From: a virus | Length of the DNA stretch: 45,423 nucleotides | IMG/VR virus record: IMGVR_UViG_3300033273_000525 | Location: 1 to 45,423 of that record | Reading direction: 5' to 3' (one strand) | Shown: positions 1-45,423 of the stretch, piece after piece | How positions within the stretch are numbered: position 1 is the first letter of the stretch | Layout of the letters: every line of letters begins with the position of its first letter | Position numbers and translations under genes: made by a program | The notes under the pieces: generated by a model | The model's input: only the letters and a program-made list of their open reading frames with translations | What the model was told of the DNA's origin: nothing | Database searches by the model: none

Positions 1-141
1 CCGTAGTAGAACTGCTCGCAGAACCACAGCAGAGCGTTGGTGTCGATGTCGTAGCTTGATTCGGTCCACGGTTTGAACCAGTCTTGATATTGAATGACTG
101 GCCGACAGCCTGATTGCCAAGCAACCGATCCACGATCCAGC
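1..141. repeat. Terminal direct repeat, copy 1 (identical to 45283..45423); circular-closure overlap
   Basis: Bases 1..141 are repeated exactly at 45283..45423. The repeat lies wholly inside a minus-strand coding frame. Confidence 0.95.
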
Positions 142-509
142 TCCCCGATGATGCGGCAAGCAGGACCGCCGGTGGAAAGCAGAATTTCGAACTCGGCAGA
201 CTCGAAAGTCTCGCCGGGAGAATGCCAACTAGAACGCACCAGCACGCTAAGCGGCAGTTCCTGAGCGTATTGAGTGACTGCATCTTGGAAAGCATCGGCG
301 GTAGAGCCGTCATTGCTCCAGGCAAGATCGGCCAGAATGTACTTTGCTTCCTCAGTCAGCGGCTGGCTTTGGTCAGCGTCCCAGCAGTGCAGCTCATAGA
401 GCGCTTCGATGGTTTGAGCGTGGCCGGTAGCGTTGCGCTCGGCGTGGTTGGTCTGTTGTGGTTGAGTTGTTGTCACGGTGCCGTAGGTGTGGCGAATGGA
501 CTCCTCCAC
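1..509 (-). CDS. Hypothetical protein, junction-spanning ORF (about 171 aa; the last codons and stop lie at 45276..45282 on the circle)
   Basis: The minus frame is open from the window edge up to GTG at 509 (GGAG 11 nt upstream; alternative GTG at 476). Protein-like acidic, Trp-rich sequence ...ILLSTGGPACRIIGELD...WFCEQFYYGE. Absent from the ORF track because it runs off the window edge. Confidence 0.55.
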   Translation of the reverse strand, partial: MEESIRHTYGTVTTTQPQQTNHAERNATGHAQTIEALYELHCWDADQSQPLTEEAKYILADLAWSNDGSTADAFQDAVTQYAQELPLSVLVRSSWHSPGETFESAEFEILLSTGGPACRIIGELDRGSVAWQSGCRPVIQYQDWFKPWTESSYDIDTNALLWFCEQFYY

Positions 510-543
510 TATGAACCACGCTCCAGGGATCCGTCAAGCGGTG

Positions 544-573
544 TCCGAAAATTCCAATATATCCGAAAATTCC
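544..573. promoter_or_regulatory. Two direct copies of TCCGAAAATTCC (544..555, 562..573) in a divergent intergenic region; candidate operator
   Basis: Exact 12-mer repeated with 18-bp periodicity. The copies flank AATATA (TATATT on the minus strand, -10-like). Confidence 0.4.
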
Positions 574-624
574 GGTCTCTCCTATTCTGTTGTGCTAGGG
601 TAGCGGTGTTCTGCCACCACACCT

Positions 625-855
625 ATGGCCGATCCTTCTGACGTACCAAGCATGAGGAGCACCTCTGGTTTGGGATACCTGCAAAAGCACATGCTGACCT
701 TTTGCCGCAAGTATCCCGGACACCACACAATCGCAACCGATCGCCAAACCGTGAATGTTGCTAAATCGCTCCAGCGGCGGGGACTGCTTTACATAACCGA
801 CTGCGGTATGTGTACCGCCACTGGAAAGACTGTCTTTATGGTTTCAGCACTGTGA
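625..855 (+). CDS. Hypothetical small protein (76 aa), possible winged-helix
   Basis: ATG ORF after the divergent intergenic region. Its stop overlaps the next start (GTGA). Segment TVNVAKSLQRRGLLYI is wHTH-like. Confidence 0.5.
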   Translation: MADPSDVPSMRSTSGLGYLQKHMLTFCRKYPGHHTIATDRQTVNVAKSLQRRGLLYITDCGMCTATGKTVFMVSAL

Positions 856-1217
856 CATCAAGAGAAATAGAGCAGCGGCACTCCGTCATCCGTGGATGGC
901 TGGAGACTGGTGCGTCCCACGCCACCGTGGCAACCATGATCTGCGCCCGCTTTGCCGTCAGTCGCTCCACCGCATACGAAGACATCAAGAAAGTCCAACC
1001 GCTTGTTGATGCCTCAGATGACGGACCAAGCACTGAGGAAACCTCAGAACCCGACCTGAATGGCGTGCTTGGAATGCTGCAGCATCAGTTCAACATCGCA
1101 GCCGCTAATGGTGACGTCCCAGCCATGACCAAGCTGGTGGCCGCTATTGACAAGGCCAAAAAATGGCAAGGCTATTCGCTATCGATCCAAGGCTCAGCCA
1201 ACAACGGTTACGTCTAG
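852..1217 (+). CDS. HTH DNA-binding protein (121 aa)
   Basis: In-frame GTG at 852 overlaps the upstream TGA. HTH-like segment SHATVATMICARFAVSRSTAYEDIKKV. Confidence 0.55.
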   Translation: MTSREIEQRHSVIRGWLETGASHATVATMICARFAVSRSTAYEDIKKVQPLVDASDDGPSTEETSEPDLNGVLGMLQHQFNIAAANGDVPAMTKLVAAIDKAKKWQGYSLSIQGSANNGYV

Positions 1218-1227
1218 CGGCTGAGAC

Positions 1228-2034
1228 TCACGCGACTAAAGCTGAGAAGTAGGACTCGCAACGCTCCAGGAATCTGGATTCGCAGCCTCTGATCTCCAGG
1301 TCTGAAAGCTCTCGGACCTGGGGAGCACCTGTGCGACGTGCCACCACAATCACACCGCCTTTTGCGCGAATGCCTGTTAGCTCACGCAGGCCAAGGGAAT
1401 ACGCTCCAAGCTGATCCTGGTAGTTGACCAGCATTTCTTCGCTGCGTTCGCGTTGACTGGTTTTCCAGTCGACTATGAATGGCCCTTTTCCCTGGATGTC
1501 GAGGAGGGCGTCACACGTTCCAGCAAATCCGGCGTCGTGATGAATGGAAAATTCGACGGCATGAATGGCGGTTACGTTCTTGCCGATCCAGCCGCGGAGT
1601 CCTCGGGCGTAGCCAGCGGCGCTCCAGGGGACCCGTGGAGCCGCCTGTATCGAGCGTTCGATGCCCCAGGCGGTGATGGAGCCGGGGCAACGTTCCAGGC
1701 CGTCTTTAGAGGTCTTCCAGACGTTGCGCTTGTTGGCGGCTTTTCTTGCTAACTGTGCGCCGGTTTTGAGGATGTATTCGGCGTGGTTGTGGGCAAGGGT
1801 TCCGCGTGTTGCAGCGGTTTCCCGATCTTGTTCGCTGCCAGGACGAGCCAGCCAACGTTCCAGGCGCTCTTTTTGCTCAGGCGGCGCCGTAGCTCCCAAT
1901 ATGTGGGTGACGCTGTGGTAAATGCTGCCAGTGTGGTCCCGATAAACGCGCCAGTTGAAATCGGTTCCAGAGTCATCACGTACCAGGGAACTTTTGCGTA
2001 ACTTACTCAGCTTTTCCTGTGCTCCATTTGCCAT
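1228..2034 (-). CDS. PD-(D/E)XK family exonuclease (RecB/lambda-Exo-like)
   Basis: 268 aa. Motifs GTCDALLDI, FIVDWKTS (D/ExK) and QLGAY (QxxxY). No C-terminal Cys cluster, so not Cas4-type. Confidence 0.8.
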   Translation of the reverse strand: MANGAQEKLSKLRKSSLVRDDSGTDFNWRVYRDHTGSIYHSVTHILGATAPPEQKERLERWLARPGSEQDRETAATRGTLAHNHAEYILKTGAQLARKAANKRNVWKTSKDGLERCPGSITAWGIERSIQAAPRVPWSAAGYARGLRGWIGKNVTAIHAVEFSIHHDAGFAGTCDALLDIQGKGPFIVDWKTSQRERSEEMLVNYQDQLGAYSLGLRELTGIRAKGGVIVVARRTGAPQVRELSDLEIRGCESRFLERCESYFSALVA

Positions 2035-2180
2035 GTTTGGATAAGCTGATTGACCTTTGGTGGGACTAGATGGTGTGAGCTTACCCAGCCAAATTGGTCG
2101 CCTACCGATATACGAACCATGCCGTCATCTGTATTAGTGATTACAGGTTCAGGTGCTTTGCTTTCGGCCATACGTTCCAT
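2007..2180 (-). CDS. Small hypothetical protein (57 aa, below track cutoff)
   Basis: ATG at 2180. MERMAESKAPEPVITNTDDGMVRISVGDQFGWVSSHHLV... Overlaps the nuclease start by 28 nt and the upstream small ORF by 32 nt. Confidence 0.35.
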   Translation of the reverse strand: MERMAESKAPEPVITNTDDGMVRISVGDQFGWVSSHHLVPPKVNQLIQTWQMEHRKS

Positions 2181-2322
2181 GGTTTTTATACAGCTGGTAT
2201 AAGCCGCAGAAGCGTCCGTGGAAAGGGTGTTCCGGCATATATCGCAGGTCTGCTTGGTAAAGACGTTCCAGGTATTCCGTTCGTGCCTGTTGTTCTTTTA
2301 CGTCTTCCGCTCCGTAGGCCAT
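2149..2322 (-). CDS. Small hypothetical protein (57 aa), possibly leaderless
   Basis: Internal ATG at 2322 of track ORF 2149..2394 (MAYGAEDVKEQQARTEYLERLYQADL...). The longer version would begin upstream of a terminator. A -10 element lies 4 nt before this ATG. Confidence 0.4.
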   Translation of the reverse strand: MAYGAEDVKEQQARTEYLERLYQADLRYMPEHPFHGRFCGLYQLYKNHGTYGRKQST

Positions 2323-2326
2323 GCAA

Positions 2327-2354
2327 ATACTATTTCCCAAATTGATATTAACAA
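2327..2354 (-). promoter_or_regulatory. Sigma-70-type promoter candidate, TTGTTA-16 nt-TAGTAT
   Basis: Minus-strand -35 at 2354..2349 and -10 at 2332..2327. It follows the terminator at 2350..2386 directly. The ATG at 2322 lies about 5 nt past the -10. Confidence 0.4.
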
Positions 2355-2386
2355 GAAAAAGCCGCCGGTGCTCGAATACCGACGGC
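2350..2386 (-). terminator. Intrinsic terminator, minus-strand specific
   Basis: RNA GCCGUCGG-N10-CCGGCGGC followed by UUUUUCUUGU. The U-G wobble pair would be a C-A mismatch on the + strand. Confidence 0.6.
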
Positions 2387-2420
2387 CCATGCACCCCAAC
2401 CTTTTATAGGTTAGTACAAA

Positions 2421-2540
2421 TTACCGGGTGTAGCAAACACCTCGGTAACAAAGATTGGCGGTCTTTGCGATTGCGTTTTGAGCAGTTTGAAGTGCTTGCT
2501 TCTTTTGCTGCTGCTTTTGAATGAGGCTGAGAACGTTCAT
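2421..2540 (-). CDS. Possible 39-aa peptide between the two terminators
   Basis: ATG at 2540, TAA at 2421..2423. MNVLSLIQKQQQKKQALQTAQNAIAKTANLCYRGVCYTR. No SD sequence, so very uncertain. Confidence 0.2.
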   Translation of the reverse strand: MNVLSLIQKQQQKKQALQTAQNAIAKTANLCYRGVCYTR

Positions 2541-2603
2541 GGGTTTGGTAGCAACGGTTACTGAATAGCCTATATATCTTGTTGCAGAGGTGGTGTTCGT
2601 CCC

Positions 2604-2637
2604 AGCACAACAAAACCCCTAGCCGAAGCCAGGGGTT
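2604..2637 (-). terminator. Intrinsic terminator with cUUCGg tetraloop, minus-strand specific
   Basis: RNA AACCCCUGGC-UUCG-GCUAGGGGUU followed by UUGUUGUG. The G-U pair would be A-C on the + strand. Confidence 0.65.
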
Positions 2638-2919
2638 CTGAAGCTTGTTCTGGCCTGTAGTCAGACTCAACTGGCTTGTAACGGGCAACAGACCTAAACG
2701 GGCGCTGACTGCTACAAGAGAGTCGTGTGGTGGCTACAGGAGAGAACCAGATGCTGCACATAATGACCAGTCGAGCACGGCTAGTCAGTCCAACCGGTGA
2801 TGAAGCGGATGGTATGTGATCATTAGTGGACCTCCAGGTTTCCCCTTTGGCGCTAATGGCAATGGCGTCACAAGGGCACGAAGTCCGCCGCAACGAAATT
2901 GCTCAAAAAGCATAGCACA
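2638..2919 (-). ncRNA. Candidate structured RNA, or a long structured 3' UTR of the SSB-like gene
   Basis: No credible ORF. Nested helices at 2654-2660/2734-2740, 2664-2668/2720-2724 and 2675-2680/2713-2718. Ends at the terminator at 2604..2637. Confidence 0.3.
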
Positions 2920-3507
2920 TCAGTCAGCCTTGAATGGGTGGCCGCCAGTGAGAAGGCGGCTGATATCAAAGCCGTTGCTGACCGCTTCGTTCCAGGCAGC
3001 ATCCACTGCGGCTTGGCTGTCTTTCTTGCGGGGCACGGGGCGCAGGCCGTACATGTCAGGTGAGACGGTGGCTGCCTTCGTCATGATGAAGTCCCACTCG
3101 GTCATGTCGGCGTACTCCTCGACTTGAGAGATCTCGTCGAGTTCTTTTTGCAGACCTTTTTGGGTCATGCTCAGCACTTGAATGCGCTTGATGTCGAAGT
3201 TGTAGATCGGCATTGCAATCGCAAACTTCTGCGGCTCTTCCGTTCCATCGTCTTTGAGGCGGCGGCGGTAGTTAGCGCCCATCTCCTGCTCGATCTCGTC
3301 GGCAGATGCTTCAGCGGCAAAACGGAACGGCTTGCCTTTGCCGGTTTCGTCTTCGCCCCAGACCTCGAAGTAGCAGAGGGGTTCGTTCGCCAGAATTGCA
3401 AAACGCACTTGGCCGTCAGCCTTGATCTTGCTGGGGCTCAGGTAGTCGTTTCGGCTGCCACCGCCGCCTTTGAAGGCGTCACTGTGTTCCTTGGGGATGA
3501 AGCTCAT
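2920..3507 (-). CDS. Putative ssDNA-binding protein (T7 gp2.5 / DUF669-like); function tentative
   Basis: 195-aa clean ORF. Sits in a replication/recombination module with the nuclease. The family assignment comes from remembered sequence pattern only. Confidence 0.7.
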   Translation of the reverse strand: MSFIPKEHSDAFKGGGGSRNDYLSPSKIKADGQVRFAILANEPLCYFEVWGEDETGKGKPFRFAAEASADEIEQEMGANYRRRLKDDGTEEPQKFAIAMPIYNFDIKRIQVLSMTQKGLQKELDEISQVEEYADMTEWDFIMTKAATVSPDMYGLRPVPRKKDSQAAVDAAWNEAVSNGFDISRLLTGGHPFKAD

Positions 3508-3544
3508 GGTTTAGATGCTGCGGGCTAAGCCCAGTGCAGTGTCC

Positions 3545-3572
3545 AGTGTAGTAATTCTGCGGGGTTTGACAA
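3545..3572 (-). promoter_or_regulatory. Promoter candidate for the SSB operon, TTGTCA-16 nt-TACACT
   Basis: Minus-strand -35 at 3572..3567 and -10 at 3550..3545, about 38 nt upstream of the ATG at 3507. Confidence 0.4.
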
Positions 3573-3584
3573 CCTTCGTAGAAT

Positions 3585-3619
3585 AAAAAAACCCCCAGTG
3601 CCCACCACGGCAGCTGGGG
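3585..3619 (-). terminator. Terminator-like hairpin with U7 tract (minus-strand reading)
   Basis: 10-bp stem 3593-3602/3609-3619 with one bulge. A7 at 3585..3591 reads as U7 on the minus strand. Lies upstream of the SSB promoter, so possibly an insulator. Confidence 0.45.
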
Positions 3620-3627
3620 ATTTGGAT

Positions 3628-3660
3628 GGTCCCGTTTGGGACCCGTTTTGTAGTTCTTTG
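3628..3660 (+). terminator. Terminator/attenuator-like hairpin in the primase leader
   Basis: GGTCCC-GTTT-GGGACC followed by CGTTTTGTAGTTCTTTG, about 13 nt before the primase ATG. An alternative GGGA/TCCC pairing (3617-3620/3630-3633) competes with it. Confidence 0.45.
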
Positions 3661-3672
3661 AGACTGTAACAG

Positions 3673-6087
3673 ATGTCGAAGCTTCCCGCCTTCGTTCGCT
3701 CACTTCCTGCTGCCTGGGCTACATGCCCCATCTACGGCAAAGGCGTCAAGCTTCCCTCCGGTAAAGAGGCTTGCGGCAAATCTCCTCTTGGTAAGACGCA
3801 CCACGAAGATTGGTCTCCCGCTGAGACGGCGCTGCATATTGAGCGTCACCCTGATGAGTTCAAAGCTGTTGGTGTCTTCACCGGACCACGCAGCAATGGC
3901 TTGGTCATCCTCGACATTGACGCCAACCTGGCTCAGCTGAAAAAGAAGTGGGGCAAAGACCTCAAGGCTGCGCCGGTTGTTGAGTCAACCAAGTTAAATG
4001 CAGCCAAGTACCTCTTTTACGTCCCACGCGAATACTGGGGTGAGGTTGATGGCCTGAGCCTTAGCGCCACCAAAGAAGGCTGGGAAGTTCTGTGGGGCCG
4101 TCAGGGGCTTGTAGGCGGCGCTTACAAGGATCAGGGTGTCTATACGCAGGAAGGCGACTTCGAGGCGATTCCAGAGGCTCCTGAGTGGCTTCTGGCATAT
4201 ATGAAGGAGTCTTTTCGCGGCAAGCAAAAGACTGGCGAAGGCAAAAAGGATCCGCGTTACGGGATGCGATCCACCGAGGAGCTTTGCCTGATCGTTAAAA
4301 ACTGCCTTTCGGTGATTCGGCCACAGGGTCGCGGTAGTGAAGACCAGTGGTGGCGCATTGGCGCAATGATCCACTCTGAGCTTCCTGGTGATGAGGGGCT
4401 CGACCTGTGGCGTGAGTGGTCGAAGCGGGACGATGAGTACCTCGATGACTGGGAAAACAACGATCCATGCGCTGATCGCTGGGAATCAGGTTTTAAGTCA
4501 GGCGGTGGGCTTGGTCTGGGCAGCTTGATTTCGCTGGCTGATCACTACGACCCAGATCGAAATCGGTTTGTCAATGATCAGGCGGCGAAGCAGGTCATTG
4601 ATGAGATCAATCAGATGGCGGTTTCGTTCCGTCAATCTGTGCTGCCGTTTGAGCAGGTTATTGAGAAGGCCAAGAAATACCTGGAGCTGGATAACCCGGC
4701 TGAGATGAATTACAACCTGAATAACTTGGCGCTCCAGGCTGGTTATCGGGACCAGCTTTCGCTGGAAAAATTGATTGTTGATCAGATCCAGTTCGAGGGG
4801 GCGAAGGGGTTAATGGGTGCTCAGGATCTGATGGACAGTGATCAGGAACGCAACTACCTGATTCCTGATGTGTTGCCGCATCCGTCAGTGGTGCTGATTT
4901 ATGGCGCTGGTGGCGATGGCAAGTCCATGTCGGCTTGGACTATTGCGAAACACATTGCGACTGGTGCTCCCTTCATCGTCAGGGGTAAACCCGTTCCAGT
5001 CCAGAAAGGTCCGGTGCTGCTGCTGAATGGTGATCAGCCGCTGGTGCAGCTCAAAGAGCAGCTTCAGGAGGTTGACTACCCGGTGGATAGCGAGACGTTC
5101 ATTCAGACCGACTGGGCGCTCCAGCGGTACGCGCAGTTCGTAAAGCTGATGCACGACATTCAGCCGAAGCTGGTGGTCATTGACTCGCTGATCGGCTGTA
5201 GCGGTGGCCGTGCCTTTGACGAGAACAAGTCGGACTTCGCTACGCCGCTGTACTGGCTGACGCGGAACAACGGTGTGCTGTTCCCGGCGACCACGATCCT
5301 GATCGTTCACCACGCCAATAAGCAGGGCGGCTTCAGGGGCACCTCAGCCATCCGTGACGCTGTGGATGAGACCTGGGCACTTAAGAAGCCCTCGAAGGAG
5401 CAGGTGGAGAAGGGCAACGCTCCAATGCACTCTCGGATCATCACCATCGAGAAGAGCCGCTCTGGGCGCTCTGGCACCTCTCTGATGATGCAGATGGAGG
5501 CTGACCTCAGCTTCTCCATCAGCGACTTCACCCCGGAGATCGACGCGAGCAACACCGCTCCAAGCGGGATTACGGATCGGGTGCTTCAGCGGTTGCGTGT
5601 GATCCACCCTCGAACCGCTACGCGCAGCGACCTCAACGCTGATCCGATTGTTGGCGGCAAGGTGGCGGCAATTCGTAAATCGCTCCAGCGCCTTGAGAAG
5701 CGTGGGTTGATTGAAGTGGTTGGTTCCGTTCCAGCCGGTGACGGGAGAAATACTTCTTATGCCTATAGAGCAGTTCTCGCGTGCGGGGACTTGCGAGAGA
5801 GTGTCCCAACAAAGCAAACCCCTTCTGCTGGAACGGATGAGGGATGGGACACCCCGGAAGAAAAAACGGAAGTGTCCCAGGTAGATAATGAAGCCCTTGG
5901 TTCGTCTGATCTGCATGGGACACCTCCTGAAAAAAATAAGCAGTGTCCCACCCAAGAACCTAGTGCTGAAGAGGGAAGTGCCTTAATGGGACAGCCTGAG
6001 CAATATCCCCGCGCGAGGGGCGAAGAGCGCACCAGCGATGAGTTGAATGCGTATCGGGACCAGGCTTGGGGGATGTGGGACGTATGA
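3673..6087 (+). CDS. Primase-polymerase / PriCT-2 / RepA-type (RecA-fold) helicase fusion
   Basis: 804 aa. AEP motif LVILDIDAN, PriCT-like WWRIGAMIHSE, Walker A GAGGDGKS, Walker B LVVIDSL. C-terminal wHTH-like region followed by an acidic tail. Confidence 0.9.
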   Translation: MSKLPAFVRSLPAAWATCPIYGKGVKLPSGKEACGKSPLGKTHHEDWSPAETALHIERHPDEFKAVGVFTGPRSNGLVILDIDANLAQLKKKWGKDLKAAPVVESTKLNAAKYLFYVPREYWGEVDGLSLSATKEGWEVLWGRQGLVGGAYKDQGVYTQEGDFEAIPEAPEWLLAYMKESFRGKQKTGEGKKDPRYGMRSTEELCLIVKNCLSVIRPQGRGSEDQWWRIGAMIHSELPGDEGLDLWREWSKRDDEYLDDWENNDPCADRWESGFKSGGGLGLGSLISLADHYDPDRNRFVNDQAAKQVIDEINQMAVSFRQSVLPFEQVIEKAKKYLELDNPAEMNYNLNNLALQAGYRDQLSLEKLIVDQIQFEGAKGLMGAQDLMDSDQERNYLIPDVLPHPSVVLIYGAGGDGKSMSAWTIAKHIATGAPFIVRGKPVPVQKGPVLLLNGDQPLVQLKEQLQEVDYPVDSETFIQTDWALQRYAQFVKLMHDIQPKLVVIDSLIGCSGGRAFDENKSDFATPLYWLTRNNGVLFPATTILIVHHANKQGGFRGTSAIRDAVDETWALKKPSKEQVEKGNAPMHSRIITIEKSRSGRSGTSLMMQMEADLSFSISDFTPEIDASNTAPSGITDRVLQRLRVIHPRTATRSDLNADPIVGGKVAAIRKSLQRLEKRGLIEVVGSVPAGDGRNTSYAYRAVLACGDLRESVPTKQTPSAGTDEGWDTPEEKTEVSQVDNEALGSSDLHGTPPEKNKQCPTQEPSAEEGSALMGQPEQYPRARGEERTSDELNAYRDQAWGMWDV

Positions 6088-6383
6088 AGCAGACAGGTTT
6101 CTGTAAAACACCGTGGGCTCTCAACGAGGGAGCCCCTCGCAAAATCTTTCGGCCTGAAACGGCTCAAGAACGTGATGAGTTATTCAGACAGAAGATGCAA
6201 AACCTGATCAACTCCTTTGGCTACCCTCCGAAATCCTGCTACTTACCTGATTACGAGACAACCAAGCTCAAGGACGGGACGGTGAAGCTCAAAAAGCGCA
6301 CGCAGGCCCCTAAACAAATCGCCTTTGATTACGGCGATGAGCAGGAAGCTTGGGTATTGTTCTGGCAGTCAATTCCCGATTAA
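6084..6383 (+). CDS. Hypothetical protein (99 aa)
   Basis: ATG at 6084 overlaps the helicase stop (ATGA). In frame with track ORF 6066..6383. Confidence 0.6.
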   Translation: MKQTGFCKTPWALNEGAPRKIFRPETAQERDELFRQKMQNLINSFGYPPKSCYLPDYETTKLKDGTVKLKKRTQAPKQIAFDYGDEQEAWVLFWQSIPD

Positions 6384-6401
6384 CTACTACAACAGAAACT
6401 T

Positions 6402-6695
6402 ATGGCCTACGACATTAAGATCCCTGAATCGGTTCTCACTGCTGCTGATCGACTTTCACTGAAAGACTTACTGGACTCGCCTTCGTTCCAGTGCTTCCTG
6501 GTTAGTGCCCTCGGCAATAGCATTCAAAACTTCCACAAGTTTTCGGATGTCACGGATGAGCGTGACGAGTTTTTGATGTTCCGTCTGGATCAACTCTTCA
6601 AGAGCATTCCTTACGACACACGCAGGGCCTGTTTCGATGAGGTGGGACGTCTGTACCGGGAACGTCGTGAGGAACGGGAAGAACGGCGTTATTGA
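6402..6695 (+). CDS. Hypothetical protein (97 aa)
   Basis: ATG ORF with protein-like composition. Its 3' end overlaps the convergent NblA-like ORF by 7 nt. Confidence 0.6.
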   Translation: MAYDIKIPESVLTAADRLSLKDLLDSPSFQCFLVSALGNSIQNFHKFSDVTDERDEFLMFRLDQLFKSIPYDTRRACFDEVGRLYRERREEREERRY

Positions 6696-6868
6696 GAATC
6701 GATCTCAGCAGGCAGCCAGCCTTTCTTGACCATCTGATTGATCGTGTCTTGTTGGTGTAAATAAAGCTGCATCAGTTTCACTGACATCTGTTGCAGCTCG
6801 CCTATATCTGTGCAACCTTCGATCTTTCGGCGGAAACGTTGGAGAGCGAAACTACGGTGCATTTCCAT
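6689..6868 (-). CDS. nblA: NblA-like (phycobilisome degradation protein-like) small protein, 59 aa
   Basis: MEMHRSFALQRFRRKIEGCTDIGELQQMSVKLMQLYLHQQDTINQMVKKGWLPAEIDSQ. The length and the F-x-L/I-x-x-F ... KLxxLY ... W pattern match my recollection of NblA. One codon below the track cutoff. Confidence 0.5.
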   Translation of the reverse strand: MEMHRSFALQRFRRKIEGCTDIGELQQMSVKLMQLYLHQQDTINQMVKKGWLPAEIDSQ

Positions 6869-6945
6869 CGTCCCAACTGAATCACTACTACATTATGTAT
6901 CCGCTTTCAAATTTTGGGCAGACTGGTGGTAGGCCGAGGCGTCCG

Positions 6946-7200
6946 ATGGAGCTTACGACCATCACCTACTACAAGGTTTCGGAGGTCGAAGGTTTCTTGG
7001 CGGTGGCTCGTTACACCGCTTACAACCCTGACGGCCTGCCGGAAGCGTTGTGCGAAGATTTCTATGCGGACACCCCTGAAGAGTTCTGCCGCCTCGAAGA
7101 AGACACCCATAAGGCGCTTGTTAATGGAATTGACGTTTCTATAATGAGTTCTTATGAATCGGACATTTTTCCGGTGATTTCGACTTTCCTAGCTTTTTGA
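6946..7200 (+). CDS. Hypothetical acidic protein (84 aa)
   Basis: Internal ATG at 6946 of track ORF 6895..7200. The upstream 17 codons are Arg/Gly/Pro-rich and lie in the NblA promoter region. Confidence 0.55.
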   Translation: MELTTITYYKVSEVEGFLAVARYTAYNPDGLPEALCEDFYADTPEEFCRLEEDTHKALVNGIDVSIMSSYESDIFPVISTFLAF

Positions 7201-7236
7201 AGTGCTACATTTGAGAAGTCCACTGCCCCACTAGGC

Positions 7237-7494
7237 ATGACCGAAATCCTTGATCTACAAAGCTTCGAGCTGGTCGAAGGCCCCACTGGCTACTTCGTCC
7301 GCTACGTCGCGACCATCGCTGACATCATCCAGACGTCACCCGCAACCCGCTACGACCCACCGGAGTTCGGTAGTTCGATTTGCCGTGGTTCGATCTCCAT
7401 TGGTGACGACGACCCACTGCCCAAAACAGAGCAGCAGTTCATTGACCTAGCTCGTGATGTTTACGACTGGCAGCCCATCGAGGACACCTACTGA
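7237..7494 (+). CDS. Hypothetical protein (85 aa)
   Basis: ATG ORF. Its stop shares one nt with the next start (TGATG). Confidence 0.6.
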   Translation: MTEILDLQSFELVEGPTGYFVRYVATIADIIQTSPATRYDPPEFGSSICRGSISIGDDDPLPKTEQQFIDLARDVYDWQPIEDTY

Positions 7495-7742
7495 TGGCTA
7501 AAGACAGTTACATGGGCCGCAAGAGGCGGTACGACAGCTTTCCGTTCCAGGTGCAGGCTTGGCGTCAAGGTTGCTGGAACGCTGTGAGCTGTCACCTGAC
7601 TGCGGCTGCTGCTCAGAAAGGACTTGCGCAGATCCGCAAGTGTCAGCCTGGTTCGCCTCACCTTTACAGGCAAGTTCACTGCACAAGCGATGACTACATC
7701 TGGGTCGATCCATCTAACAAACCATCTCTCAAAGCATCATGA
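7494..7742 (+). CDS. Hypothetical protein (82 aa)
   Basis: Coupled start (TGATG). Its stop overlaps the next ATG (ATGA at 7739). Confidence 0.5.
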   Translation: MAKDSYMGRKRRYDSFPFQVQAWRQGCWNAVSCHLTAAAAQKGLAQIRKCQPGSPHLYRQVHCTSDDYIWVDPSNKPSLKAS

Positions 7743-8044
7743 TCATCTCCACCTACAAAGACGAGTGCCCTTTCTACGCACCAACTCGTTGGTCGACTGG
7801 GGTTTCCAGCACTCCTGACTTCATTCACACTATTCGTGAAGCTATGGAAGAAAGCGTCGACTATGTCGGTGTTTTTGATGATGAAGGGGTTTGCAAAGGC
7901 ATCTGGTGCCGTGAAACTGACGTCGATTACGGCGAAGGTGAGTGTTACGACGTCATGTATGTCGTAAACCAGTATTACGTTTTGGAACGACCTAGTCAGA
8001 GTTATGACTTCCAGTATGCACTCAAAAAGCTCAGTCTCAAATGA
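7739..8044 (+). CDS. Hypothetical Cys-rich acidic protein (101 aa)
   Basis: ATGA-coupled start. Protein-like composition. Confidence 0.6.
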   Translation: MIISTYKDECPFYAPTRWSTGVSSTPDFIHTIREAMEESVDYVGVFDDEGVCKGIWCRETDVDYGEGECYDVMYVVNQYYVLERPSQSYDFQYALKKLSLK

Positions 8045-8339
8045 CCTAGTCAACTCACCGGCCCACTACACCCAAGGCCGGTTCGAAGCGATTGATGTAA
8101 TCGAAGATGTCATTCGCCACGCACCAGACCCGATTAGCGGTATGTTGCTTGGGAACACGTTGAAGTATTTACTTCGCGTGTGGTTCAAAGCTTGTCCGCA
8201 CCAGGACGCCAAAAAAGCTCGTTGGTATCTCGACCGCCTGATCCAGCATCTGGAATCAGAGCAAGCGGCTGAGCTGTACAAGTCGTTGTACAAGTCCCTC
8301 GAAGACAATCCACCGCCTTTCGATGATCCGCTCCAATGA
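8004..8339 (+). CDS. DUF3310-like phage protein
   Basis: Motif SPAHYTQGRFEAIDVIEDVI...LGNTLKYLLR is typical of the DUF3310 (SaV-like) family. The start could be 8004 or 8016. Confidence 0.65.
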   Translation: MTSSMHSKSSVSNDLVNSPAHYTQGRFEAIDVIEDVIRHAPDPISGMLLGNTLKYLLRVWFKACPHQDAKKARWYLDRLIQHLESEQAAELYKSLYKSLEDNPPPFDDPLQ

Positions 8340-8506
8340 CCACACCTCTTTTTGACAACTCGCTTGAAGATCTCTCGTCTGAGAAAAAGATCTTCTTTGC
8401 ACGCACCAACGCCAACTGGTATCTCGATGATTCCGGCTGGTACGCACCGGATGGGACTCATGAGTCCAACTGGGATGGGGTATTTCCTGAAGAACACCTT
8501 TTTTAA
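8336..8506 (+). CDS. Small hypothetical protein (56 aa, below track cutoff)
   Basis: ATG at 8336 overlaps the upstream stop (ATGA). Its TAA directly abuts the polymerase ATG at 8507. MTTPLFDNSLEDLSSEKKIFFARTNANWYLDDSGWYAPDG... Confidence 0.5.
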   Translation: MTTPLFDNSLEDLSSEKKIFFARTNANWYLDDSGWYAPDGTHESNWDGVFPEEHLF

Positions 8507-10435
8507 ATGACTTACACAACGTATTTCGGTGTCGAGCATCTCGACAAAGTTTTTCATGCCACCACGATTGCGTTTGATACGGAAACGCTCCAGCTGCAGC
8601 CAGAGGTGGGCAAGCTTCGGTTGCTTCAGTTTGGTGCTGAGTCGACTAAGTCGATTGTTGTCATCGATTTGTTTGACTGCGATGAAGAGGACATGCACAA
8701 GCTTGACCTCTTCTTTGAAAATGGTGATCGGCACTGGATCGCGCACAATGCCGTGTTCGATTTGGCGTGGTTGCAAGAAAATGGCTTCAAACCGCATGGT
8801 CGTGCGTACTGCACCATGCTCGCCAGCAAGCTGCTCAATAACGGCATCCCAAACTTGAAGCACGGCTTAGTCCACTTAGCTAAGCGGTATCTCGACAAGG
8901 ACATTTCAAAGGAGCAGCAGGCGTCTGACTGGAGCGCACCAGTCCTCAGTAAAGAGCAGCTTGAATACGCTGCTAAAGATGTCGAGATCTTGCTGGAGCT
9001 TGATGCGATCCTGCCTGGGAAGCTTGCTGCGGCAGGCTTAGATCCGGCGTATTCGCTTGAGTGCAAGGCTCTTCCGGCAATGGCGCACATGTGGCGCACT
9101 GGCCTGCCGTGGAATCGTTCCAGCCTTGAACAACTTCGTAAGGACTATGAACATGACATTGCTGCGTTGGCAAAAGACTTTTTGTTTGAGCTTGATGCAG
9201 CTTTGCCAGAAGGTCACAAGCTTCCGAGAGAAAACTCCCGCCAGTTGGATTATCTCAAAGCGAAGGTCACGGAGATGGGACACGACGACGAGGACTATGA
9301 AAAATGGTATTCCGAGATTGAGTCTCTTGAGACGCAGCCCACGGTGTTCAACTTACGAGCAAAGGATGAGGGCAGCATCCGGCTTGGGACGAAGAAGTAC
9401 AAGGGGTTTAATCTCAGTTCACCAAAACAGCTTTTGGAGAAGTTCACGGTACTCCTTGGCGAGCAGCCTGTGGACAACAAAACGGGAAAACCTAGTGCTA
9501 GCCGCGTTGCGCTCCAGGCTTATGCGGCTGATCACCACGTTGTCCAGACCTACTTGGCTTGGAAGAAAGCTGAGAAACGCCGCCAAATGGTGGACTCAAT
9601 CTTTGAAAAGCTTGATCCCGATGGTTTTGTTCGTGCCAGCTATCTGCAGCTCGGAGCCGAAAGTGGCCGCATGTCCTGCATCAAACCCAACAACCAGCAA
9701 ATCCCCAGAGACGAAGACTTCCGTTCCTGTGTGGAAGCTCCTGATGGTTGGCTTCTTGTGGATGCTGATTTTGGTCAGATGGAACTTCGATTGGCTGCTG
9801 CGGTCGCGCAAGATGAACGCATGATTAAGGCGTTCCAGGACGGTGAAGATCTGCACACGGTTACTGCTGAAGCCATCGGTTGCAGTAGGCAGATTGCCAA
9901 GTCGGCAAACTTCGGTTTGTTGTACGGCAGTGGTGCGAACGGCTTACGCAACTATGCGGCTGGTGTTGGCGTCACCATGAGTTTGGATGAAGCTGCTGAG
10001 ATTCGTTCTCAGTGGCTCGACACGTACCAGGGCATTGCGGCGTGGCAGCAGGAAAATGGCCGCCTTGCGGAAGAAACTGAGGGCAACAATTTGGTGTCGA
10101 TCCGTATTCCGAAGTCGAACATGCGCCGGTTTTTGCCGGGTGACATGAATCGGCTGACGGTTAGGTGCAACACACCGATCCAGGGTGCTGGTGCGGCCAT
10201 TCTCAAATGCGCTCTTGGCAATTTGTGGACTGAGCTGGTGAAAGTTGGCGAGGTTGAGGCCAAGATTGCTGCTTGTGTCCATGACGAAATTTTGTTGCTC
10301 GTCAAGGAAGACAAGGCTGAGGAGTGGGCTGCGAAGCTAAAACGAATAATGGAGGACGCGGAAGCAATGTGGCTTGGCGATATTCCGCCGCTTGCTGAGC
10401 CGTCTATCGGTAAACGTTGGTCGGAGATTCACTGA
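8507..10435 (+). CDS. Family A DNA polymerase with 3'-5' exonuclease domain
   Basis: Exo motifs DTETLQL, HNAVFDLAWL and YAAKDV. Pol motif A DADFGQMELRLAA, motif B RQIAKSANFGLLYG, motif C CVHDEILL. Confidence 0.95.
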   Translation: MTYTTYFGVEHLDKVFHATTIAFDTETLQLQPEVGKLRLLQFGAESTKSIVVIDLFDCDEEDMHKLDLFFENGDRHWIAHNAVFDLAWLQENGFKPHGRAYCTMLASKLLNNGIPNLKHGLVHLAKRYLDKDISKEQQASDWSAPVLSKEQLEYAAKDVEILLELDAILPGKLAAAGLDPAYSLECKALPAMAHMWRTGLPWNRSSLEQLRKDYEHDIAALAKDFLFELDAALPEGHKLPRENSRQLDYLKAKVTEMGHDDEDYEKWYSEIESLETQPTVFNLRAKDEGSIRLGTKKYKGFNLSSPKQLLEKFTVLLGEQPVDNKTGKPSASRVALQAYAADHHVVQTYLAWKKAEKRRQMVDSIFEKLDPDGFVRASYLQLGAESGRMSCIKPNNQQIPRDEDFRSCVEAPDGWLLVDADFGQMELRLAAAVAQDERMIKAFQDGEDLHTVTAEAIGCSRQIAKSANFGLLYGSGANGLRNYAAGVGVTMSLDEAAEIRSQWLDTYQGIAAWQQENGRLAEETEGNNLVSIRIPKSNMRRFLPGDMNRLTVRCNTPIQGAGAAILKCALGNLWTELVKVGEVEAKIAACVHDEILLLVKEDKAEEWAAKLKRIMEDAEAMWLGDIPPLAEPSIGKRWSEIH

Positions 10436-10436
10436 C

Positions 10437-10625
10437 ATGGTCAGCATCCATCACACGTCCCAGGGCTGGACTTTGGTGCGTTCAGAAAATCTGGGCTACT
10501 ACACTTCGCTTGGGGATGTGATGGATGCGGCTTATGCGGCCACTAACGGGACGGGAAATAATGCTGCGATACCTGCAGTACGAAATCAAACGTGCCACCA
10601 CAGCAGATTTGCAGAGGGCGGCTGA
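10437..10625 (+). CDS. Hypothetical protein (62 aa)
   Basis: ATG 2 nt after the polymerase stop. Overlaps the next candidate ORF by 65 nt, so its 3' part is doubtful. Confidence 0.4.
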   Translation: MVSIHHTSQGWTLVRSENLGYYTSLGDVMDAAYAATNGTGNNAAIPAVRNQTCHHSRFAEGG

Positions 10626-10740
10626 GTTTTTAGAAGGCGCAAGACATATACGAGAGGGTTGCACTAAGCAACGGCGTGAGTCTCGTAAGTCTCAGGCGCA
10701 GGGGTGGCGGAAGTATGTGGATGATTCGATTAGTTGGTAG
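10561..10740 (+). CDS. Hypothetical basic protein (59 aa)
   Basis: Internal ATG at 10561 of track ORF 10525..10740 (GGGA upstream). MLRYLQYEIKRATTADLQRAAEFLEGARH... Confidence 0.4.
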   Translation: MLRYLQYEIKRATTADLQRAAEFLEGARHIREGCTKQRRESRKSQAQGWRKYVDDSISW

Positions 10741-10778
10741 CACATTGTTAGACTGCGCTGTACTAAAGAGTAAGGTTG

Positions 10779-11042
10779 ATGGCGATTCGGCACGGGAATA
10801 AGACGTACCTGCAGATTTTGTTGGATCCTAATCGTGCTCAGCTGTTGATGCAGTTGGCTGAGTCGCAGAAAGTACGCCCCACTGCATGGATTCGAGACAT
10901 GGTGTACAAGCAGTTGGAGCTTTGTTTTTCGGCGGATGAGTATGCCGAGGCTTTTGAGGCGGATAAAAAGGTGTGGGACGAGTCGATCCAGCGGCGGGTT
11001 GAAGGGCGAGCGAGACTCAAAAAAGAAGTAAAAGAAAGCTGA
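10779..11042 (+). CDS. Ribbon-helix-helix (CopG/Arc-like) DNA-binding protein
   Basis: TYLQILLDPNRAQLLMQLAESQKVRPTAWIRDMVYKQLE fits a beta-strand/helix/helix pattern. TAAGG lies 4 nt upstream of the ATG. Confidence 0.55.
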   Translation: MAIRHGNKTYLQILLDPNRAQLLMQLAESQKVRPTAWIRDMVYKQLELCFSADEYAEAFEADKKVWDESIQRRVEGRARLKKEVKES

Positions 11043-11098
11043 CATCGGTTGCAAGCACTGTCTACTGTGATATTTTTCATGGGTACTAAAAACGTCCC

Positions 11099-11293
11099 AT
11101 GCGGTACGCTCTTTCGCTTCAAAACAACACGTTTTTAGCCGCTTGCTACGAAGCGACTGGCAGCGGGATTATGCTCACGACCAATGCTGAAGACGCTTGT
11201 TCCTATGTCACGCTTGAAAAAGCGTTGGCTGTGGCTCAGGCAGTTAGCAAAAGCATTGGTCAAGTACCTGCAGTGATTGAAGTCGGTTATTGA
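11099..11293 (+). CDS. Hypothetical protein (64 aa) directly upstream of the sigma factor
   Basis: ATG ORF. Its stop lies 1 nt before the sigma-factor ATG. Confidence 0.5.
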   Translation: MRYALSLQNNTFLAACYEATGSGIMLTTNAEDACSYVTLEKALAVAQAVSKSIGQVPAVIEVGY

Positions 11294-11294
11294 T

Positions 11295-12140
11295 ATGGAG
11301 AGTTTTAGTGCCTACTTAAGAGATATTGGTAGGTACCCACTGCTTACCAAAGACCAAGAAATTATCTTGGCGCGTCAGGTGCAAGATTGGATTCATGGTG
11401 AAAATCCTTCGCCGCGTGTTGTTAAGCGAGGGGAGCGTGCGTACCAGAAACTGATCAACTGCAATCTGCGCCTGGTGGTGTCGATTGCCAAGCGATATAC
11501 AAATAAGTGCAAGCGCAGTGAGCTGTCTGACCTTGTGCAGGAAGGCACTATGGGTCTTGCTCATGGCGTTAAAAAGTTCGATCCAGAGCGTGGTTATGCC
11601 CTTTCCACTTATGTGTACTGGTGGATTAGGCAAAGTATTACACGGTATTTGGCTACTTACGACCGTGTTATTCGGCTGCCGTCCCACGCAGTGGAGCTTC
11701 TGACTAAGCTGCGCAACTGGACGCCGATGTTTGAGAACACGCATGGCCGTAAACCGACCATTCAAGAGTGCGCAGAATTTTGCAAGATCAGCGCACCAAG
11801 GCTGCAGGAGTACCTCGACAGATCCAATGACGCGATAAGCCTCGATGCTCGCGTGAGTAGCACAGAAGATGACGTGTTGCTAATCGACAGTGTCTCTTCT
11901 GATGTCGATGTCTTTGACGATGTCTCTTGGGGTATCGACCTCGAAAAAGTGGAGAGCATTCTTTGCAAGCTGCAGCCCAGAGAAAGGTATGTCGTTGAGT
12001 GTTCCCTTGGCCTTGGTACGAATCCACCGATGACGTTCCAGGCAATCTCCAAGGAGTTAGGGATTTCGCGGGAGCGCACGCGCAACATCTTTCATGGCTC
12101 TGTCCGCAAGCTGCGGATGTACTTTCGCAAGGTTGACTGA
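11295..12140 (+). CDS. Sigma-70 family RNA polymerase sigma factor (regions 2, 3 and 4)
   Basis: Region 2 DLVQEGTMGLAHGVKKFDPERGYALSTYVYWWIRQSITRYL. Region 3 IRLPSHAVELL. Region 4.2 TFQAISKELGISRERTRNIFHGSVRKLR. Confidence 0.9.
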   Translation: MESFSAYLRDIGRYPLLTKDQEIILARQVQDWIHGENPSPRVVKRGERAYQKLINCNLRLVVSIAKRYTNKCKRSELSDLVQEGTMGLAHGVKKFDPERGYALSTYVYWWIRQSITRYLATYDRVIRLPSHAVELLTKLRNWTPMFENTHGRKPTIQECAEFCKISAPRLQEYLDRSNDAISLDARVSSTEDDVLLIDSVSSDVDVFDDVSWGIDLEKVESILCKLQPRERYVVECSLGLGTNPPMTFQAISKELGISRERTRNIFHGSVRKLRMYFRKVD

Positions 12141-12145
12141 AACTA

Positions 12146-12409
12146 TTGGAGCGTATCAACTACCCTCGGCCGTCTTGCCCTAAATGCGGCAACGATAGAA
12201 GCTGGGTTAAAAATACTTACTACACAACAGACGGTCGCATTGTTCGTCACAGAATGTGTGACGACTGCGAATGGAAGTGGTACTCAGTGCAGTACCCAGA
12301 ACAAAACCTTGACCTAATCCAATATCGACTTGTAATACCTAAGTGGGGCACTCTTTCAGAACGCCGGCGTAAGCAAATCAAAATTATGCCTGTAGATAAG
12401 TCGCCTTAA
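12146..12409 (+). CDS. NrdR-like zinc-ribbon protein lacking an ATP-cone
   Basis: 87 aa with a TTG start. CPKC-x23-CDDC with GRIVRHRMC..C.W, resembling the NrdR N-terminus (CPxC-x24-CxxC, RRRRxC..C.RF). No ATP-cone follows. Confidence 0.6.
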   Translation: MERINYPRPSCPKCGNDRSWVKNTYYTTDGRIVRHRMCDDCEWKWYSVQYPEQNLDLIQYRLVIPKWGTLSERRRKQIKIMPVDKSP

Positions 12410-12425
12410 TCCCTATTGTTTGAGC

Positions 12426-12611
12426 ATGGATGACTCAACGTTCCAGGTAGAACGGTTGCCTGATGGGTGGTATCGAGTTTGCTCTCCCAGTGGTGCGATG
12501 TGTATTGATAGTTTTTGCGAATTGCGTGCCTACTCCATCGGGAGAACGCTGTACTACTGTTCGAGCCACTCGGATATGCGAGCCTCGCGTGCCTCCGTCC
12601 AAAACTCTTGA
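12426..12611 (+). CDS. Possible small Cys-rich protein (61 aa)
   Basis: ATG ORF. The last 58 nt are antisense to the HNH gene 3' end, so the call is doubtful. Confidence 0.3.
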   Translation: MDDSTFQVERLPDGWYRVCSPSGAMCIDSFCELRAYSIGRTLYYCSSHSDMRASRASVQNS

Positions 12612-12862
12612 CCCAGGTACCACGTTTTCCAGTCGTGGCCTGACTTGTGACTATTACAGGAAAAACAGCAGGCAACCATATTCTTCTGTTCGGTTAGGCC
12701 GCCTTTCCATTTTGGAATGACGTGGTCGAGGGTGGCATTTTTGCCGAGTGGTTCGGCGCAATAAGCGCAGCAGTAGTTCCACTCTTGGAGGATTCTGTCT
12801 CGGAAGCGTATCTTTGCTTGCTTCCTTGGTACTAACTCAGTTCCGTCAATTTGATGATCCAT
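12554..12862 (-). CDS. HNH endonuclease
   Basis: YCCAYCAEPL...LDHVIPKWKGG...NMVACCFSCNSHK (Cys4 plus the H-N-H core). Confidence 0.85.
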   Translation of the reverse strand: MDHQIDGTELVPRKQAKIRFRDRILQEWNYCCAYCAEPLGKNATLDHVIPKWKGGLTEQKNMVACCFSCNSHKSGHDWKTWYLGQEFWTEAREARISEWLEQ

Positions 12863-12930
12863 GCAGTCGCCCTTTTAAGGTCTGCAAGATCTTCAGTGCA
12901 ACTAAAGTAAGTGTACCCGTGGCTACTAAA

Positions 12931-13275
12931 GTGAAGGTTCAAGAAGCCGTTAAGTATTGTCCCGAAAAATTTGGTGAGGCATGGCTTTCATGTCTGCTCA
13001 CCATGGTGCAAGGCGACGTCACAGCCTTAACTCTGAAACACGGTCTTATTGCTGCGAAAACCGGGGGAATAATGGCAACGTCTTATTTTATTGCTGTGCT
13101 CTGCACTAAAAAGCAAACGACCTACCTAGATGTATTACTTACAGGTTGCCTCACGGCCATCGCTGACTTCGCGTCCCACCCAAGTCACTTCGGTGGTCCG
13201 GCAACTGAAGCCATCGTCACTGGTATGGGGGCAGCTTTTTTGGCATTGCTGCTTCACCTAATTACTCGGAAATAG
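12931..13275 (+). CDS. Multi-pass membrane protein (holin candidate); start uncertain
   Basis: In-frame GTG at 12931 (alternative 12919) after the divergent HNH start. Three or four hydrophobic segments (AWLSCLLTMV, IMATSYFIAVL, VLLTGCLTAIADF, GMGAAFLALLLHLI). Converges on the endolysin. Confidence 0.5.
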   Translation: MKVQEAVKYCPEKFGEAWLSCLLTMVQGDVTALTLKHGLIAAKTGGIMATSYFIAVLCTKKQTTYLDVLLTGCLTAIADFASHPSHFGGPATEAIVTGMGAAFLALLLHLITRK

Positions 13276-13996
13276 CGCTGCAGGCTCTCTTGTAAAGAGT
13301 AAGGCGGTCTTCAATGCCGTTATACCCGCCGTTTAGTACACGAGTTACTTGATATACATCAGTGCCTTCACAGACTGCAGCCCAGTTGTTCTCTTCGATC
13401 CAGCAAACTGCGGATAGAAACGGGTACTGCTTAGCGACGTAGTCTGCGCCTTCTTGCATTACTTTGTCGTCGGCCATGCCATTACGTTCCAGCCAGTTGC
13501 TGAAGCGTTGGTAGTTGTAGCGGCCGGTTAGTTGGATGCAGCCGCCGCCGAAAAAGATTTTGCCGTCACCTGGTCCGTTGCCCAAGTCGCTGCGGTTGTC
13601 GTACATGCGGGTGAAGTAGTCGTCGTCGCCGAGTTCCTTCATCCAGCGGTAACGGCCGGTTTCGTGTGCTGTCTGAGAAATTAGATGACGGCGCTGCTGC
13701 ACACTTGTCATGCCGGTGCTGTAGATGAGCTTGTTGAGATCGCCCATAAACTTGTCGTCGAAATGCTGAGGCTTCCAGCCTGAGATTTCGGCAACCTGCT
13801 CAGCACTGACGAGCCACTTACCTTCTTTGGGTGCTACGGCAGTTGACCAGGTTTTGTACCACTCTTGGTCGCAGTCGAAGCAGTCGGGGCATAGCTGCAG
13901 AATCTTTTGCTCAAGCTCAAGCAAGCCGGCAGTTTGGTGCCCAAGCTTCTTGTAGTACCTGAACAGGTCAAGCAGGCGGATCTGTCTCGTGCTCAT
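13262..13996 (-). CDS. Endolysin, glycoside hydrolase family 19 (chitinase-like)
   Basis: GGGCIQLTGRYNYQRF matches the GH19 signature-2 pattern. QTAHETGRYRWMKE supplies the catalytic-Glu context. Confidence 0.85.
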   Translation of the reverse strand: MSTRQIRLLDLFRYYKKLGHQTAGLLELEQKILQLCPDCFDCDQEWYKTWSTAVAPKEGKWLVSAEQVAEISGWKPQHFDDKFMGDLNKLIYSTGMTSVQQRRHLISQTAHETGRYRWMKELGDDDYFTRMYDNRSDLGNGPGDGKIFFGGGCIQLTGRYNYQRFSNWLERNGMADDKVMQEGADYVAKQYPFLSAVCWIEENNWAAVCEGTDVYQVTRVLNGGYNGIEDRLTLYKRACSAISE

Positions 13997-14252
13997 CTAA
14001 CCAGCGGTAGTGAATGCTTAGCGGCGGACCCAAACCAGTCGTATCCGTACCAGGGTGGTGCGTAACGATGGTGCGTGGTTTGTCTCCAGGTTGCGCGGCG
14101 TGCCAAGCATCAATCTCGGCGTCGATACGAGGCTTGAGCGTTGCGTGAAACTTGAAATCCTGAGCGTGCTTTTTTAGGTGGTCGGTCCAGTGCTTTTCAC
14201 CAAACCGAGCCAGCCAAATGCCGTCTTCAGGAATGCCGCTTACTTTTTTGGG
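13968..14252 (-). CDS. -1 frame extension (91 codons) reachable only by a frameshift at C_CCA_AAA_AAG; the fusion would be 136 aa
   Basis: The -1 frame is open from 14243 to TGA 13968..13970 and encodes VSGIPEDGIWLARFGEKHWTDHLKKHAQDF... It has no ATG or GTG, and its only TTG is near the 3' end. It overlaps the endolysin start by 29 nt. Confidence 0.4.
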   Translation of the reverse strand, partial: PKKVSGIPEDGIWLARFGEKHWTDHLKKHAQDFKFHATLKPRIDAEIDAWHAAQPGDKPRTIVTHHPGTDTTGLGPPLSIHYRWLDEHETDPPA

Positions 14253-14377
14253 AACACGCGGGTCAGAATTTCCAGCACAATTTGGATCACGCTGTTGCTG
14301 CGAAGGGGCGACAACGCGATGATTTCAGATGCAGCGGCAAGGCCGATTGCGATCATTGCGGTGGTGACGGGATCCAT
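14240..14377 (-). CDS. 45-aa single-pass membrane peptide (zero-frame product; holin-like position)
   Basis: MDPVTTAMIAIGLAAASEIIALSPLRSNSVIQIVLEILTRVFPKK. Ends CCA AAA AAG TAA. Below the track cutoff. Confidence 0.55.
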   Translation of the reverse strand: MDPVTTAMIAIGLAAASEIIALSPLRSNSVIQIVLEILTRVFPKK

Positions 14378-14413
14378 TGACAACAGAACCGATTACAAGC
14401 AGTCTAATGCTAC

Positions 14414-14659
14414 TTAGCGTTGCGATTCAAGTACTTTTAGGCGTGCGTTATGATCCACCATCATTTCTAAAACCATCTTGCGGTCAGTTTTCATTTCCTC
14501 GCGCATTTGACTTAGCTGCTTATTGATGTTCTCGGCTACTGTACTAAGTCTGACAATACTCTCTTTTGCTTTTGTATTCTTTTCTATGTTGGCTAGCCAG
14601 GCCGTACCACCTAATCCAAGGCTGGTAGCAACCAGTGCTGCTGCGATCTCGATTCTCAC
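14414..14659 (-). CDS. N-terminal TM plus coiled-coil protein (spanin/holin-like candidate)
   Basis: 81 aa with a GTG start. Hydrophobic IEIAAALVATSLGLGGTAWL followed by a charged helical region. Confidence 0.6.
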   Translation of the reverse strand: MRIEIAAALVATSLGLGGTAWLANIEKNTKAKESIVRLSTVAENINKQLSQMREEMKTDRKMVLEMMVDHNARLKVLESQR

Positions 14660-14690
14660 GGCAGCAGCTCAGCCAACTCTCATAAGCAGT

Positions 14691-14819
14691 TTACAGAAGC
14701 GGATCTTTTTTGCCCTCGAGTATTGCCACCGCACGTTTATAGAAGAAAGTGTCGGTACGGCCTTGTTGTTCCATAAGCTCTTTAATCTTTTTCCAGTTCT
14801 CGTATGTATGGCGGTCCAT
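14691..14819 (-). CDS. Small hypothetical protein (42 aa)
   Basis: The ATG shares an A with the upstream TGA (TGATG). MDRHTYENWKKIKELMEQQGRTDTFFYKRAVAILEGKKDPLL. Confidence 0.45.
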   Translation of the reverse strand: MDRHTYENWKKIKELMEQQGRTDTFFYKRAVAILEGKKDPLL

Positions 14820-14953
14820 CACTTCCCTTGCCCCCGGTACATCTTTTTATTGTGTCGGGGGCGAGAGGTGTTGCCTTGACCTTGCCGAGTCTTTTTAGGT
14901 TTACCTGACTTGAACTCAGTACGTGCCAGGCCGGTGCGTGATTTTACAGCCAT
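14819..14953 (-). CDS. Small very basic protein (44 aa)
   Basis: The ATG shares an A with the TGA of the 645-aa gene (TGATG). MAVKSRTGLARTEFKSGKPKKTRQGQGNTSRPRHNKKMYRGQGK. Confidence 0.4.
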   Translation of the reverse strand: MAVKSRTGLARTEFKSGKPKKTRQGQGNTSRPRHNKKMYRGQGK

Positions 14954-16890
14954 CAGAAGATGATTACGTTGCGACGTCTAGCACCAAACTTAAGTCTGAA
15001 ATTGCCTTTTTGCACTGAAAACACATACGCAGTGCTTGAAACAAAGTCGGCATCACTTCCCGTAAGTTCGAACGTTCCAAGAACAGGTACGAGTAGCGCT
15101 TGCTTGCGGAGTAGGTCGGGCTGACCTGTAACACCAAAACTGCCGATTCCTGCATCTAGGTTCCAAGTGCGGCGCAGACTGACGTCGTTGCCTGTGAACG
15201 TAAAGCTGCTGGTTTCTGCCGATAGCTCAATGCTGCCAACAGGTGCGTATGTAAGAGTTACATCGTTTCCGGTAAGTGCATACGACTGAGCTTCGCCACC
15301 TAGGACGCTGTCGACCTGGAGCGTTGCATTGTTGCCGGTGGCGCTAAGCGAACCAGCATTGGGCGAAAGTTTTTTGGTAACACGCAGCGTTGCTGCTTGT
15401 CCTGTGAGTGTGTAATTAGCTGTATTAGCGTTTAGTTTTTTGCTCCGCTGCGGAGTTATGTCGTTGCCGGTGACTGAAAAGCTGCCTGTGGTTGTAGGCA
15501 GAACTCGGTTGTTTAGGAAGCTGGTGTTCTGACCGGTTAGCGAGAACGATCCAGGGGTAGCTTCTAGCTTTTCTGACTCACGAAGCGTTGCGTTGTTGCC
15601 CGTCAGCGTAAAACTGCCGACGCTTGGGTTTATTTCGTATACGTTGATTTCCGTCAGAGAGACGGAGTTTCCGGTGACTGTGAAGGTGCCGGCTTCTGCA
15701 GACAGGCTCCACGTTCTAACGAACGTTACGTCTTGGCCCGTTTCAGTAAACGTTCCAGCGCCACCGCTTAAGAAATAGCTTTCAACAAGTACAGGGCTGC
15801 CACCCGTCAGTGTGAAACTTTCTGCTTCGACTGAGAGCGCAAACGTGCGTTTGAGTAAAACCTGCGCACCAGTTAGAGCAGTCGTTCCAGTGGAGGCACT
15901 GAGTACGTAGGCTTTTTTAGTTGTGGCTGTTTGGCCGGTTAGTGCAAAGCTGCCGGTTTCAGCATTGACAACTGAGGTTTTACTAAATGTTGCTTCGTTA
16001 CTGGTTGAAGCGAACGACCCTGTTGAGGTATTTAGGTTTCGTGTTTGAGTGAGTGTTGCGCTATTGCCGGTAGTGTTAAACGAACCAGCGCTAGTGCTGA
16101 GTTTGTACTCAACGCTAAATTCTGTACTACTACCTGTTAGTGCGTAGCTTTGGGCGTTAGCAGTAAGTTTTCTGTTTTTAAGAAGGTTGGCTGCTTGGCC
16201 TGTAAAGGTAAATGAGCCAGCTGTTGCTGCTAACTCGGCTGGAGGATCTGTTTCAATAACTGCTAAATAAACAGCAGCGCGGTCATCTGTAGTAGTTTGA
16301 TTAAAACCTACAGGTCGGTTGCCTTGCCCCGCAGTAGTTTCACGGACAAATGCTGCACCTCGACTACCAAAGTCAGCGTTTTGAAGGTAGGTGCTATTTG
16401 AGCCCCAGGCGGGTGGGGTGCTTCGACCTGTGTATGCAGCTGCATAACGTAGGGAGTTTGAGCCTGGGCTACCGTCGTCAACATTTAGTTCAGGAATGTT
16501 ACCATTTTGTCCAAGTGTTTTTACCCCAGTTACTGCTGTATCTTTTCCTGTTGCAGCGGTAAAAGTAGCAGCTACCGCATAACTTCGCCGGCCCGAAACA
16601 GTATTACGAGTAACCGAAATTGTTTGATTACCCGATGGAAGTCCAGAGCCAAGAAAATAAGTATCTACACGCCCAGTTTCACCACTTGTATCTTCTGCTG
16701 TTGCAGAAGAGATATTAGTTAATGAGGCTGAGCCGTAACTAACTCCTGTGACAAGACTGCCTGTTCCTCTCCAAGTAATAACAAAAACAAGCACACCTGC
16801 AGGTGTGCCACTATGCGTATGACTAAAAGTAAATGAAGTTTGATACGTATAGTTAGGACTTTCCGATGAGGAGGAATGAGCGATTGCCAT
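14953..16890 (-). CDS. Repeat-rich fibre/receptor-binding-like structural protein (645 aa)
   Basis: An N-terminal domain of about 215 aa is followed by about 18 degenerate repeats of 20-22 aa centred on G-S-F-x-L-T-G-x-x-A-x-L. Confidence 0.85.
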   Translation of the reverse strand: MAIAHSSSSESPNYTYQTSFTFSHTHSGTPAGVLVFVITWRGTGSLVTGVSYGSASLTNISSATAEDTSGETGRVDTYFLGSGLPSGNQTISVTRNTVSGRRSYAVAATFTAATGKDTAVTGVKTLGQNGNIPELNVDDGSPGSNSLRYAAAYTGRSTPPAWGSNSTYLQNADFGSRGAAFVRETTAGQGNRPVGFNQTTTDDRAAVYLAVIETDPPAELAATAGSFTFTGQAANLLKNRKLTANAQSYALTGSSTEFSVEYKLSTSAGSFNTTGNSATLTQTRNLNTSTGSFASTSNEATFSKTSVVNAETGSFALTGQTATTKKAYVLSASTGTTALTGAQVLLKRTFALSVEAESFTLTGGSPVLVESYFLSGGAGTFTETGQDVTFVRTWSLSAEAGTFTVTGNSVSLTEINVYEINPSVGSFTLTGNNATLRESEKLEATPGSFSLTGQNTSFLNNRVLPTTTGSFSVTGNDITPQRSKKLNANTANYTLTGQAATLRVTKKLSPNAGSLSATGNNATLQVDSVLGGEAQSYALTGNDVTLTYAPVGSIELSAETSSFTFTGNDVSLRRTWNLDAGIGSFGVTGQPDLLRKQALLVPVLGTFELTGSDADFVSSTAYVFSVQKGNFRLKFGARRRNVIIF

Positions 16891-16915
16891 TGTTAAACCT
16901 CCTCAGTCGTAAATA

Positions 16916-17320
16916 TCAGGCCAGGGTCAAAATGCCAGAAGCGTCGAAAGTGATGGTAAATGTCTCGCCGTTAAGCAAGTCAACAGCAGAACCATAGTCG
17001 TAGTAACCAATCAACTCGTCGTTAGTCGCCGTGTCGTTGTAAAGCACGACATAGCGGAAAGTCGGGACTGTACCAGATGCGGTCAGTACTAGGTCTGCGG
17101 CATCCAGCGTGTACGTACCACTGGTCTGCGATGAAGTCACTGAAGTCAGTACACGACTGGAAATGTTGCTGTATGCAATCTGCGTGATGTTCGCAAGAAC
17201 AGTGTTTCCAGCGGCTGGTGCGGTGTTCGTCAACGCAATAGTCAGTGTGTCAGACCCCAAGTCATGAACACCCTCAGCAAGGGCTTCCACGAAGGAGTTG
17301 AACTTGTTGAAGGTAGCCAC
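16916..17320 (-). CDS. Hypothetical structural protein (134 aa)
   Basis: GTG start. Lies in the fibre gene cluster. Composition is beta-rich. Confidence 0.75.
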   Translation of the reverse strand: MATFNKFNSFVEALAEGVHDLGSDTLTIALTNTAPAAGNTVLANITQIAYSNISSRVLTSVTSSQTSGTYTLDAADLVLTASGTVPTFRYVVLYNDTATNDELIGYYDYGSAVDLLNGETFTITFDASGILTLA

Positions 17321-17358
17321 AGGAATTTAGGGTCTAACTTTTACTACCAATGCTAACT

Positions 17359-18039
17359 CTAGAACGCGACACTAACGTTGAATTCATCCACCGTTCCAGT
17401 GACGGTTGTTATGTCCAGCCAAACCCATGAGCCTGTCGGCACCGGTTGGTTTTGGATTGTCGCAACGTCTCCGTTAGTGGTGTTTGTCACGGTGTCTGTC
17501 ACGATCGCCAACGTTCCAGTGGCAGTTCGATCTGTCGCGTAGCGGATCTCGTAGGTGACGCTTCCGCCTGAAACTAAGGCGGTGACATCAGTGAGGGTTG
17601 TTTCGCGGGTTGTTTTGAACAGCGTGAAGCTGTCTCCTGTTACTGGTTCGGCAATGGTTGCGCTGCGGGCTGCTGAGGCGTTGGCCGGGGCTTTGTTTTC
17701 CCAACGTTGCAAGTCATCGTTCCAGGTGAGGACATCGCCGTCTTCTTCGTCGGCACCTTGTACGTCGTCTAGATCGTATAGCTCGTCAACACCGTTAACG
17801 CCGGCAATTTTGACGGTGACGACGGCAACTGTGTTGGTTGTGATGCTTACAGAGGCAACCTCGTTGCTTTCGTCAACGACAACTTTGTTTTCGGTGACAG
17901 GAATGCTTACAGAAGTGACGTCACCACTTTCATCAACAACAACTTTGTTTTTGGTGACGGGGACGCTTACAGAAGCAGCTCCACCACTTTCGTTGACGAC
18001 AACTTTGTTTTTAGTGGCAGGGATGCTTACGGAGGTCAT
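17359..18039 (-). CDS. Structural protein with N-terminal 20-aa tandem repeats (226 aa)
   Basis: Repeats SVS(I/V)P(A/V)T(K/E)NKVVV(N/D)ES(G/N). Stop/start overlaps with its neighbours. Confidence 0.8.
   Translation of the reverse strand: MTSVSIPATKNKVVVNESGGAASVSVPVTKNKVVVDESGDVTSVSIPVTENKVVVDESNEVASVSITTNTVAVVTVKIAGVNGVDELYDLDDVQGADEEDGDVLTWNDDLQRWENKAPANASAARSATIAEPVTGDSFTLFKTTRETTLTDVTALVSGGSVTYEIRYATDRTATGTLAIVTDTVTNTTNGDVATIQNQPVPTGSWVWLDITTVTGTVDEFNVSVAF
17821..18039. repeat. 60-bp tandem repeat, about 3.6 copies, in frame within CDS 17359..18039
   Basis: Units starting at 17881, 17941 and 18001 (the last partial) share aactttgtttt.ggtgac.gg.a.gcttacagaag. A degenerate copy starts at 17821. 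Confidence 0.85.
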
Positions 18040-18374
18040 GCCGTGTAACCCTCAGAGACGAAAATAACGCCTTCTAAGTAGTACTCTTTGATGCCGGCGG
18101 TATCGGTTAGAAGCACGTCATAATATGCTTCATTAGGGAATGCTGTGGTCTGCTCGTCGGTAAGACTAATTTTGATTTGACCTGTTGAACGGTCGGTGTA
18201 AGTGACCGCGAAGTCAGCGTGTTTAGTGGTGCGATCTTTATTCCATGCTTGTGCGGCCGCCGTCCAACCTGTCAAATCAATCGCAGCATCATTGCTGTCC
18301 TTGAATTGAAGTGAAACGCTGTAATCAGCACGACGCTGCAGCGTGATGTTATACGTACCAGGTTGGACGGTCAT
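18036..18374 (-). CDS. Hypothetical structural protein (112 aa), Ig/beta-sandwich-like
   Basis: ATGA-type overlap with the downstream gene. Beta-rich sequence. Confidence 0.8.
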   Translation of the reverse strand: MTVQPGTYNITLQRRADYSVSLQFKDSNDAAIDLTGWTAAAQAWNKDRTTKHADFAVTYTDRSTGQIKISLTDEQTTAFPNEAYYDVLLTDTAGIKEYYLEGVIFVSEGYTA

Positions 18375-18414
18375 GGCTGCAACCCATTAAGCCAACTTTA
18401 GCGGGTCTACTTTG

Positions 18415-18897
18415 TTAGCTTTGAGGCTCCGTAGGCCAAGTAACGTCCCAGGGGAAGCCTGCCTGGTTCGTAACGTCGCGCAGTTCTTGGCGGTAACTTT
18501 GCCAAAGCAGGCCATCAACAGGTGTGTCGCCCAGTTGCGTCCAATCAGAAGCTGTCAGCAGTGCATTGCGCTTGCTACGCACTGCCTGCGCTTCTTGCTG
18601 CTCGATGGCGTTTTTAGTGGCTTCGGGCAAATTCACTACGGCCCACTGCTGGGTCCAAGTGCCGTCAATCAGCGCAGGTGTGCGTTCCTCAAGTTGTTCA
18701 GTTCTTGAGTTAAACGTTGGCTGGGCCGTAGATGTGACTTGGTGGATGCCGTAGCTTGTAAGGTCTTCGCTTTCCAGGGAAGACGGAAAGCTGGTATTCG
18801 GGTAGCGGCGCTTCACTTCGGCAATACCGATCGGGTAATCGGTGATCGCGCCATCCTCAACAAAAGCAAGAGCCATGGTTTTAGGGTTGTGAAACAA
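18415..18897 (-). CDS. Tail fibre assembly/chaperone-like protein
   Basis: C-terminal RSKRNALLTASDWTQLGDTPVDGLLWQSYRQELRDVTNQAGFPWDVTWP matches the common phage tail-fibre-assembly C-terminal motif. Confidence 0.7.
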   Translation of the reverse strand: MFHNPKTMALAFVEDGAITDYPIGIAEVKRRYPNTSFPSSLESEDLTSYGIHQVTSTAQPTFNSRTEQLEERTPALIDGTWTQQWAVVNLPEATKNAIEQQEAQAVRSKRNALLTASDWTQLGDTPVDGLLWQSYRQELRDVTNQAGFPWDVTWPTEPQS

Positions 18898-20230
18898 CGG
18901 TCAGCCCGCTAGGGCTAATAGTAGAAGATGTGACGGTGGAAGCTGCTGCTTCGGTGTACGACTCTGTTGTTCTTGAAGCTGTTGCAGTTGAAGCTGTGAA
19001 ACTTGTTGAAAATTCTGTAAGGTTGGTGGACTTATATTCATAAGTGCCTGTTGTGTGAGTTATATCTCCTGTTAGCGATCCGTCGTCTGGGAAGTACAGA
19101 TTTGGCGTGGTATTACCGGTTGTTGGGTAGTTAGTGCCGCTCATAGCGTTGGCGTTGAACATCCACAGATTACTATTAGTGTTGTCATGAAAAATTTTAA
19201 GACCTGTTTCATCACTAGTGCTATTGTTTTTGCGGCCAAAGTACCTAGACCATTGAATCCCTCCAGAACTATTCCACTTGGCTATCAAACAGTCGTATCT
19301 TCCTTCTACGTTACCTTCGTTACTGGCTCCGGTTGCATAGATATTGCCCGAACTGTCAACGTCAATAGACTTTATATTCCCAGCGGAAGTTGTGCCTAGG
19401 GCTCTTTGCCTAACAACCGTCAAAGACGTGTTAAACGTAAAAATAACAAATCCATTTTTGTTAAAATCAAATCCTTGGCCAATATAGACATTACTGCCAT
19501 TTACCTTTACATCAGCAAATGATGTGCCGGCGAGACTGTTAATAGTTTTTGCTGTGGCACCGCTACCAGAGCTGAACTGAATTGCGTAGGGGTATATGTT
19601 GCCGCTCACGTCATTAGTGCCAACAAATACAGGGAAAGATCCTGATGCATCAACAGCATATACTTTGTTGTGGCCAAAGCTGGGGCTTGACGACGCTCCA
19701 AAAGATTCTTGCGCTTGCAAAGTCCCGCTACTGTTCCATTTTGCATAGAAACATTTACTGGTGGTAGTGCTGGTCTCGTAGGTGTACCCGCCAACATACA
19801 CATCCCCAGAACTATCTATGTCCATAAAATTTCTTTCGCCACCAAGAATGCTATTACCAGTCGAGTTTCCTATTTGCCGTGCCCATTGTAAAGCTCCTGA
19901 ACTATTCAATTTAACAATCGCCATGTAATCTTTAGTTGTAAAAATGCTACCGCCAAGATAAAGATCACCTGAACTATTTACAACGCAGCAGGTAAGATAA
20001 AGGTAGCCTGTACTGGTGTTGAGTCGCCGCGCCCATAAAACAGTTCCTTGCTTGTCGTATTTAACTACATCTACATTTGCAGTGAAATCAAAGTAAGCGA
20101 CGTAAATGTTACCTGAGCTATCAACAGTAGACGCTGCTTGAGTAGTTACAGGATGAGTAAAGCTAAAGTATTCGCTTTCGGTTGCGCCAGCAGACGCACC
20201 AGAAAATAAACGGAAAGAAGTAGGATCCAT
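18881..20230 (-). CDS. Beta-propeller repeat (SBBP-like) structural protein, receptor-binding candidate
   Basis: Recurrent SSGN(I/L)YV / SSGD(L/V)Y(L/V)GG blades: DSSGNIYVAY, NSSGDLYLGG, DSSGDVYVGG, VSGNIYPYA, DSSGNIYATG. Confidence 0.8.
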   Translation of the reverse strand: MDPTSFRLFSGASAGATESEYFSFTHPVTTQAASTVDSSGNIYVAYFDFTANVDVVKYDKQGTVLWARRLNTSTGYLYLTCCVVNSSGDLYLGGSIFTTKDYMAIVKLNSSGALQWARQIGNSTGNSILGGERNFMDIDSSGDVYVGGYTYETSTTTSKCFYAKWNSSGTLQAQESFGASSSPSFGHNKVYAVDASGSFPVFVGTNDVSGNIYPYAIQFSSGSGATAKTINSLAGTSFADVKVNGSNVYIGQGFDFNKNGFVIFTFNTSLTVVRQRALGTTSAGNIKSIDVDSSGNIYATGASNEGNVEGRYDCLIAKWNSSGGIQWSRYFGRKNNSTSDETGLKIFHDNTNSNLWMFNANAMSGTNYPTTGNTTPNLYFPDDGSLTGDITHTTGTYEYKSTNLTEFSTSFTASTATASRTTESYTEAAASTVTSSTISPSGLTVVSQP

Positions 20231-20239
20231 TTCTATACC

Positions 20240-21064
20240 TCAATACTCAAGAATAGATGCGTACCAGTTCGACCCGCTGTCTTCGGTGACAAACATGAAC
20301 AAGTACGTTGTGCCTCCTGTTAGTGATGGGGCTGATCCGCCAGGCCAGTTAATACCTGAAAACCAGTTGACCGAACCAGCGCTGTACGTCATTTCGAGCG
20401 TAAAAGAAAATGCAACGCCGTTACTAGGAATGTTGGTTGGGTTGTAGTTGGTGGTTCCGCTAACGATATCGGTGAAATAATTTGAAAGGTCTAAGTTAAT
20501 CGTGCCGCCGGTAGTTACTCGATCTTGCGCATACGCACCATTGATGTGCAGAGTTTTTTCTGGGGAAAGTTCGCCGATGCCAACTTCACCTGCGCTGTTA
20601 ATGGCGACTCTCTCTGTGCCGTTGGTTACGATATTGACTTCGTTCGTCGCACCAGCAAATAAACCGTTCGACGTATCTCCTACACCAAGGGAAGGTGCTG
20701 CAGCTGTGCCCGCTGGCAAAATCAACGCACCAGTCATCGTGTCGCCGCTAAGCGCCACAAAAGAACCGCCGCCGCCAGTGGTTTGCCAAGCAGTCCCGTC
20801 GTAAATTTTTAGGTCGGCTCCACTGGTTGTGTCGAGCCAGATTTCGCCAACAGAGTTTCCGGTGTGACCGCCGACAGCAGGGCTGCTGTTAGGTGCAGAC
20901 GTGCCAATGTGAACCGGGCCTGCCTTAATCAGGTTGCCGCCTGCGTCTTTAAAAAAGAGGCCAGTGCTAGCAACGTTTGTATTAAGGGCAATTTGGCCGT
21001 CCGACATGTTGCCTGGAACGGGCCTTTTACTTGCCGTATTTGACCGTAAGTTCTGCAGCGCCAT
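20240..21064 (-). CDS. Tail fibre-like protein (274 aa)
   Basis: Gly/Thr/Ser-rich. Motifs GEIWLDT...LKIYDGTAWQ are typical of fibre N-terminal parts. Lies in the fibre cluster. Confidence 0.75.
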   Translation of the reverse strand: MALQNLRSNTASKRPVPGNMSDGQIALNTNVASTGLFFKDAGGNLIKAGPVHIGTSAPNSSPAVGGHTGNSVGEIWLDTTSGADLKIYDGTAWQTTGGGGSFVALSGDTMTGALILPAGTAAAPSLGVGDTSNGLFAGATNEVNIVTNGTERVAINSAGEVGIGELSPEKTLHINGAYAQDRVTTGGTINLDLSNYFTDIVSGTTNYNPTNIPSNGVAFSFTLEMTYSAGSVNWFSGINWPGGSAPSLTGGTTYLFMFVTEDSGSNWYASILEY

Positions 21065-21112
21065 TCCTTAACACCAGTTGCCTGGCCGGAAATTACCCTT
21101 GCATTCTAATGA

Positions 21113-23794
21113 TCAATATGTGCCGTCATCCAGCTGGCTGGTTAGTGCAACCGTTCCAGTCAAGTCAGGCAGTGTGATTGTGCGCGCAGCGGTAAGCGTT
21201 GCAGTGTCGATTGTCGCGTTGAAACTGGTGTCTTGGACAACCAGACTTCCGGTCGTTCCAATGTTTAGGGGGCCGGTAATCGTGCCGCCAGTAAGTGGCA
21301 ATGCTGCATCGGCCACATCCTTGGTGACTTTTACAGCGTTGGCCGTTGCGGCCAGAGTTGTGGAGGTTGATGTGGTGCTGTCGCTTAGCTGAACAACACC
21401 TGCGGCTGATGTTGAGGCCGAGACGATTTTGCTGGCTGCGATTGCAGCAGAGCCGCTGATGTCAGCATCGACGATTGAACCAGCGGTAATCGACGTTACG
21501 CCGGCATTGGTGACGCTGATGTCACCAGTGATTGCTACTGCGGTTGCAACGTTAGTACCACTGCCGATCAGCAGGTGAGCATCAGTCAGTGCCGCTAGTT
21601 TTGAAAAAGCAATCCCGGCGCTAGCACTAACGTCGTCATTAGTGATTGTGCCGTCAGCAATCATCGTGCTGGTGACGGTGCCGGTGTCGCCGCTAGTGAT
21701 GATCGTTCCATCCGCATCGGGGAACGTCAGAGTGCGGTCAGCAGTTGGGTCGGCTACCGCGAGCGTTGTTTCAAATTCATCAGGTGTCGGACCTTCAAAA
21801 ACCAATGAACCGGTATTACCGATTTCAAGTTTTCCGGTAAGGGTGTTGTCGCCTGCTATAGAAACCTTTTCAGTGTCTAACTCTTGAATAGCTGTTTGAA
21901 CATTTGTTGATGCAATATCACCAAACGGCGTGAAGCTGATGTTTGTTGCTTGCTGCGATGCGATAAAGCTCGAAACATCCAGCAGTTCCCAATCTGTTCC
22001 GTTGGACAGCAAAATGTCCGGCGGGTTTAGAGGTTGGTTAGGTGCATATCCGGAACCATCGCCCTGCTCGCTAACGACAACGTAGTACTGACTGTTGGTT
22101 TGTGATGCTTGAGGTAACGGCGATCCGGCAGTCAAACCAATGGCTTGGCCTGCAGTCGTTACTGATGCAACTTCGTTTGCTCCCGTAGTGGCGTCATACG
22201 TTCCAGCAAAAACGATTTCACCGCTGGTGATTGTGACAGGCTGCCAAGCGTTGCCGTCCCAGAGGTAAAGATCTCGGTTAACTGCGTCGAAGAAAAACTC
22301 GCCCTTGAAATACGCTGTGGGGAAGGTGACAACACCGCCTGTGTTGCCTGAACCAGCAAAAGTAACCGTTGAGGAGTCAGCAAGTTTTTGGCCGGTAATT
22401 GTGTCATTTCCGATTCGTGCGGCGTCTAATGTTCCGCTGGTAATTTTTGTAGCACTGAGATCTGGAATGTCTGCTGCAACGAGGTTTAGTCCTGCGGTGA
22501 CGATTCCTCGTGCGTTGACGGTTACTTTTGCGTGAGTTCCGGCGACAACACCGCTATTTGAGATTGAAAGTGCACCAGCACTGTCGACTTCTAAACCACC
22601 AGAAGATGGAGTACTTACACCGCCGATTGCGGATGGGGTGGCTTTTGGCAGGTCACTTGCAGCCAAGCCAGTGGTGCCTGTGATCAGGCCGTTGCCGTCA
22701 AATGTAATACCGTTAGCCGTTCCACCGGTCAGTGTGTTGGTGATGCTGAGGGCACCTGTTCCGCTAACCGTCAGGCCAGAGTCGGCAGCTGCACTAACGG
22801 CACCGATGGTGGTTGTGGTTGCCACCGGCATGTCACTTGCAGTCAGTGCTGAAGTGCCGGTGACGTGGCCTTGGGCATCAAATGTAATACCGTTAGACGT
22901 TCCAGGGGTGACGGCGTTGGTGTGGCCGATGTCACCGGTGGTTTTGTCTAGGCCACGATCCAGGGATGTTGCTGGGATTTTTGCGGCGGTGACGGTGTCG
23001 TTACTGAGCTTTGCGCCGTCAATACCGGTGCTGAGTTTGGCGTCGGTGACTGCCGCGTCAATGATGGAGCTTGTGTTAACTGAGATGTCGGCCAGCTCAC
23101 TTGCACCAACGGCGTTTGCCGCAATTTGAAGCGAAGTAATGCTGTCGCTTTCTAGTTTTGCGGCCGGAATCGAAGCGTCCGCAAAGTTGGTTTTTGCGTA
23201 AGTAACAGCTCCATTGGCAATCTCAGTTGTTCCAATGGCGCTGGCTGTGATTGTGGTGGCAAAAATGCCGGTGCCGCTACCTGTAACCGGACCAGTCAGA
23301 ACAATGGTTTGGTCGCCAGTGTTAGTGCCGGAACTTGTGCCGCTAAAAGTGCCGTCTTGAGTGGCAAGCGTTCCGAGGCCGAGGGTGACTCGTTGCGCTG
23401 CTGCATCAATATCGTCAAGCAGTGCGCGACCTGCTGCGGTGCAGGGGATTTCTTCTACATCGCCGCTACCTGCACTAGAACGTCCCAGCAGGATGTCGGT
23501 GCTTACGTTTTGAAGTTTTTCAAGAGTGATCGCATCGGCAGCGATTTTTAGTGTCGTTACTGATAAATCAGCGAGTTCAGCTGTTCCAACACTGCCAGCG
23601 CCAATAGCGCTGCCTGAAATTTTTGCCGCTGGAATAGTGGCATCGTCGACAAGATCAAAACCGCCTTCAAGAAAATCTTTGACGGTAATCTTTTTTGTTT
23701 CTGCTGCTGATAAGTCAGCAACGGCCACTGGATCAGTGCCCTGCAGCGAGGTTCCAGCCAGTGCAGGCAGATTAGAAATCTCAAGATTTGGCAA
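21113..23794 (-). CDS. Long tail fibre protein (893 aa)
   Basis: TTG start. Many short periodic motifs of the type (I/V)T.AK(I/L)...A(I/V). Ala/Thr/Gly-rich. Confidence 0.85.
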   Translation of the reverse strand: MPNLEISNLPALAGTSLQGTDPVAVADLSAAETKKITVKDFLEGGFDLVDDATIPAAKISGSAIGAGSVGTAELADLSVTTLKIAADAITLEKLQNVSTDILLGRSSAGSGDVEEIPCTAAGRALLDDIDAAAQRVTLGLGTLATQDGTFSGTSSGTNTGDQTIVLTGPVTGSGTGIFATTITASAIGTTEIANGAVTYAKTNFADASIPAAKLESDSITSLQIAANAVGASELADISVNTSSIIDAAVTDAKLSTGIDGAKLSNDTVTAAKIPATSLDRGLDKTTGDIGHTNAVTPGTSNGITFDAQGHVTGTSALTASDMPVATTTTIGAVSAAADSGLTVSGTGALSITNTLTGGTANGITFDGNGLITGTTGLAASDLPKATPSAIGGVSTPSSGGLEVDSAGALSISNSGVVAGTHAKVTVNARGIVTAGLNLVAADIPDLSATKITSGTLDAARIGNDTITGQKLADSSTVTFAGSGNTGGVVTFPTAYFKGEFFFDAVNRDLYLWDGNAWQPVTITSGEIVFAGTYDATTGANEVASVTTAGQAIGLTAGSPLPQASQTNSQYYVVVSEQGDGSGYAPNQPLNPPDILLSNGTDWELLDVSSFIASQQATNISFTPFGDIASTNVQTAIQELDTEKVSIAGDNTLTGKLEIGNTGSLVFEGPTPDEFETTLAVADPTADRTLTFPDADGTIITSGDTGTVTSTMIADGTITNDDVSASAGIAFSKLAALTDAHLLIGSGTNVATAVAITGDISVTNAGVTSITAGSIVDADISGSAAIAASKIVSASTSAAGVVQLSDSTTSTSTTLAATANAVKVTKDVADAALPLTGGTITGPLNIGTTGSLVVQDTSFNATIDTATLTAARTITLPDLTGTVALTSQLDDGTY

Positions 23795-23834
23795 GGTTTT
23801 GCCCCCTCAAGCTGTAGAGCTGTATAGGTGTATT

Positions 23835-24695
23835 CTAATCTTCCAAAAGTAGGCGGCTTCCGTCCTCTTGTAGCAGATAATAACCGTCCTCTTGTAATAA
23901 GTAAGCAGGCGGTTTGCCTTGCTTCAGCACAATTTGCTCAGAGGTGACGAAGTCAACTCGCGTTTCAATGGCGCGGTCGTTTGATACCGAAACAGCGACG
24001 TTGGTGATAATGCACTTGGTTTCGTACCAGACGCTTTCCGGCTGTTCTGGTGTTCCAGCAAAGATGAAAAAGCGGCCGTGGAAATCTGCGCCTTGCTGCA
24101 CACGAACCACTAGACGTGCCAGGTAAGAGGGGAATTCTGCAGTAGTTGCGCCGTAACCGCTGCCGGCGATTGAGCCGTTACTTTCCCACAGGCAGTTAAG
24201 GGTTCCTTGGCCGGAAATCAAACCTTTTTCGTACTGGTTGCGGAACTCGTTGCCGAGGGCAGTGAGGTCTACGGTGTCGCGGCTGGTGGTTATTTCAAAG
24301 TCGCGAATACGCGCCATGAACCGGTAGCGATCGTTTTTGGTTTGGAGTGTGATGTTTTGGGGGTCGCTTGGCGCAAGTAATTGCACAGCATCGCTTTGCT
24401 GACCAGACAGCGAAGCTTCAAACCTTTCAAATAGTCGAATGCCGCCTGCGTCATCAATGTGGATATACCACGTTCCATCCGGATAACTGTGGTCGACTAC
24501 CAGCTCCAGGTCTGAACCGTCAGTAGTGGCGATTTCTACGCGATCACCTGTGACTAAAGATGAAATACCAAAGTCTATGGAAAACCGTCGCCTTGATACG
24601 TTGACATCACTGGGGTCCAGTGTTGTCGCGATCGGAGAGTCTGTTGAGTCACGATCTAACTCAACGGAACCCGTGTATCCAAGGTAAACCGACAT
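23835..24695 (-). CDS. Tail-tube-fold paralogue with an insertion (286 aa); distal tail/baseplate candidate
   Basis: FEITTSRDTVDLTALGNEF...GLISGQGTLNCLW parallels WSFEITRDEIDVTTIGKTP...FADGSGSATVYF in the major tail protein. Confidence 0.7.
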   Translation of the reverse strand: MSVYLGYTGSVELDRDSTDSPIATTLDPSDVNVSRRRFSIDFGISSLVTGDRVEIATTDGSDLELVVDHSYPDGTWYIHIDDAGGIRLFERFEASLSGQQSDAVQLLAPSDPQNITLQTKNDRYRFMARIRDFEITTSRDTVDLTALGNEFRNQYEKGLISGQGTLNCLWESNGSIAGSGYGATTAEFPSYLARLVVRVQQGADFHGRFFIFAGTPEQPESVWYETKCIITNVAVSVSNDRAIETRVDFVTSEQIVLKQGKPPAYLLQEDGYYLLQEDGSRLLLED

Positions 24696-25132
24696 CAGGG
24701 AAGTGCGTTTTGCTTAGCTTGTCCGCTAACTTCAAATGTCACGTCCACAGACATAACTTCGCCGACTGCCATGCTCATGCTGACGCCTGTAATCCAAGCA
24801 TAAACTTCGATAAATTTGTTGGCGTCTGCGTGGAGCTTAAAAGTAACGCTCGCTGATTGATCTGCTACTCCATCGTCAATGCCCGAGGCACCGGCTTTAA
24901 TAATGTTCTCGATAAATGCACTGGCGTCTGACGTTCCAGCGCCGCCGGTGTAGTAGAAGACGCGGCAGCTTCCGCTCATGCTGCGAACACCGTTAATCAG
25001 TGTTCGATCGGTATCTTCCAGGCTGGTTGTTTCCAGCACAGCTTGTGACGCACTCAGCGACCAATTTTGGACTTTGCCAATTTTGGTAGTCCCTAGGTAT
25101 AGCTGACCGTCAAGACCGCTGTAAAACGCCAT
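24695..25132 (-). CDS. Tail-tube-fold paralogue (145 aa)
   Basis: NWSLSASQAVLETTSLEDTD...RSMSGSCRVFY parallels the motif seen in the major tail protein. The stop/start codons share a base with the next gene. Confidence 0.7.
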   Translation of the reverse strand: MAFYSGLDGQLYLGTTKIGKVQNWSLSASQAVLETTSLEDTDRTLINGVRSMSGSCRVFYYTGGAGTSDASAFIENIIKAGASGIDDGVADQSASVTFKLHADANKFIEVYAWITGVSMSMAVGEVMSVDVTFEVSGQAKQNALP

Positions 25133-25159
25133 GATGCGTCACTTTACGTTAATCGTATT

Positions 25160-25570
25160 CTAGACCCCTTCTAAATAGCCGATAAATGTACACGTAACCG
25201 TGCTCACGCCGGGATATACGCTCTGCACGCTTGGAGGATTTGAGTAGCGCCACTTGGTTGCAGTTCCCTGTTGGCTCATTTCTTGCGCTAGGCCCGTACT
25301 TGTTACACCAGCCATCGGACCAGACGTGTTGCTGATAATGAAAGTGGCGTTGGTGTAATTCCCATTGACCGACGCGTAGTGCTGCACAATTTGTAGTGCT
25401 TCAGCGTCACTGATGTTTCTGAAGGTCAGCTGTAGGCGGTGGCCGACTTGGTTTGCACCAAAGCGGACAATCGACCTCGCTCCATTCAGTGCTAGAAACT
25501 CGGTCTCTGGGTATTCGCCTGGGGAATAGGACCGGCTGCTGGGAGTAATGCTTGGGAATGCCGCTGCCAT
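25160..25570 (-). CDS. Hypothetical tail-associated protein (136 aa)
   Basis: Clean ORF. Its start abuts the stop of the J-like gene. Confidence 0.75.
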   Translation of the reverse strand: MAAAFPSITPSSRSYSPGEYPETEFLALNGARSIVRFGANQVGHRLQLTFRNISDAEALQIVQHYASVNGNYTNATFIISNTSGPMAGVTSTGLAQEMSQQGTATKWRYSNPPSVQSVYPGVSTVTCTFIGYLEGV

Positions 25571-28500
25571 CAGCCTGTTTCCTCTACGAAATCACCTGTA
25601 CCCCAATCTAAAACTGCTAACGAACCTGAGCTTGTGCGTGGTACGTAGCTTCCGGCTACTTCGATAAGACCGTCTTCGCCGTAAGTGATGCTTTCGGCTT
25701 TATACGTACGGCGCACTGGATTGGATTGCGGATCTCGTGTAAACACAGAGCCGTAAACAGAAGAATTGTTTGTTTTTCCATTGGTAACGGAAATCGTCGC
25801 TGTGCCTAAAGCGTTCGATCCAGGCTTCCAGTAAACGATGTCTAGGCTGCCGTTTTCAATGTCGACGCCGTTGATGTAGCCGTCTGAGTCGATAGAACCG
25901 TTTCTCAGGCGTTCACCCGAATCCGTTCCAGTCGTTGGGTGGGAAACGGTGGTGACGAGATCGAAGTAGTCACCTGGTTCGAGGGTCAATGCGGACTGTG
26001 GTGTGGTCTCAAATTTCACGCCGTGATCCACCAGAGTTCTGGTTTTCAAGGCGTACTTGGCAAACTTCTCTGCGTGCTCTTGGCTCGTGCAGAACTGAGA
26101 CATATCAAAAGTCTCTTCGGGGTCAGTTTCACTGCCACCCGCGCTACCTGAAAGTCGTACCACCAGAACGCGTTTATCGGGGAAACCGTCAAGCTCGTCT
26201 CTTCGCCAGATGCACACCGCTTTGAACGGTTGACGCTCTTCCGGTGACAGGAAGCTTGTTTGCAGACCTCTAATGTTTCCGTCGGTGAACAGAGTTTTGA
26301 TGTCGCCGCCTATGTCTTTTGTGTAGTCAATTTCGCCGCTGGTCTTGAATGGAACGTCAGGATAAAGGCTAAATTTGCCGCCTTTAACAATGAAGCTCAA
26401 CATGCAGAAGGCTGACTGTTCAAAAATCCATTGACGAATGTTCAAGCGTTCTGCAATAACGCCGTCCCAGTAGAAGTTGTTTGCGGTGCAGAACTTGGCG
26501 GCTTTAGCCATGCTTGCCGTGTCGACTTGCTCTGCAGGTACGAACGCACCAGCGCCGTACTGTGTGCTTGTAAGTAGGTCGTATGCGATGTCGGGGACTG
26601 TTGTTATTGGCCCGGAAGTTCCGTCGGCTCTCTCGCCTACAATCCCCTCGCGGAAAAATGCAGAAACTTGGCTAAAGGTTGACCACTCTTTGCCGCTTGC
26701 AAGACGAAGCCCTGCGTGAGCTAAGTTTTCATATTGAGGCTCATTCACAGATGTAACAATTTCGTTTAAATTAACAATTTCGTGTTCGGGTTGCTGGAGC
26801 GCTGATGTGTCTTCTGCGTCGTAAACGACGTAATCTTGAATAGCATCATTTAATCGCAAGTTGTCTTGAGAAACGTCTTTGTTGACAAAGATTTGAACGC
26901 TTACAGGATTGGCTTGAGTGAATGTAAGGTTAATAGTTTCACCGTCTCGATAACCCGTACCAGGATCTTTAATTGACCAGTGTGATGCGCCGTCAGGCCA
27001 CTGGAATGTAAACAGTTCTAGACCAGTCCCGCTGCCTCCAGTAATGTTGCCTCCGGCTACGCTAATCACCTCTTCTAAACTTGGTTCTTCTTGGAGAGTA
27101 CGTCTTTCTCTAATAATTGATTTGAGGTTTGGTGATCCACTAACGGTTTGAGTGCCGATTGTGTACCTGTAATCACCGTTAAAGACTACGTTGTTGTCTG
27201 AATTGCCTACAAGCTCGCCTTCCCAATAAAAGTTGTTGTCTGTACCAAAAACAGATGATACATAGTAACCATTAGGTATATCAAGTCGCTCTTCTAGATC
27301 AACATAGGTAATGTCTAAATTCGGCAAAAGGCCGTCGTCACCTACGCCCTCCGTAGCGCTAAAACTGAGTACGCCGCCTGTTTCAACAATGTTGGGTGGA
27401 AGTCCCAGGACCCACTCAAGGTTGCTGGATAGAACTTGGTTTAATGTTATTGGGCGGCCAATTACCTCAACTTTTATTTGACTGCCGTCAGGTAAATTGC
27501 TGCCGGAAATTACTGTTTTCTTGTTGATATCTGAAACGGCATCCAGCAAGTAAGCTTCGATTCCTGTAGTGTTGAAGTTAAGCTCTAAGGTTGCGCCGGA
27601 AGCTGGGTAGAGGCGAAACTCGAATTCGCCGTAAGGATGTTCGACGCTAATTGTGTTGTATTGCGGCTCCGGCGTACGTCCCAAAACACAGAGCCACGCG
27701 GGGTACTGCCCATTGGTATTTAGGATTTGGGTAAATTTATCAGTCGTACCAGCACGCCTGACTCCTAGGGAAAATACACTTATGCGCTTGTTGAAAAGCT
27801 GCATAGAGCCCAGCGAAAACTGGGTTCCGTCTTTTTGAAAGTCTTGAATTACGTCGTCGTCTACTCGGCTGTTGACATTCGCAAAGCCGTTAATTCGTCG
27901 GTAAACGGTTGATTTAAGAAGAATGTCGGTGCGCTGGCATTGCCTGTTATTACTGACGGTGCCGATTGCTGCGCGTTGGACTGTAGTTCTCGCACCAGGT
28001 TCATCCGTGCCTTCAATAGGCCCACACATAACATTGCCGCCAGGTTCGACAACTCGGAAGTATGCCCTCACAGGATTTGGGGATTCGGGATACCACGGTG
28101 AGTTGTCTTTTTGGTAGCAAACGCAAAGTGCATCGCCGATCATGTAACTATCGCCAACCGCTAAAGCTGCATCGACGTCATAACGTGTTCGGTCTTGCGC
28201 TTGAATAATATCTTGCGCTCCGTTGGATTCAAAAGTGTCGCCGGCGTATTTATTCGTTCCAATCACATACGTGATGATGTCTCCTTTTTGCACAACCCTT
28301 GGATTTGGGTCAACTACGCCATTTACTTTTTCGACGTGGCAATAACGGGGAAATTCCGCTGCAATCTTTCTGGCTTTTGCTCTGACTTCGTTTTTTGAGT
28401 CGCTGCTTGCATCGTCGTAAACAAGAGTTACTTGGTACGGAACTTTGTACCGCATACCGTTAGGCAGCGGTGAATAAAGGCCGAATTGCGCTTGTGTTGC

Positions 28501-29298
28501 AGGTGTTCGTGCGCCACTAAACCAAGGATTCATGCCACCAGAGAAATCTTTAACTTCAAATGGCTCTTCCGCTCCAGGGAGGCCTGGCATCAGGCTTTCG
28601 CTATATCTGTTTTGCGTTTTGTCTATCCGGCCGCCGTCTTGTCGGTAAAACAGTTCAATTTTTCCTTTGTTGTAGTTATTAAGCAGTGATTCGCCGATTG
28701 CGTAACTTGCAAACGTAGGTGCGCTTCCCTCAAGAAAGCCCGTTTTGCCGTGGCCGAAAAGAAGCAGAGCACGCAGTTCTTGGTATCGGCCTTTGCTGAG
28801 CATGTGACTCCACAGCAAAGTGGAATTGACACGCGCTCCACCACCGACGTACTGAGTCTGGTTAAACCTTGCTTGGCAGTAAATCAGCGGGATAATGTCG
28901 CCTAAATTTGCAAGGTTCTGCAGTGAGTCAAAACCTGCGGTTGGTAGGTACTTATCTCTGCCGTTGAGGTCAGGTGTCCTGATAGAGCCAGGTGCTTTGG
29001 ATTGCCCAGGGACTGAAGGCCTAAGTAGGAGACTTAGCGCCGTGGACGCCAAGCCAATAACTAGAGAAATAATTGCAACAGTTAGACCACCGTCTGCGGC
29101 TCTTATATCTGGAATAAGTTCGTATTCTTTGCCGCGCTTTTTTGACTCATGAAGTAGGTCAACAAATGTCCAGTAATCATCTGCTGTGATGCCTAGCGCT
29201 TCACAAAGCTGGACTTCTGACGGGAGTAGTACACTTCGACGACCTCCAGGAGTCCGATGGGACTCCATTTCACCGCCGACTCGACGTAGCTCAGCCAT
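25570..29298 (-). CDS. Host-specificity / central tail fibre protein (lambda J / GTA g15-like)
   Basis: 1242 aa, and the largest gene after the tape measure and the small tail genes. Hydrophobic segment near the N-terminus. The start (29298 or 29268) overlaps the upstream gene. Confidence 0.8.
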   Translation of the reverse strand: MAELRRVGGEMESHRTPGGRRSVLLPSEVQLCEALGITADDYWTFVDLLHESKKRGKEYELIPDIRAADGGLTVAIISLVIGLASTALSLLLRPSVPGQSKAPGSIRTPDLNGRDKYLPTAGFDSLQNLANLGDIIPLIYCQARFNQTQYVGGGARVNSTLLWSHMLSKGRYQELRALLLFGHGKTGFLEGSAPTFASYAIGESLLNNYNKGKIELFYRQDGGRIDKTQNRYSESLMPGLPGAEEPFEVKDFSGGMNPWFSGARTPATQAQFGLYSPLPNGMRYKVPYQVTLVYDDASSDSKNEVRAKARKIAAEFPRYCHVEKVNGVVDPNPRVVQKGDIITYVIGTNKYAGDTFESNGAQDIIQAQDRTRYDVDAALAVGDSYMIGDALCVCYQKDNSPWYPESPNPVRAYFRVVEPGGNVMCGPIEGTDEPGARTTVQRAAIGTVSNNRQCQRTDILLKSTVYRRINGFANVNSRVDDDVIQDFQKDGTQFSLGSMQLFNKRISVFSLGVRRAGTTDKFTQILNTNGQYPAWLCVLGRTPEPQYNTISVEHPYGEFEFRLYPASGATLELNFNTTGIEAYLLDAVSDINKKTVISGSNLPDGSQIKVEVIGRPITLNQVLSSNLEWVLGLPPNIVETGGVLSFSATEGVGDDGLLPNLDITYVDLEERLDIPNGYYVSSVFGTDNNFYWEGELVGNSDNNVVFNGDYRYTIGTQTVSGSPNLKSIIRERRTLQEEPSLEEVISVAGGNITGGSGTGLELFTFQWPDGASHWSIKDPGTGYRDGETINLTFTQANPVSVQIFVNKDVSQDNLRLNDAIQDYVVYDAEDTSALQQPEHEIVNLNEIVTSVNEPQYENLAHAGLRLASGKEWSTFSQVSAFFREGIVGERADGTSGPITTVPDIAYDLLTSTQYGAGAFVPAEQVDTASMAKAAKFCTANNFYWDGVIAERLNIRQWIFEQSAFCMLSFIVKGGKFSLYPDVPFKTSGEIDYTKDIGGDIKTLFTDGNIRGLQTSFLSPEERQPFKAVCIWRRDELDGFPDKRVLVVRLSGSAGGSETDPEETFDMSQFCTSQEHAEKFAKYALKTRTLVDHGVKFETTPQSALTLEPGDYFDLVTTVSHPTTGTDSGERLRNGSIDSDGYINGVDIENGSLDIVYWKPGSNALGTATISVTNGKTNNSSVYGSVFTRDPQSNPVRRTYKAESITYGEDGLIEVAGSYVPRTSSGSLAVLDWGTGDFVEETG

Positions 29299-29591
29299 CC
29301 GCCTTCGAAGTAAACCGCCATGGCATAGCTCCCATCAGCAGCTTTGCATAGCGCAACTGAACCGATTGTAGGCGTGTCTATAACATCACCCCATTTGTGT
29401 AGCTCCTCCTTGAATACTGCAGTATCGCCTCGTCGCAACCTTCGGTACCAGTCACGTTTTCTTTTTGGTGTTTCGTAGCCGTACCAGTTCAAAACTTGTA
29501 TTGCCAAACCGATGCAATCAGTTGCACCGTGTTTGTCCCAGGTAGCCCCTAAGCGGTACTTGCCGCCAATAAGTTCATAAGGAGTCTTCAC
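29193..29591 (-). CDS. NlpC/P60-like small tail protein (lambda K / GTA g14 position); catalytic His not evident
   Basis: The Cys context GATDCIGLAIQVL resembles the NlpC/P60 nucleophile, but no His appears in the expected ...AMAVYFEGGWLSY region. Confidence 0.6.
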   Translation of the reverse strand: MKTPYELIGGKYRLGATWDKHGATDCIGLAIQVLNWYGYETPKRKRDWYRRLRRGDTAVFKEELHKWGDVIDTPTIGSVALCKAADGSYAMAVYFEGGWLSYVESAVKWSPIGLLEVVEVYYSRQKSSFVKR

Positions 29592-30028
29592 CTACTGCTG
29601 ATTGCTGCAGAAATAGGAAGCTCCCCAACCATGGCCTGAGTCAATACACGCCTAGGTGTTGTCACACCAACAGCGTCGATTGCACTGGAAAGTATGACTT
29701 CGATCGTTTCTGCGTCGTAAGACATTCCAGTAACGATCCAGTTTTCTACGGTGAGTCTTCTGGTGATTGATGTGAACTCGGAGTTCATTACGCATGTTTC
29801 GACCGTGACTGCGGCTTTGTCGGCAACCGCCTGTCGTACAGCGTTCATGCTGATCTGGTTCGCCGATAGGACGATGGCGGCTTCGAGGTTGTCGCCGTTT
29901 CGGTTTTTTGCTGCGCCTTGGTAGTAGAACGACAAGTACCCGTGGCCGTTAATCGAACCACCGATTTTGCCGTTCTGGTACTTGTCGCCTGCGACGTCGA
30001 TGAAGGTCGTTATTGCGGTGAGTGTCAT
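29588..30028 (-). CDS. Minor tail protein (146 aa)
   Basis: Follows the tape measure directly with a 4-nt overlap. Confidence 0.7.
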   Translation of the reverse strand: MTLTAITTFIDVAGDKYQNGKIGGSINGHGYLSFYYQGAAKNRNGDNLEAAIVLSANQISMNAVRQAVADKAAVTVETCVMNSEFTSITRRLTVENWIVTGMSYDAETIEVILSSAIDAVGVTTPRRVLTQAMVGELPISAAISSR

Positions 30029-33000
30029 CGCATTCCGATCCGGCTACGTTGCGACCTGCTGTTTTGCAGTGATTTCATCGTATTCGACTGACCCATCTGC
30101 GCACCACGCTTTGCAGATATAGCGCCCATTTCTCGAACTTGGTCGACTGTTGCGTACTCGACGCCGTTGATGACCGTGGTTTCCAGGCGGAATGTTGGGG
30201 TTGAGTCTGCGGTGTTGCTGGTGTTGTAGCGGCCCATGGCGGCACGGCTTGAGCTGTTGCTGGTCACATAACCGCCACCTGGAGTCATGGTGAGTAGCTC
30301 TGGGCCTTTTTCTCCAACCATGTATGTAGTACCAGGGCTGGTTGGTCCGCCGGTTGCAAGGCCCCTGTTTGAATACTGCTCGATTGAATCAACATCCAGA
30401 CCTTTACCTCCGCCACCGGCAGCGCCGAGTGCTTTGAGGATTGTCTGCAGAGCAATCATCACTAACTGTTTAGCAATAATCTCAGCAGCCATTTTGACGA
30501 AAGCCTCCCCGATAGTTTTAAACAGATCAGAGAGTGTTTCTTCGATAGTCTGTGCTCCAGTTACAAGGCTTGTCACCGCTGTCGAAATAGCGCTGCCCAT
30601 TGCTGTTTCAACAGATGTAGACAGCGAGACAATCATGCCCTGCGTGTCCGCTAGCTCTGCTCTTAATTCCTTAATTCGTTGCTTGATTTTTCCGGGGTTA
30701 CGTGCTTCTGCTGCAGCTATCGCAAGTTTGCGGTAAGCCTTAATTTGATCGTTAGTAACAAGAACGCCTTCGCGCTCCAGTCTTAAAATGTTGGCTTCTA
30801 CATCAAGTAAGTCACGTTGTAAACCATTTATTGTGTTTGATTTTTGTATTTGTAGTTCTAGTTCTTCGTTTAATAAAATACGGTTCTCTTCTAGTTTTTT
30901 CTCTGTTTCAATGAACTCCTTGTTTATGTTGAAGTTGTTTAGGTTGTTTTTAGCTGACTCTTCTTCTAGTTTTGCTTGACGTTCCAAGGGTTTTAAACCT
31001 TGGTTTCTTATTTTTGCTGTTTCGGCTGCATATCGAAGTGACTCTAGTTCGAGCGCTACGTCTCGCTTTTCTATAGGTGTTTGGCGGCTGAAAGGTGTAG
31101 GGTCGGGAACAGGCTGCGCAAGGAATACATCCTGGGCAAGCTTTGCTGAAATTTGGGCATCAGTAATCTTTCGCTGCAGTTCCAGCTGCGCTTTTTGGCG
31201 CTGTATGCGTAAATCATCTAGAGCTAACCTTTCACGAGCTACAGCTAGTGAGATTTTTTCTCTATTACCCTGTGCTTCAGCAGCCTCTAAACGAGTTTGT
31301 GAGAAGATTAACTGACGCGCAGCAATGTATGCTGCTTCATTAGTAAGATCGTTACCTGCTCGCGTTACAGCGATGCGCTTGTTGAGTAGGTCTAAGTTCT
31401 CTTTATTGAGTGTTTTTATGTTTTCAAGAGTGCTTGTGTCAATATCTGGGGTATTAGCATTGACAATGCCACGAGATAGTTCTGTTAGACGTTTCTCGTA
31501 AGCTTGGCGAGATTCGAAGGCTTCGCCAACGCTAGCTGTCTCCGTAGCAGCTTGTATTTGCGCTGCTTGGAAAGCTTGAGGGTCTAAATTTGCTGCAGCA
31601 CGTTGTATTTCAGAGCCAGTAATTGTGTTTACAAAGCTAGTAATTAAGTTTGCTACTACAATAATTGCAGGTGCAAGTTCAGAAAGAATAGTTACAAAAA
31701 GTTTCGCAGTAGCATCCTGCAGTTCGTCAAAAGCACTGTCGAGTTGGCGTAAGTTGTTGACCTGCTCTGCGCGAATACCAGTACGTTCCAGGACTAGCAG
31801 GAAGGCTTCGGTTGCTCGGCCTTCCTCTAGCAACAGTTGTACGCGCTTTTCAGTTGCGCTATCAACACTAAAACCGATTTGTTTAACTTGATTGAGTGTG
31901 TCGTCAACGCTGGAAAAAGCGTCGCCAAGATTTCTAGCGGATCCAACAAGGCGGTCAATTACAGAGCCGACCGCTGAAAGGCCAATGCTTAATTCAAAGC
32001 CGAGTTCTTTGCCGCCAAGCGCACCGCCGAGCGCACCACCAATGATTGAGCCTGGGCCGCCACCGAACAGGAGGGGGAAGCCGGCACCAACAATGCCTGC
32101 GCCTTGTGCTTTTCTTGCTGCCTGAAGTTCTTGCTTTGCCTTTCGAGCAACTTGATCCGCTGTACGCTTTGCCTCTTTAGCGTTTTTCGCTCTAAGTTTT
32201 CGTTGGTCGTTGAGCGTTTTGTTTACTAAATTTTCTTGACGATTTAATTTTTTAGCTTGAGCTTCTAAGAATTTAGGGCTACCAGGAATAGTCTCACTTC
32301 CTCTAATTGGAGAACGGGGGCCTGCAGTTGTTTTTGCGGCTTTGTTGATACGCTCGTAGTATTCGGCTTTCTTACGCAAAGCTTCGTCAGACCCCAGTAC
32401 GCTTTGAGGACGCAAGGGAGACGAAAGTGGTTTTATCGACTTGCGAATGCGTTCGTAGTATTCTGCTTTTTTGCGTAAAGCACTATCTGAGCCCAGTACG
32501 CTTTGCGGGCGCAAGGGGGATGAAAGTGGTTTAATTGACTTGCTAATACGTTCGTAATATGCCGCTTTTTGGCGCAAAGCTTCGTCCGAACCTAGAACGC
32601 TTTGGGGGCGCAAGGGGGACGAAAGCGGTTTTATTGATTTAGCAATGCGCTCGTAATACTGTGCTTTTTGCTTTAACGCTTGAGGCGTATCAAGAACTGT
32701 TCGAGCAGGAGCAGCAGATAAGGGGCTTGCGATTTGCCTACCCGGCTTGTTTAAAAATGTCGAGTACTTACGCTCTAAAACCTTTAGCTGTCTATCTAGT
32801 TTAGAAAACGTTTCTTTAGCAAGATCAGTCTGTTTTTCGCTGTTCTGCTCAATTAACTTACCTCTTGTTTTTTCTACTTTATTTAGTTCGGCAGTCGTTG
32901 CTCCAACGGCTCTCAAAGCTTCAAAACGCTTCCTTATTGACGTTAAAATTTTTGAGTTTGTTGCATTTTGTGCTCTGTCTGTTCTGTTAATTTCTCGGAG

Positions 33001-33393
33001 TGTCTGTAACTCCTTCTCTAAAGCAGCGTTTACACTATTTTGTATACCTAGCTTTTTTGGGAATTTTTGACTTACTTGAACAAGCTCTTCGACGCGCTCT
33101 TTACGCTCACCTTTTGCACCAGCGCGAGTTAAGTTCTTAAGTAAGGTTTCCTGCCTTTCTAAAGCGGCGTTAAGGCGAAGCTGCTTCTCAAGCTTTCGTT
33201 CTGCTGCTTTTACTTGGTCTTTTACCTCTTTCTTTGTCTTAGATACTTCTTGACTTGTCTCTGTTAAAACAGCTTTTTGAACTTTTGTGCGTGAACCGCT
33301 TAAGGCTTTAAGACGCTGCTCAAAATCTGCAAGCTCTTTGAACGCCTTTTGAGCATTAAGTAGCAGATTTACGCTGGCGTCGTAATTTGCCAC
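30025..33393 (-). CDS. Tape measure protein
   Basis: 1122 aa with a GTG start. Long coiled-coil/charged regions, internal 32-aa repeats, a Gly-rich hydrophobic core (GAGIVGAGFPLLFGGGPGSIIGG), and a position after the G/GT chaperone. Confidence 0.9.
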   Translation of the reverse strand: MANYDASVNLLLNAQKAFKELADFEQRLKALSGSRTKVQKAVLTETSQEVSKTKKEVKDQVKAAERKLEKQLRLNAALERQETLLKNLTRAGAKGERKERVEELVQVSQKFPKKLGIQNSVNAALEKELQTLREINRTDRAQNATNSKILTSIRKRFEALRAVGATTAELNKVEKTRGKLIEQNSEKQTDLAKETFSKLDRQLKVLERKYSTFLNKPGRQIASPLSAAPARTVLDTPQALKQKAQYYERIAKSIKPLSSPLRPQSVLGSDEALRQKAAYYERISKSIKPLSSPLRPQSVLGSDSALRKKAEYYERIRKSIKPLSSPLRPQSVLGSDEALRKKAEYYERINKAAKTTAGPRSPIRGSETIPGSPKFLEAQAKKLNRQENLVNKTLNDQRKLRAKNAKEAKRTADQVARKAKQELQAARKAQGAGIVGAGFPLLFGGGPGSIIGGALGGALGGKELGFELSIGLSAVGSVIDRLVGSARNLGDAFSSVDDTLNQVKQIGFSVDSATEKRVQLLLEEGRATEAFLLVLERTGIRAEQVNNLRQLDSAFDELQDATAKLFVTILSELAPAIIVVANLITSFVNTITGSEIQRAAANLDPQAFQAAQIQAATETASVGEAFESRQAYEKRLTELSRGIVNANTPDIDTSTLENIKTLNKENLDLLNKRIAVTRAGNDLTNEAAYIAARQLIFSQTRLEAAEAQGNREKISLAVARERLALDDLRIQRQKAQLELQRKITDAQISAKLAQDVFLAQPVPDPTPFSRQTPIEKRDVALELESLRYAAETAKIRNQGLKPLERQAKLEEESAKNNLNNFNINKEFIETEKKLEENRILLNEELELQIQKSNTINGLQRDLLDVEANILRLEREGVLVTNDQIKAYRKLAIAAAEARNPGKIKQRIKELRAELADTQGMIVSLSTSVETAMGSAISTAVTSLVTGAQTIEETLSDLFKTIGEAFVKMAAEIIAKQLVMIALQTILKALGAAGGGGKGLDVDSIEQYSNRGLATGGPTSPGTTYMVGEKGPELLTMTPGGGYVTSNSSSRAAMGRYNTSNTADSTPTFRLETTVINGVEYATVDQVREMGAISAKRGAQMGQSNTMKSLQNSRSQRSRIGMR
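32340..32695. repeat. 96-bp tandem repeat (about 3.5 copies) inside the tape measure gene
   Basis: Encodes YYERI.KSIKPLSSPLRPQSVLGSD.ALR.KA three times plus a partial copy. The DNA copies are diverged at wobble positions. Confidence 0.8.
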
Positions 33394-33422
33394 GGCCCGC
33401 CATTAAAGTCCTAGAAAACAGT

Positions 33423-33620
33423 CTAGCGACGACGTTTCATCTTATCCATTTCTTTTTGCTGCTCATCGTTTAGCACTTTAAAGTAGGCGCTCCAACCGAT
33501 GAGTTCTTCGGGGGTCATGGTGGCGCGAACTTGCGACAAGCTCATGCCTAGTTCTTTGGCAACGCCAAACTGAAGCATGAGCCAGTTGTCTTTGCGAAGT
33601 TCTGCGCTCAGGATTTTGGG
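33423..33620 (-). CDS. gpT-like -1 frameshift extension of the tail chaperone (the GT product would be about 178 aa)
   Basis: The -1 frame is open from the heptamer CCCAAAA (33620..33614) to TAG 33423..33425. It encodes KILSAELRKDNWLMLQFGVAKELGMSLSQVRATMTPEELIGWSAYFKVLNDEQQ and has no start of its own. Confidence 0.6.
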   Translation of the reverse strand, partial: PKILSAELRKDNWLMLQFGVAKELGMSLSQVRATMTPEELIGWSAYFKVLNDEQQKEMDKMKRRR

Positions 33621-33955
33621 TCCATGTCAGCGGCTTCGTCATCGGTAAGCACAGCCAGCATTAGTGCTTGCAGATCCTTGTCCTTAACTTCATGTTTTAG
33701 GACGTCAATCTCTCCTGCGCTAAAGAGGGTTTGACCGTCGGCATTTTGTGCTTTAGAAAGCAACAGCTGTAGTGCAAAAGCGTTGGCGTCGTCGGACTTG
33801 GCGTTCTTTTGAGCACGCTCGCGCTCTGCCATGGTCAGCGGCGTCACGTACATTTCGAATGTCGTTCCATCCGAGAGTTCGACTTCTTTTTTGACTGGTT
33901 CGAGGTTGGCTGCTTTACGGAGTTTGTCGATTGCACGCAGATTGCTGGCGGGCAT
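33608..33955 (-). CDS. Tail assembly chaperone (gpG-like)
   Basis: 115 aa, between the major tail protein and the tape measure. Ends GAC CCA AAA TCC TGA, which contains the slippery C_CCA_AAA. Confidence 0.8.
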   Translation of the reverse strand: MPASNLRAIDKLRKAANLEPVKKEVELSDGTTFEMYVTPLTMAERERAQKNAKSDDANAFALQLLLSKAQNADGQTLFSAGEIDVLKHEVKDKDLQALMLAVLTDDEAADMDPKS

Positions 33956-33993
33956 TTGAATTACAGATGTATGCGTTTAATGTAGCGGACTAG

Positions 33994-34024
33994 CAATAAA
34001 AAAGCCCCGGCGGATAACCGGGGC
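33994..34024 (-). terminator. Intrinsic terminator after the major tail protein gene
   Basis: GCCCCGG-N7-CCGGGGC followed by U6 on the minus strand. A T-rich tail is also present on the + strand. Confidence 0.7.
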
Positions 34025-34049
34025 TTTCGTTTGTGTGGTTTGTACCCTA

Positions 34050-34820
34050 TCAGGACTTGGCGAAGTCGAAGGTAGGAGTGGTGGTTGGGCGGAAGCTAAT
34101 TTCCACTGCCTGGGCGTCATCAGGGTTGATGGACAAGTTGGCGGAAATCAAGTTGGCTTCGAACTCGATGGAGCGGGACAGGGTGTTGTCGATGGAGCCA
34201 CCGGTGAACACCTGGTCCGTGTAAAGCTTGAACTTGGCACCAGTTTGGATGCGCTGCAGCACGTCCTCGACCATCCGGTTGCCCAGAGAATCGTCGGTGT
34301 CGGTGAAGTAGACGGTGGCGCTGCCTGAACCGTCGGCGAAACCGGCGATGAAGGTTTTGAACGGGACGTACTGACCGGGGGTTTTGCCGATCGTCGTCAC
34401 GTCAATCTCGTCGCGAGTGATTTCGAAAGACCACTCACGAACCTGTGAAACCGAGGTGAAATCGTCGTACTCAACCTGGAACTTGTTGGGGGCAGTTGCC
34501 GTACCAGCGTCGGTGAGATCGACAGCAGAACCGCCGTCAGTTGCTGAAACCTGCAGCACTCCGGTGCTGGCGGTGTAAGCGATGACGTAGTAGGTGGTGC
34601 CGGTTGAAAGGCCTGCAGGCAAGGTGCCGGTGCCGGCTCCGCCGGTGGTGGTGTTGACAACGCTGAACTGGACGGGGTCGCCGACCTTGAAGTTCAGAAA
34701 AGGAGCAACGGTAATGTCGTCACCGGTGGTATCAACATCGGTCGTTGCAAACTGGCCCAGGGTGCCAGCAGGTTTGTAATAGAGGGCACCTGAAGTGCCG
34801 GACAGAACGGTGGCGGCCAT
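34050..34820 (-). CDS. Major tail (tube) protein
   Basis: 256 aa, sitting between the neck genes and the chaperone/tape measure. Followed by a strong terminator. Confidence 0.8.
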   Translation of the reverse strand: MAATVLSGTSGALYYKPAGTLGQFATTDVDTTGDDITVAPFLNFKVGDPVQFSVVNTTTGGAGTGTLPAGLSTGTTYYVIAYTASTGVLQVSATDGGSAVDLTDAGTATAPNKFQVEYDDFTSVSQVREWSFEITRDEIDVTTIGKTPGQYVPFKTFIAGFADGSGSATVYFTDTDDSLGNRMVEDVLQRIQTGAKFKLYTDQVFTGGSIDNTLSRSIEFEANLISANLSINPDDAQAVEISFRPTTTPTFDFAKS

Positions 34821-34885
34821 TGGCGTACCAGAGAATGAGGTTTTCTGCGGGCACTGCCCGGCTTCTTATAGGATAGCTCTTGTTA

Positions 34886-35317
34886 TTAACTTAATACGGT
34901 CGCGTTATAGCCAGTCTCAATCCGCCCCATGAAATGCGGGGATGTTTCGTCGGCGGAAAATGTAGGGCCTTCAATATCTCCTACACGGAAAAACACTCCA
35001 GTGTTTGTTTTTGCTGTGTTGTTCAACGTCTCTAGTACGTCAACGGCTGTAGTTAGAAGCGTTTGATTACGCGCAGGACCTTGGCCTTTTTCCGTAAAAA
35101 CCCGGATAATTACCGCACCACGAGCGTTGTCGACGCTGCCGGTCAACGTTGACTCGTTAGTGATGCCGAAAGTCACGTTGACGCGGACGTACTCGGTAGT
35201 TGTATTGGGTGGTACGGCAGTGATGTTGTCGAAGTAAACCGGAACTGATGGCGTCAGGTTGTTAAACGCCGTCAGTAATGGGTTTTCAACTGCAGCGCGA
35301 ATAGCTTGGTAATCCAT
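34886..35317 (-). CDS. Tail terminator / tail completion protein
   Basis: 143 aa, immediately upstream of the major tail protein. Its N-terminus (IRAAVENPLLTAF...VPVYFDN) resembles tail-terminator families. Confidence 0.7.
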   Translation of the reverse strand: MDYQAIRAAVENPLLTAFNNLTPSVPVYFDNITAVPPNTTTEYVRVNVTFGITNESTLTGSVDNARGAVIIRVFTEKGQGPARNQTLLTTAVDVLETLNNTAKTNTGVFFRVGDIEGPTFSADETSPHFMGRIETGYNATVLS

Positions 35318-35871
35318 TAACCGAATCCTTGTGCTTTACCAAATCTAAGAGGTTGCTCAAAACCCTTTTTAAAGCCCTTAGCTAAAGACCTGCTTAAGCC
35401 GCCGCCTCTACCAAACGTAAACCACCAGTCAGGCGGTGCTGTACTAGTTGCAGTACCCGAACCACGTACGTCTCCGCGTGTCGCGCCTTCATAACGGGCA
35501 CCAGTTGTAATCTTTTTTGTGGTGACAAAACGGTTAGGTATTTCTTGTTCTGGGGACGGTTTTGTGTAAGGGACTAAGTCCATAGCCTCAGCGGCGTAAG
35601 AAGACGTATTAACGATTGAATAGACACCGGTAGTTTTGAATTTTGTTTTTGGAACATTCCTACGTGTGTAGGTGTAAAGGCCGCTGCTATTGCGGGGAGC
35701 ACCTGGAGATTTCCCAGGGGCAACTGTGTACCAAGAGGAAGAAAAATTGCCTGTATAAGCAGGGCCAGCTTCGACCAGTGAATTCATGATCTCTACTGCG
35801 GCTTCAGCAGCACCTTGAAGCGTTTGCGCTTTTAGATCACGGACCAAAAATTTTATGTCTCGGTTAGCCAT
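35317..35871 (-). CDS. Neck protein, HK97 gp10-like
   Basis: 184 aa. N-terminal ...LQGAAEAAVEIMNSLVEAGPAYTGNF pattern. Start/stop overlaps on both sides. Confidence 0.7.
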   Translation of the reverse strand: MANRDIKFLVRDLKAQTLQGAAEAAVEIMNSLVEAGPAYTGNFSSSWYTVAPGKSPGAPRNSSGLYTYTRRNVPKTKFKTTGVYSIVNTSSYAAEAMDLVPYTKPSPEQEIPNRFVTTKKITTGARYEGATRGDVRGSGTATSTAPPDWWFTFGRGGGLSRSLAKGFKKGFEQPLRFGKAQGFG

Positions 35872-36248
35872 TACTGGGGCCTCGCGATGACGGTGTGCAG
35901 GACTGGTTCTGCGCCGCGTTTGGTGTTGATGTCGATCAACTTTGCTTCGCGGGTTTCGCCTGCCTGTGTGTAGCGGATGCGGTCAGCTTGTTCTGGGTAG
36001 TAATCGCCAAGCTCTGCCGCACCAAAGATTACTTTCAGGTCCGTGGTTTGGTACAAACCCTCGTATTCGCTGGGGTTGACGTTTGTGATGACGGCTTTGA
36101 CCGTCACTGTGGTTTCGAAGTTGTTTACCGTTCCGGTGGTTGGGTTGTAGACAGAGGGCAACCCGGCTTTCACGTAAGTGATGTCTTGGCCCCAGTCGGC
36201 CAAAATGTCAGCTGGGATTGAGCCGAATACGTCGTCGATTAAAGCCAT
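35871..36248 (-). CDS. Head closure / head-tail adaptor protein
   Basis: 125 aa, in the connector gene run. Confidence 0.7.
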   Translation of the reverse strand: MALIDDVFGSIPADILADWGQDITYVKAGLPSVYNPTTGTVNNFETTVTVKAVITNVNPSEYEGLYQTTDLKVIFGAAELGDYYPEQADRIRYTQAGETREAKLIDINTKRGAEPVLHTVIARPQ

Positions 36249-36249
36249 G

Positions 36250-36780
36250 TCAACCTCGCTCTAAGCGCACCGCATAATTTGCGGCACCGGCCAAGGTGTA
36301 TGGACCGATATAGGTAGCGACCCAAGGAAACACGTCCAGAATGGTGTTGATCATGCCTGGGTTTTGGGAGTCAGTGTTGTACTTGACTTCCAAGTCGCCC
36401 AGTTTGACTTCCTCGTAGGTGCCATCAGTTCCCTTGCTGCCGGTTAGAGCGTTGGGGTTGTTGGCGAGCGCACGAGCCAGTTCGAAGGTGCCGACCTTCA
36501 CTTCGTCTGGAATGAAGGTGCATTTAAGTTCCACTCCATCGACTTTGTACTCTTTGCGGGGCCACTTGAGAGCTTGCGTGGTAGTGCAGCGTTCCCCGTA
36601 AAATTCAAAATCGTCAATAAAACGAGTTGCTGAAATAATCGCACGGTTCTTTTGATCGTCTGTTTTATTTACCCACGTAGAGTCGTCTGGTGTTGTTTCA
36701 AAGTATGCGTTTGCATCAGCCAATGTCACATAGCTGTTAGCTGATGCTCCTTGAAGAGTGGCGTCGATTGTTGCGGCCAC
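36250..36780 (-). CDS. Head-tail connector (gp6-like adaptor)
   Basis: GTG start. SANSYVTLADANAYF...DDQKNRAIISATRFID resembles gp6-like connector proteins. Confidence 0.75.
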   Translation of the reverse strand: MAATIDATLQGASANSYVTLADANAYFETTPDDSTWVNKTDDQKNRAIISATRFIDDFEFYGERCTTTQALKWPRKEYKVDGVELKCTFIPDEVKVGTFELARALANNPNALTGSKGTDGTYEEVKLGDLEVKYNTDSQNPGMINTILDVFPWVATYIGPYTLAGAANYAVRLERG

Positions 36781-36783
36781 GGC

Positions 36784-36966
36784 TTAATACCACCTTTGTT
36801 TGAGTTTAGCTCTGGTACGCCGTACTGGTTTAGGTAGCACACAGGCGTGATAAACCGTTCCGCCTGTTAGTTCGATTTGTGCTTGGTTTTCGCTTACTTC
36901 GTTAGCCGGGATGTCGATAAATCTTTTTGTATTATCCTTGAGAATGAACAACCGCACTAGGTCCAT
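36784..36966 (-). CDS. Possible small protein (60 aa)
   Basis: ATG ORF ending 3 nt before the connector gene. Its ATG overlaps the ATG of the divergent + strand HTH ORF within CATG at 36964..36967. Confidence 0.4.
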   Translation of the reverse strand: MDLVRLFILKDNTKRFIDIPANEVSENQAQIELTGGTVYHACVLPKPVRRTRAKLKQRWY

Positions 36967-37228
36967 GCCGCTTCGGAAAAGTGAGTCCCTTGGTACTAGC
37001 GTAAAGAAAGCTGAGACTCCGAAGGCTGAAAAGCCGCGTAAATTTGCGGATGTCGTTAAGGAGATTCATAAGCTTCGTAATCAGGGTAAAACCGTGCCTG
37101 AAATTGCAATCCAGCTCAAAGTCAGTTACACGATCGCTAATCAGGTGGTGTTGCGGTCTTACAAAATGACTGCCCGTGGTGAGGAAGTGTTCCAGCGGCA
37201 GGAAGAAATGCGCCTGGGACTTATTTGA
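36965..37228 (+). CDS. HTH protein encoded antisense to the late operon (87 aa; alternative start 36944)
   Basis: KFADVVKEIHKLRNQGKTVPEIAIQLKVSYTIANQVVLRSY is a clear HTH-like segment. It fills the gap between the capsid terminator and the connector genes. Confidence 0.5.
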   Translation: MPLRKSESLGTSVKKAETPKAEKPRKFADVVKEIHKLRNQGKTVPEIAIQLKVSYTIANQVVLRSYKMTARGEEVFQRQEEMRLGLI

Positions 37229-37230
37229 GG

Positions 37231-37256
37231 CAATAAAAAAGCCCCCTTTCGGGGGC
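37231..37256 (-). terminator. Intrinsic terminator after the major capsid gene
   Basis: GCCCCC-GAAA-GGGGGC followed by U6 AUUGCC on the minus strand. The hairpin also lies just after the stop of the + strand HTH ORF. Confidence 0.75.
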
Positions 37257-37283
37257 TCGTGGTCCAATTCCAACCGGAACTTA

Positions 37284-38393
37284 TCAGGAATAAGCGGTGG
37301 TGTCGAAGGGGGTGTTGACCAGGAGGCGCACGATGGGCACCATCTTGGTGGTTGCGAACACCAGGCCCCAGCTGCTGGTGTTAGCCAGGTTGCCGGAGGT
37401 TGCGGCGTTGGTGGGGTTGTCGCCAGCGGCGGCCCACTTGGTGCCGGTGATGTGGAAGCCGTAGTGGTAATCCACAGCCAGCACGTCCTGCATGGACAGG
37501 ATGTTGCGGTCGGCGGCGAGGCGCAGATCCTGTTGGATGCCCTCGGAAACGACGCCGGACTTGAACATGTAGACGGGGTACTTCACCGCATGGGTTGCGG
37601 TACCGCCGGCCAGATAGGTCAGTTGGTCGTCAATCACGACGCGCAGACCTGCGAAGGTGGCCACTTCTGGTTGTGTCACACCGACGCCACCGCCGCCCCA
37701 AGTCACTGCGCCAGATGCGGACAGTGCTGAGGTGCTGAAGGTCAGCATTCCGATCTGTTGCAGGTAGTAAGCAACAGCGGAGTGCATTGCGATGGTGTCG
37801 ATCTCTTCGCCACGCTCGCCCAGCAGGTTCTTGGCTTCAAGAACGTTGCCAACGGAGATGTAGTTGGCTTCGGCGGGGGTTGCACCAGCGACGGAAGCGT
37901 CGTACTGGTTGGCTCCGAGGACGCCGGCAGCGGTGATGCCGCCGAACAGACCCAGCAGTTGGGCCTTCAGGGTGGCAGTCTTCAGCTTGTTGATTGCTGC
38001 AGTCAGCTGGTTGCGGACGTGGCTGAGGGGGTCAGCGCCGGAACCCAGCTTGCTGAGGTCGTCTGCGGCATAACTGAAGCCGCGATGCAGCAGAGTCATA
38101 ATCTGCTCGTCAGCGCTGGTTCCCTGAGGAGTCAGGTAGCCTGCGCCGCCGGTGCCCCAGGTGGCGTTGCTGAGGATTTGCTCCTCAGTCGGGTTGATTG
38201 GATCGTGGAACGGCACGCGAACGCGGGTACCGCCGGCACGGGCATCCAGAGCGGCATTGCGCTGGATGATGCCGCTTTGAATCCACTTGGATTGCTCGAA
38301 AATGCCTTCAGACGTGTACTGAAGGAATTCGGGGCGCGTAACGAGGTCCGACAGGAATGTTCCGCCGGAATAGTTTTCAGAGATGGCAGCCAT
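37284..38393 (-). CDS. Major capsid protein
   Basis: 369 aa, directly after the scaffold-like gene and followed by a strong terminator. The composition is typical of HK97-fold coat proteins. Confidence 0.88.
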   Translation of the reverse strand: MAAISENYSGGTFLSDLVTRPEFLQYTSEGIFEQSKWIQSGIIQRNAALDARAGGTRVRVPFHDPINPTEEQILSNATWGTGGAGYLTPQGTSADEQIMTLLHRGFSYAADDLSKLGSGADPLSHVRNQLTAAINKLKTATLKAQLLGLFGGITAAGVLGANQYDASVAGATPAEANYISVGNVLEAKNLLGERGEEIDTIAMHSAVAYYLQQIGMLTFSTSALSASGAVTWGGGGVGVTQPEVATFAGLRVVIDDQLTYLAGGTATHAVKYPVYMFKSGVVSEGIQQDLRLAADRNILSMQDVLAVDYHYGFHITGTKWAAAGDNPTNAATSGNLANTSSWGLVFATTKMVPIVRLLVNTPFDTTAYS

Positions 38394-38437
38394 GACGGGC
38401 TCCTAAAAAAGGGTTTACGGCAGGCGTCCCACTAGGA

Positions 38438-39142
38438 CTATTTCCCGGCTTCAGCTTTAAGAATTCGAGCTTTGTCTGGATCCTTCGCGAGAAGAATCAT
38501 TTGCTCGGTGATGTTAAAGCTGTCTTTCAACCACGGGTTGGATTGGCCGGGAAGGGAGGTGGCGCGGGCACTGCCCGTAACACCCATTCCGGCAGTGTTA
38601 CTAGCTGCAAAATGATGCTCGTAGCCACTGCCAGGATTTTTCAGGTTGGCGACGTATTCCGCCACCGGGGTCTCAACACCGCCGACAACAGCCACAGGCT
38701 GACCGTCTTTGCTGCGGAGATTATCCTCTACCAGACGATACAGCTGATCAGGGGCAAGCGCACCAGCCGATGACAACTGGGAAAGCATATTTGAGCGCAG
38801 TTGTTCTTTCGAATACCCCTGCTTAATTTGCTCGACTTCGGCTTCTTTTTCGGCCAAAGTTTGCTTTAGGGACGAGATTGTGGTTTGTGCGTCGTCCCAG
38901 AGCGTTTTGTACTCACCGGATTCGGCTAGGCGGGCTTCCTCAGCTTTTTTCTTTTCGGTTTCGATGCTGGTTAGCTGCTGTTGCAGTTTTTCGCGGTTTT
39001 CCTTGTCTTTGCGGCGCTCGTTAATTAGCTCGGCGTTTTTTGCTTTCAGCGCGTCGAGTTGGCTTTGCAGGTCGTTGATGTCAGCCACAGGCTGGGCAGC
39101 CGCATTCTCCACAGGAGAAGTGGCTTGCTGTTCTTCAGACAC
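38438..39142 (-). CDS. Scaffolding protein
   Basis: 234 aa. Acidic N-terminus with a long coiled coil (LQSQLDALKAKNAELINERRKDKENREKLQQQL). Lies between the portal and capsid genes. Confidence 0.8.
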   Translation of the reverse strand: MSEEQQATSPVENAAAQPVADINDLQSQLDALKAKNAELINERRKDKENREKLQQQLTSIETEKKKAEEARLAESGEYKTLWDDAQTTISSLKQTLAEKEAEVEQIKQGYSKEQLRSNMLSQLSSAGALAPDQLYRLVEDNLRSKDGQPVAVVGGVETPVAEYVANLKNPGSGYEHHFAASNTAGMGVTGSARATSLPGQSNPWLKDSFNITEQMILLAKDPDKARILKAEAGK

Positions 39143-39165
39143 AGGAAAAGTTTAGTTAGACAATA

Positions 39166-40587
39166 CTATTCTACAGGGTTCTGATTAACTACAACAGGCG
39201 GTGCTGGTACGGGTTCCGGTTCTTCGATTTTTGCTGCTTCCTCTTGAACGTTGGTGTTGTCTGGGAGGATTTCACCGCGACGAAGGATTTCGAGCAACAT
39301 TTCGTCGCTGATTTTGCCGTTGCTATTAAGGTCAGACAGCACTGAAATGTCTTGACCGATGAGGCGGTAGTAGTCGAAGTCGCGGTCAATGCGGATTTCG
39401 GGTGGTTCGATGCCGACGTACTTAGCAGCCAAGCTGTAAGCCTGATTCAGTGCGCTTTCCAGCTCTTGGCTAATGATTGACAACACTGAGTTGCTTTGTG
39501 CTTGGTCAATGCGCTTTGCCTCGGCTGACTCTGCTACAAACTTTTGCCCGAAAAGCTTGGTGACACCCAAGGTGGACATTTGTAGCTCAAGTGATTGCAG
39601 CTCGGCCATTTGTGCGTCGAAGCTGGTGGCGTCGGCTTGCACGTAATACGCCTTGTTGCCAGGCGTCATCGCAATGGCGTAATTAACGCCCATCGTTGCT
39701 GCGCCAAGGGAGTCGTCCCAGCCCTCTAGTACAAGAGTGGGCATTGCGGCGATATGGAGGGCGTGGATTAGGTCGGCTTGGCGTTGGTAGTGCGTGATGT
39801 TGAGGTTGGCAATGTCGAGCAGGGGTGGTTGAGAGCGCAACATGCCCCGGCGGTTGCTGTAAATGGGCACCACTGGAATTTCGTCCAGGCTGAAGCCCCC
39901 GGTTTGGGAAAATTCGACGATGTCTTCGCCCAGCGTGTACAAGTCATAGCGACCGGGGTAAATGACCCGCATTTGCTCGACTTGCTCTTCACCAAAATCG
40001 TTTAGGGGGCGAGTGGCGTACTCGTGGATGCGGATTTGGGTGAGGGGGCTGCCGGGCATCGTGTAATCAGCTTGCCGCCATCCCCAAATTTGTGCTGCGT
40101 CAACATGCACGAAATAGGGGCGACGGCCCATTGCACGCTCTTCAGCCAGATTGCGTGCGCCGGTTGCGGAGGGGTAGTCGACAAGAATTGCGCTGTGGCC
40201 ATAGGTAAGGCTGCTAACCAGGGCACGACGCGCATACTCGTTGATGTTGGAGCCGAGGCCGTCGATGTTTTCGCTTAGTTCGAGCCAGTAGTTGTCGCCT
40301 TCGATGTGGATTGGTTTGCGCAGGATTGCTCCTGCGGCAGTTTCGATTAGGCGGCTGGTGTAGGGGGAGAGAACGCTGCGGTCAATGCGGGTTTGGTAGG
40401 CGTCGTCGTCTTCTCTTGGTTCTTGCGGTAAAAATTGTTCGCTTAGATCGCGGATGTAGTTGGTGCCTCGGGTGACGGCAGCCATTATCTGCCAGTCTTC
40501 CATCATTGCGATGACTTCTAAGTCACGCACGAAAGGCGACTCGCTGACCGAAGCGCCTGTGGGAGGGATGTTTGCGCTGTAAACCAC
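39166..40587 (-). CDS. Portal protein
   Basis: 473 aa with a GTG start. Size and position (between terL and the scaffold) support the call. The C-terminal tail is acidic. Confidence 0.88.
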   Translation of the reverse strand: MVYSANIPPTGASVSESPFVRDLEVIAMMEDWQIMAAVTRGTNYIRDLSEQFLPQEPREDDDAYQTRIDRSVLSPYTSRLIETAAGAILRKPIHIEGDNYWLELSENIDGLGSNINEYARRALVSSLTYGHSAILVDYPSATGARNLAEERAMGRRPYFVHVDAAQIWGWRQADYTMPGSPLTQIRIHEYATRPLNDFGEEQVEQMRVIYPGRYDLYTLGEDIVEFSQTGGFSLDEIPVVPIYSNRRGMLRSQPPLLDIANLNITHYQRQADLIHALHIAAMPTLVLEGWDDSLGAATMGVNYAIAMTPGNKAYYVQADATSFDAQMAELQSLELQMSTLGVTKLFGQKFVAESAEAKRIDQAQSNSVLSIISQELESALNQAYSLAAKYVGIEPPEIRIDRDFDYYRLIGQDISVLSDLNSNGKISDEMLLEILRRGEILPDNTNVQEEAAKIEEPEPVPAPPVVVNQNPVE

Positions 40588-40624
40588 GGTCAGTTGCCTA
40601 CTTTATTGTTATTTTGACAGATGC

Positions 40625-40879
40625 TCACCACTTAACACGATTGGCCCAATAGGCGGCAGACATCTTGCCTTTGGCGATGTTTTTTGCGTGACGTGCTTTA
40701 AATGACTTGTTGCGAGCCGTACCAGACGGGCTTCCTTTGACGCCTTGCTGGCCGAAGCGGATAAGTTTTACTTTGTCGCCTTCTTTTGCAAGGACGGCGT
40801 GTGATTTTTTGGGGTGATTAGGGGTGCGTTTTGGCTTGTTGTAGCCAGAAAAGGTTTCGCGGCCGCGCTTAATCGTCAT
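40625..40879 (-). CDS. Small basic conserved phage protein (84 aa)
   Basis: Starts at MTIKRG (internal ATG of the track ORF). Motifs KRTPNHPKKSHAV, KLIRFGQQG and MSAAYWANRVKW. Lys/Arg-rich. Confidence 0.7.
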   Translation of the reverse strand: MTIKRGRETFSGYNKPKRTPNHPKKSHAVLAKEGDKVKLIRFGQQGVKGSPSGTARNKSFKARHAKNIAKGKMSAAYWANRVKW

Positions 40880-41048
40880 CGTCGCCGACCTCAATCATGA
40901 CTTCTATACCTGAACCTAGCCGAACCATCAGACCGGCAAAGTCGACTGGGTCTTGGGGCGTCATGAAGGCGAAGGTGGCTTCGGTCATGCGCGATTCGGC
41001 GTCTACCTCCATGTGGGTGCAGAAGCCGGGAACGATACGAGTGCCCAT
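40869..41048 (-). CDS. Small acidic protein (59 aa, below track cutoff)
   Basis: TAATG overlap with the upstream stop and an 11-nt overlap with the downstream start. MGTRIVPGFCTHMEVDAESRMTEATFAFMTPQDPVDFAGLMVRLGSGIEVMIEVGDDDD. Confidence 0.5.
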   Translation of the reverse strand: MGTRIVPGFCTHMEVDAESRMTEATFAFMTPQDPVDFAGLMVRLGSGIEVMIEVGDDDD

Positions 41049-41392
41049 TAACCGTGATAAGAGGTGCCGATGTGAGCCAAAACGCTTGGCGTTCCAGAGC
41101 TGATGGAGCTAATCCTCATGCGGATGCGGTTGACGGGTTTGCCTGTGTAGAAGTAGATGTATTCGCCGTCGGCGTTGATTGTTTTGCTGGTGTCGAGTTC
41201 GTACCAGGTGCCGTTTCCGGCGTTGAATTTGGTTTCGAAGGAAAGAGCGAAGTTAGCGCCGCCGGTTACATCGGCAGCAAAGCAAAATTCACTGCAGTCG
41301 GCATGAACCTCTAAAGAGTCACCTACTTGGGTAAGAGGGACATCTTCGTGGTATTCGACGAGGTTTGTACCTCGGTCAATAGTGATTGCCAT
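41048..41392 (-). CDS. Hypothetical protein (114 aa), beta-rich
   Basis: Clean ATG ORF. Its stop/start codons share bases with both neighbours. Confidence 0.7.
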   Translation of the reverse strand: MAITIDRGTNLVEYHEDVPLTQVGDSLEVHADCSEFCFAADVTGGANFALSFETKFNAGNGTWYELDTSKTINADGEYIYFYTGKPVNRIRMRISSISSGTPSVLAHIGTSYHG

Positions 41393-41640
41393 TACTTCTT
41401 ACCTTTGGGCTTGCGCTTTTTGGCGGTTTTTGCGGCGGCTTTGAAGTTGGCGGCGGTTGGTGCGCCTTTCGTTCCAGGCTTGCGCATCTTTTCGCCAGAT
41501 CCTGCAGCAATGCGTTTCCGCTTTGCTTGAATGTTTGCGTAGAGGCCGCGTTTTTTGGGCATGGATCTGGCGACGCTTAGCCCTATCTTACTTATTCTTT
41601 TTGCCCTTTCCTTTGGGCTTTTTCTTACCGCCGTGGCCAT
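41392..41640 (-). CDS. Small lysine-rich protein (82 aa, or 56 aa from ATG 41562)
   Basis: Core MPKKRGLYANIQAKRKRIAAGSGEKMRKPGTKGAPTAANFKAAAKTAKKRKPKGKK. The start is ambiguous. Confidence 0.6.
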   Translation of the reverse strand: MATAVRKSPKERAKRISKIGLSVARSMPKKRGLYANIQAKRKRIAAGSGEKMRKPGTKGAPTAANFKAAAKTAKKRKPKGKK

Positions 41641-41653
41641 AGTGTCCGGGCAT
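41588..41653 (-). CDS. Possible 21-aa lysine-rich peptide
   Basis: MPGHYGHGGKKKPKGKGKKNK, with AAGGGGA 8 nt upstream of the ATG. Competes with the long version of 41392..41640. Confidence 0.2.
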   Translation of the reverse strand: MPGHYGHGGKKKPKGKGKKNK

Positions 41654-41695
41654 TAGAAGTCCCCTTATTGAGAAAGGTTTGCAATAAGCCTAGCG

Positions 41696-41806
41696 CTATT
41701 TCGATTTTTTCTTTTTGCCGCCTTTGAGGGAGCGCAGATAGCCTTCACAACGGGCTTTTGCGGCGTTTTTGCTGCTGGATTTGGGCTTTTTCTTCTTTTC
41801 AGCCAT
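41696..41806 (-). CDS. Possible 36-aa lysine-rich peptide
   Basis: ATG 14 nt after the terL stop. MAEKKKKPKSSSKNAAKARCEGYLRSLKGGKKKKSK. The longer track ORF overlaps terL and is unlikely. Confidence 0.35.
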   Translation of the reverse strand: MAEKKKKPKSSSKNAAKARCEGYLRSLKGGKKKKSK

Positions 41807-41819
41807 GGGAAGTAGGCAC

Positions 41820-43070
41820 CTACCACACACGATAGTTAGTGGATCCCATGGTTTCGGGTTTAGCCAAGTTGAATACTTGTAGGCATAGATAGCCCAAAGC
41901 GTCGAAGGCATGGTCAACACCGAGGTTTTTGTTGGGTAGTCCCGTTCCAGGGGCGTAGGTGAGGGTGCGGAGGGCTTTGATTAGTTCTTTGCAGCGGGGG
42001 TGGATGAACATGCGGCGCGTTCCAGTTGCATCCAATAGGGCGGTGTTGACGCAGGTGATTTTGTCGCGGATTTTCCAGGGGGCGCGGGGGGTGGAGACGG
42101 TGAAGCCGGATTTGCGGAGGATGCTGTGGTCGGTGGTGCCGACGCCTTGGGTTTTGCGGGCTCCGCCGGTGGGGTCTGGGCAGCTGATGATGCGACGATC
42201 CACGCCGTAGCGGTTTTGGACCTCTTCGCAGAAGTCCCAGGTGGTTGCGCCGCCGGTCATGATGATTTCGTCGAAAATCCAGAGCACGTCGCCTTTTTTG
42301 ACGGCGCAGATGCCGGTCATTGGGTCGACGTTGAAGTCCACTCCGAGCAGTAGGGGTAAGACGGGGAGGTCTTTGACGTCTTTGCTGATGTTGTCGTCGG
42401 CGAAACTGATGGCGACGAGGCCGCTTAGGTTCTCGAAGGACGCTTCGAATTCCTGGCGGAACGTGCGCGAATCAAGCTGAGCGCGGGCTGCGGCGACTTC
42501 CTCGGGTGGGACGTTGCCGCCTTGGATGGTTGTGTAGCACCAGCGCTGCCAGTCGCCGGTTTTGTCTTCTGGGACATAACACCACATGTCGTAGAACCAG
42601 CTGGCCGTTCCATCCGGTGTGCTGATGAAGAGGGCCCAGCCTTGTTTGTCGGCGAGGGCGGGACGGATGACTTCGAACCAGACAGAGGATTCCATGAAAG
42701 CCGCCTCGTCAAGTACTACACCAGAGAGGCTGCGGCCGCGAAGGGCCATGGCGTTTTCGGTGCCTTTGAGTTCGATGGTGGATTCGTTGATGAGTTCGAG
42801 TTTGAGGTCGGTTTCGTTTTTGCTGCGGACGTATTGCGGTGGGATTATCTTTTTGAGGACCTTCCAGGCGATGTCTTTCGCCATGCGGTAGGTGGGGGCG
42901 CAGTAAAAGAAGGTTTCGCCGGGACGTTCCAGGGCTTTGGTGAATAGTTCTATGCAGGCGAGGTAGGACTTGCCGAAGCGGCGGCCTGCGACGAGGACGC
43001 GGAAGCGTTTTTTGCTGTAGAAGACTTCGGATTGGGCTTTTTTGAGGCTGATGTCAATCGTTGTGCTCAT
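41820..43070 (-). CDS. terL: Terminase large subunit
   Basis: Walker A VAGRRFGKSY, Walker B VVLDEAAF, and C-terminal nuclease-type acidic motifs (LLGVDFNVDP). Confidence 0.92.
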   Translation of the reverse strand: MSTTIDISLKKAQSEVFYSKKRFRVLVAGRRFGKSYLACIELFTKALERPGETFFYCAPTYRMAKDIAWKVLKKIIPPQYVRSKNETDLKLELINESTIELKGTENAMALRGRSLSGVVLDEAAFMESSVWFEVIRPALADKQGWALFISTPDGTASWFYDMWCYVPEDKTGDWQRWCYTTIQGGNVPPEEVAAARAQLDSRTFRQEFEASFENLSGLVAISFADDNISKDVKDLPVLPLLLGVDFNVDPMTGICAVKKGDVLWIFDEIIMTGGATTWDFCEEVQNRYGVDRRIISCPDPTGGARKTQGVGTTDHSILRKSGFTVSTPRAPWKIRDKITCVNTALLDATGTRRMFIHPRCKELIKALRTLTYAPGTGLPNKNLGVDHAFDALGYLCLQVFNLAKPETMGSTNYRVW

Positions 43071-43596
43071 TTTCTACGTCGATTACTTCGGCTTGGGGTA
43101 GTTGGGCGGCGTCCGATCCGGTCAATTCGTTGGGTGGTTCGACGGTGACGCGGATTTCGGGCAGGGAGCTGGTTTGTTCGGGCATGTCGCAGCCGACTTG
43201 ACGTGCCAGGGAGTCGAGGACGTTGGCGGCGGTTTGCATTTGGCCGCGTTTCATGGCGGCGTTGAAGAGGCGTTGGCGTTGCATGAAGATGCGGCCGGCC
43301 ATTTTGGTGCGTTCGCGCTCGAAATCTTCGGCGACGAGGTCGTAGACGCCTTTCCAGTCGCGCCAGGCAGTGGCGATGCCGATTTGTTCTTTGGCGGCGT
43401 GTTCTAGTACGAGTTGGCGGACGGGTAAGCCTTCGAGTTGGCGCTTGTAGAGGCGCTGGATGCGGGCTTGTTGGGCCTCTTTTGTGCTTTTTGGGCCGAA
43501 TGGTCGTTGTCTTTTTATTTCATCCTGCTTCTTTGCTTCGTCTTCGAAGCCGCTGTCGTATTTATTAGCGGTGTTTTCCGCCATAGTTTTCTGCAT
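43054..43596 (-). CDS. terS: Terminase small subunit candidate
   Basis: 180 aa, overlapping the terL start by 17 nt. First gene of the late block. HTH-like segment GLPVRQLVLEHAAKEQIGIATAWRDW. Confidence 0.6.
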   Translation of the reverse strand: MQKTMAENTANKYDSGFEDEAKKQDEIKRQRPFGPKSTKEAQQARIQRLYKRQLEGLPVRQLVLEHAAKEQIGIATAWRDWKGVYDLVAEDFERERTKMAGRIFMQRQRLFNAAMKRGQMQTAANVLDSLARQVGCDMPEQTSSLPEIRVTVEPPNELTGSDAAQLPQAEVIDVENEHND

Positions 43597-43645
43597 TCCG
43601 TTTTTACTTTATCCGCTCGGTTAAAACTAGCGTATTTGTATTATT

Positions 43646-43704
43646 TTGACCGGCGGTTCACGTACCAGCCAGAATTTGACCCCTGCCCCCTAGTACTGTA
43701 TGAT
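43646..43704 (+). promoter_or_regulatory. Tandem sigma-70-type promoters for the rightward block
   Basis: P1 is TTGACC (43646) -18 nt- CAGAAT. P2 is TTGACC (43676) -17 nt- TATGAT (43699..43704). The P2 spacer carries a GACCCCTGCCCCCTAG element that recurs at 43781. Confidence 0.5.
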
Positions 43705-44006
43705 ATGGGGGTAGTACATTAGTGATTTTTGATGATGTTTCAGTAGGTTCCCAGGGCAGCGATAAGCTGCGCTGATGTCCGAACCCTGCCCCATAGGTTG
43801 TGCTTATAGTGTAGCAACCGATACAGAACCGGTTGCCCTGATGGACTACACTGACAGAGTCAGAGGGACACACAAACCCTTTGACGCCACAACCGAGCGG
43901 ACCGTCCAAGCGGACCACAGACCCGGACTCAGGCGACAGCCTCCGGCGTGGTAGCGCAAGCCCAACGATGCCCGGTTGTGTCCACCGCACCTTGACAACT
44001 GAACTA

Positions 44007-44306
44007 ATGAAAGAGCAAACGCTCCGGACCATCACGGTCCCCAACGCTCGCCTGTCCATGCAGTGCTACGCATGGCAAGACAGCCTATCGCTGTCTGTCA
44101 CGGATAGCACAACACGGGACGAGGTGCGCATTGAGGGGATTGAATCACCGCAGGCTTTTCAGGCAATCGCCGGTCTAGTCTCAGGGCTCAAGTATCACGA
44201 CGAGAAGAGCCGCGCCAGGGATGAGCAACTGCTCAACGACCTGGAAGCGACCATCAAGCGTGTCCGTGACTCGTGGTCCAAAGCATCCGAAACCACCGCT
44301 TCCTAA
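44007..44306 (+). CDS. Hypothetical protein (99 aa)
   Basis: Internal ATG at 44007 of track ORF 43881..44306. The upstream 42 codons are Pro/Ser/Arg/Gly-rich and look non-coding. Confidence 0.55.
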   Translation: MKEQTLRTITVPNARLSMQCYAWQDSLSLSVTDSTTRDEVRIEGIESPQAFQAIAGLVSGLKYHDEKSRARDEQLLNDLEATIKRVRDSWSKASETTAS

Positions 44307-44309
44307 CTA

Positions 44310-44489
44310 ATGCGACACGTCATCACGCAATGGCAAGGCATCAAGGCTGGCTGGGTTCCCGTAAGGGGAGCCGGTCGGCCCCTGGCCAAGCACGAAGCAG
44401 AGCGACTCGCGGCAATTATGCGGCGAGTCGATCCGCTCCACTGCTACAAAGCCCAGGGCCTCGCGCCTGAGTTGCCTAGTTTCCTGTAA
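44310..44489 (+). CDS. Small hypothetical protein (59 aa, below track cutoff)
   Basis: ATG 4 nt after the upstream stop. MRHVITQWQGIKAGWVPVRGAGRPLAKHEAERLAAIMRRVDPLHCYKAQGLAPELPSFL. More protein-like than the two overlapping track ORFs. Confidence 0.45.
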   Translation: MRHVITQWQGIKAGWVPVRGAGRPLAKHEAERLAAIMRRVDPLHCYKAQGLAPELPSFL

Positions 44490-44539
44490 AAACCAAACCC
44501 AGGACTTCACATCTTGGGTAAAACTTTCTACCTAAAACC

Positions 44540-44776
44540 ATGGTTAATGAAACTTTCAACGGCTGGTCCAATTACGAGACCTGGAACGTCGCTCTCTGGC
44601 TTCAAAATGACTTCGGGCTCTATTCCATCGCGTCACAATGCACTGACTATAGGCACTTTGTCTCGTTCAGTGTTGAGGATTGCAAGGTTAAAAGCACTCC
44701 CGATGGCGTCTACTTTGACGATCCACGGTTGAACTTTGAAGAACTCGACAGAATCATTCAGGAGTTAGCAGAATGA
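44540..44776 (+). CDS. Hypothetical protein (78 aa), NGWSNYETWNVALWL family
   Basis: ATG ORF with a Trp-rich N-terminal motif. Its stop overlaps the next ATG (ATGA). Confidence 0.65.
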   Translation: MVNETFNGWSNYETWNVALWLQNDFGLYSIASQCTDYRHFVSFSVEDCKVKSTPDGVYFDDPRLNFEELDRIIQELAE

Positions 44777-45042
44777 CATTCGAGACTGAAGACTACATGC
44801 TCCCAGCTCACTGGGCTAGCTACTTGATCAACGGGGACGCCGCATTATTCTCACTGAATGATGGTGGCGGCGATGCAGAACTAGCAGTGATTGACCAGAT
44901 CATTGAGAACATCGACGCGGGAGGTCCTGTCTCCTGCTCCGACGATCCAGTGTTCATGAAATATCACGATGCCAGACCTTACGGTGTCTTGGCTGCTGAC
45001 TGCTTGATGTTTACTTTCCTTCGTAAAAAGGCTACATTATGA
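44773..45042 (+). CDS. Hypothetical acidic protein (89 aa)
   Basis: ATGA-coupled at both ends. Confidence 0.65.
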   Translation: MTFETEDYMLPAHWASYLINGDAALFSLNDGGGDAELAVIDQIIENIDAGGPVSCSDDPVFMKYHDARPYGVLAADCLMFTFLRKKATL

Positions 45043-45245
45043 GCTACCTACAATTCACAAATGATCTCGGGGAGCCGTACGGCTCTTTTGAGATTTTCTA
45101 TGCTGTTAGAGTAGTTGCTGAACAAGGCGATATCGGGGCTGGCTGGTACTGGTGGCCCTGCTTTCCCGGCTGTATGCCAGACGGTGATGCAATCGGCCCA
45201 TTCCTGACTGAAGAGGACGCCATTTCTGACGCCCTGCAATCCTGA
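45039..45245 (+). CDS. Hypothetical protein (68 aa)
   Basis: ATGA-coupled start. Motif GWYWWPCFPGCMPDGDAIGPF. Followed by a terminator. Confidence 0.65.
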   Translation: MSYLQFTNDLGEPYGSFEIFYAVRVVAEQGDIGAGWYWWPCFPGCMPDGDAIGPFLTEEDAISDALQS

Positions 45246-45267
45246 GCCCCCTTACGGGGGCCTTTTC
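45246..45267 (+). terminator. Intrinsic terminator between convergent genes
   Basis: GCCCCC-TTAC-GGGGGC followed by CTTTTCC on the + strand, directly after the stop at 45245. It lies 9 nt beyond the stop of the convergent minus-strand ORF. Confidence 0.7.
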
Positions 45268-45275
45268 CTCTCCGG

Positions 45276-45423
45276 TTATTCCCCGTAGTAGAACTGCTCG
45301 CAGAACCACAGCAGAGCGTTGGTGTCGATGTCGTAGCTTGATTCGGTCCACGGTTTGAACCAGTCTTGATATTGAATGACTGGCCGACAGCCTGATTGCC
45401 AAGCAACCGATCCACGATCCAGC
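45276..45423 (-). CDS. 3' end of the same junction-spanning ORF (duplicate view through the terminal repeat)
   Basis: Frame ...NALLWFCEQFYYGE ends at TAA 45276..45278, convergent with the + strand ORF ending at 45245. Confidence 0.5.
   Translation of the reverse strand, partial: LDRGSVAWQSGCRPVIQYQDWFKPWTESSYDIDTNALLWFCEQFYYGE
45283..45423. repeat. Terminal direct repeat, copy 2 (identical to 1..141)
   Basis: Exact 141-nt match to the window start. Confidence 0.95.

Follow-up and report, generated by a model that had tools for sequence, protein, structure and literature searches.

A Conserved Structured RNA behind the SSB-Like Gene of a Probable Cyanosiphovirus: A Candidate Accessory Small-RNA Gene in a Variable Slot

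The window, meaning the whole 45,423-nt stretch of DNA analyzed here (positions 1 to 45,423 of IMG/VR record IMGVR_UViG_3300033273_000525), has the look of a complete or nearly complete tailed-phage genome of 45.4 kb. Besides the genes listed in Table 1, it encodes an endolysin, tail proteins, a major head protein, a portal and a large terminase. A BLAST search of the locus against cultured phage genomes gave no close cultured phage at the DNA level, and the SSB-like protein had no match in these genomes either. The family-A DNA polymerase matches cultured phages at 25% identity only. The capsid protein is nearest to that of Marine virus AG-345-A17 (48%), cyanophage S-2L (41%) and Prochlorococcus/Synechococcus siphoviruses. 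For the sigma factor, the nearest relatives are in the Synechococcus phages S-CBS3 and S-CBS1 (38%), and it also matches a cyanobacterial RpoD-like NCBIfam model. TARA Oceans is the source of one homologous contig. Because of this contig and of the capsid and sigma factor affinities, the host is likely a marine or estuarine cyanobacterium, and an uncultured cyanosiphovirus is the probable identity of the phage. Metagenome-assembled genomes (MAGs) of Planctomycetota, Saprospirales and Limnobacter include contigs of this group of phages (L078, i.e., contig JAPOKD010000065.1 of the Planctomycetota MAG, and also P0025 and P0043); this probably reflects mis-binned viral contigs and not the host.

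The gene from which the studied stretch departs encodes a 195-aa protein without a Pfam or NCBIfam match. Its AlphaFold2 model (pLDDT 86) has structural matches in BFVD that include phage proteins named SSB, D11 and DNA-binding; in the PDB, the matches are weak and limited to the OB folds of RPA and BRCA2. On this model, the SSB label is plausible and weakly supported. Upstream of the gene, a sigma-70-like promoter, TTGTCA-16-TACACT, is visible at 3545-3600 (minus strand). It is preceded by a terminator-like GGGGG-plus-T-run, within the intergenic region from which the SSB-like and PrimPol-helicase genes diverge.

Table 1. Features of the window named in the text; positions refer to the window.
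Feature	Position	Strand	Remarks
PD-(D/E)XK exonuclease gene	2034-1228	-	
Intrinsic terminator 2	2388-2350	-	stem 2388-2359 plus U tract; ends the transcript of the 39-aa gene
39-aa protein gene	2540-2421	-	MNVLSLIQKQQQKKQALQTAQNAIAKTANLCYRGVCYTR; phrog_545, E = 6e-6
Intrinsic terminator 1	2640-2606	-	stem 2640-2611, UUCG loop 2627-2624, U tract 2615-2606; predicted RNA 3' end
Conserved linker	2646-2638	-	AAGCUUCAG (also given as AGCUUCAG)
P6	2747-2647	-	variable hairpin, here expanded to a ~100-nt arm holding three nested helices
Conserved tail	2756-2748	-	single-stranded; GCAGCAUCUG (also given as GGCAUCUGUU)
P5	2787-2764	-	optional hairpin, missing in short forms (~125 nt)
P4	2812-2790	-	invariant loop CUUCAUCAC at 2805-2797
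P3	2818-2813 with 2762-2757	-	encloses P4 and the optional P5
P2	2858-2821	-	hairpin stacked directly on P1
P1	2902-2859	-	long irregular hairpin
RNA core	2904-2748	-	strongly conserved in relatives; covariance model R1, 147.1 bits
Extended -10-like box	2917-2909	-	TGcTATGCT; begins 2 nt past the SSB-like stop codon (2922-2920)
SSB-like gene	3507-2920	-	195 aa; context
PrimPol-helicase gene	3673-6087	+	
Family-A DNA polymerase gene	8507-10435	+	
Sigma-70-type sigma factor gene	11277-12140	+	

The original prediction described the stretch at 2350-2919 as devoid of a credible ORF and proposed that it gives rise to one or two minus-strand non-coding RNAs, or to a structured 3' UTR of the SSB-like mRNA. 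Only the first half of this stretch is truly non-coding. For comparison, 36 related loci were gathered by scanning IMG/VR with the SSB-like and exonuclease proteins, and the inter-gene stretch was compared by BLASTN and MAFFT. The 160 nt right after the SSB-like stop (2904-2748) are strongly conserved among these relatives. The minus strand of 2904-2606 is a conserved structured RNA of ~300 nt, which in the minimal relatives is reduced to ~190 nt; the proposal of a structured RNA hence stands for the first unit and falls for the second, the mRNA of a small protein.

A covariance model, R1, was built from a hand-curated structure on 12 sequences. Applied to the window, it gives a single match of 147.1 bits (E = 1e-34), on the minus strand only. 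In the ~2 Mb of fetched loci, the scores of true homologues are 110-164 bits, whereas those of noise stay below 25 bits. The model recognizes 21 distinct homologues, located in related uncultured phage contigs. Standard pairs occupy 92.9% of the cells in the alignment of these 21 sequences, vs. 31-48% in slid controls. Eight pairs have changed on both sides (for example, CG/UA at 4-46, CG/UA at 50-83, UA/CG at 57-71 and CG/UA/UG at 92-152), a covariation behind which there are few independent events, as the family is narrow, with members 72-84% identical. A shuffle measure of further pair types on the same alignment was not above its control. The idea of a core more conserved than its flanks was rejected, the identities being 72-84% vs. 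72-90% for the flanking coding genes.

The strand of the RNA is fixed by the conserved G-U pairs of P1 together with U tracts found on the minus strand only: P1 keeps four such pairs, which would be C-A mismatches if read on the other strand. Hairpin P4 reads CCAUCCG-CUUCAUCAC-CGGNUGG and is invariant among the homologues. Genomes and metagenomes were scanned for the exact P4 19-mer; most hits were chance matches in coding DNA and were filtered out with the covariance model. One genuine genome match was obtained (the phage-like contig L078 of the Planctomycetota MAG), and the hit in a Synechococcus MAG (L090) turned out to be a chance match. Degenerate P1 patterns brought no further members among the IMG/VR viral contigs. 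A repeated UCAUCAC motif, considered as a protein-binding motif, occurs twice in short forms only and was dropped as a general feature.

Indels in the core break the frame (3 and 5 nt, plus one entire hairpin gained or lost) and are located at the hairpin tips. No reading frame is shared between the lineages: open frames switch and no start codon is conserved. Coding by the ORFs at 2785-2913 and 2570-2893 was rejected because of this switching and because the ATG of the window at 2913 is not kept in the relatives. The core RNA is non-coding. The original prediction had opposed compensatory base changes to a conserved ORF as the two outcomes to be expected in relatives; the core at 2904-2748 shows compensatory pairs and no conserved frame, whereas a conserved ORF is found at 2540-2421.

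An Rfam scan had also been proposed. With the 4227 models of Rfam 15, which include pRNA, glnA RNA, Downstream-peptide, the Yfr RNAs, 6S, ribozymes and GOLLD/ROOL, no match reached the gathering score anywhere in the window. When E values up to 10 were admitted for 2200-3100, only junk was returned; the best hit, rnk_pseudo with 23 bits vs. a threshold of 55, is driven by the terminator hairpin only. ARAGORN detected no tRNA or tmRNA gene in the window. The conserved structure, compensatory changes and lack of a conserved frame expected of a small-RNA gene are all present; the RNA is real and previously undescribed, represents a new family and probably has a gene of its own.

Within this RNA, an 87-nt arm of three nested helices (2654-2740) had been taken as its heart. 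The helices fold as claimed (-34.8 kcal/mol, z = -3.6), but the conserved part is upstream of them, at 2904-2748. All 15 distinct lineages (15/15) have a hairpin at the P6 position, with stems of at least six unrelated sequences (ACAG/CUGU, CAGG/CCUG, UAACGG/CCGUUA, CCUGUAGC/GCUACAGG, CCUAUAGC/GCUAUAGG and CCUACAG/CUGUAGG) and a length from 4 bp to ~125 nt. Expanded forms are carried by the window, L026/L224 and L240. In most relatives, the arm is absent or far shorter; it is absent in L001, L004, L005, L006, L024, L028, L036 and L049. Judging from these comparisons, the 87-nt arm is a lineage-specific expansion of P6 and the most dispensable part of the RNA.

Terminator 1 was correctly predicted to work on the minus strand only: the U tract is found on that strand alone, and the hairpin has a folding energy of -23.9 kcal/mol there vs. 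-14.0 on the plus strand (z = -4.6 vs. -2.1). Both it and terminator 2 have the build of intrinsic terminators, a GC-rich stem-loop with a U tract behind it on the strand that is transcribed. Terminator 1 is kept throughout the relatives, with a swapped stem in L209, and in L010 and L012, both without the RNA, it directly follows the SSB-like gene. Since the conserved core, P6 and the terminator are kept without a shared reading frame, the relevant transcript would be the one from P1 to terminator 1. The stem found at this position in L209 (2700-2795, minus strand of the locus) is unrelated, GGGUCUGCG...CGCAGGCCC, and carries its own U tract. Directly 3' of terminator 1, the motif UUGUUGUGCUGGGACGAACACCAC is present in the window (2596-2612, minus strand) and in most relatives; it stands ahead of the 39-aa gene, of which it may be a promoter or leader, and is duplicated in L286.

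In front of the RNA, the members share a box with the consensus TGnTAnnnT, the upstream TG being present in most of them. Within the hexamer, T1, A2 and T6 are invariant and positions 3-5 vary (TATGCT, TATTAT, TATTCT, TACACT, TACATT, TACTGT, TAATGT and TATTGT). The box always stands 6-7 variable nt ahead of the first paired base of P1. The direct upstream neighbor is the SSB-like gene in most loci, and the box is retained in four upstream contexts: the SSB-like gene, a KilA-N gene (L007), a Zn-ribbon ORF (L024) and a small ORF with a terminator (L198). The latter is an intrinsic terminator, GCCGCC-UCUAGG-GGCGGC followed by UUUGUUG, directly ahead of the -10 box (L198 1640-1665, minus strand of the locus), so close that the U tract and the TG of the extended -10 overlap. 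A sigma-70 consensus scan found no -35/-10 pair at the box, and the TGTGCTAT box is not enriched at other promoters of the window. Because its distance to the RNA is fixed across the four contexts, and because it stands behind a terminator in L198, the RNA probably has its own promoter, with a start at ~2904-2902. No terminator separates the SSB-like gene from the RNA in the window. Read-through from the SSB-like gene must therefore traverse the RNA there and likely covers it too, so that both kinds of transcript are to be expected.

The second half of the stretch, proposed as a second non-coding unit of ~220 nt, is the mRNA of the 39-aa protein. The 39-codon ORF, not counted as credible before, is a conserved protein gene lying outside the RNA: its 17 distinct variants, which include those of phages without the RNA, differ by conservative substitutions and in-frame indels of two codons. 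The protein has a match to Pfam DUF4278 (PF14105) that is a resemblance only, scoring 15-17 bits vs. a gathering score of 25.3 (E = 0.007-0.03) and covering only the C-terminal 20 profile positions with the LxYRGVxY motif (LCYRGVCY in the window). DUF4278 marks IF17/GifB-like glutamine-synthetase inactivating factors, and the DUF4278 genes of cyanobacteria are typically preceded by glutamine aptamers or riboswitches (PMC6212724). Yfr6 of Prochlorococcus MED4 was likewise first called a non-coding RNA and later found to contain a DUF4278 ORF (PMC6212724); the second unit resembles it as a small mRNA with a non-coding look that encodes a DUF4278-like peptide, the homology being indicated by the sub-threshold match only. 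With its annotation thus corrected, the tiny gene may be the phage version of a cyanobacterial peptide resembling the glutamine-synthetase inactivating factors, and its product may act as a phage-borne regulator of host nitrogen assimilation. Terminator 2 is minus-strand-specific as well (-18.4 vs. -13.2 kcal/mol, U tract on the minus strand only) and was also detected in the terminator consensus scan, with 11 pairs, 7 of them GC. At the same site, the relatives have stem-plus-U-tract terminators of other sequence.

The RNA is missing in L010, L011 and L012, despite SSB-like proteins with an identity of 91-92%. It is also missing in more distant SSB-like relatives (52-59% identity), namely L286-L290, and in a 67-kb contig. 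KilA-N, HNH and small Zn-ribbon genes likewise come and go in the slot that separates the SSB-like gene from the exonuclease. Since close relatives do without the RNA and the slot exchanges other genes, comparison of the loci shows the RNA to be an accessory cassette. It is not tied to its small neighbor either: L036 has the RNA without the 39-aa gene, inserts of 170-700 nt part the two in L198, L028, L242 and L221, and the gene occurs without the RNA in L010-L012, L286 and L289. Because the two are separable in these loci, the RNA is probably not a cis-regulator of one gene. In the same mosaic hot spot, insertions of KilA-N and HNH endonuclease genes are located at 5743-6516 of L007, 4540-5433 of L010 and 606-1061 of L198.

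We consider it moderately probable that 2904-2606 on the minus strand is an accessory phage small-RNA gene with its own extended -10 promoter and terminator 1, whose product acts in trans. Host RNA polymerase would start at ~2904-2902 from the extended -10, just past the SSB-like stop, and would stop at the intrinsic terminator 1; read-through transcripts of the SSB-like gene would include the RNA too. The transcript is predicted to fold into P1, P2, P3 around P4 and the optional P5, the variable P6 and the terminator, and it would work in trans during infection. Contact with a host factor would be made by its exposed invariant parts, the P4 loop CUUCAUCAC, the tail GGCAUCUGUU and the linker AGCUUCAG; this factor may be a host RNA (regulatory or sponge sRNA) or a host protein, the phage RNA serving as a decoy in the latter case. 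A trans-acting regulatory or decoy RNA is our best guess, inferred from the predicted early-type promoter, the compact multi-helix fold, the invariant hairpin, the exposed conserved segments and the moron-like distribution. Antisense targets of the P4 loop, the tail and the linker within the phage itself were not found above background.

In enterobacteria, type I 3'-UTR-derived sRNAs, such as DapZ and MicL, have their own promoter at or within the end of a coding sequence and share the terminator of the mRNA. The gene arrangement described here is similar: an sRNA gene would be nested 3' of a protein gene, with read-through and independent transcripts coexisting, the promoter being predicted in our case. 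There is no relation in sequence or structure, however, and the phage RNA, with six helices in 190-300 nt, has much more structure. Also unlike DapZ and MicL, it is phage-encoded and movable as a cassette, and it has no known Hfq-type seed or target.

Whether the RNA is a separate transcript depends on how the proximity to the SSB-like gene is read. In the window and in most relatives, the element starts 16 nt past the stop codon with no intervening terminator, it uses the very terminator that ends the SSB-like gene in relatives without the element, and no -35 box was found. All this would suit a structured 3' UTR of the SSB-like mRNA that acts in cis without a separate transcript, for instance by protecting the mRNA from 3' exonucleases or RNase E or as a feedback binding site for the SSB-like protein, or an sRNA released only by processing. 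The element with its TAnnnT box is nevertheless also found behind the KilA-N gene of L007, the Zn-ribbon ORF of L024 and the intrinsic terminator of L198, and relatives with 91-92% identical SSB-like proteins manage without it. We regard the 3' UTR as unlikely, and these contexts lead us to favor a separate transcript over a plain 3' UTR. A riboswitch-like leader, in which the core is the aptamer, terminator 1 the expression platform and the 39-aa gene the target reached by read-through, is very unlikely. The order of box, fold, terminator and small ORF is indeed present in ~11 of the 17 distinct loci, and the weak DUF4278 match of the small protein recalls the DUF4278 genes typically located behind glutamine aptamers (PMC6212724). 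Like the glutamine riboswitches (glnA RNA and Downstream-peptide), the RNA usually lies directly upstream of a tiny DUF4278-like ORF in a setting of cyanobacterial affinities. Neither aptamer model matches, however, even at E values up to 10, and the RNA is three times larger than these riboswitches, is followed by a variable hairpin and a strong terminator, and can be separated genetically from the ORF. P6, from 4 bp to 125 nt, parts the core from the terminator; no conserved alternative or anti-terminator pairing with the terminator was seen on inspection of the alignment; L010 and L012 have terminator 1 but not the core; and the RNA is found without the ORF and vice versa, with a different downstream gene or none in several loci. 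The features of a riboswitch with a terminator platform are thus not what is found.

The conserved element could also act as DNA: the PrimPol-helicase replisome could use it as a structured single-strand initiation or origin signal, or it could be a recombination or packaging site. It sits in the replication/recombination module, with the SSB-like gene on one side and the exonuclease on the other, near the divergent PrimPol-helicase gene, and folded single-stranded DNA tolerates G-T wobbles. Such a role is extremely improbable, as a promoter-like box and an intrinsic terminator flank the element on the same strand, close relatives with the same replication genes lack it, neither iterons nor an AT-rich tract are present, and it is the helices of one strand that the compensatory changes maintain. 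That the element has no function, its conservation stemming from recent common ancestry of a decaying gene or of a mobile-insertion remnant, is highly improbable as well. The family is narrow (72-84% identity), and the core is conserved no better than the neighboring genes, as this explanation would have it. Yet, its neutral intergenic neighbors, i.e., the spacer after the -10 box, the stems and loops of P6 and the sequence behind the terminator, can no longer be aligned, whereas invariant blocks and compensatory pairs persist in the core, and the frame-breaking indels exclude a decaying ORF under selection.

The reading as a trans-acting small-RNA gene would place the RNA among the phage-borne, covarying RNAs without coding capacity, like phi29 pRNA (RF00044), GOLLD/ROOL and the candidates of Fremin et al., which, as here, stem from comparative analysis and uncultured IMG/VR contigs; 10,006 candidate structured RNAs of viruses and phages have been listed in that study (Fremin et al. 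2023, PMC10690425). The RNA is much smaller than GOLLD/ROOL, and no Rfam model matches it. Given the ordinary terminase and portal of this phage, a packaging role like that of pRNA is not expected. A larger claim, which we hold to be quite unlikely, is that the RNA founds a new class of protein- or RNA-sequestering riboregulators for host takeover by cyanophages. It could then serve as a decoy whose target is a host RNA-binding protein, nuclease or defense sensor; alternatively, as a new ligand-sensing RNA, it could reprogram the nitrogen metabolism of the host together with the adjacent IF17-like peptide. The invariant P4 would be the recognition element.

To our knowledge, few structured phage RNAs have defined ends and good comparative support, and almost none have been characterized in cyanophages. 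The present compact cassette is found in some close relatives and missing from others, much as protein morons are, and it occupies a hot spot where KilA-N and HNH genes are exchanged too. This moron-like pattern points to a role in host interaction or anti-defense.

The slot behind the SSB-like gene holds other material in L287 (4583-4812) and also in L288: a different ORF-free stretch of ~230 nt with an intrinsic terminator at its end. The SSB-like protein of L287 is 59% identical, and R1 does not match the stretch, whose fold has a z of -1.9 only. An RNA cassette unrelated to the present one may lie here.

Follow-up and report, generated by a model that had tools for sequence, protein, structure and literature searches.

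A probable programmed -1 ribosomal frameshift in a lysis-cassette gene of Synechococcus siphoviruses

The window that we analysed is the whole 45,423-nucleotide stretch of the viral record IMGVR_UViG_3300033273_000525. On its minus strand a lysis cassette runs from an 81-aa membrane/coiled-coil protein, through a small gene that we believe to be recoded, to an endolysin (Table 1), the small gene being placed between the tail-fibre genes and the endolysin. The earlier note on this DNA had labelled the endolysin GH19. The strong PHROG matches (phrog_181, endolysin, E = 4.6e-33; phrog_14712, chitinase, E = 2e-23) agree with this label, while the match to the Pfam family Glyco_hydro_19 stays below threshold (E = 0.064). 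The endolysin has a conserved N-terminal segment, KPIRLIDLFRYYKKLGHQ, and its gene is 67% identical at the DNA level to the endolysin gene of the cultured Synechococcus siphovirus KBS-S-2A. The 81-aa protein matches a PHROG of unknown function (phrog_26178, E = 4e-12), and its similarity to Rz-like spanin PHROGs is weak and non-significant (E = 0.04-0.15); its position is kept in KBS-S-2A, in a second cultured phage, S-CBS1, and in metagenome loci.

Table 1. Positions in the window of the lysis-cassette features and of the tail-chaperone site used for comparison.
Feature	Position	Strand	Remarks
81-aa cassette protein, upstream of the putatively recoded gene	14414..14659	minus	N-terminal hydrophobic helix and charged coiled-coil-like tail
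Zero-frame ORF, 45 codons + TAA	14240..14377	minus	Window translation; ATG 14377..14375
Slip site, overlapping in-phase heptamers	14243..14252	minus	End of the 45-codon ORF
Heptamer C_CCA_AAA	14252..14246	minus	Zero-frame phase
Heptamer A_AAA_AAG	14249..14243	minus	Zero-frame phase
Zero-frame stop TAA	14240..14242	minus	Directly 3' of the slip site
-1 frame extension, 91 codons + TGA	13968..14243	minus	Open frame, conserved in relatives; TGA 13970..13968
Endolysin, 244 aa, GH19/chitinase-like	13262..13996	minus	PHROG matches; ATG at 13996
90-aa ORF	13003..13275	plus	Three hydrophobic segments
Tail chaperone (G/GT-type) slip site C_CCA_AAA	33614..33620	minus	Internal precedent
Tail-chaperone 115-aa ORF	33955..33608	minus	Ends GAC CCA AAA TCC TGA
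G/GT pair	33955..33394	minus	-1 frame stops just ahead of tape-measure start 33393

The zero-frame product of the small gene, MDPVTTAMIAIGLAAASEIIALSPLRSNSVIQIVLEILTRVFPKK, is a 45-aa peptide with a single transmembrane helix (approximately residues 4-22, mean Kyte-Doolittle hydropathy 1.9), a segment that the hydrophobic moment identifies as an amphipathic helix (residues 28-42) and a basic C-terminus, FPKK, the tail TRVFPKK carrying a charge of +3. The ORF ends TTC CCA AAA AAG TAA, so that two overlapping slippery heptamers lie in phase immediately before the stop. In the -1 frame a second reading frame, VSGIPEDG...ETDPPA, then stays open up to a TGA within the start of the endolysin gene, whose frame is that of the 45-aa ORF and whose first 29 nt overlap the end of this extension. 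The extension contains no ATG or GTG, and its sole TTG lies 210 nt 3' of the slip site. The earlier note had described this layout from the letters alone, including the hydrophobic helix, the heptamers, the open -1 frame without an upstream start and the 29-nt overlap, and coordinates, translation and hydropathy bear it out throughout. Still, the window holds six loci in which a heptamer is in phase, a stop lies close by and the -1 frame stays open for 50 codons or more, against about 1.3 in shuffled sequence, so that in a single genome the pattern is suggestive and it is the comparison with relatives that has to carry the argument.

We compared the locus in 71 distinct relatives, among them the two cultured Synechococcus siphoviruses as well as contigs from IMG/VR and from metagenomes. 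Each of the 71 has, at the end of the small ORF, a heptamer that is in phase and puts Lys in the A site, and the two-frame layout is kept in every one of them, as the earlier note had suggested checking by alignment. The type of heptamer differs by clade: A_AAA_AAG alone in 30 loci, C_CCA_AAG in 24, both heptamers of the window in 16 and C_CCA_AAA alone in one. The zero-frame stop follows directly in 28/71 and after one codon in 43/71; in KBS-S-2A the site reads GCA AAA AAG AGC TGA and in S-CBS1 CAA AAA AAG GAC TGA. The encoded residues vary (FPKK, FPK, ARKK, AKKK, KPKK, QAKK and others), whereas slipperiness and phase are invariant. Where the residues are F-P-K, the codons are TTC CCA AAR in 41 of 41 loci, although the rest of these sequences use TTT for 44% of Phe and CCA for 35% of Pro. 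Codons adjoining TTC CCA are saturated with synonymous changes, and about 15 nt around the site show no variation. Judged from these alignments, the conservation of the site is far beyond chance. The gene lies directly upstream of the endolysin gene and overlaps it in all loci, even as the endolysin catalytic domains differ, and in one locus the extension continues in frame into the endolysin. A scan of genome contigs for prophages that might reveal the host range, which returned only four, found the same arrangement in four MAG loci, probably mis-binned phage DNA.

The simplest objection is that the two frames are an artefact, a homopolymer error in sequencing or assembly having cost the A6 run one A, and that the real gene is an ordinary ORF of 136 codons. 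A run of seven A would indeed join the frames, and a fused single ORF exists in two relatives, P0030 (L091, with A4) and P0052 (L092, with A7). The contigs concerned (ERZ28548085 and ERZ28548069) are long-read "_pilon" assemblies from a single study, and L092 carries a further obvious indel in a C4 run of the endolysin N-terminus; it is therefore likelier that the fused cases are the errors, and we have set them aside as unreliable proof of a functional fusion. If they were real, the short form would be dispensable in those lineages. Against an artefact stand the 71 distinct sequences with two frames, drawn from many independent assemblies and from two cultured phages that were sequenced independently, the zero-frame stop that falls consistently within one codon of the site, and above all the 24 distinct loci with C_CCA_AAG, which have only three A's and no homopolymer to miscount. 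We consider this explanation scarcely credible.

The same 24 loci argue against transcriptional slippage, in which RNA polymerase would add or omit an A on the A run and generate a mixed mRNA pool. Long A runs can support such slippage in bacteria, and there are A6 runs in 37 loci and A7, A8 or A9 in some. However, three A's are too short for it and the CCCAAAG loci have the same arrangement nonetheless. Two loci (CCA AAG AAA) and a third (CCA AAA AGG) interrupt the A run and yet keep C_CCA_AAR (L019, L020 and L021, respectively). What is conserved is the X_XXY_YYZ phase relative to the zero frame, which matters to the re-pairing of tRNAs and is irrelevant to a polymerase. Slippage during transcription thus appears highly unlikely, and a slip by the ribosome remains the reading that we prefer.

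A third explanation keeps both frames and dispenses with the shift: the downstream frame would be a separate gene, translated from an internal TTG or GTG, from a non-canonical start or by termination-reinitiation, and the heptamer would be incidental. Gene callers do routinely call starts in the -1 frame, and gp23 of S-CBS1 is annotated from a TTG located 27 nt past the slip site. Regarding the possibility that relatives have a downstream start of their own, which the earlier note had named as one that would speak against recoding, the outcome is mostly in favour of recoding: 14 of the 71 loci contain some ATG, GTG or TTG before a conserved Trp, and the other 57 contain none. The candidate positions are not conserved, and the window offers no start until the TTG at +210 nt. 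Across relatives the conserved protein opens at the slip site, in the -1 frame: the residues IP.DG.WL.RF begin right at its 3' side, so that IP.DG.W lies upstream of the TTG annotated in S-CBS1. In two clades codon variability, greatest at position 3 of the zero frame up to the site, peaks at position 3 of the -1 frame within 6 nt past it. By this measure, selection on the protein acts on the downstream frame all the way from the slip site, and a separate gene would leave unexplained the absolute conservation of an in-phase heptamer while the amino acids change. We regard an independent start as quite unlikely. The earlier note's main claim, that a programmed -1 frameshift joins the 45-aa peptide to the 91 codons, came through each comparative test that the note had put forward and is supported by the conservation of the heptamer in 71/71 relatives, by the scarcity of starts and by the switch in periodicity; the two frames very probably form one recoded gene whose products are isoforms of the lysis cassette.

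The mechanism that we propose is the following. Translation would initiate at the ATG of the 45-codon ORF and most ribosomes would end at the adjacent TAA, releasing the 45-aa membrane peptide. Some would slip back by one base at the Lys codon, on C_CCA_AAA, on A_AAA_AAG or on both, and read 91 codons more up to the TGA. The long product would have 136 aa, the common membrane anchor being followed by a predicted soluble domain of about 90 aa with a helix and a beta hairpin. At the junction, the fusion product of the window genome is predicted to read ...RVFPKKVSGIPEDGIW..., also given as ...RVFPKKVSGIPEDGIWLAR, and that of S-CBS1 ...SLKQKKGLIPADGR....

The slip would be ribosomal, with the heptamer and the stop beside it as its chief determinants, the latter being the sole conserved feature that flanks the slip site, always 0-1 codon downstream. 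RNAalifold predicted no pairs on all 71 sequences; by clade, and on the 20-sequence clade of the window, it returned only a 7-bp hairpin within the invariant F-G-D-K-H-W codons, with no compensatory changes, which we do not claim as a stimulator, and no covariation supporting a 3' structure was seen in the 71 sequences or in the clades. The window itself can form a hairpin of -34 kcal/mol (z = -3.4) that begins 10 nt past the heptamer, a stimulatory hairpin or pseudoknot being expected 5-9 nt past it; this hairpin is not conserved. As a candidate Shine-Dalgarno-like stimulator on the 5' side, alignment inspection found AAGGTG in some clades only, and we do not claim it. Since neither a 3' structure nor a 5' Shine-Dalgarno-like element is conserved, the efficiency of frameshifting could be low. 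Of the -1 motifs measured in E. coli, C_CCA_AAG and A_AAA_AAG both rank within the top three for efficiency (Sharma et al., 2014, PMC4066793), and in vitro, frameshifting on the dnaX heptamer by itself reaches about 14-16% (bioRxiv 10.1101/2025.10.02.679949).

The window contains a precedent of its own. As the earlier note had pointed out, the CCCAAAA heptamer recurs in the same phase in the tail chaperone genes of this genome, where the stop lies one codon past the heptamer. Tail assembly chaperones of the G/GT type have a soluble chaperone fold and are encoded between the major tail protein and the tape measure; the -1 frameshift of lambda G/GT is said to have been described by Xu, Hendrix and Duda in 2004. 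The lysis-cassette site shares with phage G/GT a tandem slippage on X_XXY_YYZ near the end of the short ORF, a stop soon after, a C-terminal extension and conservation of the site by position, not by sequence. It differs in gene family and location, and its N-terminal part is a 45-aa membrane peptide instead of a soluble chaperone. We rejected the possibility that it is itself a tail assembly chaperone, given that it lies 19 kb from the G/GT pair and encodes a membrane peptide. With E. coli dnaX and with OrfA/OrfAB of IS3 and IS911, the site has in common A_AAA_AAG, the shift-prone tRNA-Lys and two proteins with a common N-terminus made in a fixed ratio. These systems have an upstream Shine-Dalgarno-like element and a downstream hairpin or pseudoknot, of which we found none conserved at the lysis-gene site, and the shift in dnaX yields the shorter of the two proteins, where the one proposed here would yield the longer.

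Among lysis genes, the closest parallel is with dual-start holins (lambda S105/S107, phage 21 S68/S71), in which one small membrane gene beside the endolysin yields two isoforms whose ratio is set in translation, and whose transmembrane helix and basic C-terminal tail recall those of the 45-aa peptide. They bear no sequence or family relationship to the gene described here, and their alternative starts make isoforms that differ by 2-3 residues at the N-terminus, whereas here the difference would be a predicted 91-residue C-terminal domain gained by recoding. A dual-start motif is absent: there is a single conserved ATG, and the upstream TTG at 14383 is not kept in relatives. Frameshifting and phage lysis have been linked before. 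In the RNA phage MS2, expression of the lysis gene depends on ribosomes that shift frame within the coat gene (Kastelein et al., 1982, in the account given in PMC10885494). There the rare ribosomes that shift terminate early and reinitiate on the lysis gene, which has an ORF of its own, with no trans-frame fusion and no conserved heptamer. In Streptomyces phages of cluster BI2, frameshifts were predicted "in genes near predicted holins" (PMC9671017), in a one-sentence GeneMarkS prediction that gives no homology, slip-site or conservation analysis; this hints at recoding near lysis genes in other siphoviruses, of unrelated hosts. Beyond these tangential precedents, our literature search found no published frameshift in holin genes or in phages like S-CBS1, and a short and extended pair made by frameshifting has probably never been described for a phage lysis gene.

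What the two proteins do has to be deduced from their features and their neighbours. The peptide, the extension and the fusion gave nothing informative on function in Pfam, PHROGs and NCBIfam. Homologues of the 45-aa peptide (29 representative clusters, from a search of 1.84 billion representative proteins) are always short ORFs that stop here. The peptide matches phrog_22542 (E = 9e-11), and the only PHROG matches of the small ORF, to this family and to phrog_15106, are both of "unknown function"; no holin family of Pfam, NCBIfam or PHROG matched it. The extension is conserved across 195 stretches of IMG/VR and in 133 proteins of the databases. Its AlphaFold2 model (pLDDT 75) consists of two helices, one short and one long, and a beta hairpin. 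No match was obtained in Pfam, PHROG or NCBIfam, none in PDB by a profile search, and no fold relative in PDB or BFVD by Foldseek with the two AlphaFold2 models made. On the predicted structure, the extension is a new domain of about 90 aa, with a helix and a hairpin and no detectable homologue. Going by the distribution of charges, the topology would be N-out/C-in and the extension would lie in the cytoplasm. We considered and rejected a spanin role for it, as it lacks Cys and a lipobox and is predicted to be cytoplasmic rather than periplasmic.

The 45-aa peptide has some of what is generally expected of a holin: it is small, spans the membrane with one helix or more, carries a charged tail and is encoded beside an endolysin gene. 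It is most likely that the two isoforms belong to the lysis cassette and act at the cytoplasmic membrane, in a ratio that would be fixed by the efficiency of frameshifting. A pair of holin-type or lysis-regulating isoforms, a resemblance suggested in the earlier note, is plausible; against it, the gene matches no known holin family and the clade of the window has another holin candidate, the 90-aa ORF with three hydrophobic segments on the plus strand (Table 1). The short form could be a holin-type protein modulated by the longer one; or the long form could be a membrane-anchored co-factor of the endolysin, the short form then being its partner or a by-product. More tentatively, recoding might set the lysis clock, a holin-like peptide of 45 aa being balanced against a 136-aa antiholin, regulator or docking partner of the endolysin. 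The ratio would then depend on tRNA-Lys and on the translation status of the cell, and the timing of lysis would be coupled to host physiology.

Alternatively, the frameshift could be real and only the 136-aa product matter, for instance as a membrane-anchored partner of the endolysin or a spanin-like protein, the 45-aa peptide being a by-product. The strong conservation of the extension, the overlap with the endolysin gene and the locus in which the extension runs in frame into the endolysin (L037) all fit this possibility, and the fused ORFs of L091 and L092, if genuine, would show that the long form suffices. However, a plain fused ORF would be simpler, and it is essentially never seen in short-read data. 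The stop within one codon of the site in all 71 loci fits selection for a clean short product, though an alternative reading is that it is conserved as a stimulator. Also, to our knowledge, all well-studied bacterial and phage genes with a programmed -1 frameshift (dnaX, G/GT and IS3 OrfA/OrfAB) use both products. We find it rather unlikely that the long form alone has a role.

The lysis machinery of Synechococcus siphoviruses has so far been essentially uncharacterised, and the conserved protein described here is missing or mis-started in public records: it is unannotated in KBS-S-2A, is called from an internal TTG in S-CBS1 (gp23) and starts from spurious codons in database calls. The corrected gene model would add a membrane protein of about 120-140 aa to the lysis cassette of a widespread group of siphoviruses that infect marine and freshwater Synechococcus. 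It would also take a well-supported family of -1 frameshifts beyond the tail chaperone and capsid genes in which phage frameshifts are usually seen. Should lysis be under the control of the isoforms, the ratio of holin to regulator would be fixed in a new manner, unlike dual starts or separate genes. With some 70 natural variants that exchange C_CCA_AAG for A_AAA_AAG and keep an adjacent stop and no obvious stimulator, the family offers a natural experiment on what frameshifting requires in cyanobacteria.

Reading of the minus strand and the ORF listing bore out the arrangement from which the earlier note had proposed a programmed -1 ribosomal frameshift: a 45-codon membrane ORF in the lysis cassette (the small ORF), carrying two in-phase slippery heptamers, and a -1 frame that stays open for 91 codons past the slip site (the extension), giving with the small ORF a 136-aa fusion. 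Frame translation likewise confirmed that the extension contains neither ATG nor GTG, its sole TTG lying 210 nt downstream, and that 29 nt of it are shared with the endolysin, whose ATG lies at 13996; small ORF and endolysin share a common reading frame. The remark that CCCAAAA is also the slip site of the tail chaperone was correct: a tail-chaperone-like ORF (33955..33608) ends GAC CCA AAA TCC TGA, and its -1 frame reaches a stop just ahead of the tape-measure gene.

Features of the lysis region in the window
Feature	Position	Strand	Description
81-aa protein	14414..14659	minus	hydrophobic helix at the N-terminus, then a helical tail with charged residues; always found ahead of the frameshifted gene
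Small ORF, MDPVTTAMIAIGLAAASEIIALSPLRSNSVIQIVLEILTRVFPKK	ATG 14377, stop 14242..14240	minus	45 codons; ends TTC CCA AAA AAG TAA
C_CCA_AAA	14252..14246	minus	canonical X_XXY_YYZ heptamer, small-ORF phase
A_AAA_AAG	14249..14243	minus	canonical X_XXY_YYZ heptamer, small-ORF phase
-1 frame	open from ~14325 to TGA 13970..13968	minus	from three-frame translation; extension past slip site VSGIPEDGIWLARFGEKHW...ETDPPA
90-aa ORF, MVQGDVTALTLKHGL...LHLITRK	13003..13275	plus	2-3 hydrophobic segments

In a scan of the window, 6 loci combined an in-phase heptamer, a zero-frame stop close by and a -1 frame open for 50 codons or more, compared with ~1.3 in shuffled sequence. The slip-site pattern of one genome alone is only suggestive, and the question is decided by comparison with relatives. 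Four other scan loci (plus strand, 2336..2342 CCCAAAT, 7800..7806 GGGTTTC and 38411..38417 GGGTTTA; minus strand, 20953..20947 TTTAAAG) also lie near the ends of open frames with a long open -1 frame behind, and probably reflect nothing more than overlapping genes or antisense frames.

No close match to the window was found among deposited phages. In blastn searches of phage records, the only cultured relatives of the region are the Synechococcus siphoviruses KBS-S-2A and S-CBS1, the same pair that tblastn recovers with the extension. Their gene order is alike (an 81-aa membrane/coiled-coil ORF, a ~50-aa membrane ORF and the endolysin), and in both the small ORF has a terminal in-phase A_AAA_AAG with the stop one codon on (GCA AAA AAG AGC TGA and CAA AAA AAG GAC TGA). 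The -1 frames of the cultured phages are homologous to the window extension from the first post-slip codon (ELIPPDGRWLFRFS..., GLIPADGRWLWRFS..., VSGIPEDGIWLARFG...). This frame is unannotated in KBS-S-2A, while gp23 of S-CBS1 has been called from an internal TTG that cuts off conserved residues. Used as a protein query, the 136-aa fusion retrieved only its -1-frame part, called from spurious starts; the DNA of the matched contigs again reads TTC CCA AAA AAG TAA. A profile built on six extensions and searched against IMG/VR, database proteins and MAG contigs matched 195 IMG/VR stretches (80 loci kept), 133 database proteins and 4 MAG contigs, and reduction of the loci gave a comparative set of 71 distinct sequences.

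Comparison across this set strongly supports a programmed -1 frameshift, which we regard as very probable. The two-frame layout is kept in 71/71 sequences, and so is an in-phase slippery heptamer whose A-site codon specifies Lys: A_AAA_AAG alone in 30, C_CCA_AAG in 24, C_CCA_AAA together with A_AAA_AAG in 16, and C_CCA_AAA alone in 1. The zero-frame stop lies 0 codons from the heptamer in 28 loci and 1 codon away in 43. Residues at the site vary (FPKK, xFPK, ARKK, AKKK, GKKK, KPKK, QAKK, KQKK, KAKK, SRKK) but slipperiness and phase are constant, which marks the nucleotide motif as the target of selection. All 41 loci encoding F-P-K do so with TTC CCA AAR; over the rest of these sequences TTT makes up 44% of Phe codons and CCA 35% of Pro codons, and a conserved Pro 18 codons upstream of the site uses all four codons. 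Most relatives have no start of their own in the downstream frame (57/71 lack ATG, GTG and TTG from the upstream stop to a conserved Trp), and the starts that do occur lie at non-conserved positions. In two clades, the codon position with most variation changes from zero-frame position 3 upstream of the site to -1-frame position 3 from 6 nt downstream, so that purifying selection on the -1 frame sets in at the slip site. Searching 1.84 billion representative proteins with the 45-aa peptide gave 29 homologue clusters, each a short ORF (38-84 aa) in which homology runs out at or close to the C-terminus. Of the -1 motifs measured in E. coli, C_CCA_AAG and A_AAA_AAG rank among the top three for efficiency (Sharma et al., 2014, PMC4066793), and the dnaX heptamer alone gives ~14-16% frameshifting in vitro (bioRxiv 10.1101/2025.10.02.679949).

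A homopolymer sequencing error, by which the two frames would in truth be one ordinary ORF, is ruled out by the 24 loci with only three A's at the site (CCCAAAG) and by L019, L020 (both CCA AAG AAA) and L021 (CCA AAA AGG), where the A run is broken and C_CCA_AAR retained. The same loci make transcriptional slippage inadequate as a general explanation. One MAG contig (JBELHZ010000071.1, L095:545-556) has a nine-A slip site, CCA AAA AAA AAG TAG, whose length could allow transcriptional slippage to contribute alongside ribosomal frameshifting in that lineage. In the database proteins P0030 and P0052 the two frames are fused into a single ORF, with A4 and A7, respectively, replacing A6 at the site. 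Since their contigs (L091:3125-3140; L092:3125-3140 and 3400-3420) are both '_pilon' long-read metagenome contigs from one study, and an indel at a C4 run in L092 also breaks the endolysin N-terminus, these are probable homopolymer errors; if real, they would establish the fusion protein as a functional product. In another relative (IMGVR_UViG_3300021368_001381, L037:1700-1760), the extension and the endolysin share a frame owing to a 1-nt difference shortly before the endolysin ATG, and the product of a frameshifted ribosome would be a fusion of membrane anchor, extension and endolysin; the case is isolated and may reflect a misassembly. Among homologues of the small peptide, P0137, P0139 and P0140 continue past KPKK in the zero frame for a non-conserved 23-29 aa, the stop not being adjacent, and P0134, in which FPY replaces FPK and which has a long basic tail, may be a version that stands alone and lacks the slip site.

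Downstream of the site we found no conserved RNA structure, either in all sequences together or within clades, and saw no compensatory changes. A long hairpin in the window, starting 10 nt after A_AAA_AAG (-34.1 kcal/mol, z = -3.4), is not conserved in relatives. Of the flanking features, only the stop codon directly next to the site is conserved. Stop codons can aid frameshifting (the 'shifty stop' effect) and by analogy this one may do so; another possibility is that it does no more than keep the short product clean.

The site is a textbook case of -1 tandem slippage, closest to phage G/GT and to A_AAA_AAG sites of the dnaX or IS3 type. The recoding signal itself is of a known kind, and the novelty lies in the gene. 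Our search of the literature turned up no account of frameshifting in these phages or in a holin-like gene of any kind. The nearest precedents are the MS2 lysis gene, whose expression depends on frameshifting (Kastelein et al., 1982, as cited in PMC10885494) through a mechanism different from the slip site here, and a single line predicting frameshifts close to holins in Streptomyces BI2 phages (PMC9671017). Our reading would give the -1 frameshift signal a biologically interesting new context and correct how a widespread cyanophage gene is annotated.

In the short product, one clear transmembrane helix spans residues 4-22 and a second, strongly amphipathic helix residues 28-42; the tail is basic. 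Its charge distribution (-1 at the N-terminus, +1 in the loop, +3 in the tail) suggests an N-out/C-in topology, which would put the extension on the cytoplasmic side of the membrane. Two AlphaFold2 models, one of the extension (pLDDT 75) and the other of a full-length fused homologue, contain a short helix, a ~30-residue helix and a beta hairpin. Foldseek detected no relatives in PDB or BFVD, and sequence searches of Pfam, PHROG, NCBIfam and PDB with the extension were empty; the small ORF is a member of phrog_22542 (PHROG function: unknown).

Always directly upstream of the endolysin and overlapping it, the frameshifted gene belongs to the lysis cassette. The pair could plausibly be a holin and a longer regulatory isoform; a membrane-anchored partner of the endolysin is a plausible alternative. 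That the two isoforms serve in lysis timing we consider possible but less likely than not. The 81-aa protein belongs to phrog_26178 (function unknown), and its matches to Rz-like spanins are weak (E = 0.04-0.15). The catalytic domains of the endolysins differ, being GH19-like in the window and Phage_lysozyme or Glucosaminidase plus Peptidase_M15_3 elsewhere, and enzymes with different domains have an N-terminal segment, KPIRLIDLFRYYKKLGHQ, in common. It is carried by GH19-like, Phage_lysozyme + Peptidase_M15_3 and Glucosaminidase + Peptidase_M15_3 enzymes and by the 404-aa enzyme of S-CBS1, as seen in the window and in the relative loci L001, L002, L091 and L092; its first codons overlap the C-terminus of the extension (window 13968..13996). 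This distribution suggests a module travelling with the frameshifted gene. The 90-aa ORF, which has no match in Pfam or PHROG, is convergent with the endolysin and slightly overlaps its 3' end. It is conserved in the window clade (in L005 at 1389-1661, minus strand) and absent from S-CBS1 and KBS-S-2A, where a soluble ~52-aa ORF stands at that position instead; the 90-aa ORF could be the holin of the window clade.
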